Source of the DNA: a virus
Length of the DNA stretch: 64,000 nucleotides
Virus record (IMG/VR): IMGVR_UViG_3300042305_000730
Location: 32,979-96,978 of that record
Strand: one strand, 5' to 3'
The notes beneath the pieces are model-generated. The model was not told the DNA's origin. It worked only from the letters and a program-made list of their open reading frames with translations, and did no database searches. A program made the translations under genes and the position numbers. Below, one piece after another: positions 1-64,000 of this stretch (position 1 is its first letter; each line of letters begins with the position of its first letter).

Positions 1-845
1 ACCACATCAAGCGTATTTCCGCTCTTTGTGAGACCATCGCCAGCAATGACTTGACCAGCACCTGAGAACTGAACAAAGGTTAACCCTGTTGTTCCAAGAG
101 TAATCGTGTCGTTTGTTGTAAGAACAAAACCGTTGTCTCCGTTTACTGTACCTTCAGCAACGAAGGTAAACATTCCTGTCGTAACTTTTGCTGATGTATT
201 GGCATCAGTTGCGCGAGAGGCGGCACCAGAAGCAACCGCTACATAAATACCGTTTTCAGATGCTGTGCTCTGGTCTTTGAGGAGAACACGATCACCAGCA
301 ACAAGTGTGACTCCGTCAATTACGTCGCCTGCTTCAAGAGCCGAAGCGATTGCCACTGGAGCAACGGAAGCGACTCTTACTGAATCTTTGACATCAAGAC
401 CTTGACGAGCGGCATCAACATAACCCTTGGTGGCAATGTGTGCGGCATCTGTTGGGTCGGCAACTTTTGCGTTACCAGAGGCATCTCGCTTGACAAGTTT
501 GCTTGCAGTTGCATCTGAGGTTGCATCTGTGAGCATCTGCCACATTGCGGCTGGTAATAGACCCGCACTATCAGTATCAGCAACAGCAAGAGTAAGGGTA
601 ACTGTGCCGTTTGATTCAGATACGGTAAGGGCTTCAGCAATACCTGCACCACCACCTGAAACAATGGTGTGTGGTAGCGAGCGCCAAGCACTGTTTGCAT
701 AAACCTTAATTGTGTCAGTCGTGGACTGGTAAATTAAGCGGCCTTCAAAGTTACCACTTGATGGGTCTGCGCCCACAACCTCAAAGGTAGCGTTAATCAG
801 TTGATTCTGATTAAGGTCAATATTAGTTAGAAACTTCTGAGCCAT
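1..845 (-). CDS. virion structural / tail-fibre-like protein (runs off the left window edge)
   Basis: Not in the ORF track; read by hand from ATG 845: MAQKFLTNIDLNQNQL...ATKGYVDAARQGLDVKDSVRVAS...LVAGDRVLLKDQSTASENGIY..., a motif typical of phage fibre/decoration proteins; open to position 1. Confidence 0.75.
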   Translation of the reverse strand, partial: MAQKFLTNIDLNQNQLINATFEVVGADPSSGNFEGRLIYQSTTDTIKVYANSAWRSLPHTIVSGGGAGIAEALTVSESNGTVTLTLAVADTDSAGLLPAAMWQMLTDATSDATASKLVKRDASGNAKVADPTDAAHIATKGYVDAARQGLDVKDSVRVASVAPVAIASALEAGDVIDGVTLVAGDRVLLKDQSTASENGIYVAVASGAASRATDANTSAKVTTGMFTFVAEGTVNGDNGFVLTTNDTITLGTTGLTFVQFSGAGQVIAGDGLTKSGNTLDV

Positions 846-854
846 TAAGTGTCC

Positions 855-1313
855 TTACGTGAGGTAGGCGTATCCTGAGAACGCTGATGTAAAGTTTACT
901 ACAACTTGTGTGGTGCTTACATAGGTGACTTCTCCGATAACGACTGTTTTGGCGCTATCCACGATAGATACTGATGGGTATCCACCCAAAGCATGATTAA
1001 TTGTCCATGTTGTAGAGGTTGTTCCTTGAGTATGTATATGCCGAACGGAGGCTGGGTAAACAAGGTTTAATACTTGGTTAGGCGCAATCCCTGTAATGCT
1101 GGCACTTGCGTCAGTGGCAACAGTAACCGTCCCAATAGATAGAGCGTTTGGAGGGCCAGCAACGCCTGGATCGCTAACAATCAAATCTACAGTGGAAATT
1201 TCCCCAGTGACTAGAGACTCTACTGCCGCAGAATCTTGAAGAACTACTGTACTTTTTGGAGATGTAATGACAACACTGGTGTCATCATCCAGAGTTAAGA
1301 CATAATCAGGCAT
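855..1313 (-). CDS. minor virion protein
   Basis: Thr/Val-rich beta-type sequence ending TWTINHALGGYPSVSIVD...FSGYAYLT, between structural genes. Confidence 0.6.
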   Translation of the reverse strand: MPDYVLTLDDDTSVVITSPKSTVVLQDSAAVESLVTGEISTVDLIVSDPGVAGPPNALSIGTVTVATDASASITGIAPNQVLNLVYPASVRHIHTQGTTSTTWTINHALGGYPSVSIVDSAKTVVIGEVTYVSTTQVVVNFTSAFSGYAYLT

Positions 1314-2016
1314 ACGGGTTCGTGGAGATGGATGCGTCTACTGAAATGGTTCCAGCGGCTAGTCGTTCCCAGTCTCCTGCCGAATCTTGGACAAATAGAT
1401 CAAAGGTATGAACTCCCGCTGGAATACTGTTTTTATCAGAAATATGCATTTCTAGAGTTACTCCTGCTTTTGGAGCCAAGTAACCCCTTCTATTTGCCGT
1501 AAGTGCAACAATTGTATTTTCTGCTGGAATGGATGAATACCAACGTAGATCTAGTACCGTAGTGCCAGCAGTATCCTTTGCTTGCAAGTAGGCATTAGTG
1601 ACAGCCTGTAACGTGCCAGTGCTGTCTTTCCATGTAAAAGTTTTGCGGAAATCCTCATATTGTTTCATACGAAGTTCCATATATTGAGCCTCATCTCTAT
1701 CAGTAACGGTGTCGCCTGTATTGACAGTAATGACCCCTTTAGTTACTTGATAGTAAACATCGTCATAAACTGCTAAGACATCATACTCTAAGTTACCAAT
1801 TGGCAACTCTAGTGTTTCTGCAGCGGTTAGGTAAAGACGAACATCCCCTGATCCGTTAACCGTTGCCGTGATGTTTTTCTTAGACTGGGTAGTTGTTTGT
1901 ATCTGGGCTTTAACAGCACTAGGTACCATTTTCCTTCGCCTAGTTTTGCTCTTAATACAAATTATACGATCAAACGGCAAACCACGGGAGGCAGTGTAAT
2001 TAACGGTTCGGGCCAT
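1306..2016 (-). CDS. virion protein with two tandem BppU-N-like Ig domains
   Basis: Two similar halves (LPIGNLEYDVLA...KGVITV; IPAGVHTFDLFV...AGTISV). Confidence 0.55.
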   Translation of the reverse strand: MARTVNYTASRGLPFDRIICIKSKTRRRKMVPSAVKAQIQTTTQSKKNITATVNGSGDVRLYLTAAETLELPIGNLEYDVLAVYDDVYYQVTKGVITVNTGDTVTDRDEAQYMELRMKQYEDFRKTFTWKDSTGTLQAVTNAYLQAKDTAGTTVLDLRWYSSIPAENTIVALTANRRGYLAPKAGVTLEMHISDKNSIPAGVHTFDLFVQDSAGDWERLAAGTISVDASISTNPYA

Positions 2017-2022
2017 TGCAAC

Positions 2023-2028
2023 AGTTTA
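2023..2028 (-). promoter_or_regulatory. -10 box (TAAACT) of leaderless promoter
   Basis: TAAACT 6 nt before ATG 2016; no SD. Confidence 0.5.
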
Positions 2029-2036
2029 CTACAAGG

Positions 2037-2336
2037 CTACTGACCTTTTTTCTTCCTTGGAAAGTCATGCCCGACCTCTAGCATCTTCTTGCGAACAAAA
2101 CTTTCCATGTTTTTAACGGCACGGTGGTCTGAAGGGGTGCTTGCCATGTGCACAATTCCATCATCCTTGATACGCAGTTGAATGTGCCCGCTGTGTGTTT
2201 TATGGCCCATCACTGGAGTGCTTGCTTGGCTTATACGGGAAAGCACCTCACGAAAAGGCTTATGGGTAGTTAGGGAGCGAATACGATCTTCACTGAGTGC
2301 ATGTTGCTCCCAATTAAGGTTATTCTCACCAGCCAT
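2037..2336 (-). CDS. HicA-like toxin/RNase fold protein
   Basis: HSGHIQLR...IVHMASTPSDHRAVKN resembles actinophage HicA-like proteins; leader MAGENNLNWEQ. Confidence 0.55.
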   Translation of the reverse strand: MAGENNLNWEQHALSEDRIRSLTTHKPFREVLSRISQASTPVMGHKTHSGHIQLRIKDDGIVHMASTPSDHRAVKNMESFVRKKMLEVGHDFPRKKKGQ

Positions 2337-2342
2337 CCTTAA

Positions 2343-2348
2343 AGATTA
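2343..2348 (-). promoter_or_regulatory. -10 box (TAATCT) of leaderless promoter
   Basis: 6 nt before ATG 2336. Confidence 0.45.
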
Positions 2349-2588
2349 CTACATGCGGTGTAACAGGGTACGTTTCATCCGTGCATAGGCTTGCTCATAC
2401 TCTTCTGTCTGCTCATCGGTGAATACACGAACTGCGTAGATACATGGGTCTCCACCCTGATCTAACTCCTCTTCTTCCTTATCGGAAGTGGGCAACCCAT
2501 CGTGGATGTAGCAGGTTGGGTAAAGGCACCATTTATGATCAATCCCAATTGCTAACCATTCATCAAAACCCATAAGTTGTTCTGACAC
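2349..2588 (-). CDS. hypothetical protein
   Basis: SD GGAG; WC..PTCYIHDGLP...GGDPCI motif. Confidence 0.65.
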   Translation of the reverse strand: MSEQLMGFDEWLAIGIDHKWCLYPTCYIHDGLPTSDKEEEELDQGGDPCIYAVRVFTDEQTEEYEQAYARMKRTLLHRM

Positions 2589-2597
2589 ATTTTCTCC

Positions 2598-2756
2598 CTA
2601 TTTTGAAACCGCTAATGTTACTTGATACTCCCCATATTCAGGTTGGTCAATAGCAGTTACCATCGCAGTCTTGAACCCTTGGGTGTGGGCTAGTGTAACA
2701 GCCTGTTCCTTTGCGTCAAGCATCTGGGGCGTAAAAATATGATAAGTGATTATCAT
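2598..2756 (-). CDS. small hypothetical protein (52 aa)
   Basis: Hand-translated MIITYHIFTPQ...VTLAVSK; fills the gap. Confidence 0.5.
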   Translation of the reverse strand: MIITYHIFTPQMLDAKEQAVTLAHTQGFKTAMVTAIDQPEYGEYQVTLAVSK

Positions 2757-2771
2757 GCCATTGTCCTATCA

Positions 2772-2930
2772 TTAATAATCATATTTTGAAAACTTCTTTA
2801 TTTTCTTCTTTTCTTTGCGATCATTAGAGGATTTACGGTTTTCTTTATGAATGTGCAAATCTTTGTAATGTCCTTCTAAGTCATCTTCCTCTTGAAGAAA
2901 CTGCTTACTTAAGTTATTATTTTGATTCAT
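2772..2930 (-). CDS. small hypothetical protein (52 aa) with NLSKQF leader
   Basis: Hand-translated MNQNNNLSKQFLQEEDD...KYDY. Confidence 0.5.
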   Translation of the reverse strand: MNQNNNLSKQFLQEEDDLEGHYKDLHIHKENRKSSNDRKEKKKIKKFSKYDY

Positions 2931-3062
2931 ATTTATTAAGAAGCAAGACTGACAACCTTTGTTCTAGTCTTTTGTTTTCTTGTACAAGGATTTGCCTAAA
3001 GCGATCCTTACCGTACTGGCCTAATCCATGTTGTTTTTTCATAACTTTAAGCATAGTATAAG

Positions 3063-4352
3063 TTAGAACAACCTGATAGACAGGCTGCCATCCTTTCCTC
3101 TTATGACACCTGGTCTACTGTTCTTATTTTCTTCTTTTATTTCTCTTTGCCTTACTGCAACATGATCCATGCGTTTTACGTTTACGCTCTTAGGTAATGG
3201 TGGTGCAGTTGGGGCAAGTTTTTCATAACCAGGAAGGGTGCTTTGCGTCTTTGGTGGCAGTGGTGCAGTGTAATGGGCGTGTACAGCCTGAGAATACTCT
3301 CCAACATCACCAAGACCTAATTGTTTTAAACCTTCACGGACATGGGGATGGTTCTCCACCATTTGACCTAAATACAGATGTCGGGCAGTAGTTGCGTACT
3401 TTGAGTTTTTTGCTGCTAACTTGCCAGTCTTTTCTTCTATATTTTGCCTTAAAGGCGCTAAGTGCTTGTCGGCAAGGGCATCCATATCTGGCAAAGACTC
3501 AATACCAGCCTTTCCATGCATAGCAACATGCAACCTAGTTGCTGCGTACAATGCTTGTTCGTGCCGATCTCTCCACCCTTTAAAGTTTACGCCGTAACCA
3601 CCACCAGTTTTCTTAAGATCTAAAACCCGTTCATCATTTTCAATAGGGTTTAGGTAGCGCTCGTTTACCTCGTCACCACTCTCAAAATCCGTTGTTGTTC
3701 CAAACCTATCCTTATACCCATCTGCAACACCCTCAAACACAGGAGAGGTTACTACCTTACCTTTAGTAGTTGATTTGGCAGTTTCTATTTCTCGGTACCC
3801 AAGCCTTTTACCATTATATTGTGTTGTTCTAGCGCCTTGAGCACTTAGGTGATCTTGGTCTTCTTTATGACCCCATTCGTGGGTAAATGTGTTTCCTAGG
3901 TCGTGATGTGATGCAGGGTCACCATGTACGTTATATGCGTTCATTACTATTTTGTTATCCCCAGCACTGTACTGTCCAGCCCGTTTAGTGGATCGCAGTC
4001 CTTCAACTCTAATTGGGTTTTTTTCCAACATAGTTTTTGAAATGTTAGTGGATGCTATTGCTTGAGGTATATCCTTCTTTACAACCCCATATACAGAATA
4101 TCTATGTAAGTTACCTATATCTGATGAGCCAATACTTGTTGCTTGTCTAATATCTTGTTCTCGTTGCTTAGATCCATACAGTGGATCATTACGAGACTGT
4201 GTTGCGGTATCTGGGTGGAAAAGTAAACCTTGTGGGTTTTTGGAGCGTGGCGTTCCACCAGACCCTCCATAAGAGTGCGTATCTTCGTAAGGGGTTGTTT
4301 TGTCATCACCTTCAAAGTAAGTATTATTAAACTGTTCTCCAAGGTTAGGCAT
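3063..4352 (-). CDS. zincin-like metallopeptidase domain protein
   Basis: TFTHEWGH (HExxH) with downstream FEGVADGY; leader MPNLGEQF. Confidence 0.6.
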   Translation of the reverse strand: MPNLGEQFNNTYFEGDDKTTPYEDTHSYGGSGGTPRSKNPQGLLFHPDTATQSRNDPLYGSKQREQDIRQATSIGSSDIGNLHRYSVYGVVKKDIPQAIASTNISKTMLEKNPIRVEGLRSTKRAGQYSAGDNKIVMNAYNVHGDPASHHDLGNTFTHEWGHKEDQDHLSAQGARTTQYNGKRLGYREIETAKSTTKGKVVTSPVFEGVADGYKDRFGTTTDFESGDEVNERYLNPIENDERVLDLKKTGGGYGVNFKGWRDRHEQALYAATRLHVAMHGKAGIESLPDMDALADKHLAPLRQNIEEKTGKLAAKNSKYATTARHLYLGQMVENHPHVREGLKQLGLGDVGEYSQAVHAHYTAPLPPKTQSTLPGYEKLAPTAPPLPKSVNVKRMDHVAVRQREIKEENKNSRPGVIRGKDGSLSIRLF

Positions 4353-4358
4353 AGGTTA

Positions 4359-4364
4359 ATTATA
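4359..4364 (-). promoter_or_regulatory. -10 box (TATAAT) of leaderless promoter
   Basis: Consensus TATAAT 6 nt before ATG 4352. Confidence 0.6.
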
Positions 4365-4369
4365 AACCA

Positions 4370-4543
4370 TTATCCACCGTTAGAGTAAAAACCCCTACCT
4401 ACAAGGTTTACTGCTGGAGAAAAGTAAACAGGGCGCAATCTTTCATTACAGTCAGGACACAAGATTGTTCTTTGCTCATCGTAGATACTACGGGTTTCTT
4501 CGTGCCGATGGTCGTTTGAACACTTGTAGGCGTATGTGGGCAT
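4370..4543 (-). CDS. FmdB-family zinc-ribbon protein (57 aa)
   Basis: Hand-translated MPTYAYKCSNDH...CPDC...VYFSPAVNLVGRGFYSNGG, matching the FmdB pattern MPxYxYxC...CPxC...GxGFY. Confidence 0.75.
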   Translation of the reverse strand: MPTYAYKCSNDHRHEETRSIYDEQRTILCPDCNERLRPVYFSPAVNLVGRGFYSNGG

Positions 4544-4545
4544 AG

Positions 4546-5121
4546 TTATAAGCCTAACTCTTCTTTTGCCTCAGCGTGATACCCGCCCCCATCTCGTTCT
4601 TCTGCCCCAGGGTCAGTATTGAACTGTTGAGTACTTATATACTGAACATGCCCTGATGTTACTAACTGGTGTGGAATTACATAAGAAGTAGAGCCTGGGT
4701 CTTCCCAACGATTTCTATACTTGTTAATACTGGTTTTGCTATTTTCCTTTACCCGCATGTTTTCTTGATAATCCTTGGGCGGTTTAGGTGCGTTGTCGCT
4801 GTATCCCTCTTCGTGTGGGTCTTCAAAAGTCATCATTGACGGGCGTTTATTAATTTGGTAAGTGTGCATATATGTTGTGAAATCAGGACCGTTATTATCT
4901 TCTTGTATTCCCTCTTCAGTCATTTGACTGTAATACTGTTTTTCATGGGCATGCTGCATCATTAATGATCGGTCTAAAGCGGCATTTATTGTCCCAGCGT
5001 GAAACCCACTCTTTTTATAACCTTTTCTGAAAGGCTCAGCATGACTGGCAAGCACATGTGGGGGTGTTGGGTTATTACTAGCGTGATACACCGTAATGTT
5101 AGTTGGATCTTTCCTAGACAT
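4546..5121 (-). CDS. putative ADP-ribosyltransferase-fold protein
   Basis: VYHAS...GFHAGTINAALDR...MHTYQI...YRNRWED..STSYVI resembles H-type ART cores. Confidence 0.45.
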   Translation of the reverse strand: MSRKDPTNITVYHASNNPTPPHVLASHAEPFRKGYKKSGFHAGTINAALDRSLMMQHAHEKQYYSQMTEEGIQEDNNGPDFTTYMHTYQINKRPSMMTFEDPHEEGYSDNAPKPPKDYQENMRVKENSKTSINKYRNRWEDPGSTSYVIPHQLVTSGHVQYISTQQFNTDPGAEERDGGGYHAEAKEELGL

Positions 5122-5642
5122 TATTTAAACCCCTTTAAGTTCTTTCTTGCTCTGTGTTTTCCTTTGCTACCAAGTCCAGGTGCAGGTGCGGCAACCTTTC
5201 TGCTCCCTTGATCAAAAAATACTTCACCCTCACCCTCATGACCTATTCCGATGATGTGTTCCCGAGGAACTAGGTAGATGTGGAGTTTGTTGTCTTGACC
5301 GTAGTGGTGGATGCCAAACTCTTCTTTATTTGGATTATTGCCCGTCCACTCAGGATATATAGAACCACTTCGTATTTTGGCACTTTTAGGAACACCACCT
5401 CTGTGGGTTACTTGAACCTGATCAGGAAGGTTAACTTCATTCTTTAGATGCTGTTGCAGGTTTTGGTAGGGTTCACCACTCCTGTCTTTTGCTTCGTGTA
5501 AGTACTCTTTAGGCCACTTAGTAGTGCCATGTGACCATTGCTCTATATCACTCTCATAATCAGTACCTTCAAAGTATGGGGCATGTCCCTTTTCCCAACT
5601 TTCAGAAAACTGATCCCAATTAATACCTTCGTGTGCAGCCAT
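5121..5642 (-). CDS. putative ADP-ribosyltransferase (R-S-E-like)
   Basis: THRGG...SGSI...LHIYLVPREHII...EGEV; leader MAAHEGINWDQF. Confidence 0.45.
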   Translation of the reverse strand: MAAHEGINWDQFSESWEKGHAPYFEGTDYESDIEQWSHGTTKWPKEYLHEAKDRSGEPYQNLQQHLKNEVNLPDQVQVTHRGGVPKSAKIRSGSIYPEWTGNNPNKEEFGIHHYGQDNKLHIYLVPREHIIGIGHEGEGEVFFDQGSRKVAAPAPGLGSKGKHRARKNLKGFK

Positions 5643-6304
5643 TACATGCCTGGGAGTCGTGGTTGATCGTAATATTCTTTAGGTGCTGGCTGCTTTGCAG
5701 GGCGGAGCATCTGTTTAAGGAACTGCTTGCCTGCCATAACTTCTTTTTGAGGAATATAACCTTCATAAGCACCAGCCATGTCCAATATTTGTTTTGGATT
5801 ACGCATAATCACGGGTGCTATATCTTCTGGTTCAGGTTCTTCAGTCCGTTCAGCATCTGTCAACATGTCAGGGTTAGACCCGTGTGGGACTGCTATACCT
5901 TTATTGACAGCAGTTTTAGACAGTGCGCTGCTAAATTTAGTTAAAGACGAGCCTGTTACCATCTGTGCATGTGGGTGGTCTTGTTGGGCTAGTGCCATGA
6001 CCGTCATCATGTGGGGGCGAACACGCTTGTCTGCTCGCATACTGTCAACCGTAAGGGTTTCAGGAGTTCCGTAAAACAACTCGGTTGGGTACTTATGTGA
6101 TTCAGATAGTCGGGTTGGGTAACCATCTTCACCAAAATTAGGGTATTCCTGTGCTTTTTGATAAGTAAACTTTGCTTCACCTACTGGATGTATAGGCTTT
6201 TCATTGTCAAGGCTTGAATAACTTCCTTCAGTACCAACAACACCATATATCCTGCGGCGCTTTGCATAACTGTCGTCAGGTACGTTTTTATAGTACTGAG
6301 CCAT
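5642..6304 (-). CDS. hypothetical protein, possible degenerate GNAT fold
   Basis: TLTVDSMRADKRVR...SLTKFSSAL weakly GNAT-like; TAATG-coupled to its downstream neighbour. Confidence 0.4.
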   Translation of the reverse strand: MAQYYKNVPDDSYAKRRRIYGVVGTEGSYSSLDNEKPIHPVGEAKFTYQKAQEYPNFGEDGYPTRLSESHKYPTELFYGTPETLTVDSMRADKRVRPHMMTVMALAQQDHPHAQMVTGSSLTKFSSALSKTAVNKGIAVPHGSNPDMLTDAERTEEPEPEDIAPVIMRNPKQILDMAGAYEGYIPQKEVMAGKQFLKQMLRPAKQPAPKEYYDQPRLPGM

Positions 6305-6483
6305 TACTTATCCTTCTTCTTTGCTTTACGCTTCTCTAGAAGGTATTGTGGGTCACGCTTGGTAAACCCTGCGCTTTGATGGAGTTCGTCAATAGTAATA
6401 GGCTCACCGTCTATCCAGGTATGCCCTTTAGGGTTGGTGTTAGATTTCCAACGGAATTGGGGGCTTTCGTGCCTAGGGTCCAT
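6304..6483 (-). CDS. small hypothetical protein (MDPRHESPQF...)
   Basis: ATG 6483 overlaps the upstream stop (TAATG); preferred over the track start at 6525. Confidence 0.55.
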   Translation of the reverse strand: MDPRHESPQFRWKSNTNPKGHTWIDGEPITIDELHQSAGFTKRDPQYLLEKRKAKKKDK

Positions 6484-6851
6484 TAATCTATTTTCCTTTC
6501 TGGGTGCTTCATTCCAGGTTTCCAACCCATACCCTCGGCATACCCAATTACTTTAAAGCCCTTTTTGCTGTCAAAACTTTGCATAACGTTACCATCAGGC
6601 TTAATAAGGTCGGGGAATGCATCGGCATCATCATGTTCCCAAGGTTCAATTTCTGACCAATCATGGGGAACGACCTTATGTAGATGCTCACCAAACTCAC
6701 TGGCATAAGTAATGTCTTCTGTAGCGTGTACATCGTCATCCCCGTCTGCTTGGGGTACTACAGACCCACCTACAGGTATCTTATTTGGTGAACCGTGATA
6801 CAAGTAAGGGCCAAATAGTTCTTCGTTGATGTGTGTATGCTTACGAGTCAT
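6483..6851 (-). CDS. Arr-like ADP-ribosyltransferase domain protein
   Basis: LYHGS...VGGSVVP...VHATEDITYA...LHKVVP. Confidence 0.6.
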   Translation of the reverse strand: MTRKHTHINEELFGPYLYHGSPNKIPVGGSVVPQADGDDDVHATEDITYASEFGEHLHKVVPHDWSEIEPWEHDDADAFPDLIKPDGNVMQSFDSKKGFKVIGYAEGMGWKPGMKHPERKID

Positions 6852-6854
6852 TAG

Positions 6855-7265
6855 TTAATCCTCATACTTAATAGCATGTCCTTGGTTTTTGTGAAAACTT
6901 TCCCAACGAGACACTGTATCTTCAGGCATTACCCCACCATCTGCATTAGATAGATTAGGAATACTTCCCGCCTTATCTAACATAAAGTCCATAGCAGCAC
7001 CATGTGCTTCCCTTCGTGAACCAAAGTCTCGTGTTTGTGTACCACGCCCTACTAAACTAATTTCTTTTCTAGCAGGATTGTGCCACTCCCAACCATACTT
7101 ACCAGTTTTTACTTGGGTTAAAGAATCTTGCACACGCTTGCCTTCTCCACGTTTATACATTTCTGTCATTGTGCTTTCAGACATGCCAGGAGCGCCATAC
7201 GTAGCAACCTGCTCGTAGATATGTGGTCGCCATTCATTAAATTGATACTCATTAAGTGGTTTCAT
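6855..7265 (-). CDS. hypothetical protein with LNEYQF leader
   Basis: ORF with its own leaderless promoter. Confidence 0.65.
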   Translation of the reverse strand: MKPLNEYQFNEWRPHIYEQVATYGAPGMSESTMTEMYKRGEGKRVQDSLTQVKTGKYGWEWHNPARKEISLVGRGTQTRDFGSRREAHGAAMDFMLDKAGSIPNLSNADGGVMPEDTVSRWESFHKNQGHAIKYED

Positions 7266-7267
7266 GA

Positions 7268-7285
7268 ATCAAGTATAGATGGTTA
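7268..7285 (-). promoter_or_regulatory. leaderless promoter TAACCATCTATACTTGAT (identical to 9899-9916 on +)
   Basis: TATACT at 7272-7277, 6 nt before ATG 7265; exact 18-bp inverted copy at 9899. Confidence 0.7.
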
Positions 7286-7894
7286 TAAAGAAGTGTCTGG
7301 AGAAATAACTGTGTCAAATGGGTCAGACACATCTAACCCCTCTGGATACCAGATTTTAGTGTTTGTAATGTATTTAGGGCGTTCGTCTGTCAATTTAACA
7401 AAAGACTCGTCAAACACCAGCATACGGTTACCAGGCCAAGCGCCCACACGACCACAGTCTAAACGCACAAAGTTAAAGTGTTTATGCTGATCAGGGGTTG
7501 AGGAATACATATCGTCATAGGGCGCAGCAGTAAACATATACCTACCTGTTTCCCAGACCCCTTCTTTCATATACACCTTCACGGCTAGTTCAGACAATGC
7601 ACTGTATTCATGGGTAGTGAAATCTTGCCCGTAACAACTCCATACCTGTAGGTGGTCTAAAGGGTGGTGGTGTTTAGCAGGCGTATAGAAAGTTAAAGCG
7701 TGAAGGGGGACATGTTGGACTAAAGCGCCGTTTTCTAGGAGTAGGGATACTCCCCATGCCCTATTAGGGATTGCAGACAGCCCATAGACTAAGCAGGCTG
7801 TATATTCCCCAAACCCTTTTTCAAAGTTATACAGAAACTCATTCTGCACATAACAGTAAAATGGTTTAGGAATGTCTGTAATGTGCTTTGCCAT
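7283..7894 (-). CDS. hypothetical phage protein
   Basis: 203 aa ORF; TATACT at 7902-7907, 7 nt before ATG. Confidence 0.7.
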   Translation of the reverse strand: MAKHITDIPKPFYCYVQNEFLYNFEKGFGEYTACLVYGLSAIPNRAWGVSLLLENGALVQHVPLHALTFYTPAKHHHPLDHLQVWSCYGQDFTTHEYSALSELAVKVYMKEGVWETGRYMFTAAPYDDMYSSTPDQHKHFNFVRLDCGRVGAWPGNRMLVFDESFVKLTDERPKYITNTKIWYPEGLDVSDPFDTVISPDTSL

Positions 7895-7950
7895 TTACAT
7901 AAGTATATACGGACACATCAACGGCGAACTTTTTCGTTTATACTAGACAA
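7895..7950. promoter_or_regulatory. divergent pair of leaderless promoters
   Basis: TATACT on - (7902-7907) and on + (7939-7944, 6 nt before GTG 7951). Confidence 0.65.
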
Positions 7951-8460
7951 GTGCCAGCACGAGAGTACGTCAACAAGGGACAGTTCCCAGAGTCTAAATA
8001 TCGTAATAAACTACTGTATCGTGCTGTTACCTTGCATGACCCTGAAATTACTGAGAGATTACACGCAGGAACTATTTCCGCCCCAGAAGTACTCAAACAT
8101 CTAGGTTCCTCTACAGGAGTAGGAATGCATTGGGCTGGGGGCGGTCCAGACATGCTATACAGTAGTCGTATGCATGGTGCGGTAAACGACACCCCTGCCA
8201 CTGTAGTTATGACTATTCACCATAACGACCAAATGACCGACAACACTTGGCATGGTGAATTTAAAGGTCAAGGAGCCACCCTTGGTGAATACCATCCAAC
8301 AGTACCAACACAGGCGATAATGCACAGCATGGCGGTAGACACTGGTGACCCTACCAAACCAATGCAGTGGGATAGTGACCCCCATTGGAGACCTCTTCCT
8401 GGCTCTGCTGGTCTAAAAATTGAAACATTTTACGATAGAAAACTAGATCGTAATGGGTAA
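7951..8460 (+). CDS. hypothetical protein, possible ART fold
   Basis: LLYRAV...GVGMHW; leader MPAREYVNKGQF. Confidence 0.45.
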   Translation: MPAREYVNKGQFPESKYRNKLLYRAVTLHDPEITERLHAGTISAPEVLKHLGSSTGVGMHWAGGGPDMLYSSRMHGAVNDTPATVVMTIHHNDQMTDNTWHGEFKGQGATLGEYHPTVPTQAIMHSMAVDTGDPTKPMQWDSDPHWRPLPGSAGLKIETFYDRKLDRNG

Positions 8461-8749
8461 GCGACTCACTGCACAGCAGATCATGGATAACTACCAACCT
8501 GGGGATATTCTTAGGCATCAAGAACCTGAAGAGTTCTGGGGATACAAATTAGAAGAGGCCAAAACTAACAAAATATCTAAAGATAAGACTTTGTATCAAG
8601 ATATTGAAGAACGTGGGCAGCAAAAACCAATCACCCTTGGCTATAAAGGGCTTGGTGCTCCTTCTATCTTGGATGGTCACCACCGTTTAGCAGCATTACA
8701 CCACATGAACCCTAACCAGTTTGTTAAGTACCGAAGGGTAACCCCGTAA
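8453..8749 (+). CDS. ParB/Sulfiredoxin-like domain protein
   Basis: GQQKPITL...ILDGHHRLAAL. Confidence 0.75.
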   Translation: MGKRLTAQQIMDNYQPGDILRHQEPEEFWGYKLEEAKTNKISKDKTLYQDIEERGQQKPITLGYKGLGAPSILDGHHRLAALHHMNPNQFVKYRRVTP

Positions 8750-9096
8750 TGCCAGCACATGAAAGCCTGAGTAACTACCAATTTCGCTACCGCCCTGCCA
8801 AAATGAAGGCATTCCAGCATGAAGTCGCTGCTGTGGATAAAAAAACAGGTAAAAACGTAGGTTACCTACTCTGGAGGAACAGTGGCTCAGTAGATGAAGT
8901 GTATGTAAGTGAGCCAAAGCGTCGTATGGGCATGGCTACCGAAATGTGGAATCATGCAAATCGGGTGGCAGATGCTGCAAAAGGCAATGTTCCGCACCCA
9001 GAACACTCTTCATCCCGTACCGACGCAGGCGATGCTTGGGCGAAATCTGTAGGTGGATACATTCCACCGAACACCATGGACAAGGAAAAACGATAA
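8749..9096 (+). CDS. GNAT acetyltransferase
   Basis: VYVSEPKRRMGMATEM (motif A); leader MPAHESLSNYQF. Confidence 0.75.
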   Translation: MPAHESLSNYQFRYRPAKMKAFQHEVAAVDKKTGKNVGYLLWRNSGSVDEVYVSEPKRRMGMATEMWNHANRVADAAKGNVPHPEHSSSRTDAGDAWAKSVGGYIPPNTMDKEKR

Positions 9097-9542
9097 TGGC
9101 TGCACACGAACACTTAAACCCTGAGCAAGTTAGGGCTATAGCAGAAGCACATGGTGATAAGTATTTTGCCAACTACAAAGACCCAGTAAAACGTGATCGT
9201 GGTTGTTGCTATGACTATTCTGAGCATTTCGGTGAGTTTGGTAATGTAAAAGGAACAAAGATTAAACCATATGAAACTGAGCAAGATGGCGAAGCACATG
9301 CAATTAACGTTGTCCCAACCAGTCAAGGCCCTCACGCAGTAGATTTTACATACCTACAATTTGATAAAACAGCAAAAATGCCACATTTTGAACCATTACA
9401 TGAATATACTGCACGTTTTAAGAACAGATTCCCAAAAATGATTGAGTATCCACTACAAACTCCTTCAGGATCTGTAGAACACTTCTACCCAGACATGAAT
9501 TGGGAATATAAAGGCCCAACTAACGAGCACGGCAATTGGTAA
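9096..9542 (+). CDS. papain/transglutaminase-like (Cys-His-Asp) protein
   Basis: Start at TAATG overlap 9096 (MAAHEHLNPEQ); GCCYDYS...HAINVV...AVDFTYLQFD. Confidence 0.55.
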   Translation: MAAHEHLNPEQVRAIAEAHGDKYFANYKDPVKRDRGCCYDYSEHFGEFGNVKGTKIKPYETEQDGEAHAINVVPTSQGPHAVDFTYLQFDKTAKMPHFEPLHEYTARFKNRFPKMIEYPLQTPSGSVEHFYPDMNWEYKGPTNEHGNW

Positions 9543-9595
9543 TTGCCCTTTAGACGGCAAATTTTTCACCACCCAAATAGCCCTATACTTGATAA

Positions 9596-9901
9596 ATGCC
9601 TGAGTACACCTTTCAGTACGGCCCGTCTGACGAAGATGTGCCACATGAAGTCATTGCGAAAGAGGATAACAAAGTTGTAGGTCGTTTATCGTGGCACCCA
9701 CAGATTGAAAATGTCTTTGTTGAAGAAAACCACCGTAGGAAAGGTATCGCTACAGGAATGTACCGTCATGCCCAGCACATTTCTACCCAATTTGACGATG
9801 TAGCACCGCCCCAACATAATCCAATTCGCACTGTAGAAGGCGACGCTTGGGCTAAATCTACGGGTGACACACTTCCTCCACGTATTACCCCACGTAAGTA
9901 A
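9596..9901 (+). CDS. GNAT acetyltransferase
   Basis: VFVEENHRRKGIATGM; TATACT-N6-ATG promoter at 9584. Confidence 0.78.
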   Translation: MPEYTFQYGPSDEDVPHEVIAKEDNKVVGRLSWHPQIENVFVEENHRRKGIATGMYRHAQHISTQFDDVAPPQHNPIRTVEGDAWAKSTGDTLPPRITPRK

Positions 9902-9916
9902 CCATCTATACTTGAT
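9899..9916 (+). promoter_or_regulatory. leaderless promoter TAACCATCTATACTTGAT
   Basis: TATACT 9907-9912, 6 nt before ATG 9919; CTATACTTGATAAATG also at 9583. Confidence 0.7.
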
Positions 9917-9918
9917 AA

Positions 9919-10224
9919 ATGGCAGCCTCAGACCATCTTCACCCTACGTTATTCCATGGGTCTAGACAACAATTTAAGCCAGGGGACACTATCCAGCCCG
10001 TTACTGAGGCAACCTACAAAGAACGAGGCTATTCCACCCCAATGCCTGCCTTTGCCACTGAGAATCTGAATCGGGCGAGGGCCTTTGGGCATGTCTATGA
10101 GGTAGAGCCTCATGACTGGAGAGATGTAGAATGGGAAGAAGACGAGGGCGAGGGCGCTGAAGAAGGCGACTACGCAGCACTAAGTCATACCAAAGGCTAC
10201 AAAGTCATACGTAAGGTGAAATAA
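9919..10224 (+). CDS. Arr-like ADP-ribosyltransferase domain protein
   Basis: LFHGS...FKPGDTIQP...AFATENL..A...VYEVEP; paralog of 6483-6851. Confidence 0.65.
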   Translation: MAASDHLHPTLFHGSRQQFKPGDTIQPVTEATYKERGYSTPMPAFATENLNRARAFGHVYEVEPHDWRDVEWEEDEGEGAEEGDYAALSHTKGYKVIRKVK

Positions 10225-10568
10225 TGCCTAAACCAATCAAATATCAGTACGATGAGGGTGGACCTGATGTTGATCACCGTATTAATGCAAGGCAAGGACA
10301 CTCTACCGTAGGGTTTTTGGCGTGGCAGGGTAATACTACAGATAAATACAACCATGTTCACGCCGTATATGTGCGACCAGATATGCAGCGAAAGGGTATT
10401 GCAACCAAGATGTGGAAGCATGCTCATTACATTTCTGAACAATTTGAGTCAGTAGCACCACCAAGACACTCTCCAACCCGTACTAATGATGGTGACGCTT
10501 GGGCGAGGGCCGTTGGGGGAGACATACCACCAAAAAAAGGAACACTGCCCATGACTTGGGAGTTGTAG
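10224..10568 (+). CDS. GNAT acetyltransferase
   Basis: VYVRPDMQRKGIATKM. Confidence 0.78.
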   Translation: MPKPIKYQYDEGGPDVDHRINARQGHSTVGFLAWQGNTTDKYNHVHAVYVRPDMQRKGIATKMWKHAHYISEQFESVAPPRHSPTRTNDGDAWARAVGGDIPPKKGTLPMTWEL

Positions 10569-10677
10569 AGCCAAATTTAGGTCTACGTTAGGGCAAAATG
10601 GTGTGTGTGCAATTTTTTGGGATGGGTCTATCTGGTGGGTTGATGCTTAGTGGGGGGTGGGCCCTCCTCCCCACGCA

Positions 10678-10773
10678 ACCCTCAACCTCTACTTAAGGGT
10701 GGGGGGTCTACCCTCAACCCTCAACCCTCACTAGAGAGTTCACCCATCAACCCTCTACCTATACTGTAGGGTT
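10678..10773. repeat. three imperfect palindromes (A)ACCCTC(A/T)A-N7-T(T/A/G)xAG(G/A)GT(T)
   Basis: 10678-10700, 10716-10740, 10749-10773; arms of 8-9 bp with 7-bp spacers. Confidence 0.7.
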
Positions 10774-11322
10774 AGTGGATGGTTGAGACTTTGGGCGAAT
10801 CCCTTGTGTCATATGGGCACAACCCTCAATGGCTCAATAGGAGCCTCTAGGAGCGTCTGATAGGCGGATACGCCTACTCATAGGGAATCGTCCTTTGCTC
10901 CTCTCCTATGGCATCCTGACGCTTCTCAGAGGGATCTAGGGATGAAGGGCGATAAGCATCACTCCACGTGGCATTGGCGGGCTAGACGTGGGTCTATGCC
11001 GGGGGGTCAGCACGACATTGGGATGCTAGGGGAGCATTTGCACTGGTTCCGGCACTCCAGTGATTGATATCTCACTGCATATGCATGCACTCACCAATGA
11101 CCGATTCATTCATGCATTCCTTCCCTTCATCCCTCCTCCTGATAGATGAATTGAGTGGTGATGTGCTGGGCGAAATACTCCACGTGGCACTCCACAATGG
11201 AATGGTTCATATCGAGATATGCCATCGTTCGGATGGAGGCTCTCCTCATCCATGTGCTGCTCTTCTGTCCCCTCTCCGATGATCCTGTGACGTGCTTTTC
11301 AGTGATGTAGGTGAACTTGGGC

Positions 11323-11365
11323 AAAAAAAAGATCCCCATGACAACTTGTGCCATGGGGATCTTTT
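11323..11365. terminator. bidirectional intrinsic terminator
   Basis: A8-GATCCCCATG...CATGGGGATC-TTTT, just downstream of the helicase gene. Confidence 0.8.
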
Positions 11366-11376
11366 CGGAACGTTGG

Positions 11377-12858
11377 TTACGAGTAAGACCGAAGAATTGC
11401 CATCGCCATTGACTCATTGTCCTCAGAGATCAGATCGTTGCTCGTGCCCTCCAGCACGCCGATCATGACCTTATTCTTCGCCTCAATGAGCATGAGCATC
11501 TTCTCGTCCATCGTTGTCATGCCCTCAATGCCAGCAACCATGATGTGCGAAACAGTCTCACGGGTCTGCCCGAAACGATTGATGCGATCCTCCACTTGAA
11601 GCAGATCAGCCGATGTCCACGACAGTGAGCAGGACACATGGTGACGTGCGGAGTGGAGCGTGATGCCCGTACCGGCACTCTGCACGTTGCCAATCAGGAC
11701 ACGTGCATGCCCACTCTGGAATGCATCCACTGCTTCCATCTTTGCCTTGTCATTCATTCCACCTACGATGCGAACAGCGTTGTGGGATTCAGCGAAGTGG
11801 GCGAAATATGCATCGGCTTCATCCTTGAAGTTGGTGCTCATGAACACTTGCTCACCATCGTCCAGCAGATTCTCCACGTACTTGATCACAGGCTTCACTG
11901 AGCCCATCGCACAGATGTGGCGGAGTTCATTAATGCGAACTAATGCCTCAGCGAGCATCGCCTTCTGAGCACGTACTTCGCCTTTGGTATTGCGAATCCA
12001 TTCAATGAGATTCTCTTCGCATGCGATGTAGTTCGCAACACGCTTCTCATCCATCTCAATCGTGACTTGTGTACGCCCCTTATTCGGGAGTGTGAGCACT
12101 TCACTTCGCACACGGCGGATCATGAATGAGCCCGTGAGCAGATCATGCAGTTCTTTGACGTGAGCCGCACCACGACTTCCGAATGCATCAATCTTCGGTG
12201 CATAGCGGTTGATGAAACCATTGATGCCACCCTTGAAGGTTGCTCCACGATCCAGCATCTCTACGACTGGGAGTAATTCCATCGGATGAGCCACGAGCGG
12301 TGTTCCACTCATGGCAACACGGATTCCGGAGGTTGAGACTGTCTTGGCAATTTCAACGCACGCTTGACTACGTTTCGCACGCTTGCCACCCTTGATGCGC
12401 TGACACTCGTCCACGATGATTCCAGCAACGTTGTGCTTCAGTAAGTTCTTCCATCCAGCCAGTGATGCATCACCAATCAGCAACACATCTGCTTTGGGCA
12501 ATTCAGTGATTTTGTGCTTGACAGGATTTGTTCCAGTGATCGTATGGACACTCACTGTTGGTGAGAACTTTGCGAACTCACGAGCCCACTGCAAACGCAT
12601 GGACGGTGGTACGACAATCAACACTGGAGTCATGCCTGCGTTTACAGATGCTGTTGCGATGGCAATCGCAGTTGCTGTCTTACCAACGCCCTGCTCATCA
12701 GCGATCAACACGGTGCGATTGTCTAATGCAAATTGACAACCAGTCACTTGGTGATCTAACAGTGGTTGCGCGAGTGATGGCATTGACAATTTGGTTTTAG
12801 TGATTGGTGCATTCTTCATGAATTGCTGAAGATCTTGAAGTGCTTTTAACTGTGACAT
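11377..12858 (-). CDS. SNF2-family (SMARCAL1/HARP-like) helicase
   Basis: ADEQGVGKT, IVDECQ, MSGTP, QVEDRINRFGQ; start re-called at ATG 12858 after GAAAGG. Confidence 0.85.
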   Translation of the reverse strand: MSQLKALQDLQQFMKNAPITKTKLSMPSLAQPLLDHQVTGCQFALDNRTVLIADEQGVGKTATAIAIATASVNAGMTPVLIVVPPSMRLQWAREFAKFSPTVSVHTITGTNPVKHKITELPKADVLLIGDASLAGWKNLLKHNVAGIIVDECQRIKGGKRAKRSQACVEIAKTVSTSGIRVAMSGTPLVAHPMELLPVVEMLDRGATFKGGINGFINRYAPKIDAFGSRGAAHVKELHDLLTGSFMIRRVRSEVLTLPNKGRTQVTIEMDEKRVANYIACEENLIEWIRNTKGEVRAQKAMLAEALVRINELRHICAMGSVKPVIKYVENLLDDGEQVFMSTNFKDEADAYFAHFAESHNAVRIVGGMNDKAKMEAVDAFQSGHARVLIGNVQSAGTGITLHSARHHVSCSLSWTSADLLQVEDRINRFGQTRETVSHIMVAGIEGMTTMDEKMLMLIEAKNKVMIGVLEGTSNDLISEDNESMAMAILRSYS

Positions 12859-12892
12859 GGTGAGCCTTTCATTGGTTGAATAGATGGTGCTG

Positions 12893-12930
12893 ATTCTATC
12901 GGTTTGGAATGGATTTGACGGGACATTACA
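12893..12930 (-). promoter_or_regulatory. early promoter TGTAATG-N25-TAGAAT
   Basis: Shares TGTAATGTCC, ATTCCAAACCGATA and spacing with the promoter at 14570-14607. Confidence 0.6.
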
Positions 12931-12946
12931 ACCTTTTTTGGGCAAT

Positions 12947-12987
12947 AAAAAAGCCCCAGCACATCAGGGATTGATGCACTGGGGCTT
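12947..12987 (-). terminator. intrinsic terminator (AGCCCCAG family)
   Basis: AAGCCCCAG...CTGGGGCTT stem followed by a T-run on -. Confidence 0.8.
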
Positions 12988-13000
12988 CGCATGGCCCGAT

Positions 13001-13834
13001 TCACCACAGGGCTAAAGCGGTGCTCCCGTACTTTTCTTCGCAGACACTGCCCATGCCTACTTGGCGACTGCGCTCATCGGTGAGTGTCCTTCCACAGCAG
13101 AAGCACCTGCCCAAGTTATTTGCGAATGCCATTTGGCATTCCGCAAAGTCCTCATGGCTCAAGTCGGCAAGCAACGTCATCACACGTTCTGCCTCCACCA
13201 ATGACATCACTGGTGAGTTCGCAGACAAGTCACTGTCAGACAATGCTCCACCAAGAACACGCTTCAGTACCCACACTGTTCCACCCTTGCGGTGTGACTT
13301 GATCAGACCGTAGAAGTCAAGATCATTGTTGCCTGTATGTGACTTGAAAGCGAAGAAATACTCTGCACCTTCAGCGGTGAGATAACGCAGTGACTTCACA
13401 CTGCTGTTCACCAACTGCTCAATGCGATTATGTGAGTGCGATCCATCCTTGACGGGGTCAATGCATGAACCCTTGCGATGGATCGTGAACCACTTAGTGT
13501 TCACCTGACATGCGTAACCTGCATTCGCATCCACGTCATGACCGCAAGCGAGACAAGGCTTCGCATACTTATTTGCAATCACCCGATCAGCATTCGCAAT
13601 TCCGGCATTAGTCAAAGATTCCTGCTGAATTGGATCTACCTTTTTCGGCACTGGCACAGCCAACAGCATGTTGATCAATGCACTGGCATCTTTGGATGTG
13701 TACGTGGCTTGCTTTGCAAAGATGAACTCACTTGCCGATGTCGTAGTCGGGTCAATGCCCAACAGATCTGCCCGTTCAATTACGAGTGACACGGCGAATG
13801 ACAATTGCTTTTCGGACATAGGATTATCTGACAT
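13001..13834 (-). CDS. DUF6011-domain protein
   Basis: C-terminal GRCFCCGRTLTDERSRQVGMGSVC; N-terminal MSEKQLSF. Confidence 0.75.
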   Translation of the reverse strand: MSDNPMSEKQLSFAVSLVIERADLLGIDPTTTSASEFIFAKQATYTSKDASALINMLLAVPVPKKVDPIQQESLTNAGIANADRVIANKYAKPCLACGHDVDANAGYACQVNTKWFTIHRKGSCIDPVKDGSHSHNRIEQLVNSSVKSLRYLTAEGAEYFFAFKSHTGNNDLDFYGLIKSHRKGGTVWVLKRVLGGALSDSDLSANSPVMSLVEAERVMTLLADLSHEDFAECQMAFANNLGRCFCCGRTLTDERSRQVGMGSVCEEKYGSTALALW

Positions 13835-13920
13835 AACTTCTCCATTTCATTTTGGTTGGTAAGCCCAGCATATGTCCGATGGCAATGGAAATACAACTAC
13901 TCAATTTGGGCTCAAACAGC

Positions 13921-13959
13921 AAAGAGCCCCAAACCTCCGATCATGAGGCTTGGGGCTCT
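13921..13959 (-). terminator. intrinsic terminator
   Basis: AGAGCCCCAA...TTGGGGCTCT stem. Confidence 0.7.
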
Positions 13960-13979
13960 AGGAGCATTACAGGTTTTTA

Positions 13980-14537
13980 TCAACTGATGCGCTGAGTGCC
14001 ATCCTGAGTCCAACGCTCCATGGTATTCGGATACATCAGGTCTTCATGCTCCTCTTCCCATTTGAGTTGGCAAGCCTTCTCCATGATTACATCGCCCATT
14101 GACTGAGTGAAGAAATACATTTCAGTCCGAACTCCATCCCGCCACATCTTGCGAATCTGCTCATCTTCAATCGCTGAATACTTCACTCCACGCACAATGT
14201 CACGGCGTGACAAGCGTGCAGTGAATCCTTCACCTTCAACATCAATGAACTCATCAACAAAATCCTTCGGATGAAAGTCAGTTGTGTAATCCTTGTCAAT
14301 CGCAACTTCAACCCAACTGTCAAGATCTGCAAAGCCCGAGTTGAGAACTGCCTGCACGAGTTGATCAGTGAATCGGAACGGGTACTGACCTGCGAACTCA
14401 ATCATCGCTTCAATGACTCCGCACTCGGAGCAAATCTCAGTTGTGTTATCTACTCGTGAGATTGCACCTGCATACATTCCGGCAAACTCACGATTTGGGA
14501 TTGGTTCACTACAACGTGGACAATCTTTGATTTCCAT
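13980..14537 (-). CDS. hypothetical protein with N-terminal zinc ribbon
   Basis: CPRC...AISRVDNTTEICSECG; SD GAAAGGA. Confidence 0.7.
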   Translation of the reverse strand: MEIKDCPRCSEPIPNREFAGMYAGAISRVDNTTEICSECGVIEAMIEFAGQYPFRFTDQLVQAVLNSGFADLDSWVEVAIDKDYTTDFHPKDFVDEFIDVEGEGFTARLSRRDIVRGVKYSAIEDEQIRKMWRDGVRTEMYFFTQSMGDVIMEKACQLKWEEEHEDLMYPNTMERWTQDGTQRIS

Positions 14538-14569
14538 TTCTATTTCCTTTCGGTTGGTTGGTGTACATC

Positions 14570-14607
14570 AAGATATCGGTTTGGAATACCTCTGCAAGGA
14601 CATTACA
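14570..14607 (-). promoter_or_regulatory. early promoter TGTAATG-N25-TATCTT
   Basis: Twin of 12893-12930. Confidence 0.6.
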
Positions 14608-14621
14608 GGTTTTTTTACATG

Positions 14622-14653
14622 AAAAAGCCCCAGCCATGTGACTGGGGCTCTTT
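14622..14653 (-). terminator. intrinsic terminator; 24/25 identical to 15851-15875
   Basis: AGCCCCAGCCATGTGACTGGGGCTC plus T-run on -. Confidence 0.8.
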
Positions 14654-14670
14654 CACTTACCTTGATGGGA

Positions 14671-15729
14671 CTAGGAGCAGACTGCGGTCAGCCTTTCCAG
14701 CACCATCTTGTCGTAGTCAGCCTGAGCATTGGAGAGCAGGCGTGAGTAGTTGCGGTTGTAGCGATTCTTATCGCCACCACTGAAGTGCTGGTGGAATGTC
14801 GTGGTTGCCTGCACAACACCAAGTGCTGTGTTCTTCCACGGGGTGACACGTGGGTCATCCCTCCACAAGTTTTCTAACAGATCACGCTTTGGATTCTGCT
14901 TGCCAGCCGAGCGTGTGTCAGGTGTGGATGTCTTGACAGTGATCATCTTGCCAGCCTCATCCTGTGTGATGATTTCTGCCAAGTTGATTGGGAAGAGATC
15001 CGAAACCAATGCAGTGAATTGGTTGTCAGTGACTGCCCATGCGCTCAACTTTTCAAGAGCAACCAACATGTCATCCGAAGTCTTGAACACGATGTCCAAA
15101 GCATTGCGAACGGACGTGAGATCTCCCATTGAGTTTCCACTGTGGCGGAACTTGATCTGCTGACCCTCTTCACCGAGAGCCATTGCAAGAGTGTTGTCAC
15201 ACACCACTGCCTGCATCACACGCTTGATGATGGTTTGATTCTTACCGTCATGCGATGTTGTTGCGAGAAGTGTTGGGCGGAACTCAAAGCCTGCCGATGA
15301 TGTCACCGAGTCAGGAACTGAGATCTGAACCCATCCACGTGCTGACTTACTCAAAAGACCTGCAGAGTCAATACCGAGTTCTGACGAGTCAATGATTTGG
15401 TTCAGGTTGTCCAACAACACTTCGCCGTACTGGTGGATCTGATAACGATCCGACACTACGCCGAACACATTGCCATCTGTACCGTGCACGATTGCTTGTG
15501 TGTTTTCAATCTGACGGAATGCACCGTCTGCAGTTTGCTGGAACACTGGACGTGACACAGCCTCAAAGTTGAAAAGCCTGCGCCGAACATCTTCCACTGG
15601 AATGAATCCATCGTAAGAGTTTGGCTCATCGCCCTGATCCTCTGCACGCCAGTGCCATGCCTTGCCACGCTTCAACACATTGCCAATCAAGGTCATTGTG
15701 TTGAGCCACTTGCTTGTTTCTGCGCTCAT
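14671..15729 (-). CDS. DUF932 / phage-plasmid-like protein
   Basis: AWH...GVVSDRY...LLATTSHDG...VVCDNTL. Confidence 0.85.
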   Translation of the reverse strand: MSAETSKWLNTMTLIGNVLKRGKAWHWRAEDQGDEPNSYDGFIPVEDVRRRLFNFEAVSRPVFQQTADGAFRQIENTQAIVHGTDGNVFGVVSDRYQIHQYGEVLLDNLNQIIDSSELGIDSAGLLSKSARGWVQISVPDSVTSSAGFEFRPTLLATTSHDGKNQTIIKRVMQAVVCDNTLAMALGEEGQQIKFRHSGNSMGDLTSVRNALDIVFKTSDDMLVALEKLSAWAVTDNQFTALVSDLFPINLAEIITQDEAGKMITVKTSTPDTRSAGKQNPKRDLLENLWRDDPRVTPWKNTALGVVQATTTFHQHFSGGDKNRYNRNYSRLLSNAQADYDKMVLERLTAVCS

Positions 15730-15847
15730 GATTATTACCTTTTATCTTTCCGACCCGTAGGTCTTATTGGTTGAGGATCTCATTGTAAGCACGTCACGTC
15801 CCATAAAGCAACTTAATCAAAACATAAATATCTGAGCCATACAGCAC

Positions 15848-15875
15848 AAGAGCCCCAGCCATATGACTGGGGCTC
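15848..15875 (-). terminator. intrinsic terminator
   Basis: AGCCCCAGCCATATGACTGGGGCTC. Confidence 0.75.
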
Positions 15876-15898
15876 CGGAACTAACGTGTGTTTACTGG

Positions 15899-16366
15899 CT
15901 AACCAATCTTGCTCCACTGTCCCACGGTCTTATCAAAGGCAAGAACGATTGGGTGAGAGATTGCAGGCATTACAGAGTTTTGCACTACATCTTCAGCAAC
16001 TTGTCGTGCAAGTTTTTCAACCATTACTCCGAAGTCTCCGTTGATCATCAACTCTTCCAACGTATTTGTTGAAGTAAGAACCTGAACAATTTGACTGTCC
16101 CAATTGATTTCTTCAACACACTCAACAACAAGATCCTTCAACTTCATATCCAATTCAGAATCAATCTTGTCAGACAACTCGCTTTCAATCTGATCGTCAA
16201 TTGTGTTCTTTGCGTTGTAGATGAAATCTTCTTGTGCATCTTCCATTTCCCCGACCCGTTTTTCCAAATCGTGAATGACTTTCCACAAGTTCTCAACTGT
16301 TGTTTTCCACAAGTCTTCACTCGGTAGTGGTGCAAATGTTGTGGCATTTGGGTAACTGTTTTCCAT
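15899..16366 (-). CDS. acidic coiled-coil hypothetical protein
   Basis: SD AAGGAG; D/E-rich. Confidence 0.7.
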   Translation of the reverse strand: MENSYPNATTFAPLPSEDLWKTTVENLWKVIHDLEKRVGEMEDAQEDFIYNAKNTIDDQIESELSDKIDSELDMKLKDLVVECVEEINWDSQIVQVLTSTNTLEELMINGDFGVMVEKLARQVAEDVVQNSVMPAISHPIVLAFDKTVGQWSKIG

Positions 16367-16392
16367 GATGTGCTCCTTTAGTAGTGGTTTGT

Positions 16393-16602
16393 TTATGAGA
16401 AGTAATTTGACGATTTCAGAACGGACATTACAGAAGTTCCTTCTTCATCTGCAATATCAATGATGCGCTCCTCATAACCATTGTTGAAGTCTTCTACTTC
16501 CTGTCGTGAAAGTTTATTGAAGTCTACGAAGACGCACTGTTCAATGTGGATGAAAGTTCCGTTGTCAAGATCAACTACCACGATGTCTGATTGCGTTGCC
16601 AT
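16393..16602 (-). CDS. hypothetical protein
   Basis: TGATG-coupled, SD GGAGG. Confidence 0.65.
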   Translation of the reverse strand: MATQSDIVVVDLDNGTFIHIEQCVFVDFNKLSRQEVEDFNNGYEERIIDIADEEGTSVMSVLKSSNYFS

Positions 16603-16988
16603 CAGATGCCTCCCCTATCTTCGTAGAACGTGACAGCATCTTTGATGTTGTTTGAGTACTCACCGGAATAAGCGGAGAAACCTTCCTTCGTTGCACTCAC
16701 TCCCCACGTCACATATGGATCACGGTCGTTTGGGTCTTTCATGCAGATTGCAATCCACGTTGCGAGCGTGTCGTCAGGGATGCGCTTTGTCTTTTTGGTG
16801 CAAGCAATAACTACTGCACCGTTGGGCAAAATGTCACCAATTTGCAATTCTTTATCACGCATGTCCTGCGTGAGGGTTGTTGTTTGTGTACCCACGTTTT
16901 CTCCTTTGGTATGGTTGTTGCTCAATGCTTCGTCCACAAACTTCATGAACGCTTTGTTGTACTTGTTGTACAAGTCTTCGGTTGTCAT
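16602..16988 (-). CDS. hypothetical protein
   Basis: Start re-called at MTTEDL after AAGGAG. Confidence 0.65.
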   Translation of the reverse strand: MTTEDLYNKYNKAFMKFVDEALSNNHTKGENVGTQTTTLTQDMRDKELQIGDILPNGAVVIACTKKTKRIPDDTLATWIAICMKDPNDRDPYVTWGVSATKEGFSAYSGEYSNNIKDAVTFYEDRGGI

Positions 16989-17029
16989 TACTTGCTCCTT
17001 TGCTTGGTTGTTGTTTTGATTAGTTGTGA

Positions 17030-17491
17030 TTACCAAGATGATTGGTAATGGAAATCCCAACTGTGATCCATTGTAAGGCAATTTTCCAAAATAGCAACTG
17101 TGTCCTCAAGATCACTGAAGTACAACTCATCGTAGTTAGTTGAGCCGAAAAAGAAACCTTCTTGATTCGGGAGCAATTCTTCTGCTTTTGAGTGATCGGC
17201 AAGAACCTGTTTACACAAGTCAAGCAGTTCAGTCAATGTTTCCCTGCTCACATAACTCTCACGGCAGTCATCCTCGCCATCTTGACAATTCTCAACGAAG
17301 TACTTGTGGATTTGGTTTGACTTGCGCCATTGACCGACTTTCATTTCAACAGAAATGCTTGGGCTGTCCTTAACTAGGTGTTTGGAATCATCGCCAAGTG
17401 CCTCTTTCAGCATGGTGTAAACACCAGCCTTGCTAAAGACGTTGCTTTCGGATGTGTATTGCTTTGCGTGTAGGTACATATCTAATCCCAT
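17030..17491 (-). CDS. conserved phage protein (MGLDMYL...WRKxNxIH...YQSSW type)
   Basis: Recognisable phage family pattern; SD AAGGAG. Confidence 0.75.
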   Translation of the reverse strand: MGLDMYLHAKQYTSESNVFSKAGVYTMLKEALGDDSKHLVKDSPSISVEMKVGQWRKSNQIHKYFVENCQDGEDDCRESYVSRETLTELLDLCKQVLADHSKAEELLPNQEGFFFGSTNYDELYFSDLEDTVAILENCLTMDHSWDFHYQSSW

Positions 17492-17605
17492 GACTATCTC
17501 CTTTGTTGGTTGTGATTAATACATTACAGGGTTTTGGTTGAAACTACTCCCATAGGAGCCACATTACAAGAATTGTTCCGGCAATGCACACAAATAATGC
17601 CAGTG

Positions 17606-17773
17606 TCATTGTTCGCCTCCACAACGGCAATTGCCATTACATGAAGCGAATTGTGTTTGCAGGCTGTCGTAACCATTCTCAGCGCACTTGACGCACCTCC
17701 ATACATCCGAAGGTAGATCGGGTGCTGGACGAAAGTCGTGGTTACATAGGATCACCGCTGTTGGTACGTTCAT
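17606..17773 (-). CDS. small Cys-rich protein
   Basis: MNVPTAVILCNH...CVKC...CNGNCRC; ATGA overlap. Confidence 0.5.
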   Translation of the reverse strand: MNVPTAVILCNHDFRPAPDLPSDVWRCVKCAENGYDSLQTQFASCNGNCRCGGEQ

Positions 17774-17973
17774 TGTGTCGCTCCCTTGATGAACTCTTGT
17801 GCTTTGCTTTCGGACACTTCTTCTGCGTCCCACGCAACATCAAATCCAGCGTCCTGACTGTACGTTGGTTGTTCAGGATTGCCCCAATTATCCATTGCTT
17901 CTTCTTTGCTGTTGGCTTCAACTAAAAACTCATGCTCAATGCTTTGTGAAACCTTCACAATGTAGTAACTCAT
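17770..17973 (-). CDS. small acidic protein
   Basis: VEANSKEEA motif common in phage early proteins. Confidence 0.65.
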   Translation of the reverse strand: MSYYIVKVSQSIEHEFLVEANSKEEAMDNWGNPEQPTYSQDAGFDVAWDAEEVSESKAQEFIKGATQ

Positions 17974-18233
17974 GATACGTACTCCAGTTCATAAGCCTTG
18001 ACAACGAAATCTTCGTGACTTGTGGACATATACAGGTTCATCAAACCTTTCAGTTCATCTTCGCCACCTTCGCAGTAGAAGAAGATCCTGTCATCCCGTT
18101 GTCCGAGCGAATCAAAGTCTTCATTAATTTCGGGATCGTATTCTCCAAATGAGATGTATTGCTGTTCTTCAATTCCGGAGTCGTACCACTGAATGATGCA
18201 GTGCGCTCCTACTGGCTTGGTGTTATTGGACAT
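17970..18233 (-). CDS. acidic hypothetical protein
   Basis: Start re-called at MSNNTK after GGGAGG. Confidence 0.65.
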   Translation of the reverse strand: MSNNTKPVGAHCIIQWYDSGIEEQQYISFGEYDPEINEDFDSLGQRDDRIFFYCEGGEDELKGLMNLYMSTSHEDFVVKAYELEYVS

Positions 18234-18399
18234 TGTCTTCCTCCCAATCAAGTAATGCGTAAGCCCATGCGTTGCAATCGGTGCATGGGCATTTTGGTTC
18301 ATGTCCTTCAGGTTGCTGTGGTTGTGGTGTCATGACCAACATTGTAGACACATCGGAATGGACATTACAACCTCCTTCCAAACATTATTTTGTAAACAC

Positions 18400-18497
18400 A
18401 AAAGCCCCACACCCTGAAAGGATAAGGGAGTGTGGGGCTATGCCTACCAACCACAGTAGGTTTGTGCTTTGCATCTGCTCCGTCTAGCGAAACAGAT
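18400..18497 (-). ncRNA. candidate small RNA (three hairpins, the last a terminator)
   Basis: TTGGTC-N18-TAGATT at 18529-18500, no ORF, ends in AGCCCCACAC...GTGTGGGGCT-TTTG. Confidence 0.4.
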
Positions 18498-18509
18498 CAA
18501 ATCTATGCA

Positions 18510-18941
18510 CTACTTGTGACTACGACCAAGTGCCGTGACCGCAGTTTGTACTGCAATGAAGATGTTGTGAGATGTGCCCAAGACTTGTGTTGGTTCTAAT
18601 GGATCAACAATCTCAAACCACGGGTTCTCTAAATACTTAAACTTCTTCTTGTCTCCAACTAGTTCATCCAACTGTGCATCTGTAGTGATTCCCCACTGCC
18701 ACAAATCTGCTTGATCAACCACTTCAATAGTTTCCTTCGCACGGATTTGCAAGCGAAGAATGCCTGCTACCCGAACTACATAACTGCGGTGCAGGTTGTA
18801 AATGTAGGCGACAGTTTTGTTATCTGAACCTACATACCATTCTGCGCCAGTTTGCTCAGTGTTCGGAGCAACATTCCATGTAACCATTGGCAAGGACATT
18901 ACAGAAGTATTTGTGAAGTTAATGTCTCCAGTAGATTTCAT
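18510..18941 (-). CDS. hypothetical protein
   Basis: 143 aa ORF, ...ENPWFEI motif. Confidence 0.65.
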   Translation of the reverse strand: MKSTGDINFTNTSVMSLPMVTWNVAPNTEQTGAEWYVGSDNKTVAYIYNLHRSYVVRVAGILRLQIRAKETIEVVDQADLWQWGITTDAQLDELVGDKKKFKYLENPWFEIVDPLEPTQVLGTSHNIFIAVQTAVTALGRSHK

Positions 18942-19108
18942 ATACGGTTACCTCGCATCTCTGTCCAACTAAAATGGTTTTCTTCATCTTTTGGATCAAG
19001 TCCCATTTGTGAACACCATTCTGCATAGGTTGCATTGTCATTAAAAATCTTGATAGACGGCTTAATGCGGGGCGCAATTTGCCCTTCAGAATCAGAAATA
19101 TTAGTCAT
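18938..19108 (-). CDS. small hypothetical protein (56 aa)
   Basis: Hand-translated MTNISDSEG...RGNRI; ATGA overlap. Confidence 0.5.
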   Translation of the reverse strand: MTNISDSEGQIAPRIKPSIKIFNDNATYAEWCSQMGLDPKDEENHFSWTEMRGNRI

Positions 19109-19117
19109 AGTAAGCAC

Positions 19118-19288
19118 CTACCCGAATACAGCATCTCGGTAGATTTCTTCCATGTCTTCTTCTTCCTCTTCATCCTCTGACTCATTTGGTTCCACATCTT
19201 CGGGATCTGTTTCATCCCTAATCTCACCAGCGGTACGAGCCTCATCAGCCATTTCCCACTCAATACCACTGTCAAAGTAGTGTTTCAC
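19118..19288 (-). CDS. very acidic small protein (56 aa)
   Basis: GTGA overlap; ...PNESEDEEEEEDMEEIY... Confidence 0.5.
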   Translation of the reverse strand: MKHYFDSGIEWEMADEARTAGEIRDETDPEDVEPNESEDEEEEEDMEEIYRDAVFG

Positions 19289-19602
19289 AGTCCATCCTCA
19301 TATTCATCACTGTATTTATCTACTTGCAGTGCAACAGAGCCATTATGTGGCAACTCGGTAACAAAGTAACCAATGCGATTGACATACGCACGACCACTGA
19401 TAATCCAAGTTCCTTCATCTCCGTCTACCCATGTCCAAACATTTGCATCTGATTGGGCATAGACGAAGTCAAACTCTTCGCCGTAGGTCTCAAACATTGT
19501 GCCATTCCAACTGCTGTTTGGATCAATGTGGTTGTTGATTGGTTTGTAAACGCTTTCCCAATCATCTACTGCTTGACTCATTTCCTCTGTTACTTCAGAC
19601 AT
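19285..19602 (-). CDS. hypothetical protein
   Basis: MFETYGEE...VWTWVDGD...VNRIGYFVTE; SD GAAAGGA. Confidence 0.7.
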   Translation of the reverse strand: MSEVTEEMSQAVDDWESVYKPINNHIDPNSSWNGTMFETYGEEFDFVYAQSDANVWTWVDGDEGTWIISGRAYVNRIGYFVTELPHNGSVALQVDKYSDEYEDGL

Positions 19603-19631
19603 TACAAACTTTCCTTTCGTTTTGGTTGTGG

Positions 19632-19916
19632 TTAGGAGGCTATCGTGCCGAGATCGGATTCAACAACCCCAGTTTCAATCCATTCTAAGTCAATGCTGTA
19701 CAAGAAGACAATATGACCTTCGGGCGCACGAAACTTCACATGCACACCACATCGTGATGCGTCATCATCTACAACATCAACTAAGTCTTCGTCTACCCAA
19801 CCTAAATACTTCATTTGCAAAACCTCTTCAGGGCTGTAGTAAGAAGTCGTGTTAATGGCTGGTATCAACAACATCTCTTCAACTAAGTCTTTACGAACTA
19901 CGTAGTAACCGCTCAT
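19632..19916 (-). CDS. hypothetical protein
   Basis: ORF with SD. Confidence 0.6.
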   Translation of the reverse strand: MSGYYVVRKDLVEEMLLIPAINTTSYYSPEEVLQMKYLGWVDEDLVDVVDDDASRCGVHVKFRAPEGHIVFLYSIDLEWIETGVVESDLGTIAS

Positions 19917-19918
19917 TG

Positions 19919-20101
19919 CTATTGTCCTTCCATTTCAATAAGTGTTTCCATAACTTCCCAACCAAGTTCTATTGAACGGTCGTGCAGTCCTTTGGCGATT
20001 GTGTCTAGCGTCTCTTCACATTTCTCTTGTGACCAGTCAGGGCGCAACGATTGAACATCTTGCCATGACCACCTGATTACTACCATTTCATCTTCATTCA
20101 T
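19919..20101 (-). CDS. hypothetical protein
   Basis: WSWQDVQSLRPDW...GWEV; SD AAGGAG. Confidence 0.65.
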   Translation of the reverse strand: MNEDEMVVIRWSWQDVQSLRPDWSQEKCEETLDTIAKGLHDRSIELGWEVMETLIEMEGQ

Positions 20102-20226
20102 TGCTGTTCTCCTTTGATTGTGTCAATGACTATCCTGCAAACTTGGTCTAAAACTTCTTCAGACATTCCATCAAAATAACAAAGTAAGTTTTCTTGTAAT
20201 TGTTCTGTAAGAGTTATCACATCCAT
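20098..20226 (-). CDS. small hypothetical protein (42 aa)
   Basis: Shares the identical RBS/start AAGGAGAACAGCAATG with the next gene. Confidence 0.5.
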   Translation of the reverse strand: MDVITLTEQLQENLLCYFDGMSEEVLDQVCRIVIDTIKGEQQ

Positions 20227-20290
20227 TGCTGTTCTCCTTCGTTGGTTGATGTTTGGAACAGTACCGACAACCAGTAACCATTACAACCTT

Positions 20291-20740
20291 TTATTTAGAT
20301 TTTTCTCCAGCCTTGCCACGCACAGCCTTTTGTAAGAATCCGTGCTTCCTTGCAAGCATGACCCTCTTCGCTGATGTGCTCTTAGAGATCTTGAAGGCTT
20401 TAGCAATATTTGGAATTGGTGGTACACCGTAGTTACAGGACTCTTTATAGATTCGGGCAACTTCTTGCAACACATTCTCTGATAAAGCAGAGCCCCTGTA
20501 AGAGCCACTCTCTTCAGTAGTCAATACTGGCTTGTCCGTTACATTCTTCCTAGCATTTTTGACAAACTGCACAAGTGGAACTTTTCGGTATGTTTCAATT
20601 GTTATTGGTGAACCGTCCAATGAGGTGATGCTGACATAACTAAACACCAAGTGATCAGCCATCTTGTCTAAGCCGACAGTGACTTCATATTCAGTTTTAG
20701 AAATGGGATCTTTCCAAACTTCAGTGTGTAACTTCCTCAT
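20291..20740 (-). CDS. HTH DNA-binding protein (DUF6214-like)
   Basis: VARIY...IAKAFKISKSTSAKRVMLARKHGFL. Confidence 0.6.
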   Translation of the reverse strand: MRKLHTEVWKDPISKTEYEVTVGLDKMADHLVFSYVSITSLDGSPITIETYRKVPLVQFVKNARKNVTDKPVLTTEESGSYRGSALSENVLQEVARIYKESCNYGVPPIPNIAKAFKISKSTSAKRVMLARKHGFLQKAVRGKAGEKSK

Positions 20741-21015
20741 GCAACCTTCTCTCTACGCAGGTTCCTACGCCCTCGGTTGGTAGTCCCACCCCAAATACCA
20801 ACTGCATGATTGTCTAACGCATATTGCAGACAACTTTGCTTTACTGAGCAGACATTACAGAAGTTTTCAATGACTGCTTTGTAATTGTGTGTGGAGCCAA
20901 ACTCAATAAAGAAGTTATTGACATCGGAGCCAACGCAAGCCCCAAGTTTCATCCATTTGGGATCTTCACGAAGAACTTCTCTGTAGTTGTGTCCACCATC
21001 AATCAAATCCGTCAT
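20737..21015 (-). CDS. whiB: WhiB-family transcription factor
   Basis: W...GAC...FF...CNVCSVKQSCLQYAL...GIWGGT; start re-called after GGAGG. Confidence 0.9.
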   Translation of the reverse strand: MTDLIDGGHNYREVLREDPKWMKLGACVGSDVNNFFIEFGSTHNYKAVIENFCNVCSVKQSCLQYALDNHAVGIWGGTTNRGRRNLRREKVA

Positions 21016-21344
21016 TGTGCTTCCTCCATCTGCCAAAACCCAAACAATGCTCCGTCTGAGTCTGACGCACCAAACGTGCAACCTTCGGGAGAGATTGCAT
21101 CCATCACGTTGTATAGGTGCTGAAGCAAAAATGATTCTTGCTCATAATCCCGTTCCGCATTTGGATTGATCATATTGAAAAGAACATCTTCCCAATCTTC
21201 TAAAATTGAATCCTTGATTTTGTTATCGTGCTCACCAATTACTGAGAGGAATACTTTTGCCAAATCCTCGTTACGGAGTGTTCCCTCACTAACAACTTGG
21301 TTTACCCAAGTGTCTGCAAGAGGTTGGATATTCTCATACGACAT
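21012..21344 (-). CDS. hypothetical protein
   Basis: SEGTLRNEDL...PEGCTFGA...DGALFGFW; start re-called at MSYENI. Confidence 0.7.
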   Translation of the reverse strand: MSYENIQPLADTWVNQVVSEGTLRNEDLAKVFLSVIGEHDNKIKDSILEDWEDVLFNMINPNAERDYEQESFLLQHLYNVMDAISPEGCTFGASDSDGALFGFWQMEEAQ

Positions 21345-21400
21345 TTGTTGCTCCTTTGGTAGGAGCATCACATTAGTGGTTGCGAATGGGTTCGGCAACC

Positions 21401-21559
21401 CTATTCTGAAATATTTTCTATTTCTTTTGCTGTGTAAAGTGGCAACACTTTATTCATGTGGGCACACTTGTGAGTTGGATTTTCAGACAAGTTAATAAAC
21501 ACCGTCACTTGCTCTGAGCAATGTGGACACATATACTTTGTCCCTGATTTTGAGGGCAT
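21401..21559 (-). CDS. small zinc-binding protein
   Basis: MPSKSGTKYMCPHC...PTHKC after AAGGAG. Confidence 0.55.
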   Translation of the reverse strand: MPSKSGTKYMCPHCSEQVTVFINLSENPTHKCAHMNKVLPLYTAKEIENISE

Positions 21560-21569
21560 TACAAACTCC

Positions 21570-22097
21570 TTAGTTCTGTGGATTCCACGGGCTCCAGCCT
21601 GCCACATCGTACAATAATTTACCAGCAACCAAGTTAGTTTTTGCATCCAGTAGTGGTTCTTGTGTGCAAATACCCATTTCTTTACAAATCAAACCTGCAT
21701 AATATTTGTGATCGGGTTTCCAATGGACTCCATTCAATTGGAGCAAACCACTGTCTGATCTATGAGACCAATCAGATACACCCGTGACATTACAGGCTTT
21801 GTCCACGATGTCTCCGCCTATGCGGTTCGGGCATCCACCTGATTCTCGGAGGATAATGTGACCCAACTTTTCCCATGTGTCGGGAGCCCATCCTGCCTCC
21901 GAAGCCAAGCGTGGGAGCCAACTAATATCACCATGGGCATACACAATTGGAACAGGCTTATCTAACTGATCCACTGGTACGTAACTTACTTTTACTTTGG
22001 AACTTTGCTCTGAGGAAACTGTTGGTGCTACCGCTATTACTGTTGCCATTACTAGATTTGCAATTAGTGTAGTGAGTGTCGCCGTAAGTTTGATCAT
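21570..22097 (-). CDS. secreted lytic transglycosylase (SLT/lysozyme-like)
   Basis: Hydrophobic N-terminus; IILRESGG, DSGLLQLN, LLDAKTNL, GWSPW. Confidence 0.75.
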   Translation of the reverse strand: MIKLTATLTTLIANLVMATVIAVAPTVSSEQSSKVKVSYVPVDQLDKPVPIVYAHGDISWLPRLASEAGWAPDTWEKLGHIILRESGGCPNRIGGDIVDKACNVTGVSDWSHRSDSGLLQLNGVHWKPDHKYYAGLICKEMGICTQEPLLDAKTNLVAGKLLYDVAGWSPWNPQN

Positions 22098-22120
22098 CCA
22101 TCATCCTTTGTTCGGGTAAT

Positions 22121-22143
22121 AAAAAAGCCCCATCACTGGGGCG
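22121..22143 (-). terminator. probable intrinsic terminator
   Basis: GCCCCA..TGGGGC stem with T-run on -. Confidence 0.55.
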
Positions 22144-22180
22144 GTTGTTCCTATTGGGAACACCTATAGTTTACCTCAAA

Positions 22181-22591
22181 TTAGGCTCTCAGCAACCTCT
22201 GTAGCATAATTTTTAGATCTCCCAAGTCCTTACTGCTCTTGGGAATTACGCTGATGTCAATATTTTTATTTATATTGTTGTGTGCATCAACACATTCGGA
22301 GCAATTACAACCTTGTCTGTATCGTGTAACAGTTCCATGTGCTGCAAAGTTTGTAACCTTATTTACCTTCTGTAACGGCGTTCTTTCTTGTGGTGTTAAA
22401 CCACCCCACATACCGTAAGTTTCATTTATTCCTATTTCTTTGCATTCTTTCCAAACTGGACAGACATTACAGACATTTTTAGCAATCGCGTAATACAGTT
22501 CAGGGTTGGGAGCATCAAATGGAGGAAACCATATATCTCCCGCACGATTTTTACATGCGGATTCGGACATCCAATCGGGAGGGGTTTTCAT
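22181..22591 (-). CDS. whiB: WhiB-family transcription factor with C-terminal HGT..Y..GCxCxxC finger
   Basis: W...AC...WFP...CNVCPVWKEC...GMWGGLTPQER. Confidence 0.9.
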   Translation of the reverse strand: MKTPPDWMSESACKNRAGDIWFPPFDAPNPELYYAIAKNVCNVCPVWKECKEIGINETYGMWGGLTPQERTPLQKVNKVTNFAAHGTVTRYRQGCNCSECVDAHNNINKNIDISVIPKSSKDLGDLKIMLQRLLRA

Positions 22592-23022
22592 GCAATATCT
22601 TCATCAGACTCTACCCATGTAGTGAGGTCATCAAGCATGTAAAAAACTGGTATTCCTATACGCTCTGCTTCTTCTACTTCATCTATTGTCCCCGTAGAAC
22701 TTTCGGAATCGTAAACCAAAACAGCATCACAACGTTTCAATACTTGGAAGCAATACTCATTCCAATGCTCTGCACTGTGTTGGTGACGTTGTTGCCAGTA
22801 GTAAGTTAGGCTCGGAATAACAGGAAGACATACGCCCGTGGTGTACAACTCTTCCGCCATGTCAATTGCTGCGTTGCAATTTTCCTCAAAGTCCTCATAC
22901 ACATATGGGCCAGCAATGTACACGTGCGGTAATACCACGTGGGCAAGTGATCTTAGAAACTCTTTGTTCACACCTTCTGCCACTATGTCTTCGGAGTAGT
23001 TTCTCAAATGGAAGCCTTTCAC
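22588..23022 (-). CDS. nucleoside 2-deoxyribosyltransferase-like (DUF4406/DUF1937-like) protein
   Basis: VYIAGPY...LKRCDAV...STGTIDEVEEA...IPVF. Confidence 0.7.
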   Translation of the reverse strand: MKGFHLRNYSEDIVAEGVNKEFLRSLAHVVLPHVYIAGPYVYEDFEENCNAAIDMAEELYTTGVCLPVIPSLTYYWQQRHQHSAEHWNEYCFQVLKRCDAVLVYDSESSTGTIDEVEEAERIGIPVFYMLDDLTTWVESDEDIA

Positions 23023-23097
23023 TCTAATTCCTATTCATATTAGAGCGAGCGACCAAATAAAAGCAAGCAAGTAAGATAACTATGAATCCCTTTGGCA

Positions 23098-23319
23098 TTA
23101 GTTTTCTCTCTTCCAGCGCATACCATTGCGGAAATACACAGTGGCGTAGCAGACAGCCATAAAGATAAACCCATATTGTTTGGTTTGTAGGGCAAACAAT
23201 ACCCAAAGTATTTCATTGGCTGTAAGGAAGAAAAAAGCAGTGGCTTGTTTCTTGCCCACGTACCACATACCAGTAACACCAAATATAGCCAATAGCCATG
23301 ACCACGCCTGATTGCTCAT
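23098..23319 (-). CDS. PnuC-like small membrane protein
   Basis: About three hydrophobic helices, WSW...G...GKK...W...QYG...W pattern. Confidence 0.55.
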   Translation of the reverse strand: MSNQAWSWLLAIFGVTGMWYVGKKQATAFFFLTANEILWVLFALQTKQYGFIFMAVCYATVYFRNGMRWKREN

Positions 23320-23363
23320 ATTGTACTCCTGTTGTTGAACGACTTAGTCCAACACTACTACAA

Positions 23364-23606
23364 CTATTTAGTTGTGGTATTCCAGTTGTACACGGCTTGG
23401 TGAAGAACGCCCAAAACATCGTCAGGGTTCTCGTCTTCGTTCTCTAAGGCTTGGCAGTAACTATTAGCCGCTTTGATGATGTTTTCAGCACTGGCGAGTT
23501 TCTTGGCAAAAGAATCAACCAATTGACGCAATGCCTGCTTGTCATCGTATGCACGAGCAAGAGATACCTGTAAGTCTTGGATTACTGCAAACTCAAATGA
23601 TTCCAT
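23364..23606 (-). CDS. coiled-coil hypothetical protein
   Basis: SD GAGG. Confidence 0.6.
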   Translation of the reverse strand: MESFEFAVIQDLQVSLARAYDDKQALRQLVDSFAKKLASAENIIKAANSYCQALENEDENPDDVLGVLHQAVYNWNTTTK

Positions 23607-23658
23607 AAAACCTCACTTCATAGGTTATATACCAGCGTACAGCCTATGAATGGGCTTG

Positions 23659-25095
23659 TCAAGTGTCTTCAGACAAATCTAGGACATCTTGGTACATGGT
23701 GTTGGCTTGCTGGGGATTTAAGCCACCACTAGCCAGTTGCCTAGACACATCACCAGCATTTTGCCCAAACAAGCGACTGAGTACGCCACTGCTACCTCTG
23801 GCTTCTACTTCCAAGCGAACCATGTCCCTAGTGTCACTTATGTCCTTGAACTTTTCAACAAGGTTAAACAGACGCTCCACTTCTCCTGAAAGTGCTGGGT
23901 CAAGACCCTGTCCTTCTAGTTCTTCAGCGAAGCGAGCGAAGAGTACACGACTTACTTGCATCTCCAATAATGCCCTCAATGCTGCCTGTAACTGATCCTT
24001 AGTTTTGATCTCTACAGGTAACTTAAATCCACACTCAGAATCTTGTCGGAATGCAGGACAACGTGCGCTGAGATAGCAACTATTGCATTGGCGCAAAAGT
24101 CCACTTTTATACGAGATTACAGGAACCTTTTCAACACCTAAACTTTCAATATCTTCTTCACCAGCAAGGGTTTTAGCCAATTGTGGGGTGAATTGTTCAA
24201 TACCTATGACAGGTAGCAATACTTTGTCATCTTCGTGCCGCATCTCAGCACCCCGGATAGCAATAGTTGACCCCCTCGGTGCCACATTTGGAACAGAAGC
24301 AGGATTGCTCGGATAGTTGATATCCGTGACACTTTCCGATAGACCAATTTCTTGCTCATCGTCCATTTCTTGAGGCTCATAGACCCCAAAAACAACCTTC
24401 TCCCACGCTTGCCAAGAAACAATTGCAAGCCTCGCAACCTCAGAGTTGTCATCCTGAATGATTGCATCGTAATCAATCCCTAACTTAAGGATGTCTGCTC
24501 GGTGCTTCTTTCGGGACGAATCCTTTTGTTGGGCGGGGTATCGGCGTAAGCCATGACCGTCCCAAATCTGAGTTTCCCCATACCTAACTGCTGATGTCCA
24601 TGAGCCAACAATTACCGAATCCCACGGCAACGCTGCAATAACATCGGGCTTAGAAGATAAGCCTATTAACTTGGCATCCCAACGCTGAATCAAGTTCCTA
24701 ATGCGAGAAATGGTCTTACCATTTACTGCCTTGTCACTAATTGCTGCCCTTCCATGCTTTTGGCAAAGCCAAGCAAGGCGTTCCATATCATTAGGGTCAT
24801 TCCATACAGGGATGTACCGCTCTCCCAGCCAAGTACCGTCATAATCGGGTCTCCCAATGACCATTGCAATGTTTTCGTAGTGCTGGCGCACGAAATCGTC
24901 GTATCTACTGACATCCTCATCATTTTCAGATGTGTACAGAATGATCTCTCCCGATGGGAACATTACAGACAAATCCAATTCCTTTTTCTTAGGAATGGGC
25001 AGGTGAGTAAGGTTTACAGCGTACTTCGTAACTCCCGATGCCTGTAATAACGACCTGTGGGATGCCTTTTCAGCATTGGCAAAATATACCTTCAC
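23659..25095 (-). CDS. TGT/DpdA-like TIM-barrel (divergent) fused to Cys-cluster domain
   Basis: MKVYFA...; PWDSVIVGSWTSAVRYG resembles the SxDSxSW...YG motif; CNSCYLSARCP...ECGF. Confidence 0.4.
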   Translation of the reverse strand: MKVYFANAEKASHRSLLQASGVTKYAVNLTHLPIPKKKELDLSVMFPSGEIILYTSENDEDVSRYDDFVRQHYENIAMVIGRPDYDGTWLGERYIPVWNDPNDMERLAWLCQKHGRAAISDKAVNGKTISRIRNLIQRWDAKLIGLSSKPDVIAALPWDSVIVGSWTSAVRYGETQIWDGHGLRRYPAQQKDSSRKKHRADILKLGIDYDAIIQDDNSEVARLAIVSWQAWEKVVFGVYEPQEMDDEQEIGLSESVTDINYPSNPASVPNVAPRGSTIAIRGAEMRHEDDKVLLPVIGIEQFTPQLAKTLAGEEDIESLGVEKVPVISYKSGLLRQCNSCYLSARCPAFRQDSECGFKLPVEIKTKDQLQAALRALLEMQVSRVLFARFAEELEGQGLDPALSGEVERLFNLVEKFKDISDTRDMVRLEVEARGSSGVLSRLFGQNAGDVSRQLASGGLNPQQANTMYQDVLDLSEDT

Positions 25096-25577
25096 TCATT
25101 GTCTCCCACATTTTTATATAGAGATTGAACATCTAATTCATGTGCAAGGTCTGTCCAAATCTGACGTTCTTTGGGCTTATTGTCTCGCCATTCTGGGCGA
25201 ACAAAGTTGGGAAGACACACCAACAGGCTAGGGATACCATCTTGCATAACTAACGTAACCGCTTCAGGGCTCGTATCTACATACCAGTCAATCTTGCCAT
25301 ATACCGCATTTAAGTCACGAACACGGTCACGAAAGGATGTTGAACCTGTTCCCTTGACTGTGTCTGTGAGGGCAAACTTATAACCTTCCCTCTTTGCCCA
25401 TGAGTTTAGCATGGTGGGGTCAGTATCACCACTACCTAAGATAATCATACGTCCGTGGTACCTTGCGTACAAGGCTTCGTAAAGTTTCTGACCGTCTGGA
25501 ATAGGTTGGCGAGCACCTGGAACCATTGCTTTATCTGTTGCTGCATAAGCAAGCACATCAAAAGTGACAATAAGCAT
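25092..25577 (-). CDS. HAD-like fold protein
   Basis: MLIVTFDVLA...WYVDTSP; TAATG-coupled start. Confidence 0.5.
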   Translation of the reverse strand: MLIVTFDVLAYAATDKAMVPGARQPIPDGQKLYEALYARYHGRMIILGSGDTDPTMLNSWAKREGYKFALTDTVKGTGSTSFRDRVRDLNAVYGKIDWYVDTSPEAVTLVMQDGIPSLLVCLPNFVRPEWRDNKPKERQIWTDLAHELDVQSLYKNVGDNE

Positions 25578-26035
25578 TAATCGTACATTCCCATTGCCGT
25601 GCGTTCTTTGTGGGCAACATACCCTGAACCTACTGGGCAATAGTGGCAAAGGTACTGACGGTTGGCTTTTGGTACACCTGCTTTGCGTCCAATAGTTTTA
25701 GAGTCATCTTCCCAATCAATACAACTACCTTTTGGTGCATTGTGGCGATGAAAGCATTTCAAGGCTTCTACTCTAAGATCATCACGAATCTCACGAACTT
25801 CAATTTCGTTCTTCATTAGTTCTTTTTTAATGCCTGTTTCACCGTCAAGGGCATCATAAGTGGCTTGGTCACACCGAAAGATCTGTGACATGTGTGCTTC
25901 AGGGCGTTGATCTTGTGCCTTACCAAGATGCATTTTGATAATCTCTTGCAACTCCATGTCATTATCTGCGTTGCCATCATAATCACGCATTTTGTGCATG
26001 ATTCCACAAGAGTTACATACTAAAAGTCTTGGCAT
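25577..26035 (-). CDS. Cys-rich hypothetical protein
   Basis: CNSC...CF..H...C...YLCHYCP. Confidence 0.7.
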   Translation of the reverse strand: MPRLLVCNSCGIMHKMRDYDGNADNDMELQEIIKMHLGKAQDQRPEAHMSQIFRCDQATYDALDGETGIKKELMKNEIEVREIRDDLRVEALKCFHRHNAPKGSCIDWEDDSKTIGRKAGVPKANRQYLCHYCPVGSGYVAHKERTAMGMYD

Positions 26036-26083
26036 ATTGTGCTACTTTCTATAAACTTGTTAATTTCCGTAGTCTAGCAGTTT

Positions 26084-26272
26084 TTAATCCTGATAATCGT
26101 CTGGGTTCAATCCTAACTTACGCAGAGCATCATCAATTTCTGATTCAGCCTTGCCAAACTCACCTTTTTTCTTAAACCCTTTAGCACTACCTGCTGGGTG
26201 AAACTGTTGTTGTTCCCCGCGTTTTGCTAATTTCTTACGGCGGAACTCCGCCATATCAATAATGTCCCCCAC
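26084..26272 (-). CDS. hypothetical protein
   Basis: IIDMAEFRRKK. Confidence 0.55.
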   Translation of the reverse strand: MGDIIDMAEFRRKKLAKRGEQQQFHPAGSAKGFKKKGEFGKAESEIDDALRKLGLNPDDYQD

Positions 26273-26283
26273 ATTACAACCTT

Positions 26284-26487
26284 TTACAGGCTAATTACTG
26301 GGTCTTTTGCCTCAGCCAGTGGGCTTTTTGGAGTCAAATTGTATTGCGACTGCACCACCATTTGACGCTTTAGCGCAAAGCCTTCTTCTACATCGCCACC
26401 ACGACTTGGGGTAAGCGACTTAAATGATCCATCGGTATAACCCATACGTAGATCAGCATTCTGTGAGCGAGATGTGTTTACAGCCAT
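26284..26487 (-). CDS. hypothetical protein
   Basis: ORF in operon. Confidence 0.6.
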   Translation of the reverse strand: MAVNTSRSQNADLRMGYTDGSFKSLTPSRGGDVEEGFALKRQMVVQSQYNLTPKSPLAEAKDPVISL

Positions 26488-26503
26488 GATCTATTTTACC
26501 ACC

Positions 26504-26794
26504 TTAGTTACCCATTGGGGTATGGTATGTATCTCCAGGAAGTTGGCGATACCACATACCGTCAGATTGAATATCCTCATGGACATGCTTACCGTCCCGA
26601 ACCATGTAGTCAGGTAGTGCCAATTGTGCTTTCATATGCATGTCTCGTGCCATTCGTTCAGCATCCATATGTGCGGTTTCACCACGAAATGTTGCATGGT
26701 GTTTACCTTCTCGCATCACGACTGCTTCCATACCATCATCTTTAATGTGATGACCAATACCCAAACCTAAATACTTTGCTTCCCACGTACCCAT
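26504..26794 (-). CDS. hypothetical protein
   Basis: ORF in operon. Confidence 0.6.
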   Translation of the reverse strand: MGTWEAKYLGLGIGHHIKDDGMEAVVMREGKHHATFRGETAHMDAERMARDMHMKAQLALPDYMVRDGKHVHEDIQSDGMWYRQLPGDTYHTPMGN

Positions 26795-26797
26795 TAT

Positions 26798-27634
26798 CTA
26801 CCGCTTTCCTAGTTTAGATGACCCAATTTTAGCAGGCTTGCCCATAGAAGCGCCAGTAACTGAACCAAATGAGATGGCTGGTGCTCCTGGTTGTCCTGGA
26901 CCTGCTGGAGCATGGGGCGAATTAATGCTTGTAGTTTGGCTCGCTTGACGAGCATCTGTTACGTTGGCTTGAATAGTTGGAGCACTTGTGTTGTTGCTGT
27001 AACCACCAACAGAAGGTTGTGCTTTTGGCGCTCTTGGCTGACGAGCCTTGCCACCAGCAACACCTTGTTTAGCAACTCGTGCTTGCTGTTCTGGAGTTCC
27101 CTCTTTAGCAATAGATGATTGCAACCCACGGCGAGCCTTAGCAGTTTGAGCGTTTCGTGCCTTTTGAGCAGGGGACAACTGCTTACGCTGTGGTGTTTGT
27201 GCCATAGCACTGCTGTTGTTGGGGTTATAAGCGTTGAGGTTTTGACCACCAAGACCTTGTTGGTTGGCTGTCATACCAGAATTATCACCAAACCCAGTAA
27301 AGGCACCAATATTGATACTGTTATCTACAGTGTCACCACTTACTGCAGCGCCTTTCTTACCCCTTCTACGCCCACCACCGCCACCGCCAAAACCACCACG
27401 GTCATAGACATTGAGTGGATTTCCTCCTGAATACATGCTGTTCATTAGGTTTGCACTAAAACCACCTTGTGCACCAGCAGCATTATTTGGCATGTTAGAT
27501 GCACCAAAATCTTTGGAGACACCTGCAGCAGGAGCACTAAACTGTGGAACTGGTGCTGCTTGTCCTCGGTTTATCCTACCTGTAGCGTTGTACAAGGGTT
27601 GAGGATTTTGAGCACCAAATCTGTTTGTAGGCAT
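26798..27634 (-). CDS. low-complexity G/A/N/Q-rich protein sharing a motif with the tape measure
   Basis: QANVTDARQA; NQQGLGGQN. Confidence 0.7.
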   Translation of the reverse strand: MPTNRFGAQNPQPLYNATGRINRGQAAPVPQFSAPAAGVSKDFGASNMPNNAAGAQGGFSANLMNSMYSGGNPLNVYDRGGFGGGGGGRRRGKKGAAVSGDTVDNSINIGAFTGFGDNSGMTANQQGLGGQNLNAYNPNNSSAMAQTPQRKQLSPAQKARNAQTAKARRGLQSSIAKEGTPEQQARVAKQGVAGGKARQPRAPKAQPSVGGYSNNTSAPTIQANVTDARQASQTTSINSPHAPAGPGQPGAPAISFGSVTGASMGKPAKIGSSKLGKR

Positions 27635-27640
27635 AATCTA

Positions 27641-27961
27641 TTATACCCAAAGACTTTGCATGGAATATCGCCCTGAACCACTGAACTTGTCATCATTCAT
27701 TTGTGCTCGTTGGAACATAACGGGAGCACCAGAAACCCATGAACGGTAGGTCGGGGCATAACGGTCTACAGATAGCACGTCCATTACCTTTAGTTCCTGT
27801 TTAAGGAATCCTCTACGTTCTGGCATAAGTTGTTGAGGAACAATTGGGCGAGTAGCACGAATAGTGTCTAAATCAGAAATAGCGCTTTGCAGCGCAATAT
27901 CAACCAGCATCTCTTCACGAGATTGCCAAGGTCTACGAGTTCTGAAGTTGTCTACAGGCAT
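27641..27961 (-). CDS. hypothetical protein
   Basis: TAATG-coupled. Confidence 0.65.
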   Translation of the reverse strand: MPVDNFRTRRPWQSREEMLVDIALQSAISDLDTIRATRPIVPQQLMPERRGFLKQELKVMDVLSVDRYAPTYRSWVSGAPVMFQRAQMNDDKFSGSGRYSMQSLWV

Positions 27962-28224
27962 TAATAACCGCTGTCGTCATACTCGTGCCCATCATATGAA
28001 CCAATATCATCGTTAGGCTCATGCATGTTTTCATCTGCTTCCGAATAATTCTCTGCAATACCAGCGGCATCAATTCCACCCCACATTGCCTGTTCTTTGG
28101 CAATGGCTTCTTTGACACGTGGGTCATCACCAAAACCAACACCGATTTCAGCGTACCTACTACCTAATGCATCTTTAGTAACTTTGCGGTTTGAATGATG
28201 TCGTGTATCTTCGCCTTTAGGCAT
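27961..28224 (-). CDS. MPKG-leader small protein
   Basis: MPKGEDTRHHSNRKV. Confidence 0.75.
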   Translation of the reverse strand: MPKGEDTRHHSNRKVTKDALGSRYAEIGVGFGDDPRVKEAIAKEQAMWGGIDAAGIAENYSEADENMHEPNDDIGSYDGHEYDDSGY

Positions 28225-28424
28225 TAGTAACTCTTTTCTGTTTCGCTAAATCCTGAATCTGGCTCTAAACCATCATTGCCACGGGCATCTTCCATCGCCT
28301 CATGTGCATCACGGTCATCTTTACCGTAATTAGGACTAGTCATTGCAGCCATGTTTGCAATATCAAACGAAAATCGGCTTACTCCACGATTTGGGTGATG
28401 GCGAGTGTCTTTTCCTTTAGGCAT
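28224..28424 (-). CDS. MPKG-leader small protein
   Basis: MPKGKDTRHHPNRGV. Confidence 0.75.
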   Translation of the reverse strand: MPKGKDTRHHPNRGVSRFSFDIANMAAMTSPNYGKDDRDAHEAMEDARGNDGLEPDSGFSETEKSY

Positions 28425-28600
28425 TATTCATCATCTCCGTACCATGTAGGTTGTGCCATTGGGTCATATCCCTTACTGCTTGGGAAAATCTTGTCAGCAA
28501 GTTTGTTCAAAGTAGAAGTTTCTGCCTTCTTACGCTTCCTAAAAGCATCTAAATTAACGATGCGAGCATCGTGATTACTAGTGTCCTTACCTTTAGGCAT
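28424..28600 (-). CDS. MPKG-leader small protein (58 aa, not in track)
   Basis: Hand-translated MPKGKDTSNHDARIVNLDAF...WYGDDE; TAATG overlaps at both ends. Confidence 0.75.
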   Translation of the reverse strand: MPKGKDTSNHDARIVNLDAFRKRKKAETSTLNKLADKIFPSSKGYDPMAQPTWYGDDE

Positions 28601-28869
28601 TACTTGTCTCCTGACGGAATTTCCTCATTAAGTTTATCAGCATGGGCCTTTGCTTGCCATTCATGATCATATGGAACAATCCCTGCAGGGTTTACATGGG
28701 GCATTCTCCTCAACTTATCCCCCACATTCGGGGTGTACCCAATAAACCATTGCATGCCTGATGAACGAGATTGGGTAAAATCGTTTTGTTGAGAGTTACT
28801 CCCACGATAATGGTGATAACGACCTACCTGACGTTTTGCGTTATGGCGTTCGTCCTTACCACCCGACAT
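28600..28869 (-). CDS. MPKG-like-leader small protein
   Basis: MSGGKDERHNAKRQV. Confidence 0.7.
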   Translation of the reverse strand: MSGGKDERHNAKRQVGRYHHYRGSNSQQNDFTQSRSSGMQWFIGYTPNVGDKLRRMPHVNPAGIVPYDHEWQAKAHADKLNEEIPSGDK

Positions 28870-30923
28870 TACGGATTCTTTGTGCGGGGATTGGCTTTGG
28901 TGTTAGTTGGTCGGCTAGTACGGGCTGCGTTTGGCGCACGAACATGCGCTGCTGGACCACCTGTAGATAGGACGGTTGCATTCTTATTAGTAGAAGAAGC
29001 CTTACCAGATGTGCTGGCTACTGCTGGACTCCCTACAGTGGCACCTTTTACATTTCCGTAAGTATTACCATCACCAACGTTTGCTTGAACCGTAGCGTAA
29101 TTGTTGTTAATGGAACCAGTACCACCCTTACCAGGAGTTCCACCACCGCCACTGTTGTCGTTAAATGCGTTGATGTTCTGCCCGCCAAGACCTTGTTGGT
29201 TTACATTGTGACCACCTGCAAAGAACTGCGTCCGTGAGTATGAGGGGGCAGAAGAAACTGCTGCTGGTGCTGGTGGGGTAGACCTTGAGGTTGGCGCAGA
29301 AGCACTAGGTGCTGCTGCCATTGGTGCTGCTGGTTCTGAGGATTTAACATCGCCGCCAAAGAAGCCTTTAAATCGTGATGACATGCTTGGCTTACTCGTG
29401 GCGGCTGGGGCAGCACCCTTCACACCTAGGTCATCATCAGAAATATCATAGAAAGTTGATTTACCTGTTGATTGAATTGCTGTAGATGCTGCTGGATTAA
29501 ATGGGCGAATGCTGCTTTCCCGATTTCTACGCATTTGATTTACTGCAGCAGTGCCTTTTGCTTGACTCTTAGTTCCTGTAATGGGTGAACCTTTACCTGT
29601 CTTATCTGTGTTTAGGATGTATGGTCCACCAGATTTCTTTTCAGTGTCTGCTTTAGCAGTAGTAGAAGGCTTAACTGCCATCTCTGCGTCTAATGCTGCA
29701 TTTGCTGCTGATTCTTTAGCAGTAACTTCATCTGCTTTTGCATTGAACTCTGCATCTTCTTCAGCCGTAGGTACTCGTGGTAAAGCACTACCGTAACCAC
29801 TTTTCTTTGACTTACTAAAACGATCTACGTCAACAATGTTATTTGAACTGTCTGAACGAGGAACCTGTGCTGCTAAAACAGGCTCTGACTTTGGTGTTTC
29901 AGCAGCGGGTTCTGCTTTCTTAGCCTTACTTGGCTTTTCTTTTGGTGTTTCAGCAGGTGTCATACGTTCAACTGCCTGTGTCACTACATCTTTCTTCTTA
30001 GGTTCTGCCTTTTTCTTATCGCTTTTTTTAGCGGTAGGGGCGGATTCACGACCATCTTCAAGTTTGTAAGAGCCACCAGCAGCAATAACATCTGAAAGTA
30101 GTTGGTCCATCTCTTCTGGCTTCATTGGCTTAGTTGCTTTTTTCTTATCTGCAGCAATTTGCTTAGGGGTAGCCCATTTGCCCCTTTTCCAATCTTTTTC
30201 ACTTTGTGATGGGATATAGTCTGGTTCTTTTTTCTTAGATGCCACGGGCTTCTCCAATGATTGGGGTAATGCAGGTTCTTCTACTTTACCAGTTTTAGAA
30301 AGTTCATATGCTTTTTTTACGTTTTCTAATGAATCCGTAGAGTAATAGCCATCATCACCTAGTGTCTTTTGTTTAGAAGAATTATAATTTCGTACAGAAA
30401 CTGTGTCAGTGCCAAGTTTATCCCCTACTGCCCATGGGCTTAATTGGTTACCTATCCACTCAGGGATTTTATTGGGTTGAGGAATACCAAAATCTTGCCC
30501 TAATATAGGTGCTTCCCCCACATCTATCCCGTAACTGTAATAGTCACCACCATATTCTCCAGGTTTTTTGGGTTCACCCTTTGAGTTTATTGGGCTCGGC
30601 CTATCAGAAGAGTCCATTGCCCATTGAAACGGCGTTACTAGTCCTTTTTCTAAATAATCTGCTCTAGCATTCCATTCTTGACCAAGATAGTCATTACTAT
30701 CATTTACCCCTTCCATAATCTCTTTTTGGGTATATTTGGGTTTTTTCTTTTTTGCCTCTGCCGCAGCAAGACCTGTTCTACGCTCTTTAATCCAAGTGTC
30801 GTGTTCTTGTGCTGAAAGACGATGCTGCATCCCCAAAATTTTGTTGGCTTCTGGGACATGTATAGGGTCAACGTTGAAGCGTGTAAGCCCCTCTAGTGGG
30901 TTATCTTTCTTCTTCTTAACCAC
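28869..30923 (-). CDS. large K/A/P/S-rich, probably disordered protein
   Basis: 684 aa; C-terminal NQQGLGGQN and TVQANV motifs. Confidence 0.7.
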   Translation of the reverse strand: MVKKKKDNPLEGLTRFNVDPIHVPEANKILGMQHRLSAQEHDTWIKERRTGLAAAEAKKKKPKYTQKEIMEGVNDSNDYLGQEWNARADYLEKGLVTPFQWAMDSSDRPSPINSKGEPKKPGEYGGDYYSYGIDVGEAPILGQDFGIPQPNKIPEWIGNQLSPWAVGDKLGTDTVSVRNYNSSKQKTLGDDGYYSTDSLENVKKAYELSKTGKVEEPALPQSLEKPVASKKKEPDYIPSQSEKDWKRGKWATPKQIAADKKKATKPMKPEEMDQLLSDVIAAGGSYKLEDGRESAPTAKKSDKKKAEPKKKDVVTQAVERMTPAETPKEKPSKAKKAEPAAETPKSEPVLAAQVPRSDSSNNIVDVDRFSKSKKSGYGSALPRVPTAEEDAEFNAKADEVTAKESAANAALDAEMAVKPSTTAKADTEKKSGGPYILNTDKTGKGSPITGTKSQAKGTAAVNQMRRNRESSIRPFNPAASTAIQSTGKSTFYDISDDDLGVKGAAPAATSKPSMSSRFKGFFGGDVKSSEPAAPMAAAPSASAPTSRSTPPAPAAVSSAPSYSRTQFFAGGHNVNQQGLGGQNINAFNDNSGGGGTPGKGGTGSINNNYATVQANVGDGNTYGNVKGATVGSPAVASTSGKASSTNKNATVLSTGGPAAHVRAPNAARTSRPTNTKANPRTKNP

Positions 30924-30926
30924 TAC

Positions 30927-31427
30927 TTATCTCCAAGTAGGGCGAAGAGAACTAAGTTTGGCACGGCGTTCAGCATCAATGTATTCAGCATTCTGACGCT
31001 CATCTACACGAGGGATACCTTTAGGCCCTACTTTGCCATCATTAGTCAAGACAACTGGGGCTGCTCCAGGAGGGGCGAACTTCTGACCACGGGATTCATA
31101 AGCAATACCAGTCCAAAGATTGAACTCATCGGGCCAAATATAGTCTCCTGCGTTAATGCGCTCACCCTTGTGTACACCACGTGAGTATTGGCGAGCATTC
31201 ATTCTGCTCAATGAACCCAAAATCTTGTCTTGTCTACGATTAGAAGACATTGTTCCAAGATAACCATCAGGATGGGCCGATTCTGGGGTAGAACGGTATC
31301 CAGCAAGTTGGTAATCTTTGTTATTGCGGAATACAGGGGCAGGACCAAACTGGGGCTGTGAACCTGCGCTAGGTGGTTCTGAAGGTGAATTCCAGTTATT
31401 AAAAGAGGTTTGAGAAGATCCAGCCAC
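30927..31427 (-). CDS. conserved hypothetical phage protein
   Basis: PDGYLGT...RRQDK...YSRGVHKGERI...Y.WP. Confidence 0.7.
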   Translation of the reverse strand: MAGSSQTSFNNWNSPSEPPSAGSQPQFGPAPVFRNNKDYQLAGYRSTPESAHPDGYLGTMSSNRRQDKILGSLSRMNARQYSRGVHKGERINAGDYIWPDEFNLWTGIAYESRGQKFAPPGAAPVVLTNDGKVGPKGIPRVDERQNAEYIDAERRAKLSSLRPTWR

Positions 31428-31561
31428 TAGATGTTGCCAGCCATGCTTGAATTAGCAGTGGTTACAAAGCCACCTGCTGAACCAGCAACAGATGTAATGG
31501 GGCGTGGCTTTTCCTTTTTGACAACTTTTGTTTTCTTTGCTTTTTTCTTTACAGTAGCCAC
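31427..31561 (-). CDS. small basic protein (44 aa)
   Basis: GTG start overlapping the upstream TAG; ATVKKKAKK... Confidence 0.5.
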   Translation of the reverse strand: MATVKKKAKKTKVVKKEKPRPITSVAGSAGGFVTTANSSMAGNI

Positions 31562-31821
31562 TAGCAATCCCACTTGCGTAAAGCCAAAGCCTTACGAGTT
31601 GGTTCTCCATTTGGTTTTTTCATTGGGCCTTCCATACCACCCATTCTGGCACAGAAAGATTTGCGACGTGCAGCAGCCTTTGGAGACTTCTTGGCTTGTT
31701 CAGATGAAACAGGTGGTTTAAGGTTATGCCCCTCTTTTTTAGCAGAGGCACGACCTTTAGCGTTCAAACCACCTTCAGGGTTTTTGCCCTCTTTACGTTG
31801 CCATGCAGGTGACTTAGCCAT
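31561..31821 (-). CDS. DUF6321-like basic phage protein
   Basis: AWQRKEGKNPEGGLNAKGRAS...RRKSFCARM...LRKWDC. Confidence 0.75.
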   Translation of the reverse strand: MAKSPAWQRKEGKNPEGGLNAKGRASAKKEGHNLKPPVSSEQAKKSPKAAARRKSFCARMGGMEGPMKKPNGEPTRKALALRKWDC

Positions 31822-31982
31822 TATTTCTTTTTCTTTGCGACAGCCATGTTATCAACTAGGTTTGGGTAAGAGCGTCCAGCAGCCTTAGCACGAGCCTTTG
31901 CTTCTGACTTTTGTCCAGGGGTCAACTTGTCTGACTTCTTTTTAGGGTTGGGCTTATCCCATACTTTCTTTTCTTTTGCCAC
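31821..31982 (-). CDS. small basic protein (53 aa)
   Basis: Hand-translated ...VWDKPNP...AKARAKAAGRSYPNLVDNM. Confidence 0.6.
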   Translation of the reverse strand: MAKEKKVWDKPNPKKKSDKLTPGQKSEAKARAKAAGRSYPNLVDNMAVAKKKK

Positions 31983-32203
31983 TATTTCCACCTTTTCTTA
32001 TTGTTTGGATCATTTGGGTTCAATGGTTTAGGATTAGGTTCCCAATCATAGGGCTTATCAGGAAGACCACCTGTTTTAGTTGGTGGCTTTTTTGGTGGCT
32101 TCTTTCCACCACCACCTGTGGCTGTGCGAGCACCACCATCCATCCACTCTTTACTATTAAGTAAAGGGCCGTTAATTTCTCTTAATCGGTGACTGGTTGG
32201 CAC
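31982..32203 (-). CDS. small K/P/G-rich protein
   Basis: ORF in coupled operon. Confidence 0.55.
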   Translation of the reverse strand: MPTSHRLREINGPLLNSKEWMDGGARTATGGGGKKPPKKPPTKTGGLPDKPYDWEPNPKPLNPNDPNNKKRWK

Positions 32204-32213
32204 TTAATACCCA

Positions 32214-32453
32214 CTAACCGCCGTAGCGAAGGGTATTTTCAATGGTTCTTTCAGCGTGAGGACCAAGATTATGTTGAATGTTTACAACAATCTTCCCTGA
32301 ACCTGAAGGACGTGATGGGCGGACAATACCTTGTGGTGGAGTCCAATCAGAACCTTTGTTTGAAGCATGTGCTGCGTCATTTGATGCAGAAGCACTGCGA
32401 CCACCATACCCCTGAGTATCTTTGTACTTAGAATGACTACGAATGTATCCCAT
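32214..32453 (-). CDS. hypothetical protein
   Basis: ORF in operon. Confidence 0.55.
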   Translation of the reverse strand: MGYIRSHSKYKDTQGYGGRSASASNDAAHASNKGSDWTPPQGIVRPSRPSGSGKIVVNIQHNLGPHAERTIENTLRYGG

Positions 32454-32455
32454 GA

Positions 32456-33028
32456 TTAGTAGCCTCCCTTTATCCGTTTGCGGTTTTTGCTTTGGCGATA
32501 CGCTTGTTCACCCTTAGCACCACCTGCAAGGTATGACGATTCACTACCAGATGGTGTTTCCGCAAAGGAATCACCGTCTTTAAGACCAAGCATTTTGTTA
32601 TTTCCCATGCGCTTTGTTTCTGCTGCTTTAGCAATATCAAACGATTGTCCTGCGGCTTTTGACTCAGCCATTACTTTAGGGCTGTTTACACTCTTCAAAG
32701 CCTTTGCAGTCTTCTTCTTATCTTTAAGAATTGACTTACCTTCTGGGGATGAAGGCTCATGGTATGTGGTGTACTCAGCACCAATTTTAATATTAGGTTT
32801 TTTTGGACCCATTGCATCGCCGCCACTTGGGTTGACATACCCAGAGTGTGGTCCTGATGCAGATGCAGCATCACGGTCTACACGGCGCTGAGTCATCGCC
32901 TGTGTAGTGTTTTGGCTGTCGTCACGAACTGTGTGAGTATCTGGCTTTGCACCTACTCGTGGCTTAAGTTGCCCACTGTTAGCGTAAGGAACAATACTGT
33001 TTACCTTGTCACGATTAAACCAGCCCAT
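32456..33028 (-). CDS. low-complexity hypothetical protein
   Basis: SD GAGG. Confidence 0.6.
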   Translation of the reverse strand: MGWFNRDKVNSIVPYANSGQLKPRVGAKPDTHTVRDDSQNTTQAMTQRRVDRDAASASGPHSGYVNPSGGDAMGPKKPNIKIGAEYTTYHEPSSPEGKSILKDKKKTAKALKSVNSPKVMAESKAAGQSFDIAKAAETKRMGNNKMLGLKDGDSFAETPSGSESSYLAGGAKGEQAYRQSKNRKRIKGGY

Positions 33029-33031
33029 TGT

Positions 33032-33322
33032 TTACCTCACTACGGGTTTGAAGGATATAGCGGAGATACTCTCTCCATTCTCACCAATAATATCATCAAA
33101 GCCAATGACAAAAGACAAGTCAATTCCCCGTGGGGCGACAAAACCTCTTGCAATTGCACAGGCTTTGGCGGCTTGGTTTACAGCACTAGCGCCAATAGCC
33201 CTAATTTTAGGTAAGTGACCTGCCACGACCGATCTGGCAAGGATAGAACCAACACTTTGGGGGTTGCTTGATCCTGAGACTTTAAGGACATCATCTACTT
33301 TTGTGTTCAGTTCTTGAGACAT
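33032..33322 (-). CDS. spoVS: stage V sporulation protein S family (Alba-like)
   Basis: VLKVSGSSNPQSV...AIGASAVNQAAKACAIARGFVAP.GIDL...F...ISAI. Confidence 0.9.
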   Translation of the reverse strand: MSQELNTKVDDVLKVSGSSNPQSVGSILARSVVAGHLPKIRAIGASAVNQAAKACAIARGFVAPRGIDLSFVIGFDDIIGENGESISAISFKPVVR

Positions 33323-33364
33323 TTTGACTCCTAGTTAGGTAAACAGATGTCTCAATAATATCAT

Positions 33365-33730
33365 TTATGCATAACCAGCGCCGTGGAGCAAATCAAGCAT
33401 GTCCTCTAGTCGCATTACAGCATAAGAATCACCTACAGCAGCAGCGCCTTTTCCAGGGCGCTTTACCACCAGCAATGGAACACCCATATGCAGTTTCTCA
33501 GCCTGATGAACGGTGTCATTCAACCATTCACTCAATTTAAACGCTTTTTGGTTCTTGGCTTGAATAGCAACTTCAGACAAAGTAAGCCTTTGAACTACTC
33601 CATGGATGTCCCCAGCATCATTTTCCCCAGCAAGAGCGGTTCTCCTTGCATTCTTAAAACCTTGTTCTTTGAGGTAATTAACTAGTAATGTCTCAAAAGT
33701 AGTGCCTTTGGCTTTATGTTTGTTTCCCAT
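33365..33730 (-). CDS. Holliday junction resolvase (PD-(D/E)XK)
   Basis: KAKGTTFE...DAGDI...IQAKNQK...VVKR; start re-called at MGNKHK. Confidence 0.8.
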   Translation of the reverse strand: MGNKHKAKGTTFETLLVNYLKEQGFKNARRTALAGENDAGDIHGVVQRLTLSEVAIQAKNQKAFKLSEWLNDTVHQAEKLHMGVPLLVVKRPGKGAAAVGDSYAVMRLEDMLDLLHGAGYA

Positions 33731-33732
33731 AT

Positions 33733-34011
33733 TTAGATAAATTCCAAGGGCATTACAATGATTGGAGTACGCTCGCCAACCCATGCGCCAAGGCAATTGT
33801 AACTAATGTACTCATCTGCCTCTTCCACGGTCATACCATCCCTGTTGACGCATACTTCCATCATCTTGTCCCATGAGTAAACAGCCAGTAAGGGTTCGTT
33901 AATGCGTTGCGAAAAACCAATCAAGGCTTCATCAAAGCCAGTCATCAGCAAAGCGTCTTCGCCCATTGCTTCTAAAGCCTCGTCAATACGCTCTCGTAGT
34001 GTTGAGTCCAT
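33733..34011 (-). CDS. conserved phage protein
   Basis: GFDEALIG...AVYS...EEADEYISYN..GAWVGE.TP. Confidence 0.7.
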   Translation of the reverse strand: MDSTLRERIDEALEAMGEDALLMTGFDEALIGFSQRINEPLLAVYSWDKMMEVCVNRDGMTVEEADEYISYNCLGAWVGERTPIIVMPLEFI

Positions 34012-34496
34012 TAGGGCATAAACCTATGCTGGCGAAGTTCTTTACCTGACATACCAATACGGCGTGACAACTCACGAGAAACTACTTGAGCGCCACGTTC
34101 ACAGCGATCAAACACTGTGTCTACAAGTTTGCGGTAAGCACGTTTCTGCATATGAATTTCTATTTGATGGGTAATCCTGCTATCAACATCTCGTTTTGCT
34201 TTAGCAACCGTGACTAGGTCGCCTTTAGCCTTGTCACCCCATTGCTCAATCAACACGTTTGATTGAAGGTACTCAAGGATATTGCGTTCACGTTCTTCTG
34301 TAATCTCCGCTTGGACCAACTGTGCCTTTGCGTAAACCAACCACGCCATGAAATCCGTGTACAACTCCATTAGATCGGAATCACCAATGTCTCCGATATT
34401 ACGAGGTAGTTCAGGAAGAACTCCGCTTGGTTTTTTTGGTAACGGAAAGTTTTGAAGAAACAAATCCATCTCGGGTGTCTGTGTCATTACTGTCAT
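34011..34496 (-). CDS. helical protein, possibly a UvsY-like recombination mediator
   Basis: Long helices next to the nuclease/RecA genes; function inferred from context. Confidence 0.4.
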   Translation of the reverse strand: MTVMTQTPEMDLFLQNFPLPKKPSGVLPELPRNIGDIGDSDLMELYTDFMAWLVYAKAQLVQAEITEERERNILEYLQSNVLIEQWGDKAKGDLVTVAKAKRDVDSRITHQIEIHMQKRAYRKLVDTVFDRCERGAQVVSRELSRRIGMSGKELRQHRFMP

Positions 34497-35364
34497 CCTC
34501 ACTTCTCCAACATGTATTTTTATAAGAACAGAACTTGCAACCAAATGCTGACGAAGACTCAGCCCACATCGGTCTCATTGGGGGAATGTCTTGCTTTAAT
34601 GCTGCCATCAATCGTTTGCAGTTGTCAAGCATGGGTTGAACTAATTCAGGGGTAAACCCAACAACAAACTCTTTTACTTCTTGTGTAGGTTTCCATTCAT
34701 ACAAGAAGACCATCTCATGTACTCCCGTGCAATACATGTAAAGCAATCCCTGTTTGATATGGCTTGGGAAAGGTTGTCTAATTTTCTTCCACAAGCCATC
34801 TAAAGTCAAGTTACCTTTTTGGTAATCTTTAAACAGATCTGGCGCTTCAAACCGAACCGTACCCAAACCAATAGACTTAATTTCAATCAATGCACGGCCT
34901 TTAGCGTCATTGATAATCCCATCAGCGTGACCAAGAATCATGTGCTCTTCGTTGCTTAATGGTATTTCACGGTAAATAGGTTGAGCAGTAATACAGATTG
35001 GGCAAAATTGTGGGCTAACTCCCTCCCACTCATGTCTGCATCTGGCGTTAGAGCATTGCCAAAGCCCCTCCAACACTCCAGCATGGTTTAGCCATCCTTG
35101 CCACTTTGCATGAATGTAGTGACCTTCTGCAAACACATTAAGACGTTGAAAGGAAAAACTCTCAGGGTCTTTTGGGTGGTCTCTGATGGTGTACCAGTTA
35201 GCCCGAGGGCACCAATCACGCTTGGCTAATTCACTTGGGTGAATGTGGGCAGTGTCTCTAGTACTTTCACGAGCAGCAGTATCTTTAAGAATTTGTACGG
35301 CTACTGTAGGTAGAACACGACCATTCATGGTGAGCATTTTTAAATAGTCATTACGCTCACCCAT
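34411..35364 (-). CDS. Cas4-like PD-(D/E)XK exonuclease
   Basis: HPSEL...WCPR...GHADG...IEIKS...Q..LY...CKFCSYKNTCW. Confidence 0.8.
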   Translation of the reverse strand: MGERNDYLKMLTMNGRVLPTVAVQILKDTAARESTRDTAHIHPSELAKRDWCPRANWYTIRDHPKDPESFSFQRLNVFAEGHYIHAKWQGWLNHAGVLEGLWQCSNARCRHEWEGVSPQFCPICITAQPIYREIPLSNEEHMILGHADGIINDAKGRALIEIKSIGLGTVRFEAPDLFKDYQKGNLTLDGLWKKIRQPFPSHIKQGLLYMYCTGVHEMVFLYEWKPTQEVKEFVVGFTPELVQPMLDNCKRLMAALKQDIPPMRPMWAESSSAFGCKFCSYKNTCWRSEDDSNDTDTRDGFVSSKLSVTKKTKRSSS

Positions 35365-35515
35365 ACTTATCCCACTTTTTAGTCTTAAATTCTTGCTTTA
35401 GATTGACCTGCATAGCATGTTGGTAATACTCTTTAGCACGAAGCACGTCTATTAAACGGTTTTTGTGATAGTTCTCTGCAAGACGTAGGCACTCTGCTAA
35501 CTGTGTGTTATTCAC
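35357..35515 (-). CDS. small hypothetical protein (52 aa)
   Basis: Hand-translated from GTG; fills the gap. Confidence 0.45.
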   Translation of the reverse strand: MNNTQLAECLRLAENYHKNRLIDVLRAKEYYQHAMQVNLKQEFKTKKWDKYG

Positions 35516-35843
35516 CAATCATCTCCAAAAAGTCGTCCTCAGTGAGGATTACATAATTTCTATTAGCAAGGTCAAACTGTAAAATAGGAACCCGTTCTTC
35601 AGCAATTGCTCGTAAACGTAATTCCCTTAAATCTAATTCTTTAATTGTAATCGTCTTCATGTTCTCTGTCAACTTATTTTCAATAAGAAAGTCATGGCTT
35701 CTTACGTCATTCTTACGAAGCCAACCAGCACCTGACCGAGCATTACGAGAACCATTGTAGAGTTTTGCCGAACGCTTTTCTTGCTTTACGGATTTCTTTA
35801 GTATTTTCTTTTGACGATCAGGGTCTTGACCAATTGTGGTCAC
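35508..35843 (-). CDS. PD-(D/E)XK nuclease / resolvase-like
   Basis: QEKR.AK...SGAGW.RKNDV...LIENKLT. Confidence 0.65.
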   Translation of the reverse strand: MTTIGQDPDRQKKILKKSVKQEKRSAKLYNGSRNARSGAGWLRKNDVRSHDFLIENKLTENMKTITIKELDLRELRLRAIAEERVPILQFDLANRNYVILTEDDFLEMIGE

Positions 35844-36862
35844 CTTGCAACTCCGTAATGCTTCTCAACTTTAGCAATCAAATCTTTCTGCATGCCAAGG
35901 TCTTCACGGAATGCATCAAGCATCTTGTCCTTACCTTGCCAACGACCTTCACCAAATGAGTAGTAAGCGCCAGCACGGGTAATGACCTCAATGGCAATGC
36001 CAATGTTCAGCATGTCCTTAAGGGTGTCATAGTCACCCTTTTCAAATCCTTGTGTTTGGGCAAAGTAAAAGTCAATAACTGCACTCTGGTTAGGGCGATA
36101 AGTCTTGTTCTTAAGCGTGCGAGCCTTAATAGTTTGACCTACAACTTCGTCCTTATCCTTTAACCACTCATCACGCTTAACTTCAACACGAGTAAAGTAT
36201 GCAAAGTTCTTTGCTAGACCACCTGGAGTAGTACGTGGATCGCCCCACATAACACCAATCTTCTGCCTCCACTGGTTAATCATTAAGCCAGTACATACAC
36301 GCTCATCAACAACCAAAGAGCGCTTCTGTGCCTCTGAGGATTTGCGAAAGAACTTAGAGGTAAGGCGAGCACCTAGACCAACAGTAAACTCTTCCATTGT
36401 CTTTTCTGATTCATCCCCAGGAACTAACGCTGGAAGGGAGTCAATAACAATAAGGTCTACCGCACGATTAGCCATAACCCTAATCACAAGGTTGTATGCC
36501 TGCTCCATGATGTTAGTTTCAACAATCCACATGCGCTCTAGGTCAACACCAATTGACTCTGCATACTCAGGGACAAACTCCTCAGCAGCAATCCATAGAC
36601 AAATAAACTCAGGATTTAGTTTTTGATTTTCTGCAATGGTCTTAAACGCAAGAGCAGTTTTACCAGAGGACTCTTCACCAATGATCTCACTCCACTGGTT
36701 TACGGGCCAGCCGCCACCAAGCATAAGGTCATATGACAAGATGCCAGTAGACAACCTCTCTAGTTTTCCACGGGTATCACTACCCTTAACAATTGTCCCT
36801 AATCCGTACTGCTTGTTGACTGAGTTGACAATTGAAGAAAGGCTATCCCAATTTGTGTCCAT
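35840..36862 (-). CDS. recA: RecA recombinase
   Basis: STGILSYDLMLGGG, GEESSGKT, VIDS, INQWR.KIGVM.GDP.TTPGG; start re-called after AGGAG. Confidence 0.93.
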   Translation of the reverse strand: MDTNWDSLSSIVNSVNKQYGLGTIVKGSDTRGKLERLSTGILSYDLMLGGGWPVNQWSEIIGEESSGKTALAFKTIAENQKLNPEFICLWIAAEEFVPEYAESIGVDLERMWIVETNIMEQAYNLVIRVMANRAVDLIVIDSLPALVPGDESEKTMEEFTVGLGARLTSKFFRKSSEAQKRSLVVDERVCTGLMINQWRQKIGVMWGDPRTTPGGLAKNFAYFTRVEVKRDEWLKDKDEVVGQTIKARTLKNKTYRPNQSAVIDFYFAQTQGFEKGDYDTLKDMLNIGIAIEVITRAGAYYSFGEGRWQGKDKMLDAFREDLGMQKDLIAKVEKHYGVAR

Positions 36863-36875
36863 GTATTTCTCCTGT

Positions 36876-37244
36876 TCATGCTGACCAAGATATTTGATCC
36901 GCTTGTTCGTATAGTCCGTTCCAGCCACACTCAAAGCATCTCGGTGCAGGTACGTTACCACCTGCCGATGCATTTGCACGACTAAACACGTTTTTACTTC
37001 CACATCTTGGGCAAGACAAACCACCATCTAAACGTTGTGCTTCCCCACCCTTCCATGAGCGTAAAGCCGTACCCATGTCAACTTTTCCATCAGCATCGGG
37101 AACAGGTCTTGCTTGCTCTGATGCTTGAACTATTGCACGAGCCTGTTGTTGTAGTGCTGGCAAAATATGATTAGGTGTAGTCGGCACCGCAGGTCTACGT
37201 TCTACTGTTTTATTGTTTAACTTGTTGTCCCACCAACTAGCCAT
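36876..37244 (-). CDS. zinc-ribbon protein
   Basis: CPRCGS...RCFECG. Confidence 0.7.
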   Translation of the reverse strand: MASWWDNKLNNKTVERRPAVPTTPNHILPALQQQARAIVQASEQARPVPDADGKVDMGTALRSWKGGEAQRLDGGLSCPRCGSKNVFSRANASAGGNVPAPRCFECGWNGLYEQADQISWSA

Positions 37245-37623
37245 CGTAATCCATCTCCTCTTCCCAATCTAAAAAACTGTCAGGTGATATTAAAGCAATA
37301 ACATTGTTCTCTAGCAACTTTTGAACAAGAGCCATCCCATATGACAGCAATACTGTCTTTGATCCGTCAACCATCCTAGTACTAGGTTTCTCATCTTCAC
37401 CCATGGTAACTTCTAAAACTTCTGTAAACCAATTAACTGCTTCTTCAACCTCATCGTACACACCAAAATCATGTAAAACATCCCATTGGGAGTTAATTAA
37501 TTCGGATTCCATGTCCTGTACTTCTTTGGATGGTGGGGTAAGCCCCATATGTTGGGCCAGTTCTTGACCAGATGGTAATGAGAGCATTAAACAAAAGTTT
37601 CGTTTTTCACCGACAGATCTCAT
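37237..37623 (-). CDS. hypothetical protein
   Basis: ATGA-coupled to the polymerase gene. Confidence 0.65.
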   Translation of the reverse strand: MRSVGEKRNFCLMLSLPSGQELAQHMGLTPPSKEVQDMESELINSQWDVLHDFGVYDEVEEAVNWFTEVLEVTMGEDEKPSTRMVDGSKTVLLSYGMALVQKLLENNVIALISPDSFLDWEEEMDYDG

Positions 37624-39671
37624 TTTCCTTTTGCCTCCGACCAACTAGTTGCTGCATGACAGGACACTTTAAGTGTTACTCCCATAATACTCCTGCCATG
37701 CCCCATTGCAGAAACTAGCGTCTGCATTGCAGACTCTTCTTCTTCTTTAGGAGCAATAACCACAAGTTCGTCATGTACCTGTACCAGCATCTTGACATTG
37801 GTACCACTAAACGCTGCGTCCACGTCAATCATAGCCTGTTTACAAATGTCTGCGGCACTTCCTTGAATAATGGCGTTGATGGCTTGACGTTGGGCACGAG
37901 AAACATCAAACTGCCTAGTCAAGTTAAGACCAGGAAGCCTCCTACGCCTACCACTCAAGGTAGATACGTAGCCTGCCTTTGTACCTAAAGCAATGGCAAC
38001 TTGCTTCCACTTGGTTAGGCCAGAGAAACTCTTATAGTAAGCGTTGAGAATCTCTTCAGCATGTTCATCAGAGATGCCTGTCGTCCTAGCCAGTTTTGCA
38101 GAGCCACCACCATAGGCAGTAAGGAAGTTCACACCCTTACCAATCTGGCGCTCCTCTGAAGTTACTTCTGACAAATCTTTCCTAAAGACTGCTGCCGCTG
38201 TAGCGGCGTGAATGTCCTCATTGTTTTTAAAAATGCGAAGTAACTGGGGGTCTTGACTAAACATCGCCATAACACGCAACTCAATTTGATCGTAGTCAGC
38301 AACTAACATGGTGTATCCCTCAGGCGGAACAAACAACCCTCGGATGCTGGAGTCACGTGGAATGTTCTGCAAGTTTGGGTCATTGGATGACAACCTACCT
38401 GTAGCAGTTCGGTGCAGGTTATAGGAGGGGTGCAACTTCCCGTTATTTAGTTTAGGGATCAAACCATCAACGTAAGTAGATTTTAACTTCTGTAGTTCAG
38501 AATATGAAAGCAGTAAGGGAACCAAAGGGTGATCCTCTCGTAACTTCTCTAGGGCTTCCATGTCTACGGATGGTGCACCTTTAGGTGTTTTCTTGTGGGG
38601 CTTCAAACCTAAACCACCATCACGCTTTTTGTTAAACAAGTACTGTTGCTTGTCTTTATTGGAGTCAGGGTTAAACCCTGCGTAGGACATATCAGTAATT
38701 TCAAGCAAGCAATCACGTTGTTTAATCTCTAAATCTTTACGAAGGTCTTTGAGGGCACTGGTCTTTACCGTGATTCCCTCATCTTCCATGTTCATAATTA
38801 CCCGCAAAACTTCCATATCTTGTTTAAGTGCTGGCAAAATAGATTCTGAGAGGCGCAACTTAGCCTTCAATTTGGTATACAGCAACCAAGTCCAACGAGC
38901 ATCCAAATGCACGTAACGAGCCGCTTTATCAAAGGGAACCGTATCAATAACAGATCCTAACTTGCCTTCTTTTGCGTAAGCATCATGCCCATCAAAGTTA
39001 CGCATAATTAGTTTCTTCAATGAAAACTCAGGGACATTCTCATCTTCAAGGTGTTGGAGAATCATTGTGTCCATGTATGGACCTGGTGGTAGTTCTCCGT
39101 AGTACTTCTTAATAGAGCGAGCATCAAACTTTACGTTATGTCCTACCTTGATGAGGTCGCTAAAGAAAATTGGGCGCAACGCCTCAAAGACCTCTGAACG
39201 AGACAGTTGTGGTGGTGCAGGCGAATATTCTCCAGGAATGACGTACTTAGCCTTAGCCATAGACTCGTTGCCGTTTTCTAGCAACTTACGATAACCAGTT
39301 GGTGGAATGGTTGTACCATCGCCCCGTTGTTCAGGAACAATAATGTCTCCTAATTTGTGGCCCATTGGTATTGCCCATGAGTGCCCTGCCGTAGCAATGC
39401 TGATCCAAAACACCTCATTACGAAGAGGGTCTAGGGCTAAGTCTTTTAAGTACCTAGAACGAATTGTTTCCGTTGAACTAGCAATTATGGCGCTCCCTGG
39501 GTTCTTGAGAGTTGCAATGTGTTCCTTACACTCTTTTTCAAAAAGTTTAAGAAAATCATCATGCCTCTCAAGAACCCCACGGGATTCCACGTCAAAAGCA
39601 AACTCTCCTGCTTTTGTTACTACTTCTACAAGGGTTGTCAACTGCTCTACGGTGTGCACCGTATGACGCAT
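37620..39671 (-). CDS. polA: family A DNA polymerase with 3'-5' exonuclease
   Basis: FDVES, GHNVKFD, TATGRLSS..PNLQNIP, ADYDQIELR, K.VNF...YG, VQVHDEL. Confidence 0.95.
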   Translation of the reverse strand: MRHTVHTVEQLTTLVEVVTKAGEFAFDVESRGVLERHDDFLKLFEKECKEHIATLKNPGSAIIASSTETIRSRYLKDLALDPLRNEVFWISIATAGHSWAIPMGHKLGDIIVPEQRGDGTTIPPTGYRKLLENGNESMAKAKYVIPGEYSPAPPQLSRSEVFEALRPIFFSDLIKVGHNVKFDARSIKKYYGELPPGPYMDTMILQHLEDENVPEFSLKKLIMRNFDGHDAYAKEGKLGSVIDTVPFDKAARYVHLDARWTWLLYTKLKAKLRLSESILPALKQDMEVLRVIMNMEDEGITVKTSALKDLRKDLEIKQRDCLLEITDMSYAGFNPDSNKDKQQYLFNKKRDGGLGLKPHKKTPKGAPSVDMEALEKLREDHPLVPLLLSYSELQKLKSTYVDGLIPKLNNGKLHPSYNLHRTATGRLSSNDPNLQNIPRDSSIRGLFVPPEGYTMLVADYDQIELRVMAMFSQDPQLLRIFKNNEDIHAATAAAVFRKDLSEVTSEERQIGKGVNFLTAYGGGSAKLARTTGISDEHAEEILNAYYKSFSGLTKWKQVAIALGTKAGYVSTLSGRRRRLPGLNLTRQFDVSRAQRQAINAIIQGSAADICKQAMIDVDAAFSGTNVKMLVQVHDELVVIAPKEEEESAMQTLVSAMGHGRSIMGVTLKVSCHAATSWSEAKGK

Positions 39672-39676
39672 GTTAA

Positions 39677-40396
39677 CTACCTAGCGTCAAGCAGTTCAGT
39701 AGCAACTTCCAACAAGTCAGAGCGTGTTGGGATTTGGATGATGCTTGGGTCATAGGCGTTGTTTACCAAGACCTTCATACCGTCCTCTGTGATTGGAGTA
39801 AGTTTCCACTCTTCAAGGTCACGCTCACGAACCATCTGCAAGATGGTCTGTGTCTGTGCTCCCTTGCCAGTCTTGGAAACTGCCCAGTAATGCTTGGACA
39901 ATGGTCCCTGACGTGGGTCAAGATGGAAGTTCTTCAACTGGTCAATCAACCGAACACCAACCTCAAACGACTTAACGACTGGGTCTTCTCCATTCGCAAG
40001 CAACGCAATGTTGAATGCAAACTTGGTGCTTGGGCGATTACCTGCATCACATAGCGGGCAACCATTTGGGTCATCGTGCAAGCAAACAAATGACTTTTGG
40101 CCTTGACGACCATCAATCCAGTGTGTGCGAAATGAAGCGTATGGCTCATCTTCAAGAAACTTAATTACTTGTGTTTCCTCAAGAACCTTAAAACGCTGTG
40201 CGTAAGGTGATGCTGCTTCTTGAACACGATCTGCTGCACCCCAACCACGCTTAATGGTTCGGGCTGTTGCTGTTGGTGCGGCTGGTTCAAAACCAGTATC
40301 GGGCTTTGCCGTTACTGCTGGTTTTTCTGTAGGTGCCGTAGGAGTTGCAAACTCCTGTTCGTCATCTTCGTAATCATCATAGCGGTTCGTTGTCAT
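39677..40396 (-). CDS. single-stranded DNA-binding protein (gp32-like)
   Basis: IKFL...HW...CL...CPLC...GKGAQT; next to the polymerase. Confidence 0.7.
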   Translation of the reverse strand: MTTNRYDDYEDDEQEFATPTAPTEKPAVTAKPDTGFEPAAPTATARTIKRGWGAADRVQEAASPYAQRFKVLEETQVIKFLEDEPYASFRTHWIDGRQGQKSFVCLHDDPNGCPLCDAGNRPSTKFAFNIALLANGEDPVVKSFEVGVRLIDQLKNFHLDPRQGPLSKHYWAVSKTGKGAQTQTILQMVRERDLEEWKLTPITEDGMKVLVNNAYDPSIIQIPTRSDLLEVATELLDAR

Positions 40397-40428
40397 GTGT
40401 ACTTTCTCTGCTTTCTGTTGTTTGTTTT

Positions 40429-40848
40429 TTACTTAGTCCATTGTTCTTTAATGTGCTTTTTAAAACCTGCCCAGTTTGCTTTATTGGGTTGGGGATTATC
40501 CAAACCAAAATGCTGTACTGAGTAGATAAGTAACTCTACCTGCTTTCTGCTGTAAAGTCTACGACCCTTAGCAGTTTTTCCTGGAAGTTGTTGACCATAA
40601 GGTGCAGGTGCCCTAAAGGTCGCTGTCGGGATAAATCCCTTTGTTTCCCAAGATCTTATAGTTACCGCTTTGCGATTTAACGCTTTGGCAACCTCCCCCA
40701 CCGTGTAAAAAGTTTGCTCTTCACCACGAATAGAATAGACAATAGGGTGCAACAAAGAAAAAGGATCTTCAATCCTTGTTGGCTTTCGCTTTTTCCTGTT
40801 TTTCGGAGGAGTTTTGCCAGGGTAATCATTTAAACTTTCAGAGCCCAT
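40429..40848 (-). CDS. MerR-type HTH DNA-binding protein
   Basis: YTVGEVAKALNRKAVTIRSWE.KG.IP...RRLYSRKQV. Confidence 0.8.
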   Translation of the reverse strand: MGSESLNDYPGKTPPKNRKKRKPTRIEDPFSLLHPIVYSIRGEEQTFYTVGEVAKALNRKAVTIRSWETKGFIPTATFRAPAPYGQQLPGKTAKGRRLYSRKQVELLIYSVQHFGLDNPQPNKANWAGFKKHIKEQWTK

Positions 40849-41249
40849 GTTTCTTTCTCTACGTAAAAAGTCTTAATTGTTTCTTGGATGGCATCATTGT
40901 TCCATGCAAGACCAAGAAGTTTATCCTCACTGAGGACTTCAACAATTTCCCTCACAGTTTCCCAGTGACCATTCTGTTTTGCCCATGCCTCAGCAGCACT
41001 AGAATTAAACGACTTAGAAATCCTACGCTCACGCTTAAATTCTAAGTCACCCATATCAATCCAAAGGTTTCCCTTTTCGTCAGGCTGTCCATAGGTTACC
41101 AACATCTGTGTCAAATCAGCCTTTAAAGCATCAACACGTTTCTGAGTCATTTCCAACATGTGTTTATGATTTTTATACTCATCCACAAGCATGCGGGTGT
41201 GCTGTTTATCAAAATCTGATGCTGGTGTTTCCCTTACAATTTGTGCCAT
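40830..41249 (-). CDS. hypothetical protein (coiled-coil N-terminus)
   Basis: ORF in replication operon. Confidence 0.65.
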   Translation of the reverse strand: MAQIVRETPASDFDKQHTRMLVDEYKNHKHMLEMTQKRVDALKADLTQMLVTYGQPDEKGNLWIDMGDLEFKRERRISKSFNSSAAEAWAKQNGHWETVREIVEVLSEDKLLGLAWNNDAIQETIKTFYVEKETWALKV

Positions 41250-41253
41250 GTTA

Positions 41254-41511
41254 TTAACCAATCTCAATCTGGTTTTTTGTTGTAATAATTTTGCCTGACA
41301 TGTTAAATGAATGCATTAAATCACAAATTAATTCAGATGCTTCTGTTTCAGTCAATGCTTTTTTCCAGTTTGGTGCTTCCAAAAAAGACCTATCAACAAG
41401 TGCTGTCATTTTGCCCATAATGTATGGCAAATGCTCATCCCAATGTTTATTAACTTCGTGATAATTGTCCCTATCAACTCCTGATTTTGTTTTCATATCT
41501 GTGAATTTCAT
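41254..41511 (-). CDS. hypothetical protein
   Basis: SD AAGGAGG. Confidence 0.6.
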   Translation of the reverse strand: MKFTDMKTKSGVDRDNYHEVNKHWDEHLPYIMGKMTALVDRSFLEAPNWKKALTETEASELICDLMHSFNMSGKIITTKNQIEIG

Positions 41512-41513
41512 AT

Positions 41514-43061
41514 TTATACCTCCTTGTGTCGTAGGAACTCTGAAAGAGCGCCTAAGTTTAATTGAAAACTTCCCTTATTATCATAACCACCATCAATAAA
41601 TGCTTTATTGATTCCTCGTTTTTCCTGCAACATTTCGTATTGCCTCTCTTCAATGCTACCTTTCATAACGAAGGAGACCACATTAACGTGTGGAAACTCA
41701 GATGACAACCTAATGATTCTGGCTTCTCGTTGGTCTAGTTTGCCAGCACTCCATGGAAGGTCATAGGAGATAAGGTAATTGGCAATTGGTAGGTCAACAC
41801 CATAGCCACCTGCATCTGAGGAAAGAAATAGCCTGGTGTTTGGGTCGGTGGAAAACTCTTGTTTAGCCTTATCCCTATCCATCATGTCCATACCCCCCAT
41901 AAATAGAACACTACGGGTGGTTGCTTTAGTTGCTTCTTGAATAAGGCGCAAATTGTTTTTAAAGAAAGAAAACAAAACAACTTTGTTCTTAGGATTTTCT
42001 TCTAAGACATCTGTAATGTACTGAACTACTGCATCAAGTTTAGGAGTATTAAAGTTATCTTGGATCAACCCTTGTGCTACTACTTGTGAAGCATGCTTGC
42101 TGCCTTGAGTGTTGCCGTCATCTAAGTACATTTCTGCAGACAACTTTACAAGCGCTGGGTTATCACAGAACATACGTAGAGTAGTTAGGCGAGACATAAT
42201 ATCTCCCTGTGCTTCCATGTTTTTATTGTTGCCATAGTAGTGGGCCCATAAATCAAAACCACGACCATGCTCAGTCATTGCTTTTTGAATAGCAGTCAAT
42301 AGGTCTTCTGCTAATTTTCGGTAAGTTATTGCACCAAAGGAATCAAAAGGAACTGGAACTACTTGCTGAATTACTACAGGTAATTGGTCAGCAATATCCT
42401 CACGAGTTTTACGGATCATTACATTTTCCATGCTGGTGTGCAATGACTTTAAATTTCTGTATCGTTTTGGTTTACCAAAGTGGTCACGCTCAATGAATGT
42501 CCTGTCAAACACTTCAAACTTTCCAAGGATAGTTGGGTCAACAAATTCCATAATAGAGAACAACTCTTCTGGGCGGTTCTCAATTGGCTGTCCTGTTAGT
42601 GCAAACCTATAGTGGTATTTCTTCCCAAGGCGTTTGATTAGCCGTGAGCGTTTTGCTCTTGGTGTTTTAATCATGGTTGCTTCATCTACAACAATTGCAT
42701 CAAACTTATGCTTTTCGTAGGAAGCAATGTCATTGGCAAGAGACTCAGGGTTGACAATAACGTACTGAGCACTTATGGCTGTTCTCCATAGTTTCTTCCT
42801 TGCAGCAATACCACCGTCAATAACAACACACGATGAGTCTGTAAACTTCTCAATCTCTCGTTTCCATTGGTACTTCAAAGAAGACGGTACGACAATAAGT
42901 GTTTTACAAACCTCACCCATCACTTGCAAATTTTCAATAGTTGCAATCGTAGTGATAGTCTTACCAGCACCCATCACAAGGGCCAAGAGCATTTGACCAC
43001 GGTCAACCATCTGTTCCGTGGCTTCTTCTTGAAAGGGGTATAACTTGCCCTTAAACATCAA
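41514..43061 (-). CDS. SNF2-family helicase
   Basis: MGAGKT, VVDEA, LTGQP, QREARIIR. Confidence 0.88.
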   Translation of the reverse strand: MMFKGKLYPFQEEATEQMVDRGQMLLALVMGAGKTITTIATIENLQVMGEVCKTLIVVPSSLKYQWKREIEKFTDSSCVVIDGGIAARKKLWRTAISAQYVIVNPESLANDIASYEKHKFDAIVVDEATMIKTPRAKRSRLIKRLGKKYHYRFALTGQPIENRPEELFSIMEFVDPTILGKFEVFDRTFIERDHFGKPKRYRNLKSLHTSMENVMIRKTREDIADQLPVVIQQVVPVPFDSFGAITYRKLAEDLLTAIQKAMTEHGRGFDLWAHYYGNNKNMEAQGDIMSRLTTLRMFCDNPALVKLSAEMYLDDGNTQGSKHASQVVAQGLIQDNFNTPKLDAVVQYITDVLEENPKNKVVLFSFFKNNLRLIQEATKATTRSVLFMGGMDMMDRDKAKQEFSTDPNTRLFLSSDAGGYGVDLPIANYLISYDLPWSAGKLDQREARIIRLSSEFPHVNVVSFVMKGSIEERQYEMLQEKRGINKAFIDGGYDNKGSFQLNLGALSEFLRHKEV

Positions 43062-43971
43062 GCCACCAGGGGAATACTGAGGCTTGGCTAACTGCTGTAA
43101 TTATTTGTGCGTGTGTCATTTCACCGATATCTTTTGCGTCCGTGTGTGCGTAGTGTAACCAGTTTACACCATGCCTGAATGCAGGTAACGCTTTTTGTAG
43201 TTTTTGGGCTGCAGAAATACCAGCAGAATCATTATCTAAAGCAATAATTAAACCGTCAAAGTGCTCTACAAGTAACCGTATCTGTTGTTTACTGATGTGA
43301 GCACCATAGGAAGCGACACCACACACCCCAGAAACTACCGTAGCCAAACGTGCTGCATCCAAAGGTGACTCTACAAGTACACCAATCGTGCAATCTGCCT
43401 TATCAATACCAAACAATGTTTCAGACTTCTTTACACCGATGGGATAATTACGAACCTGTGATGGTTGTTTTTCTTGCCAACCCAACAACTCCCCCATAGG
43501 TGACACGATAGGTAAAATCCAAGCCTGCTTACCTTCATCAAACCTAATGCCATATTTTCGTGCCGAATCTCGGTCAATGCCCCGTGTGAACAACCACTCG
43601 TCTGAAGGTGCAGGGAAAGAACTAAAAGACTTCCAATCAACTGTTGGCTTCTTTTCAAGGGGTGCAGTTGAGTTGAGCCTTTCTAAACCCTTAGCCACAA
43701 TAAAGGAGTGCACAGCAACAATAGAGTCAGACTCCCCAGTCAACTCAGAAACAAGCGAAGACAATGTCCCCTTAGCGCCACAGGAATAACACAACCATAA
43801 ACCTGTGTGGGCATTCATAGACCACGAGGGTGATGCATCCTCCTTACCAACACGATTAAAGTGCACTGGGCAACGTGCAGAAATTTCGTTCTCACCGATA
43901 CGCCGAACGTCCACACCTAAGTGCTGTAGCACATGTGCTACGTCAGTAATACCAGTTGTCTCGGTCATCAT
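43051..43971 (-). CDS. dnaG: DNA primase (CHC2 zinc finger + TOPRIM)
   Basis: CPVH...CYSC; LVESPLD; ALDND.AG; KDIGEM; start re-called after GAAGGGG. Confidence 0.85.
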   Translation of the reverse strand: MMTETTGITDVAHVLQHLGVDVRRIGENEISARCPVHFNRVGKEDASPSWSMNAHTGLWLCYSCGAKGTLSSLVSELTGESDSIVAVHSFIVAKGLERLNSTAPLEKKPTVDWKSFSSFPAPSDEWLFTRGIDRDSARKYGIRFDEGKQAWILPIVSPMGELLGWQEKQPSQVRNYPIGVKKSETLFGIDKADCTIGVLVESPLDAARLATVVSGVCGVASYGAHISKQQIRLLVEHFDGLIIALDNDSAGISAAQKLQKALPAFRHGVNWLHYAHTDAKDIGEMTHAQIITAVSQASVFPWWLDV

Positions 43972-45208
43972 CTTTATCATCCCCTTCTTCTCCCACTTCT
44001 GTAAAGTCCATGTTTGCCCAATCCCAGTTGATCCTAATTTCGCCAAGTGGTGCTGAACGAGCAAGGACGACACGAATGATTCCCTGATTCTCAATGTCAG
44101 GGTCAGACTCAACAGCAAGCACAAGGTCGGAGTCTTGGGCAAATGAAGAGGTGTAGCCAATAGAGTCTGCGGTTACCCTCCTGGACTTCTTGTTACCCAA
44201 CTTCCAAGACAAGACTTGAGTAGTACCTACAACAGGAATATCTTGGTTTTGGGCAAGGCGCTTTAATGCACGGGTGATATTGGTGAGCGCCTGTGGACTA
44301 CCTTTGGGCTCTCCTTGCTCATCGTCCATCAAGTACACACCGTCAATAAACAGAATGTCAGGTTGGTATTCCCGTACCTTCGCCGTGAGTGCGCTAACGG
44401 TCGTAACAGATGCGGTGTCCTCGGTAATTACAAAAGGATGCATGTTCTTACGCATACGCAAGGTTTCACGAACCTTTTCAAACTCTTGGTCAGATAATGA
44501 CGCACGCAGAATATTGCTATATGGAACCTTAGCAACAATTGCGTCATAACGTGCTGCTTGCTCTTCGGCTGACATTTCAAAAGATACAAACAGTGGGCGC
44601 TTACCATGAATGTGTGCAGCATTAGCCATCATCAAAGTCATCAACGACTTACCCTTTTTGGCCTCACCAACAAAAGTAATCAACTGCTGAGGGCGGAGAC
44701 CAGAAGTAATCCTGTCAAGACCTTGGATACCCGTAGGGATTCCACGAATAGCATTTGGCATTTTACGAAGTTCATCGTATTTGTCAACACGCTCTTCCCA
44801 AGTCTCAATTAAGTTGACATCTCGCAAGCGAGCAACATCAGCCCCAGCCTTCTGAACACCAGCCGCTAATATTTTAAATGCTTCAGTGGTATCCCCACTT
44901 TGGATGGAAGGCATTGCCGCAGACATCGCTTCAACCAAGTTGCGATGGCGATATGTCGCATAGATTTCTGTAACAAGTGCGCTAAACGGTTCACCTTTAG
45001 CATCAAGAAACTTAATATCACCAAACTCTTGCTTGATAGCACGGGTGGTTGGAACCTCACCATGCTCCCTCCAAAAAGAAACCAACCATTCCCAAACAAT
45101 TGCCCACTCGGAAGTAAAGTGATGTGCTTTAACCCCATGCTTCATGGAGTACGAAAGGTCTTGCTCCTGAACTACTTTGCTAATTAATAGTTGTTCTGCA
45201 CTAGCCAT
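43943..45208 (-). CDS. dnaB: DnaB-like replicative helicase
   Basis: IPTG...LDRITSGL, GEAKKGKS, SFEM, FIDGVYLM, QDSD. Confidence 0.9.
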   Translation of the reverse strand: MASAEQLLISKVVQEQDLSYSMKHGVKAHHFTSEWAIVWEWLVSFWREHGEVPTTRAIKQEFGDIKFLDAKGEPFSALVTEIYATYRHRNLVEAMSAAMPSIQSGDTTEAFKILAAGVQKAGADVARLRDVNLIETWEERVDKYDELRKMPNAIRGIPTGIQGLDRITSGLRPQQLITFVGEAKKGKSLMTLMMANAAHIHGKRPLFVSFEMSAEEQAARYDAIVAKVPYSNILRASLSDQEFEKVRETLRMRKNMHPFVITEDTASVTTVSALTAKVREYQPDILFIDGVYLMDDEQGEPKGSPQALTNITRALKRLAQNQDIPVVGTTQVLSWKLGNKKSRRVTADSIGYTSSFAQDSDLVLAVESDPDIENQGIIRVVLARSAPLGEIRINWDWANMDFTEVGEEGDDKDDDRDNWYY

Positions 45209-45651
45209 CAGAGCGACCATGCGGTGTTCGTAGACACCACGGTTGCACGCATACCAATCACCTTCGCCTGTTCTTGATCTGCTGTGTATATCTTTGTAAT
45301 ACCCCTATTGAATTGCAATTCAAAAGCAAGGTCATTAATGTTGTCAAATGAAACCACGTTCGTAGATATTCCCTTCTTTAATAGCCACCTGTCTACTGCT
45401 TCCGCAAAGCCAGGGGGGAGCAGTGTATACACCTCCGTACCAACACCCAACCTGTGGATTGAATCACTTAGATGTTTAACAGGCAGTGTGTTTGTCTGCC
45501 ACATCTTAAGATACGCATCCCACTTCTCACTTTTTAATAAATAACTAGCCTTAATTTTTTCAAGTTTTCCTGTTGGCTCAGAGGCAAGCACTCCCTCAAA
45601 CATTGTTGCCTGCACACGAGGAGCATAGGAAGCAAGATCATTACCCTGCAT
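45208..45651 (-). CDS. hypothetical protein, possible HAD-like fold
   Basis: MQGNDL...MFEGVLA. Confidence 0.55.
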   Translation of the reverse strand: MQGNDLASYAPRVQATMFEGVLASEPTGKLEKIKASYLLKSEKWDAYLKMWQTNTLPVKHLSDSIHRLGVGTEVYTLLPPGFAEAVDRWLLKKGISTNVVSFDNINDLAFELQFNRGITKIYTADQEQAKVIGMRATVVSTNTAWSL

Positions 45652-46282
45652 GTTGTGTGACTCGGTAATCCTTTCCTTCAAACGGAATCTGTAATGTAGC
45701 ATCTTGCAAAATAGATGCAAGTCGTGGGCCGTAATTAACGCCGATAGAAGCAATACTCATTTCAGAGGTAACAATCGTAATCAACTTCTGTTCGTATCGG
45801 CTATTGAGCAAAGAAGAAACAGCGTTCTTAGTAAAGTCTGTTTTCTTCTCCCCACCAAGACCGTCTAGAACAACAATGTCAAAGACTGAGTTGATGTACT
45901 TCAGCAAGTACGGGTCACCATACTCGTCAGGGAGTTCCCCGTCAGAACGTAGTTCATCGTAGGTTGCCGCAATAAACTTCTCAGCGGTGATAAAGAAACC
46001 ACCCAACTGATGCTTGTGTAACAACTCAGAAAGAAGCGCTGCTGCTAGATGGGTCTTCCCTGTTCCTGTAGCACCGCAGAAATATAAACCTTCGCCACTC
46101 TCTAGGTTTTCTTCAATGTTGGATGCCCATCCACGAATGGCTTGGGTAACACCCCAACTACCAACCTCATCATCGTAAGAGTCAATCGTTTTATCTAAGT
46201 ACCTTTTTGGAATGTGAGCATTACTTACCCGCTCTTTTGGTGAACGGTTCCGCCAGTATCGTGGTCCATGCCAATCAGTCAT
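45641..46282 (-). CDS. DnaC/IstB-like AAA+ helicase loader
   Basis: IPKRY, GATGTGKTHLA, VVLDGLG.E, TIVTS. Confidence 0.85.
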   Translation of the reverse strand: MTDWHGPRYWRNRSPKERVSNAHIPKRYLDKTIDSYDDEVGSWGVTQAIRGWASNIEENLESGEGLYFCGATGTGKTHLAAALLSELLHKHQLGGFFITAEKFIAATYDELRSDGELPDEYGDPYLLKYINSVFDIVVLDGLGGEKKTDFTKNAVSSLLNSRYEQKLITIVTSEMSIASIGVNYGPRLASILQDATLQIPFEGKDYRVTQHAG

Positions 46283-46694
46283 GTAGGTACTTCTCCAATC
46301 GTGGGTCAAACTTAACCTGCTCAGAATCTACGGGAAGAATATCGGAAGTAATCCGTTTAAACAACCCTCCACGGCGACGGACAAATGCGAGCCAAGGAAC
46401 TTCTTGATTTGTTAATGGCGTGCGCTTGATGTCTTCTGCAAACAAATCAATCATGCGGTAGATCTGATCAGTTGTTACCGATTTAGATAACATCTCTTTA
46501 AAAACCTTCATCAGAGCAGGTCCGTTTACAGGGGCGTTCAGCGTCATGTTTGTACTTGTAGTGACATCACGAAAATAACGCAGTACGTGGGTCAGTCCCG
46601 TTTTGTTCTTACTAGGGACAACTTGTGTGGGTTCATCCGCTCCTATCGGAGTGACATCCCAATCATCATTTTTCTTTTGGCGTGTAATGGGCAA
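46275..46694 (-). CDS. hypothetical protein
   Basis: ORF in replication operon. Confidence 0.6.
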   Translation of the reverse strand: MPITRQKKNDDWDVTPIGADEPTQVVPSKNKTGLTHVLRYFRDVTTSTNMTLNAPVNGPALMKVFKEMLSKSVTTDQIYRMIDLFAEDIKRTPLTNQEVPWLAFVRRRGGLFKRITSDILPVDSEQVKFDPRLEKYLHD

Positions 46695-46857
46695 CCCTCA
46701 CTTTTTTACCATCGGCTACGGGTTCCTCTGACAGTTCCCTGCCTTTAACTGTCCTGCCTTTTTCATCTAGGACTTGGACCTCGTGGTCCCACATCCATTT
46801 CATAGTTCGTTTCATAAGTAACCTTTCTATTGGGGAGTTTTTAACTGACGTTGCCAT
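46666..46857 (-). CDS. small hypothetical protein
   Basis: Fills the gap; start uncertain. Confidence 0.45.
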   Translation of the reverse strand: MATSVKNSPIERLLMKRTMKWMWDHEVQVLDEKGRTVKGRELSEEPVADGKKVRVAHYTPKEK

Positions 46858-47333
46858 CTAGGGTCTGACAAGAATAAAGCATCTTTCTTTTTCCTTTTCT
46901 GCTTCCCCTCTAGGTTAAGATTAATCTCTCTAGATTGGGTGTCAGCAGTGACACCCTCCGAGGGTGTCCCCAGTGACACCCCGCTAGTGTCACCAGTGAC
47001 ACTACTAATGGTGTCTCCAGTGACACTACTCCGAGTAATTGGGTTGTTGAAATCAACCCGATAAAGGTTTGTCATGTTCCTACCCGTCCTACTCTTTCGG
47101 ACAGTCTTGATAACCGCCCCAGATGCTTCAATGCGGTTCATTGCCCGAATAACAGTCCTGCGGTCATAACCTGTTAGTTCTGCTAGGTGATCGTAGGACG
47201 TAGTGATTTCTTGCCGATCACCACTCATGTACGTCAGGGCGTGGATTAGTACACACAGAGCCACTGCATCTTGACCCAAGTATTCCAAGACCCATCGTGG
47301 TACTGGTATGAATTGCCCATTTAACTTCGCCAT
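46827..47333 (-). CDS. winged-HTH replication initiator
   Basis: F..VPRW...SYDHLAELTG.DRRTVIRA...NLY, followed by internal iterons. Confidence 0.75.
   Translation of the reverse strand: MAKLNGQFIPVPRWVLEYLGQDAVALCVLIHALTYMSGDRQEITTSYDHLAELTGYDRRTVIRAMNRIEASGAVIKTVRKSRTGRNMTNLYRVDFNNPITRSSVTGDTISSVTGDTSGVSLGTPSEGVTADTQSREINLNLEGKQKRKKKDALFLSDPRWQRQLKTPQ
46939..47026. repeat. four 16-bp iterons GTGTC-NN-CAGT-GACAC (probable replication origin)
   Basis: Copies start at 46939, 46964, 46987, 47011; one is out of codon phase. Confidence 0.8.
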
Positions 47334-47335
47334 AT

Positions 47336-47364
47336 TTGCTTCCTTCTATTTGTCATGTTATAGT
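47336..47364 (+). promoter_or_regulatory. sigma-A-type promoter TTGCTT-N17-TATAGT with extended TG
   Basis: Overlaps the initiator RBS on the opposite strand. Confidence 0.6.
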
Positions 47365-47370
47365 TCTTGT

Positions 47371-47476
47371 ACGGGGTTCCCCTTCGCCCCCAGCCTTGCC
47401 TGCGTTTACGCAGGTGGATATGGCGCTTGTGGTAAGGGTGCTGGTGATTTCCCCTTCTTTGATCCAGCACCCCCCA
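47371..47476 (+). ncRNA. candidate counter-transcript sRNA
   Basis: Three hairpins, two with TTCCCCTTC loops; no ORF. Confidence 0.45.
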
Positions 47477-47480
47477 CGAG

Positions 47481-48098
47481 TTAATTCAAGAGGCTCTGTA
47501 AGGTTTTGATAGGTATGGCTCTTGCTTCCATAGAACCATCCACAAAGGTAACCACCAGTTGGACCATTGAGATCAGCCCTAAGTCCTCCTCAGAGAAAAG
47601 GGGTACTGGGATACCCAAATCCCTTTTGAGCGCATCCTGGGGGCTCCTAGGGGCCTCTACGGGCTCGTTAGCGTTGGGCTCATCGTCAGTTACCCAGATA
47701 GGCACCAAACCATTAGTCAAGTCCTGCAGCATCATCCCAAGCCTGTCTCCCTCAAAGATAATACTTTGGGTCATTTGGGTAGGGTTTTCTTGTTCGTCTG
47801 CGTCAAACAGTACAAGGATATGGGCTTTAGAGTTGATCTTCAGGGTGTCCAAGATCAAATCGTCTACTGCTATGACATTGGTAGCCGCTTGCATAATGGT
47901 GGGGTGCACCCTGCCCGAAGCAAAGTAAACAGTAAAGTCCGCACCGTAGTCCACTAACCAATCCAATACCCGTGCTTGACCAGCAGTGGGCCTACCCGAC
48001 CACATGTAGTGGAACTTTGCACCCTCTTTGACATCTCCTAAACCCGCTTCAATTACGTTTGCTGCAGCATTCCCCGTACCACCAATAATGTATTCCAT
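47481..48098 (-). CDS. hypothetical protein
   Basis: 205 aa, SD AGGA. Confidence 0.7.
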   Translation of the reverse strand: MEYIIGGTGNAAANVIEAGLGDVKEGAKFHYMWSGRPTAGQARVLDWLVDYGADFTVYFASGRVHPTIMQAATNVIAVDDLILDTLKINSKAHILVLFDADEQENPTQMTQSIIFEGDRLGMMLQDLTNGLVPIWVTDDEPNANEPVEAPRSPQDALKRDLGIPVPLFSEEDLGLISMVQLVVTFVDGSMEARAIPIKTLQSLLN

Positions 48099-48121
48099 GT
48101 TGTTTCCTGTTCTTGGTATTG

Positions 48122-48376
48122 TTATTTGACTACTCGCCTACTTAACATGTCCCCTAAGAGGGTGAGTAAGCGTAGCAGAGAGTGTACTGTTCCTGCAAGG
48201 CTGGCTACTGCTAATCCTGTAATCCAACGATCAGGGAAATGTAAGATAAAAGTAGAGCCATAAGCCAAGACCACACCAAACAAAACTTTAACCCAAGGCA
48301 TTGCTTCACGTGGGGAAAGTGCGTCTGCAATTTGAACCAGTTTGTATACGGCTAATGCACAAATTAAGTAATTCAT
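48122..48376 (-). CDS. small membrane protein, possible holin
   Basis: About three hydrophobic segments with a basic C-terminus, at the end of the tail operon. Confidence 0.5.
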   Translation of the reverse strand: MNYLICALAVYKLVQIADALSPREAMPWVKVLFGVVLAYGSTFILHFPDRWITGLAVASLAGTVHSLLRLLTLLGDMLSRRVVK

Positions 48377-50019
48377 CACGTCTTTCCAGGAATCCAATCA
48401 AATTGTATTGTGTAATCAATGTTGGTATCAAGCAACATTGTTACAGGTAATAGTTGAGGTAGCAACCTAGTTATTGCATTATTTACTTTTTTCTTGTTTG
48501 TAGAGTAAACGGAGTAAGAAGCATACGTGCTCCCTGACCAAGCGTGGTCAGAGAAATTGTCTTGGTAAACAAAACCACCAAAATCTGAAGAGCCGTTAAA
48601 GAACTCACCATACTTCCCAGGTTCTACCATCCATTGAGATACCGTGGTACTTTCACCTGGTTGGAGTGAAAAAATCATTACAGGGTACCGTGTTGTTGTT
48701 GTTGCCAGCACTGGCATTTTTATAACCAAACGGGAACTTGGTGTAAGTTCTTCAGATATACCACTTTCCTCAAATTGAGACTCAGTATTCCAAGTTGTCC
48801 ATGAGGCTGATGCTGACCATTGTGCACCATGGATAATGCCATCACCTACTACTTTGGCAGATGACCAGTACTCTACATCGGCTGCTACGGGAACTTCTAT
48901 TAAAGAAGTTAAGGCAAACTGCACTGATGCCGAATCGGTATTAGTTACAATTAAGTTTTCACCAGATTTGGTAAAAGTGCAGGAGGCACTAGAGGAACTA
49001 AATTCCCACTTCTTAGTGCCAGACTCAACAACAAACAAAGAGTCAGCAACTAAGTTTGCTTTCTCAGCGTAGACACGAAAAGTGTATCTGGGTGAAACTG
49101 GTGACTCAACTACATCCACTTGGCAACCACTTAATGCGGTCATGTATTGTTTAATGGAACTGATTGTTCCCTTTTGTTGTCGGTAATAACCGATGTCTTG
49201 AAGTATTTGACGAAGGCGGGATGTTCCAATTTCTTTAGAAGTAACCTCTAAAGCAAACATATCAGCCAAGGCATCAATAGATTGGGATTCATTTACCGAT
49301 GGGTCATACTGTGTCATTACGCTATTTATTAAAGTTCTTGTTTTATCTAATTCAAAACTAAAGATACTTAAAAATCTAGATAATTGTCCACGACCTAAAC
49401 CACTTGGGTCTAGATTTGCGCCAGCAGTGTCACCAACCCGATATTGTGCTGGGATTCTGTTCCAAAGTTGATCATATGAACCATAGTCTTTTGGAATAAG
49501 TTCCTGTAATGTGGTCATTCTTTCGTACCAATTTACTCCTGTAATTCCTGCTCCATTTTGATTCCAATGGATAAACAAAGAATAATAAGCCCAAGTTTCT
49601 ATACTATTTGTAGATAAACCTGTATGTTCAAATGCATAGTCAATATCAAAATACTTTTGCGTTTTTATGACTATTCCGTCTGCAACCGTTTCAGGAAACC
49701 CCGTAGGAGAATACACAATGACTATTTCAAACGGTTTTGTTTCTCCTTCTAAAATAGTTAATTTATCTGTTAATGCTATTTCTGTCCAGTCTAATTTAAC
49801 AGTGTCATAATCTGTAGCAGTTGCTGAAAAGGTAACAGTAGTTGTTAGTTCAGCAACGGCTGTTACAAACGCATCTGCCCTTAGTGCAAAGTCTGAATCT
49901 AGACGTGTTAACCCTGGAGGTGCGGTGGTTTCATCACCACGCACATACGAACCAAATGGGTTTGCATCGGGACTAGCAACAAGGTCTACACGCCTTAATT
50001 TAAAGGAAGAGTATGCCAT
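48376..50019 (-). CDS. baseplate wedge / tail protein (P2 gpI-like domain)
   Basis: LWNRIPAQY...LSRFL...YYRQQKGT; follows the gpJ-like gene. Confidence 0.7.
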   Translation of the reverse strand: MAYSSFKLRRVDLVASPDANPFGSYVRGDETTAPPGLTRLDSDFALRADAFVTAVAELTTTVTFSATATDYDTVKLDWTEIALTDKLTILEGETKPFEIVIVYSPTGFPETVADGIVIKTQKYFDIDYAFEHTGLSTNSIETWAYYSLFIHWNQNGAGITGVNWYERMTTLQELIPKDYGSYDQLWNRIPAQYRVGDTAGANLDPSGLGRGQLSRFLSIFSFELDKTRTLINSVMTQYDPSVNESQSIDALADMFALEVTSKEIGTSRLRQILQDIGYYRQQKGTISSIKQYMTALSGCQVDVVESPVSPRYTFRVYAEKANLVADSLFVVESGTKKWEFSSSSASCTFTKSGENLIVTNTDSASVQFALTSLIEVPVAADVEYWSSAKVVGDGIIHGAQWSASASWTTWNTESQFEESGISEELTPSSRLVIKMPVLATTTTRYPVMIFSLQPGESTTVSQWMVEPGKYGEFFNGSSDFGGFVYQDNFSDHAWSGSTYASYSVYSTNKKKVNNAITRLLPQLLPVTMLLDTNIDYTIQFDWIPGKT

Positions 50020-50022
50020 TGC

Positions 50023-51822
50023 CTATACAACTCCACCACTTGAAGTAATGCTTAATTCTGAAAGCAAGAGCAAATTATTATCTCCTGCTTTAACACCCTT
50101 GACTACAGGGCTTAGGCCAACAGTGTCAATTACTGAAGAACTACCAGTAGTAAACCTATCTACGGTTACATAATCTACACCTGGAACATCTATGATGGCC
50201 CTATACAGGGTGCCTAGAGATATGGTTTGCCCAAAAGTAACAGCATCAAAACTAAACAAAGATTTAATGGCAAGCGTAATTGCGTCTTCAACGCTTGCTT
50301 GTACTGATGTAGCCAAGACATTTACAGTAATACTTACTTTGACAAGATCTAAGGCAACGCTTGGCATAACTACTGTGTTAACACCAACCATTTGGCGTGG
50401 CTCAATATATGAGTAAATACCATCTCGGTAGTCAGTTTCAAGACTTAATGGGCTAGTTGTAGCACTGGTTGCTAAAGTGCCATCGTAGGTTGCTTGATCA
50501 CCTAGTGCATAAATCTTTACTTGTGCATTTTGGTAAGTTGCAGACGAGGATACAGATGCAGACGTAATGTTGGCTACGTTTAGGTCATACAACAATGTAG
50601 ACCCAGTAGACCCTGTCTTAACAATAAAAGTTCCATCAAAAATATCATCAACATCAAAGACTGCAATAGTTTCACCGACAGATAAGCCATGAGCGGTGTC
50701 TGTAGTCATTGTGGCTACGCTGGCACTTACGGATTTGTTTGTAATGTACCCAGTTTTAGCAACTGCTCCTGTTACCACGCTTGCGTTTGCTTTAATAATG
50801 CCAGGGACACGTAAAGTTAAATCACGGTAATCTTGGATAGATACAGCACGATCTTGTGATCGGAATGATGCAGGTATATTTACTTGTAGCGAGTTAATAG
50901 TTTCACTATTTGTTCCACCGCTTGCTGGAGAAGTATTTGGGATAATATCAATACCATCATAAGGGGGGCCAAAAGCATTGGTTAATGACTCAAATTCAGT
51001 AATTGAGTTAGCATCAACATTTCCTGCAGAGCCACGAGACCTGCGATAACTTATTGTTATTACAGCATTTGTCGTTGGTATTTTTCCGTAAACACCATTA
51101 CCAAAAACTACAGTAGAAGTGTCATCTGCGTTTAGAACTACTGTATAAATGTTGTCTGTATTAGTTGCATCAATAAACCGATCTATTGGTGCGTAGTTAA
51201 TATTAGTACCACCAGCCCCTTCAGCAACAGAAACCGCTACTGATGTTGCAACTACTCCTATTTTGTTTAATGTAAACCTTTGTGAAGAAAGGCCGTTGCT
51301 TGTATAGGTTTGTGTAAATAGTTCACCTTCTTGTAGGGTGACAGGTATCATTGCTGACTTTGCATAGGTGGTGTACCCAAAGATACTTGTTCCAGTGTCA
51401 TTGATAGCAATAGAACGTGTAGATGTAAAGACAACGGCATCAGCACCACTAATTAGTGGATTTGCAATAAACCTTGTGTTCTTTGGTATAAGTATTGGCG
51501 TAGCATCTGTTGCTGCCGAGTTTGTTGCATTTAACGTAATAGTTGCTGTTGCTGCTGTTCTTCCAGTTGGTGTGTAGTCTAGAAGATTGGCAATTGCCAT
51601 AATGCTGGATCGTTGTGTAGCAGTAGATAAGAACGCTTCTTGCGCTGCACGATCAACATAGTAATGGAGTATGTCTCCCATGTACGCCCAAAGGTCTACC
51701 AACAACATGCCAAAATCCGAAGCATCTCGTGATGTCCACTCGGGCAATACAGACTCTGCTCGGGCTAATAGGTCTGCTTTAATTGCAAAATAGTCCCGAC
51801 TAGTGTAATCAAAAGTTGTCAT
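50023..51822 (-). CDS. baseplate wedge protein (gpJ / T4 gp6-like)
   Basis: DYTSRDY...WT.RD.SDFG.LL...D.L.YY.D; FGNG..G.IP; QDRAVS..DY. Confidence 0.9.
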   Translation of the reverse strand: MTTFDYTSRDYFAIKADLLARAESVLPEWTSRDASDFGMLLVDLWAYMGDILHYYVDRAAQEAFLSTATQRSSIMAIANLLDYTPTGRTAATATITLNATNSAATDATPILIPKNTRFIANPLISGADAVVFTSTRSIAINDTGTSIFGYTTYAKSAMIPVTLQEGELFTQTYTSNGLSSQRFTLNKIGVVATSVAVSVAEGAGGTNINYAPIDRFIDATNTDNIYTVVLNADDTSTVVFGNGVYGKIPTTNAVITISYRRSRGSAGNVDANSITEFESLTNAFGPPYDGIDIIPNTSPASGGTNSETINSLQVNIPASFRSQDRAVSIQDYRDLTLRVPGIIKANASVVTGAVAKTGYITNKSVSASVATMTTDTAHGLSVGETIAVFDVDDIFDGTFIVKTGSTGSTLLYDLNVANITSASVSSSATYQNAQVKIYALGDQATYDGTLATSATTSPLSLETDYRDGIYSYIEPRQMVGVNTVVMPSVALDLVKVSITVNVLATSVQASVEDAITLAIKSLFSFDAVTFGQTISLGTLYRAIIDVPGVDYVTVDRFTTGSSSVIDTVGLSPVVKGVKAGDNNLLLLSELSITSSGGVV

Positions 51823-52229
51823 AAGTTCGTTTCCTCGGTAAGAAATAGTGGGGATACTAAATTAAATGTTGCACTAGTAATTTCATTGTTTGGTGGCACT
51901 GCATACAAAACTTCAATCATTTGGGTATTATCGGGAATATCTCCCCTTGATGTGGGGTTTACCAAGTTAATATCTACAATGTTTACACCAGATATATTAG
52001 TAAGTAAGCCGTCATGAAGTTCTCTTTTGTATTCACTGAACACCAACAAGTCATAGTTTTCAAAAACTAAAGTTTGACTGTTTCCACCATATGCTGGGTT
52101 CATAGGTCTTTCAAACTCTTGTGTAAGTACATAGTCTCTTATCTTTTGTCCTAGTTCTTTTTCAAGATCAGTTTCTTTAGATATCTTCCCCGATGTTGCA
52201 ATAGAGAATGGTGTTTTAATAGTAGACAT
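51819..52229 (-). CDS. baseplate protein gp25/gpW-like
   Basis: LT...ERPMNP.YG. Confidence 0.8.
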   Translation of the reverse strand: MSTIKTPFSIATSGKISKETDLEKELGQKIRDYVLTQEFERPMNPAYGGNSQTLVFENYDLLVFSEYKRELHDGLLTNISGVNIVDINLVNPTSRGDIPDNTQMIEVLYAVPPNNEITSATFNLVSPLFLTEETNL

Positions 52230-52231
52230 AG

Positions 52232-52750
52232 TTACCTAAATATTCCTAAAAAAGAAGCGTCTTTGTATGATTGCAACTCACTATCTGATGCTACACCACC
52301 AAAAGTAAAAGTAACATTGCTTCCAGTGGTAATGGACCCCGTACTGGACATGCTCATAGTGTCAGCACCATCAATGTTAATAGTCAGTAGTGTTATTGCG
52401 TCTGCGGCATAATTTGCATTAGTTCCTACCCATTTATTAATGGCACTGTTCCATACAGGTACAGAACCAGATGAAGGTGTTGGTATATCTACATCTACTA
52501 AATCTGTTAAATCCAATGATGGGTTATCAACCTGTACCCAAAAGATATTAGTAAAACTATCATCATCAGAAGTTACTACGATCTGTTCACCTACATCAGG
52601 TACATGCCAAACACCATTTATTGCTTTTCTTCCTACACGTGAAATATCTAAAGCAGTGCCAGAACCAAATTTGGCAGGTATCCGCACACGAATATCACCA
52701 GTAGCGGCATTAGCCTGTGTAACAATTGCTCTATGGGTGTTAGTAGACAT
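52232..52750 (-). CDS. baseplate spike OB-fold protein (gp5/gpV-like)
   Basis: RAIV...GDIRVRIP...VPDVGEQIVV. Confidence 0.7.
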   Translation of the reverse strand: MSTNTHRAIVTQANAATGDIRVRIPAKFGSGTALDISRVGRKAINGVWHVPDVGEQIVVTSDDDSFTNIFWVQVDNPSLDLTDLVDVDIPTPSSGSVPVWNSAINKWVGTNANYAADAITLLTINIDGADTMSMSSTGSITTGSNVTFTFGGVASDSELQSYKDASFLGIFR

Positions 52751-53903
52751 ATGAAAATTCCTTAGAGGTTTCCCATATTTTATTTTGTAACACTGGTTTA
52801 GGTGGGGCAATATATGATTTGCCTTCTTTTGTAAGCATTGGCGCTAAGTTAGTAGAATCAGTTTTAATATGTAAATAAGTTATGTAGTTTTCTACGTTAA
52901 TTAAATGGCGTACATCTTGGACAATCCAGTAACCATCAAATTCAGAATTGTATTTACTAATCTCTACAATTGATCCTGGTAGTAGGGTAGAGATGCCAGA
53001 CACAACAAGGTCTGCGTGGAACGGCAGTGCTTTCTTAACATACCCTTCGGTAAGTTGCTTTAGCGTATTAATAGAAGTTGCTTGTAATGTTATTTCCTGG
53101 GTGAACCTTCCATGAACTGGTTGGCCTAGACCACTTGAGGCAGTAGCCCCTGAAACATTTTGAAGTGTTTTACCTTTGGGTGTTAATGTTTTTAGTAAGT
53201 AGTTGTAACTATCACCATCAGGAGTTATGTCTCCAAAGGTTCCATTGAACTCCATAATTACACCAGGCACTCTTTTCTTACCATCGTCACCTTCTGGAGA
53301 GTGCAAAACTGTGGGTACCTGCCCTCGGTAGTAATTAGAAAATGGGTCATATATGTTTAGGTGAGCGTTTGATGCAGTTACGTAATACCCCAATTTGTTA
53401 GCACTATCTACTAATACTTCCCAATCTGATTTGTTGCTTTGATCAATTACTGGAAAAACATAAGAGTTATTGGGAACTGAATATGAAAAATTGTACTTTG
53501 TTGCTAGTTTTTTTACTAAGGCTGGTAACGAAGTGTTCTTGTACACAGCGCTTTTTGGGGGTTTCATTTCGTAACTTGTTCCAAAGCAAACCACTTTTGC
53601 TTCTTGGATAAGGGAATCGTTAACAGAACCCATGCGGGAGTATGCGCCAATCTCTACATAAGCAACATACCCATTAAACTCTATTACGTTAGCCGTATTG
53701 TTTCCAAAGGTAATTGTTACGGGAAGTCCACGGTAGGCAGTAACTGCGGCTGCAGGGAAACCTGAATAAGTAATGGTTGCAATGTCATGTTTGTTTTCTG
53801 AATAAGATAACTCAACAGAGGCAACTTGGGAGTCAGGAACAGAACCACCAACAATGTCGGTAGTGATAATTGGGGCATCATTAAAAGGAAACCGAGTAAT
53901 CAT
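52740..53903 (-). CDS. baseplate hub (gpD/gp27-like)
   Basis: Q.NKSDWEVL..A..LGY; PG..V......FDGYWIV..V.H. Confidence 0.8.
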   Translation of the reverse strand: MITRFPFNDAPIITTDIVGGSVPDSQVASVELSYSENKHDIATITYSGFPAAAVTAYRGLPVTITFGNNTANVIEFNGYVAYVEIGAYSRMGSVNDSLIQEAKVVCFGTSYEMKPPKSAVYKNTSLPALVKKLATKYNFSYSVPNNSYVFPVIDQSNKSDWEVLVDSANKLGYYVTASNAHLNIYDPFSNYYRGQVPTVLHSPEGDDGKKRVPGVIMEFNGTFGDITPDGDSYNYLLKTLTPKGKTLQNVSGATASSGLGQPVHGRFTQEITLQATSINTLKQLTEGYVKKALPFHADLVVSGISTLLPGSIVEISKYNSEFDGYWIVQDVRHLINVENYITYLHIKTDSTNLAPMLTKEGKSYIAPPKPVLQNKIWETSKEFSYVY

Positions 53904-54151
53904 ACGGGTATCCGTAGTTGTGTTCCAGGGGTGAGGTCTAATGGAAAACCCACTTGCGGATTTACATCAGCAATTCTCCACCATTGACCTGGGTCATTAA
54001 ACAACTTTGAAGCAAGTGACTCCATTGTGTCACCTATTTGCACACTGTATAAAAACACAGATACGTCAGAAACTTCTTTTCTAGCAGCCGTAATAATACC
54101 ATCAGATAGGACAACAGGGTTAAAGCCATAACGAGAAAGAACAGTAATCAT
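53900..54151 (-). CDS. LysM/gpX-like baseplate protein
   Basis: GDT.ESLA......WWRIADVNP...L.PG..LRIP. Confidence 0.85.
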   Translation of the reverse strand: MITVLSRYGFNPVVLSDGIITAARKEVSDVSVFLYSVQIGDTMESLASKLFNDPGQWWRIADVNPQVGFPLDLTPGTQLRIPV

Positions 54152-55920
54152 ACTTTTCTGTCTTTCTGAGTTATTGGTAATGCACCAACTGTTAATAAAC
54201 CTAGTTTCATACTTTCGTCGTACATGACAGTTGAACGCATGTGTATAAATTGTGGAAGTCTTAGAGAGCCAATAATTGGCCTTTCACAAAAAGTAGTTAT
54301 CTTAAATTCCACATTAAATTTATCTTGTGTAAAGGGTCTTGGTACCAGCGTGTCCGCAATTTCCCATCTCCATACAGCATCTTCTCCCCTATTAGCAATT
54401 TTCCCATAGTAAAGGCCATCAAAACTTACTTGGGGCGGACTTACCACAGGGCGTTCACTGTAATATATCTTATGATTATCAATTGTAATAAGGAATGGTT
54501 CTTCTTCGGTGCCCCACTGTTTGTAATCAGTTAAACCTTCATTAGGTGGTTTTCCAGTTGCATACTGTAAAGGAGCACCACCAGCAGTAGTTGCTGCAGT
54601 AAGGCCCACAGTTCTCCCTCCCACGTTATTTGCATTTGTTACGTGAGAATGCCACCAAATCTTTATTTCTCCACTAAACGTAAAGGTGGCTTCCCCTGCT
54701 GCTTTTGCTTCTTTAACCATTGTGTCATAAAACGCTTGACCTGCTCTAGTTGTTTTTACGTTAAAGTTTAATATTTCACTTGGTTCAGATTTTGAAAAAA
54801 AACTACTAACTTTCTTAACGCCACTTGTTCCTTGGTCCCAATTTGCTTTATCAAGGAACTCACGTAGACCTGCTTTTGTTTGATCTTGTAATCTTTTTTC
54901 ATTTGTACCTGCCGCAAATGTGTCTTCTACACCAGGCGTTTCCGTAGGCACTTTCTGTATGTCTGTTAAGAATGTATTTTCTTGGGCAAAACCAATGTAC
55001 AAAGCCTGCATCTGTATTGCTACTGAGCACTGCGTTGGTATGAAGGAACGAGTGTACTTATTAAAAGTAACTTGACTACTTGTAACAAATCCTTCAATTA
55101 TCATCCAGTTACTAAATACCACACGAATAGGTTGCGGAACTAAGAACGCTTTATTTCCAAGGTTTTGAACAAATGAATTCATTCTATTCTTGTCGTACAC
55201 TGCTGTTGTAGTTGTTTTCTTTTCTTTATCATCTTCATCTACTTTTTCGTAGGTGTCTTCCTGTAAGTTAAGCGAAGCAGTACCTTCTTTTGGGAACACT
55301 GCATTAACAACATCTTGTGAGAGACCAACACCCAAGATGTCGTCAAGAATCATTATGTCTGCAAGAACTCCAAGTTTGGTAACCCACGCTGGGTTATATG
55401 GTTCTTCCAAAAAGTTCTTCATTGCATCTTGAAATTCATATTCGGTGTTTATATTAGGCAAATCTACTTTTGTGGGTTTGCCACCAACCAGGTACGTACC
55501 ACTATTTACTTCTGCCTCACGATTAAATAATAGTTCAAAGGCAAACCCTGCTTTTCCAGGCACGGGTTGGGCTAACTGTGCAGGTTCTTGGTTAAAGAAC
55601 AATTGCATACTTGTATCTGATTGGATACTGCGAGTAATACTATCTGGATTAAATTGAAAGAGGCACTTTAAATTATTTAAAACAGTTGGGTTGTCGGTTG
55701 CACCTTCAGGCGTTTTATTATAAAACTCAGTTAACCTACGAACATACCCACGCTTTATTGTGGTCGCACCACTACCACTATTGACAAAATCACCATCATC
55801 TCTAGCACGGGGGTAAAGGAACGCTGCGTTACTCTTAGTGGCAGGTTTTTTTGTTTCAAGTTTTGCCTGTGCTGCTTGTTTTGCTTTTTGTCCTTTTTGT
55901 CCTTTGTTATTAACAACCAT
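54148..55920 (-). CDS. tail tube initiator / baseplate-associated protein
   Basis: FQFNPDSI...FELLFNR...P.RVVF...EGFV......F; located after the tape measure. Confidence 0.6.
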   Translation of the reverse strand: MVVNNKGQKGQKAKQAAQAKLETKKPATKSNAAFLYPRARDDGDFVNSGSGATTIKRGYVRRLTEFYNKTPEGATDNPTVLNNLKCLFQFNPDSITRSIQSDTSMQLFFNQEPAQLAQPVPGKAGFAFELLFNREAEVNSGTYLVGGKPTKVDLPNINTEYEFQDAMKNFLEEPYNPAWVTKLGVLADIMILDDILGVGLSQDVVNAVFPKEGTASLNLQEDTYEKVDEDDKEKKTTTTAVYDKNRMNSFVQNLGNKAFLVPQPIRVVFSNWMIIEGFVTSSQVTFNKYTRSFIPTQCSVAIQMQALYIGFAQENTFLTDIQKVPTETPGVEDTFAAGTNEKRLQDQTKAGLREFLDKANWDQGTSGVKKVSSFFSKSEPSEILNFNVKTTRAGQAFYDTMVKEAKAAGEATFTFSGEIKIWWHSHVTNANNVGGRTVGLTAATTAGGAPLQYATGKPPNEGLTDYKQWGTEEEPFLITIDNHKIYYSERPVVSPPQVSFDGLYYGKIANRGEDAVWRWEIADTLVPRPFTQDKFNVEFKITTFCERPIIGSLRLPQFIHMRSTVMYDESMKLGLLTVGALPITQKDRKV

Positions 55921-58604
55921 TAGGCATTCCTCAGCAATTCTTTCTTAAGTTCTCGTTCCATAATTTGGGCAATTTCTTGCGCCATCTTTCTTGCATCTTG
56001 TTGTGTACTGCCTGAAGAAGTTACATAAATGTTTGGAGCAATTGTAACATTAGTTCCACCTGACACTTGCACACTGGTGCTACCACGACTAGGGGTATTG
56101 AATGTTGGGTCACCTCTATCTACGCCTGCTGTCTTTGCAGCAACTTTTGTTTTTTGCATCCAACTATCAGTCCCAGCCATTGGCCCACCATCAGTGTTCC
56201 ACGGCTTATAGTTACCATCCCCGAACTCAAGGCGTGCTGCTTTTATGTTGGTTCGTGGATCAAACAACTCTTCATTGCTTGAAATGCCGTAGCGTTCCCT
56301 ACGCACTGGGCCCAAATCACCAATCATGTTAATTTGGAAAAGCCCGTAGGAACGATCTGGACCTTTGCCGTTGTATGCACCTGGTTGCCAGTTAGATTCC
56401 CGTCCTGCAATAGCCATCATGTTCAAAAGGTGTTGTCCACGGAAACCACGTTTGTACATAAGTGTTGCAAGTTCTACAGGGTCCATTGCACCACCAGGAC
56501 GAGCACCTGCTGATGGACTTGGTGGGGATGTGTTTTTACCAGTGCTTTGGGCGCTAACACTATGTGAATTACTACCCGTGGCTCCACCCATTGCCTGACG
56601 ATTCATTCTAGAGATGCTGCTAATTTGTTCACCTAGGGACATACCCTGAAAAGTAGAGTAAGTGGCACTTCCTCCTGCTGAATCTTTACCTACGTACTGG
56701 TCTCCAATAACATAGGCACCAGTGTCGGTTCCGCTAGATCCTTTAGAGGTTCCTGCAGGAGCACCCCATCGTGAACCTTGCTTTTCATATTCCCACCTAG
56801 AGTTTGGTAGTTCTGCTGGTTGGATGTGCCATGGTTCTCCGTTGACATCACCAAATGTCTTAAGACCAAAGCGAGCAGCGTTTTCTTGCACCCAGTCCAA
56901 GTCACCAACAAGGTCTGCTGCAAGACCAATTTCGTGCATAGACTTTCCAGGAGGGGCGGCTGGAGCACCGCTTGTGTGTTTGTACTGTTCCCCATTCCAT
57001 TCAGCGTCGCCCTCAGAGCCATCTGTTACTTTCTTATAACGAGAAAGAAACAATTGTTTTTGTTGTCCTTCTGAACGAATACCTTCACCAATACCCACGT
57101 TAGGGTTTTCAGCAAACATCTTTAGTAGTCGGGTTTTAAAAGTTGTGTTTAACGGCGCAAAAGTAGAAGTAGTTGCTACTTGTGAAAGTGGTACTCGTTT
57201 CGTTGGTGAGCCATACCCCATAGGTACACTTACTCCAGACCTTTGTTTTTCTTCTGGCATTGGGTCACCTGACATCAATGATCCGCCCAAAAACATTAGT
57301 GGTATGCCAAACGCAGAACCAATGCCTGTCATTGACGCAGCAGCCCCAAGACCAAATGCCGCAGCCCCAAGTCCCTTTCGTACCATTCCACCTTTAGTGG
57401 ATACCCCTACTCCAATAAGTGGGGAGAGCGCTTCTTCAAGTCCACCCAAGGCTCTAGTTACTGCCTGGATTCCTTTTTCCATATCGGCGTAGTTATCTGC
57501 TTGACGCTTATAGAAGTTTTCATCTCTTCCTTCTTTTGTGCGGGCAGTCTCCTCTGCTTGGGTAGCAAAGTTGTCTTCAATGCCCATCATCTTTCGTTGT
57601 GCTTTGTTGGAAGGGTCATACATTCCCTTCCCACCCTTCTTTTGATACGCAACATTAGTATCGGCATAGTCAAGAACCATGTCAATCATGTCTGGCGGAA
57701 CACCCATTGATTCCAATCGTGTCCTTGTTACCGACCCAGATTGACGTGCTCCCTTAAGCACTCCAGCATTAGTTAAGCCAGAATTCTTTGTAATGTCCTT
57801 AATAACTTGGTCAATCCCACGTTGTTGTCCACCTACTCCATAGATACCTGTTCCAAGCATCATTGTCATACGATTGTTTACTTCGGCGGAACTTAAGGTA
57901 TTAACCATGTTTGCCATGTCACCCGTAGAGTACGAGTAACCAGATAGGGCTCTTAGTCCAGCGATACCACTTGCTTGCTTAGATGCTTCTAAGCCCGTAC
58001 TTGCTTGAAGTGAAAGTAACGTATTGATTCCACCATACCCAAGGCGTTGGTCTTGTAGTGGTTTACGCATCTGGTTGTAGTACTGGTTATTTGTAATACC
58101 TTTATTTTGTTGGTAGTACACGCCTAGTTTATCTACACCAAGTGATCTTTCATAGTTACTGTTAATGCGATTATCAAGTGTTTGAATAGCCACATTGAGC
58201 ATTTGCAGGGCAGCAGCACCAGTGCCACCTCTGCTACCACCTATTCCTCCACCACCTGCACCTCTGGGAGCGCCTTGGTTAATAGTGATATTTTGAATTG
58301 CTTGCCTAGCGTCAGTAGCATTGGCTTGGGTAGTTGCATTATTAGTATTATTAGCGGGGCCTAGTGGTAATTGAATACCAGCACCCGTAGGAGACCCACC
58401 TCCACCACCCTGTAACCCACCTAGTTTTTGAATGCCTTGTAGAGCCTTAAGTGTTTTATCTAACTTAGTATTGATTTGCGTTAGGTTTTTACTAAGCCAT
58501 TCAAAATCGCCACGAACGCCTTTAACGCTTTTAGCCAACTTATCAATAGACTCAGTATCAAGTTTGAACTTGGTACGAAGGTCACCTAAGTTTTTCTCTG
58601 CCAT
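55920..58604 (-). CDS. tape measure protein with M15 peptidase and lytic transglycosylase domains
   Basis: Helical N-terminal half; APPGKSMHEIGLAAD...EPWH; RES...SYGLFQIN...DP.TN. Confidence 0.85.
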   Translation of the reverse strand: MAEKNLGDLRTKFKLDTESIDKLAKSVKGVRGDFEWLSKNLTQINTKLDKTLKALQGIQKLGGLQGGGGGSPTGAGIQLPLGPANNTNNATTQANATDARQAIQNITINQGAPRGAGGGGIGGSRGGTGAAALQMLNVAIQTLDNRINSNYERSLGVDKLGVYYQQNKGITNNQYYNQMRKPLQDQRLGYGGINTLLSLQASTGLEASKQASGIAGLRALSGYSYSTGDMANMVNTLSSAEVNNRMTMMLGTGIYGVGGQQRGIDQVIKDITKNSGLTNAGVLKGARQSGSVTRTRLESMGVPPDMIDMVLDYADTNVAYQKKGGKGMYDPSNKAQRKMMGIEDNFATQAEETARTKEGRDENFYKRQADNYADMEKGIQAVTRALGGLEEALSPLIGVGVSTKGGMVRKGLGAAAFGLGAAASMTGIGSAFGIPLMFLGGSLMSGDPMPEEKQRSGVSVPMGYGSPTKRVPLSQVATTSTFAPLNTTFKTRLLKMFAENPNVGIGEGIRSEGQQKQLFLSRYKKVTDGSEGDAEWNGEQYKHTSGAPAAPPGKSMHEIGLAADLVGDLDWVQENAARFGLKTFGDVNGEPWHIQPAELPNSRWEYEKQGSRWGAPAGTSKGSSGTDTGAYVIGDQYVGKDSAGGSATYSTFQGMSLGEQISSISRMNRQAMGGATGSNSHSVSAQSTGKNTSPPSPSAGARPGGAMDPVELATLMYKRGFRGQHLLNMMAIAGRESNWQPGAYNGKGPDRSYGLFQINMIGDLGPVRRERYGISSNEELFDPRTNIKAARLEFGDGNYKPWNTDGGPMAGTDSWMQKTKVAAKTAGVDRGDPTFNTPSRGSTSVQVSGGTNVTIAPNIYVTSSGSTQQDARKMAQEIAQIMERELKKELLRNA

Positions 58605-58757
58605 TATGACTCCTGTTTACGCCACTTACTCATTGCTGACCAGTAGGCTCTTTGGCGCACAGTCATTGTTTTTATGTCGTTGAGCGAAAAGCCCTTGTAA
58701 ACAGTTGCTATTGAATCGTACTCCCAATATGTTACTACTAAATTAGCCGAATAAAAG
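58604..58757 (-). CDS. tail assembly chaperone C-terminal extension (possible frameshift product)
   Basis: YWEY...GFSLNDIKTMTVRQR.YW in the +1 frame, with no nearby start. Confidence 0.5.
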
Positions 58758-59537
58758 TGAGGCCCAGTTAAGCATGATTGGGAAAGGTTTTTCGCAATGG
58801 GCACAGTGGGCATCCACCTCCTTGATTTCTGGGCCAGGTTGTGCTTCCAATAGTGCATCAATAATCTTTGCTCGGTCTTTCATCCCCAACTTCTTAGCCC
58901 AAACCATAATGTCGGCTGGCTTTTCCACACCTTCCCAATCAGCACACCTAGCAATAAGCATAGTGTTTTGCTCTGGAATGCTCTTCGCTAATTTGCTTAC
59001 ATGCTGGCTATCGGCCCCAGTAACAAGATTAAACTTCTGCACTGTCCCATTCTTAAGGAAAATCTTAATTTGTTCCTTTGGGTTAACAGACGCATCCCTA
59101 TTAGGGAACTCGTTTAGGTTGATAAGTACATCATTACTTCCACGACAGTGGGGGCAATTAATTTGATATTCCCGAGTATCCCCATACGTAGCCTTGACCG
59201 TAGCCAAAAACAATGCATCCCTATCCCCAATGATGAGCGAATCAATCACCGCTGGGTTGCTTTTGACTGAAGTATTACCAATAGACACAACACTTCTTTT
59301 TAAAAGTGCTGACATATATTGGGCATACAAAACATCATCGTCAGAGTCCAAGGCTGCAAGTGCTTCCTCGTCCTCACCAGTTAACTCAGAAACTACCGCA
59401 GTAGTTTCCCAATCCCCCGTATCGTTGTTTTTGACTCCTCGGAACAACTCAACAGATACGATTGGTGACGATTGAATACGGGGTACTGGATCGGACATGG
59501 CTTGATTAACGGCTAAGGCATCAGATTGTGTTGGCAC
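58743..59537 (-). CDS. tail/baseplate assembly chaperone (T4 gp26-like)
   Basis: ELTGEDEE...L.IGDRD.L......TYG...CPHC...CAHC. Confidence 0.75.
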   Translation of the reverse strand: MPTQSDALAVNQAMSDPVPRIQSSPIVSVELFRGVKNNDTGDWETTAVVSELTGEDEEALAALDSDDDVLYAQYMSALLKRSVVSIGNTSVKSNPAVIDSLIIGDRDALFLATVKATYGDTREYQINCPHCRGSNDVLINLNEFPNRDASVNPKEQIKIFLKNGTVQKFNLVTGADSQHVSKLAKSIPEQNTMLIARCADWEGVEKPADIMVWAKKLGMKDRAKIIDALLEAQPGPEIKEVDAHCAHCEKPFPIMLNWASLLFG

Positions 59538-59582
59538 TACTACTCCTATTTGTTTGGTGAACGAATACTATCTTAAAACGGA

Positions 59583-60203
59583 TTATTTGGTGGCTAATGC
59601 AGCAATATCTTCAGGACTCCACGCAACATAAAAACCTTCATGGTGGATATTCATCTGTTGAACCATAATGCCGTTATCACCAGCATTAAGATCACTAAGA
59701 CCATAAGCACCAGGCCAACAGTTAAACATTTTAAAGGCTAACTTAACATTACCTGGTTTAACACCTGCTGTATCGGTATGGCCCAATTGGTACTTTGCAT
59801 CACCAGCCATATACGGATGATCAAAAACCTTAACTAGAATGTCACAACGGTAATTTGAGTCGTCACCTTTAGCACCACCCTCAAAACCAGCCGCGCCGCC
59901 ATTAATCCAAGCATGCATAAACTTTTGCCAATTCCACAGTTCGGCTTGATTGGCAAAGGCACCACGTGCAAAAGAAACCGCAGGGAAGTCTGATTGACCA
60001 ATCATCTTGTGCGGGTGTGTATTCATACCACCCTCACGGTAGGCAATCAGTTCATTCTGAACAGATAGACCACCAACTTGGGCAAAACCAAGATCGCCAA
60101 TACCAGTTACTAGTGTTTTTAGTGCATTGTCAATAGGATGAAAACTTACCGTAAACTTAAAGTTACGTAGAGGATCAGTTCTTGTTGTTGATGTAAATGT
60201 CAT
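59583..60203 (-). CDS. tail tube protein (gp19-like)
   Basis: DPLRNFKF...GF..VGGL......YREGG...RG...NCWP......L. Confidence 0.9.
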   Translation of the reverse strand: MTFTSTTRTDPLRNFKFTVSFHPIDNALKTLVTGIGDLGFAQVGGLSVQNELIAYREGGMNTHPHKMIGQSDFPAVSFARGAFANQAELWNWQKFMHAWINGGAAGFEGGAKGDDSNYRCDILVKVFDHPYMAGDAKYQLGHTDTAGVKPGNVKLAFKMFNCWPGAYGLSDLNAGDNGIMVQQMNIHHEGFYVAWSPEDIAALATK

Positions 60204-60212
60204 TAGTATCTC

Positions 60213-61757
60213 CTAGATATTAGTGGTTACTGTACTTCCACCAGTCCACTGACTGATGGTGATTACGATAAATTCAGCAGGTGACTGCAAGGCTACACCT
60301 ACTTCAATGTTAACTACTCCGTTTTCAATATCAAGTGCCGTATTGTTTGCTGACCCACAGTTTACAAAGAAAGCCTCGGATGCTGTGCGTCCTTTGAGAC
60401 CACCTGTACCCCAGAAGTTAGTAAGTAACGAAGTAAGTCGCACAGTAAGGTCTGTCCACAAACGCTCGTCGTTTGGTTCAAACAATGCTGAGGCAGTTGT
60501 TGTCTTTAGAGTATCTTTGAGGAAATTCAAAGAACGACGAACTGATACAAACTTATCACTGGTATTGCGAGCCTGTGTACGGGCTCCATTGATAATGACA
60601 CCAACGCCTGGAACAAGTGTAAACAAGTTAAGTTGGCTGTCCTTATAGAGTGTTCCTTGTTCAGTTTCGGTAAGTGTTGCAACCAAGCCATATACGTTAC
60701 GGATGTCTAAACCGTAACCAGCAGGTGCCTTAGAAATACCACGAGAAACTTCTGAGCGAACAAACGCACCAGCAACTGCACCACCTGGGTAAGTGTTACG
60801 TACAGCCGCAGCACCTGTCTTAGTTGGGTCAAACATTTTAAGGGCTGGCCCATATACACCACCATAACTTGATTTTGTGTATGGGTCAACAGCATCTGCC
60901 AAAGTTTGCTTAGTAGTTGCTGTAAGTGGGCTGTCAATAATCAAGAACGAATTACCACGAACACTCATAACTGAAAGTGCATTATTGATAATCGTAGAGG
61001 AGGTTTGACCCACAAGGTTAAACAACAGACCAGGAACAATAGTTTCGTATGAATCTAAAGTACTTGCCCAATCTGAAGCGTCAATAGAACTACCTTCAGA
61101 ACCGCCAGCCAAAGTTACGGTAGTTACCAAGTCACCAACACCAACACCAACAACAGTTAGTTCGGCAGTTGGTCCAAGGGCAACAACACTAGCGCTATTA
61201 ATATACGACGAATAGTTTCCTAAAACAGTTGATAGGAAACGGTTATCGGCTGGATTAAAAGACAAACCAGACCAGTTCTCTACTTGAACCCCAGAAAGGT
61301 TTACAGTAACACTAAACAGTGTATCAAGGTCTACTTTTGGTGCAGTAGTTGCAGTAACAACTGTATCTTCTTGAAAAGTAATATCAACTGTTAGGTTGTT
61401 ACCCCAAATACCAGGAGATTTGGCAACGAAGGCTGTCAATGGTGCAGCGCTACCACCAGTAGGAGTGGCATTAACTGAACCTACTGCGGAAACCGCTGCG
61501 GCATCAGCAACACGAGAAACATATGCAGATTGTCCGCCATTAGCAAAGTAATGATACACAGCGTAACCAAGATCGTACACTTGGTTTAAATCACCAAACA
61601 ACGACTTGTACGCCGCCCAAGTAGTGATTAGTGTTGGCGTGGTTGGTCCACGCTCTGCTGTTCCTAGAAAGGCAGCAGTAGTTGGTCCTTGAGCCTGTGC
61701 AATATTTGTCGCAAACGTACCTTCTTGTACGTATACTCCTGGGCGTTCGTATGCCAT
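60213..61757 (-). CDS. tail sheath protein
   Basis: RPGVYVQE, YFANGG, PGIWGN, KAPAG, GART, VRR, FEPND, PAEFI. Confidence 0.95.
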   Translation of the reverse strand: MAYERPGVYVQEGTFATNIAQAQGPTTAAFLGTAERGPTTPTLITTWAAYKSLFGDLNQVYDLGYAVYHYFANGGQSAYVSRVADAAAVSAVGSVNATPTGGSAAPLTAFVAKSPGIWGNNLTVDITFQEDTVVTATTAPKVDLDTLFSVTVNLSGVQVENWSGLSFNPADNRFLSTVLGNYSSYINSASVVALGPTAELTVVGVGVGDLVTTVTLAGGSEGSSIDASDWASTLDSYETIVPGLLFNLVGQTSSTIINNALSVMSVRGNSFLIIDSPLTATTKQTLADAVDPYTKSSYGGVYGPALKMFDPTKTGAAAVRNTYPGGAVAGAFVRSEVSRGISKAPAGYGLDIRNVYGLVATLTETEQGTLYKDSQLNLFTLVPGVGVIINGARTQARNTSDKFVSVRRSLNFLKDTLKTTTASALFEPNDERLWTDLTVRLTSLLTNFWGTGGLKGRTASEAFFVNCGSANNTALDIENGVVNIEVGVALQSPAEFIVITISQWTGGSTVTTNI

Positions 61758-61798
61758 TATTTACTCCTCTAACTTAGTGGGGGTTTTTGATAAAGAAA

Positions 61799-62485
61799 TC
61801 ACGAGTTAAAAACATAAGTTTGATGGCTAATTGTACTACTGATTGACGTAACAGGTTTCGTTTCTTCCAAGTGTGCCAACTCTTGTCCTGTTATTTCTGC
61901 TGACATTTTTAAGGTTAAAACCTTGCGAAATATGCGTTTTCTATAGCCAGATTCCGTGTCCAAGAGATCCGCATTAGTCCAATCTAGCATATCAAATCGT
62001 CGGGTTGTATTATCGGCAGGAATGGTAATTGAGTTAAATCTAAAAGGGACTATTTTAGACAACAACATAGAAGTTAATTGTCTGTCATGTAGTGCAGAAC
62101 GGCAATAAATAGATACCTGATATAGCAGGTCTACTGGGATAAATGGGTCAGCAATCATCAATTGGGCACTACCAGAATAGGAATGGCTGGCACTGACTGT
62201 GGATAACTCACTAGGCCAATATGACACAAATGCTGGTCTATCTTCATAACGGGCAGCATTGGTAGTGTCAAAATAGATGGGGTTATCTGAGTGCTGGCGA
62301 TCTGTGGCGTGGAGGATGTCTATAAGTTCAATAGTGATAAACGGGTATTCTCGTTCAGTTTCACCTTCGGGATAGCGGAAAAAGACCTTGACTGGGCGTT
62401 GGGCATTGCGGTCATCAACCACATACAGAGAACTAAACCTGGCTTTAATTGCCTCATCTTCCGCTAAGATAAAACCAGTCTTCAC
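61799..62485 (-). CDS. tail terminator / sheath stabiliser
   Basis: YPFITI...P.DLLYQV; upstream of the sheath gene. Confidence 0.65.
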   Translation of the reverse strand: MKTGFILAEDEAIKARFSSLYVVDDRNAQRPVKVFFRYPEGETEREYPFITIELIDILHATDRQHSDNPIYFDTTNAARYEDRPAFVSYWPSELSTVSASHSYSGSAQLMIADPFIPVDLLYQVSIYCRSALHDRQLTSMLLSKIVPFRFNSITIPADNTTRRFDMLDWTNADLLDTESGYRKRIFRKVLTLKMSAEITGQELAHLEETKPVTSISSTISHQTYVFNS

Positions 62486-62892
62486 TTACTGCGCCCTGTT
62501 TCAGCAAGTCTTTTAAGTCTTTTGTTTATTTCTGCACCAAGTGTTCGGTTGGCGGTTAAGATTTCATGGCGAATAATGGACTTCGCAGGAGAACCAAACT
62601 CTATATCCATTGCTTCTTGCTGTGATTCAGGTAAGGTACCATAGGCAAAAGAGTTATCCTCACTGTCCCAAGTAATCCTAAAGTCTTTTGCAATAGGGTC
62701 CCACCGACTATCTTTTTGCGGGAGTACTCCTTGGATACGGGAAACTTCGGACTTCCTAGCATCCTCAAGGATGTCACCTAGGTATGTTTCTAGGTTTAAA
62801 AACAAATCACCATAGAATGCTAATGGGGCAGGGCATCCTTGGATTAGTTGCTTGGAACTAGAACTTTGGGCAACGACAGGTGTAGCAACCAT
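62482..62892 (-). CDS. hypothetical neck-region protein
   Basis: SD AAGGAG; position in operon. Confidence 0.55.
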   Translation of the reverse strand: MVATPVVAQSSSSKQLIQGCPAPLAFYGDLFLNLETYLGDILEDARKSEVSRIQGVLPQKDSRWDPIAKDFRITWDSEDNSFAYGTLPESQQEAMDIEFGSPAKSIIRHEILTANRTLGAEINKRLKRLAETGRSK

Positions 62893-62951
62893 GATGTCTC
62901 CTTAGTTCTAGGCGTTGTATCGCTTGACGCGCATCAAGCAATATAAGTTTA

Positions 62952-63482
62952 TCAGGTTGCCATTGGTAGTTTTTGAGGCCAAGGGTAATCTTGAGTAGAC
63001 ATTGCTTCAGGACCTGGATCGTTTACCATTTCCTCATCAATGTATATTTCTAAGCCTTCAACGACTACGAGGACATCATCTTTTGCCCGACCACGAACTC
63101 GGTACATAGATACCCCATAATAGCGAGCATCATAAAAAAACATATCGTTTAGGTGTCTTTGGTATTCAAAGGGTTGGCTAACCCCCGCTGTGCGAAGATC
63201 CTCAATAGAAAATACAGCATTTAAAACTTGGACTGGCTGACGACCTTCAGGGATTGCCCTTTTAGTATCTTCAGTTTCAGTAATCATCAAGGTAGGTAGG
63301 ACAATCCCATCCTTATACTTCTTACCGCCCGTAGACATATTTCCCTCGTCATACACATCATCTAAGGTGCTACCCCCTTGACCAAAAGGGATAAACTCAA
63401 ACCACGTAACAAACTCCCCTGAGTTACGTTGGTATTGATGGTACTTATTCCTAATTAAATTAAGTTCACGCCTAGTATCCAT
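62952..63482 (-). CDS. head-tail joining (neck) protein
   Basis: DDVYDEG motif; position in operon. Confidence 0.55.
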   Translation of the reverse strand: MDTRRELNLIRNKYHQYQRNSGEFVTWFEFIPFGQGGSTLDDVYDEGNMSTGGKKYKDGIVLPTLMITETEDTKRAIPEGRQPVQVLNAVFSIEDLRTAGVSQPFEYQRHLNDMFFYDARYYGVSMYRVRGRAKDDVLVVVEGLEIYIDEEMVNDPGPEAMSTQDYPWPQKLPMAT

Positions 63483-63485
63483 AGG

Positions 63486-64000
63486 TTAGTACCCCATTAA
63501 CGCAGTAGATAAGTATCCTTGCTGTGGGGTAAGGTCAATAACAACATCTTGACGAAGTGGCTCAGTATTATCTGCGTCAACTGGAATGTTCCCAGTACCG
63601 ATCTCTGGGAAGACTCGCTCAATTGGGCCGTAGTCACCAAGTTCTCGTTGTTTGTATATAGGTACAAGGTACCCAGTAGTCCTAGAAACCCGACGAAGGT
63701 TAAGTATTTCAATACGATCAAGCCCGATATTAAGCGCCCTTGCTTGCTTTTCGTATGCTCGCATCCAATACTCTAGGAGGCTTTGAACCATTCTAAATCG
63801 TTGGCTGGCAGGGATGTGTACAGATTCGGAGGTAGTTACATCTATATCTCTACTGTATTCAGTCATTAGTCCCCAAAGGGTTTCAACCACACAAGCCATA
63901 CCAATGGTGTCAATTACAATTGGGTTCATACTTTCTAGTGGTGTATCCACATTATAAGTATGTTGCTCTATAGCATGGATTGCGTAAAACCTTAGATCAG
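63486..64000 (-). CDS. head-tail adaptor (5' end outside the window)
   Basis: Frame stays open to the edge (DLRFYAIHAIEQH...); IPASQRFR...LNIGL.RI. Confidence 0.55.
   Translation of the reverse strand, partial: DLRFYAIHAIEQHTYNVDTPLESMNPIVIDTIGMACVVETLWGLMTEYSRDIDVTTSESVHIPASQRFRMVQSLLEYWMRAYEKQARALNIGLDRIEILNLRRVSRTTGYLVPIYKQRELGDYGPIERVFPEIGTGNIPVDADNTEPLRQDVVIDLTPQQGYLSTALMGY

Follow-up and report, generated by a model that had tools for sequence, protein, structure and literature searches.

An N-terminal peptide shared by unrelated small proteins of lake phages, a possible capsid-loading address

The internal proteins of T-even phages are unrelated to one another, have only an N-terminal packaging leader in common and are encoded at a hypervariable locus (PMC12373910, PMC3012670). 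In phage P1 the first 30 residues of DarB are reported to suffice for loading a reporter (PMC9024508). The polyvalent proteins of Iyer et al. (2017), whose encapsidation is predicted or known, have been proposed to be delivered together with the DNA at invasion (PMC5512222).

Here we describe a locus in a 64,000-nucleotide stretch of DNA (the window) from an uncultured phage that belongs to a group of lake phages. As for the capsid targeting sequence (CTS) of the T-even internal proteins (Ip1, Ip2, Ip3 and relatives), a short leader is the sole similarity among unrelated small proteins, which here fall into 17 families of bodies by BLASTP. The locus is likewise hypervariable, with cassette turnover and gene-by-gene replacement, in a myovirus; the T-even payloads act on the host or its defences (PMC12373910, PMC3012670), as those found here would. 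In contrast to the T-even inhibitors, the payloads of the lake phages are mostly enzymes (ART, GNAT, ParB-like), about 8-11 genes per genome are tagged instead of three in T4, two lineage-specific versions of the tag exist, a T4-type prohead protease was not found, and packaging and cleavage are hypothetical. The T4 leader sequence is, by eye, unlike this tag.

The resemblance to P1 lies in a transferable N-terminal signal of less than 30 residues by which a myovirus packs an anti-restriction enzyme into its head. In P1 the signal is described for DarB alone, in a study that compared the N-termini of the Dar proteins (PMC9024508), whereas here one motif is found on many proteins. With polyvalent proteins the locus appears to share a repertoire of zincin peptidase, ART, RimI-like GNAT, ParB-like protein and SNF2 helicase, among which GNAT, ParB_N, Arr-ms and SNF2 were detected; PolyVal-specific Pfam models gave no match at E up to 0.1. 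The SNF2 helicase gene adjoins the payload genes. Polyvalent proteins fuse many domains (2-15 effector domains per polypeptide), whereas these are separate ORFs of 52-429 aa, each with its leader.

Polymorphic toxins, for example MuF-fused phage toxins, join a constant N-terminal trafficking module to variable C-terminal toxins or enzymes that recombination exchanges, but their constant part is a folded domain and here it is a 12-residue peptide; the general annotation of the head-module proteins scanned contained nothing MuF-like. In encapsulins a short terminal peptide docks enzymes inside an HK97-fold shell. Encapsulins are not viruses, and their cargo-loading peptides are usually C-terminal and unlike the tag in sequence.

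Six window genes, as read from the sequence, open with M-[AP]-A-x-[ED]-x-[LIV]-[NSH]-x-x-[QL]-[FHV]. Taken overall, the peptide is M-[AS/P]-A-[HQE]-[ED]-x-[LIV]-[NS]-x-x-[QL]-[FLHW], 12 residues long, located at the very N-terminus of otherwise unrelated small enzymes, with a core [LIV]-[NS]-x-x-Q-F inside the first 12 residues that tolerates a position 1-6 residues from the N-terminus. The initial annotation had attributed one leader to about eleven genes. All eleven N-termini are present in the sequence at the starts given (Table 1), but they are of unequal quality: the tag is strong and exactly N-terminal in six (2336(-), 5642(-), 7951(+) with a GTG start, 8749(+), 9096(+) and 9919(+)), genuine but displaced or shortened in 6851(-), where it begins two residues later, and in 7265(-), and weak in 2930(-), 4352(-) and 6483(-). 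The short form M-[AS]-LNP[DE]QF was seen again in relatives. By BLASTP the bodies are unrelated, save for the three GNATs and the two Arr-like proteins.

Table 1. Positions in the window of the genes and elements that make up the tagged block.
Feature	Positions	Strand	Remarks
99-aa protein	2037-2336	-	tag MAGENNLNWEQH, codons 2301-2336; phrog_2089, function unknown
52-aa protein	2772-2930	-	weak tag MNQNNNLSKQF; L-S to Q-F gap one residue short
429-aa zincin-like (HExxH) protein	3063-4352	-	short tag MPNLGEQF; TATAAT-N6-ATG start
57-aa zinc-ribbon protein, FmdB-type, untagged	4370-4543	-	Pfam Zn_ribbon_8, E 4.7e-9
191-aa ART-like cassette (VYHAS), untagged	4546-5121	-	whole-gene presence/absence among strains
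173-aa protein	5121-5642	-	canonical tag MAAHEGINWDQF, 5607-5642
59-aa protein	6304-6483	-	degenerate tag MDPRHESPQF; family in 12/20 contigs
122-aa Arr-like ADP-ribosyltransferase	6483-6851	-	tag displaced two residues, MTRKHTHINEELF...YHGS
136-aa protein	6855-7265	-	short tag MKPLNEYQF; TATACT-N6-ATG start
divergent region, 56 bp	7895-7950		back-to-back TATACT-N6-start codons
169-aa protein, fold unknown	7951-8460	+	tag (V/M)PAREYVNKGQF, 7951-7986
98-aa ParB-like protein	8453-8749	+	start untagged; C-terminal tag-like stretch LAALHHMNPNQFVKYRRVTP, ~8690-8746
115-aa GNAT	8749-9096	+	tag MPAHESLSNYQF, 8749-8784
148-aa protein, fold unknown	9096-9542	+	tag MAAHEHLNPEQV, 9096-9131
101-aa GNAT paralogue without leader	9596-9901	+	aligns from residue 7 of tagged paralogue
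101-aa Arr-like ADP-ribosyltransferase	9919-10224	+	tag MAASDHLHPTLF, 9919-9954
114-aa GNAT paralogue without leader	10224-10568	+	internal stretch HAHYISEQF

The similarity of these N-termini exceeds chance. In an unbiased all-vs-all comparison of residues 2-12 of the 154 predicted proteins of the 97-kb genome, the six strong members formed a clique, and 14 pairs scored at least 20, where the nulls gave 2-3. Over 29,187 positions there are 11 copies of the strict core [LIVM][NS]xxQ[FLH], seven within the first 10 residues; five of those seven belong to the tagged block. A matrix trained on the six window tags was run against 24 related contigs in six frames (439,512 positions, of which candidate N-termini make up only 0.6%); at 20 bits or more it gave 56 matches at candidate N-termini and 3 elsewhere, a count in which one match per contig stems from how the contigs were fetched and which includes a contig about 98-99% identical to the window (L014). 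Column-permuted matrices gave no match over the same contigs. Replication and tail genes, on which the tag had not been seen before, had no matrix match, and neither had head genes. Outside the training set the best N-terminal match was the 6851 tag (11.8 bits), and the sole strong internal match in the genome (16.6 bits) fell at the C-terminal end of the ParB-like protein 8453-8749; this stretch is most likely a recombination scar. The shared tag on unrelated window genes is real and extends well past the window.

About 100 distinct small proteins carry the tag in more than 50 viral contigs. Those with the long form are 57-213 aa in length (median 132) and have basic C-terminal tails, and clustering of 48 A-type proteins gave 17 body families unrelated to one another, among them ART, Arr-like, GNAT and ParB-like ones. 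While the window lineage uses an AAHE-x-LN version, a sister lineage has its own, MSA[QE]DNLSxxQF, found in the genome G001 and 35 other contigs and adding 50 unique N-termini to the A-type set. The synonymous differences between tag copies point to one lineage-specific reader rather than to recent copying. The GNATs, the ParB-like proteins and the ART-like proteins of the 4546-5121 type each have both tagged and untagged members; a tagged relative of the last (L033:3136) begins MPAHEHLNKILFHAS. High-GC relatives whose heads are similar lack the tag. Streptomyces phage BRock, which is the closest relative in culture (MCP 60% identical), and the genome G003 have a portal, MCP and scaffold similar to those of the window phage, yet both are tag-less. 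When 185,579 bacterial genomes were scanned for the strict pattern, the only matches were chance ones inside Flavobacterium Fmt.

The functional labels proposed for the bodies fared unequally. Pfam profiles Acetyltransf_1, _7 and _10 matched the 8749, 9596 and 10224 genes with E down to 3.5e-6 (the last two above the curated cut-off, the first just below it), in agreement with the GNAT label, and members of the 8453-8749 family match ParB_N / TIGR00180. The Arr-like label is supported by a weak Pfam match (Arr-ms, E 9e-4 for the best member of the 9919 family, below cut-off) and by a fold search: the top three Foldseek matches of 9919-10224 were Arr structures (probability 0.98-1.0, E 7e-3), the best being 9iaf and 2hw2 (probability 1.0). 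The AF2 model of this protein (pLDDT 88) shows an ART fold whose first strand, residues 11-15, bears an H-G-[ST] motif; tag residues 1-6 are disordered (pLDDT below 50) and lie flush against that strand. The 6483-6851 gene is its paralogue (BLASTP E 1.5e-10). The zincin label of 3063-4352 keeps its HExxH motif, but the Pfam match to Tox-MPTase2 (E 0.03) is below cut-off. Similarly, the ART-like label of 5121-5642 retains R/S/ExE-like motifs only (HRG...SGS...GEGEV in the C-terminal half, like R-S-E ADP-ribosyltransferases). The AF2 model of this protein, whose family is restricted to this phage lineage (15 clusters), is poor. The HicA-like (2037-2336) and papain-like (9096-9542) assignments were not borne out, as neither protein had a Pfam match at E up to 0.1 and the former matched only PHROG 2089. 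The 7951-8460 protein had no Pfam or PHROG match.

Lake populations exchange cassettes, and the breakpoints fall within the tag or at the ATG. The contig with 98-99% identity and contigs of lake metagenomes showed whole-gene gains and losses as well as tag-bounded replacement: other strains have a different cassette in place of the 8749 GNAT, and the breakpoints lie within its tag and at the ATG of the next gene; 4546-5121 is absent as a unit from some strains (joint 4545>5144, three lake runs); 6855-7265 is present or absent as a whole gene (joint 6854>7269, three lake runs); and 9096-9542 is deleted entirely in minor lake variants (joint 9093>9540). We also found an orphan 14-codon tag, as well as upstream genes whose C-termini carry tag scars. 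The block starts are TAATG overlaps or TATACT-N6-ATG, and none showed an SD sequence. All of this would suit a leader without a job as a peptide, serving as a recombination joint at gene starts or as an aid to translation initiation without Shine-Dalgarno, an explanation that we nevertheless regard as quite improbable. Codon positions 1 and 2 of the tag are conserved and third positions are nearly random (information content about 0.2-0.5 bits), while the amino acids are kept out to residue 12; contiguous DNA identity between tags reaches at most about 15 bases, and the motif persists between lineages that share only 36% identity in their scaffold proteins. Such freedom of third positions indicates selection on the peptide itself, as the initial annotation had proposed, and in this sense its remark that conservation is lacking at the DNA level is correct. 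The description of a modular tag plus payload is likewise well supported by the 17 body families, the bodies with and without tag and the exchange of cassettes at the tag. The tag is portable, N-terminal, peptide-selected, consistently lineage-specific and placed at cassette junctions. Selection in two lineages also speaks against the tags being remnants of inter-domain linkers or cleavage sites of a broken-up polyvalent polyprotein, which would not remain under purifying selection. The domain repertoire would fit such an origin, as it includes a zincin like those to which the processing of polyvalent proteins has been ascribed as a proposal (PMC5512222), and the freshwater actinophage DSL-LC01 encodes a 3,289-aa protein directly after its portal gene. 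However, a fused protein with an internal tag was not found, internal copies being terminal scars only, and the tagged bodies gave a single weak match to the giant protein (E 0.002); this origin seems very improbable.

The tag is probably an address label of some kind, and the remaining alternatives concern what reads it. A short linear motif for docking to another common, hypothetical partner has an appreciable though minor chance of being correct; the partner might be a host hub, such as RNA polymerase or the ribosome, or a phage protein that chaperones or neutralises toxic enzymes. The tag is short, disordered and position-tolerant, its lineage versions could follow different hosts, and the sigma-70-like TATACT-N6-ATG starts of several block genes could mean early expression. 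In both lineages the block contains a small zinc-ribbon protein (4370-4543 here). Found in 10 of 20 tag-bearing contigs at 67-93% identity, it is better conserved than any other neighbour of tagged genes, and it is one of only 15 proteins that the window phage has in common with the tag-bearing G001 and that the tag-less BRock and G003 lack. In addition, the untagged GNAT paralogues contain an internal H-x-x-x-I-S-x-Q-F stretch (HAQHISTQF in 9596-9901), absent from all 24 tagged GNATs in this small sample. Against docking, ADP-ribosylating, acetylating, proteolytic and ParB-like enzymes would hardly all need one host site, and to our knowledge the tag resembles no known binding motif. A role as degron or processing site seems unlikely to us; the tag would then hand the enzymes to a protease (an HslV/proteasome-like peptidase, the zincin or a putative peptidase), either for timed destruction or for activation through loss of the leader. 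N-terminal degrons are short and unstructured like the tag, and the tag-bearing G000, G005 and G001 encode a peptidase that resembles HslV and has a Thr at its N-terminus (PHROG 1040, Pfam Proteasome); it adjoins the tagged block in G001 and is missing from BRock and G003. This co-occurrence, however, is based on two lineages with and two without the tag, and host GC class is a confounder. HslV requires an unfoldase and none was identified, and no tag was seen in the initial 50 kb of DSL-LC01, which has an HslV homologue (49.5% identity). Capsid maturation proteases are annotated in the DSL-LC01 record.

Our preferred reading, held tentatively and at less than even confidence, is that the tag is an address for capsid loading and ejection, like the T4 internal-protein leader or the N-terminus of P1 DarB. 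The tag would be a flexible N-terminal extension fronting many unrelated small enzymes, and a single common receptor, most likely a putative component of the assembling head, would read it. Tagged ADP-ribosyltransferases, acetyltransferases, ParB-like proteins and peptidases would enter the capsid and be delivered along with the DNA, as an "unbundled" polyvalent protein in which every domain has its own ticket; here we infer the receptor, its location in the head and the ejection of the cargo. This architecture matches the only known systems of such kind, with one peptide heading 17 unrelated families. Peptide selection, bodies with and without tag and versions proper to each lineage point the same way, as do a payload list that appears to fit the polyvalent-protein domains (zincin, ART, RimI-like GNAT, ParB-like, with SNF2 as a neighbour), the small size and basic tails of the tagged proteins, the disorder of modelled residues 1-6, the chance-only occurrence of the strict pattern in bacteria, and a block directly upstream of and codirectional with structural genes (tail fibres here, TerL-portal-MCP in G001). 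The reading is weakened by the tag-less BRock and by head-module scans that detected no canonical prohead protease, including a T4 gp21-like one; no cleavage motif was common to the tag and head proteins. It is further weakened by the orientation of half of the tagged block against the rest of the genome and by possible early expression. Tags are dispensable for the head, as G003 and BRock manage without them, and a receptor, if there is one, would have to be lineage-specific. More doubtful is the fuller proposal that two lineages of abundant lake phages run a 12-residue postal code, each in a version of its own, in which any small enzyme whose gene acquires the leader, by recombination at the tag, would be loaded and fired into the next cell. 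If true, the virion would be a multi-enzyme injection device with about 10 types of cargo, and the tag both an address and a recombination joint that lets phages swap cassettes.

Relatives of individual block genes add some detail. Orthologues of 2037-2336 begin MSTEDNLNWEQH or MGTEENLNWDQH, nearer to the sister-lineage version of the tag, and those of 9919-10224 begin MAAHEHLNPTLFHGS. The 2772-2930 protein has orthologues in two relatives, MPNLGEQF is retained in the 4352 orthologue, and relatives of 6304-6483 (family 10) have a clearer tag, starting MPAQNNLNGQQF. Finally, the sequence of the divergent region suggests leaderless-type starts for both 7894(-) and 7951(+).

All eleven N-termini listed in the initial annotation were found in the window. 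Six of them are strong tags, in which the motif begins at residue 2 (2336(-), 5642(-), 7951(+), 8749(+), 9096(+) and 9919(+), each named by start base and strand); in 6851(-) the motif lies two residues further in, 7265(-) carries a short form and, taken alone, the tags of 2930(-), 4352(-) and 6483(-) are weak. A matrix built from the six strong tags was run against the whole predicted proteome (28,349 positions). The training tags ranked highest, followed by the C-terminal end of the ParB-like protein 8453-8749 (16.6 bits, internal) and by 6851 (11.8 bits); head, tail and replication proteins all scored at most 9.6 bits, in agreement with the earlier impression that replication and tail genes lack the tag. 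When residues 2-12 of the proteins were all compared with one another without bias, the same six tags emerged as a clique with unrelated bodies. Of the 11 occurrences of the strict core [LIVM][NS]xxQ[FLH] in the proteome, seven lie within the first ten residues, and five of these seven fall in the accessory block that holds the tagged genes, the expectation being ~0.004 per protein. The proposal that one tag precedes unrelated bodies was borne out by BLASTP, apart from the GNAT paralogues 8749, 9596 and 10224 and the Arr-like paralogues 6851 and 9919.

Related contigs were retrieved from IMG/VR and JGI metagenomes by protein-guided and DNA-pattern scans. Over 439,512 six-frame positions of 24 such contigs, the window-trained matrix gave 56 matches of at least 20 bits at candidate gene starts, which make up only 0.6% of the positions, and 3 elsewhere, with about one match per contig built in by the way contigs were searched for, and with near-identity to the window in one contig (L014); twenty column-permuted matrices gave 0 matches. 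The N-terminal enrichment anticipated from the window therefore extends to its relatives, and the three remaining matches correspond to one orphan tag and two true N-termini missed by the candidate-start rule. In many tagged genes an in-frame stop lies 0-3 codons upstream of the ATG, so that these tags are truly N-terminal. The IMG/VR loci hold 48 distinct tagged proteins in 17 body families (BLASTP E <1e-4), and further ones were found in metagenome loci, with eight tagged genes on a single 88-kb contig. The bodies recognised were GNAT, Arr-like ADP-ribosyltransferase (ART), ParB-like and RimI-like; most bodies belong to no family. Short forms such as MALNPEQF, MSLNPEQF, MKALNQYQF and MLNPNQF show that the core is [LIV]-[NS]-x-x-Q-F and that the AAHE prefix is optional. 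An exhaustive search with a tag-alignment profile, all 30 columns kept, had the query family and one spurious repeat protein as its sole matches and was thus uninformative. The strict pattern returned nothing real from 185,579 bacterial and archaeal species, each represented by one genome, and a description of the motif was not found in the full-text literature, where the T4 and P1 signals and freshwater-actinophage ART genes were found. Both ends of one 92-kb related contig (G005, IMGVR_UViG_3300042566_000478) fall inside the accessory block; evidently this hypervariable block breaks metagenome assemblies, and tag counts from contigs are thus underestimates.

Among 46 unique tag DNAs, residues 2-5, 7, 8, 11 and 12 carry ~1-2 bits at each of codon positions 1 and 2, as opposed to 0.2-0.5 bits at position 3. 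This pattern upheld the view that the tag is selected as a peptide and not as DNA, and ruled out a purely nucleic-acid explanation. Two upstream classes were distinguished, namely TAATG stop-start overlaps behind Lys-rich tails and TATACT-N6-ATG; no Shine-Dalgarno sequence was seen upstream of tagged genes. TATACT/TATAAT-N5-8-ATG/GTG is present at gene starts 4352, 7265, 7894, 7951, 9596 and 9919, the block holding six of the nine sites in the genome, and as this spacing leaves no room for a ribosome-binding site, the sequence suggests that these promoter-like starts give leaderless mRNAs. In the window and the related loci L001-L058, the last 12 residues of tagged proteins contain on average 3.2 Lys plus Arg, vs 1.4 in other proteins, and 44% of tagged vs 12-13% of other proteins have at least four; such basic tails may serve contact with DNA or, through purine-rich codons ahead of TAATG, translational coupling.

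The same body was found with and without the tag in three families (GNAT, 4546-type ART-like and ParB-like), which supports the suggested modular arrangement of tag and payload. GNAT 8749 has the leader, and the alignment with its paralogues 9596 and 10224 begins only at residue 7 of 8749; in the 4546-type ART-like family, the window copy lacks the tag (MSRK...VYHAS) and one in a related locus has it (L033, MPAHEHLNKILFHAS); and ParB-like proteins bear the tag in relatives and lack it in the window. Comparison of the window with a 98-99% identical contig and with contigs from four lake runs revealed whole-gene presence or absence at 4546-5121, 6855-7265 and 9096-9542. The GNAT cassette is replaced from 8751/8762 (the ATG, or the first five tag codons) to 9096, where the next tagged gene has its ATG. 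In its common allele, MAAHEYINPDQQTR-stop precedes, in the same frame, an ART-like gene that lacks the tag (MGKIVYHGT), and in a third allele divergence begins after MPAHE. The C-terminal tag-like stretches in two upstream genes look like scars of cassette exchange. Together with the breakpoints at the tag or ATG, these scars indicate that the tag also marks recombination joints.

The AlphaFold2 model of the Arr-like protein 9919 (pLDDT 88) has residues 1-6 below 50 and its first strand at residues 11-15 (LFHGS); the leader is thus a flexible extension that merges with the fold at its last residues. The fold is Arr-like, the top three Foldseek matches being Arr structures (probability 0.98-1.0); the model of the 5121-5642 family was poor (pLDDT 47). 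An ATCUN-type metal site (free N-terminus, X-X-His after Met removal) was discarded because good tags can have R, S, Q or N in place of His4, and because the core lies a variable 1-6 residues from the start. A sliding-clamp motif (QLxLF) was likewise rejected, as QL-x-MF occurs only in the ParB-like family, where it is part of the body, and so was a helix N-cap or "hydrophobic staple", since the post-tag residues start the first strand and not a helix (as seen in the Arr-like model and, for the GNAT paralogues, from the alignment).

A sister lineage of 94.7 kb (G001), with a major capsid protein 56% and a scaffold 36% identical to those of this phage, has at least six genes beginning M-S-A-[QE]-[DN]-N-L-S-x-x-[LQ]-[FW], whose copies differ synonymously. 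A scan with this version yielded 35 loci and 50 unique N-termini, many ahead of ART-like bodies, and the tags were truly N-terminal in all the loci. The relatives G003 and BRock, which are high in GC and whose head genes are just as similar, share no N-terminal motif. The tag is uniform inside each lineage, differs from one lineage to the other and is free at third codon positions, as would be expected of a common lineage-specific reader; we infer that one shared receptor reads the tag in each lineage.

The window covers bases 32979-96978 of a single virus record of 96,978 bp. Genes of this genome include those for the portal, scaffold and HK97-type major capsid protein (all three within genome 1613-5273), a large terminase, and a tail sheath, baseplate and tape measure, and its closest cultured relative is the Streptomyces myovirus BRock (major capsid protein 60% identical). 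It also carries a WhiB gene (Pfam E 1e-13), used in the literature as an actinophage marker (PMC10202952, PMC6802176), which points to an actinobacterial host. At least 18 independent runs labelled "lake water metagenome" contain the block, with no RNA runs among the listed holders, and no match to it was found among 50,697 phage records by megablast or tblastn. Taken with a G+C of ~44%, the WhiB gene and the lake-water runs suggest an uncultured phage of low-GC freshwater Actinobacteria.

As to what reads the tag, unrelated internal proteins of T-even phages share a packaging leader as their sole common part and lie in a hotspot (PMC12373910, PMC3012670), the N-terminal 30 residues of P1 DarB are enough to load a reporter (PMC9024508), and polyvalent proteins, thought to travel inside capsids, have the same payload list as the tagged phages (PMC5512222); with effector domains as separate genes, each would need its own ticket. 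By this analogy the tag may be a capsid-loading signal, a reading that we hold with somewhat less than even confidence. The small size of the proteins, their basic tails and their location upstream of the structural operons fit capsid loading, whereas the opposite-strand half of the block, the promoter-like, apparently leaderless starts, the similar heads of tag-less relatives and the failure to detect a canonical prohead protease in this phage genome count against it.

Only 15 of the 154 proteins of this phage occur also in the tag-bearing G001 and are missing from tag-less relatives, and these include the zinc-ribbon protein of the block, an HslV-like peptidase and a 176-aa protein at 62952-63482. 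The first two keep two other readings alive. One is a docking motif for another common partner, which we regard as possible though rather unlikely. The other, a degron or processing site, is improbable; HslV also occurs in the freshwater actinophage DSL-LC01, with no tag in the 50 kb scanned. The codon pattern contradicts the idea of a relic of recombination or translation that has no function, which seems very doubtful, and a fossil polyprotein linker, whose fused form was not found, deserves the least credence.

Positions of further genes and regions mentioned in the text
Feature	Position	Strand	Remarks
HslV/proteasome-like peptidase	genome 5609-6244 (L007:5609-6244), outside window	-	starts MTTIVGV; between terminase and portal genes
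Conserved 203-aa neighbour (phrog_3704)	window 7283-7894	(-)	91-96% identical among relatives; neighbouring genes 50-85%
Region between converging block and SNF2 gene	window 10568-11377		~800 bp; higher G+C (51%)
WhiB	22181-22591		
Tandem small genes, second leader family	window 27961-28869	(-)	four genes, 58-89 aa
3,289-aa ORF of DSL-LC01	L214:2800-12669; OQ999401.1 52800-62669		directly after portal gene

The HslV-like peptidase is present in the tag-bearing phages (this one, G005 and G001, where it adjoins the tagged block) and absent from BRock and G003; in DSL-LC01 it adjoins WhiB. Its candidacy as prohead protease was weakened, because DSL-LC01 has HslV together with annotated maturation proteases. 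The conserved 203-aa neighbour was dismissed as tag receptor, being a widespread cyanophage "PurM-like/ferredoxin" protein. The giant ORF of DSL-LC01 has a position like that of a packaged polyvalent protein; a tie to the tagged bodies was set aside, as it came down to a single weak match to one tagged body family.

Should the tag prove to be a loading signal, it would join those of T4 Ip and P1 DarB as the third known capsid-targeting signal, by far the richest in cargo families found here and the first in phages of Actinobacteria. The many ADP-ribosyltransferase genes of freshwater actinophages, until now interpreted as toxins against eukaryotic grazers (PMC6802176), would then be recast as injected host-takeover or anti-defence enzymes. 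It would also offer a one-line sequence rule to find injected effectors in metagenomes, and a portable tag to place proteins in particles. Even if something else reads it, the tag is a clean natural short linear motif on ~100 proteins in two lineage-specific versions, which makes the receptor search tractable.

Between the block and the SNF2 gene, the only convincing ORF is one of 72 aa (11064-11282), and neither 10400-11500 nor the window as a whole gave an Rfam or tRNA match. The untagged GNATs 9596-9901(+) and 10224-10568(+) contain an internal tag-like stretch (HAQHISTQF and HAHYISEQF), found at that position in 0 of 24 tagged and 4 of 22 untagged GNATs, which may be due to chance. Other leaders are common to GNAT-like bodies in sister-lineage loci (L179-L212), for example MKQTPREPDHDPxEPRNL and MSAQDEHGGDLP; more than one family of addresses may exist. 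The tandem small genes of the window begin MPKG[KE]DT[RS]xH.. or MSGGKDERH.., overlap one another at TAATG and diverge in sequence beyond about residue 15; they may be fast-diverging tandem paralogues.
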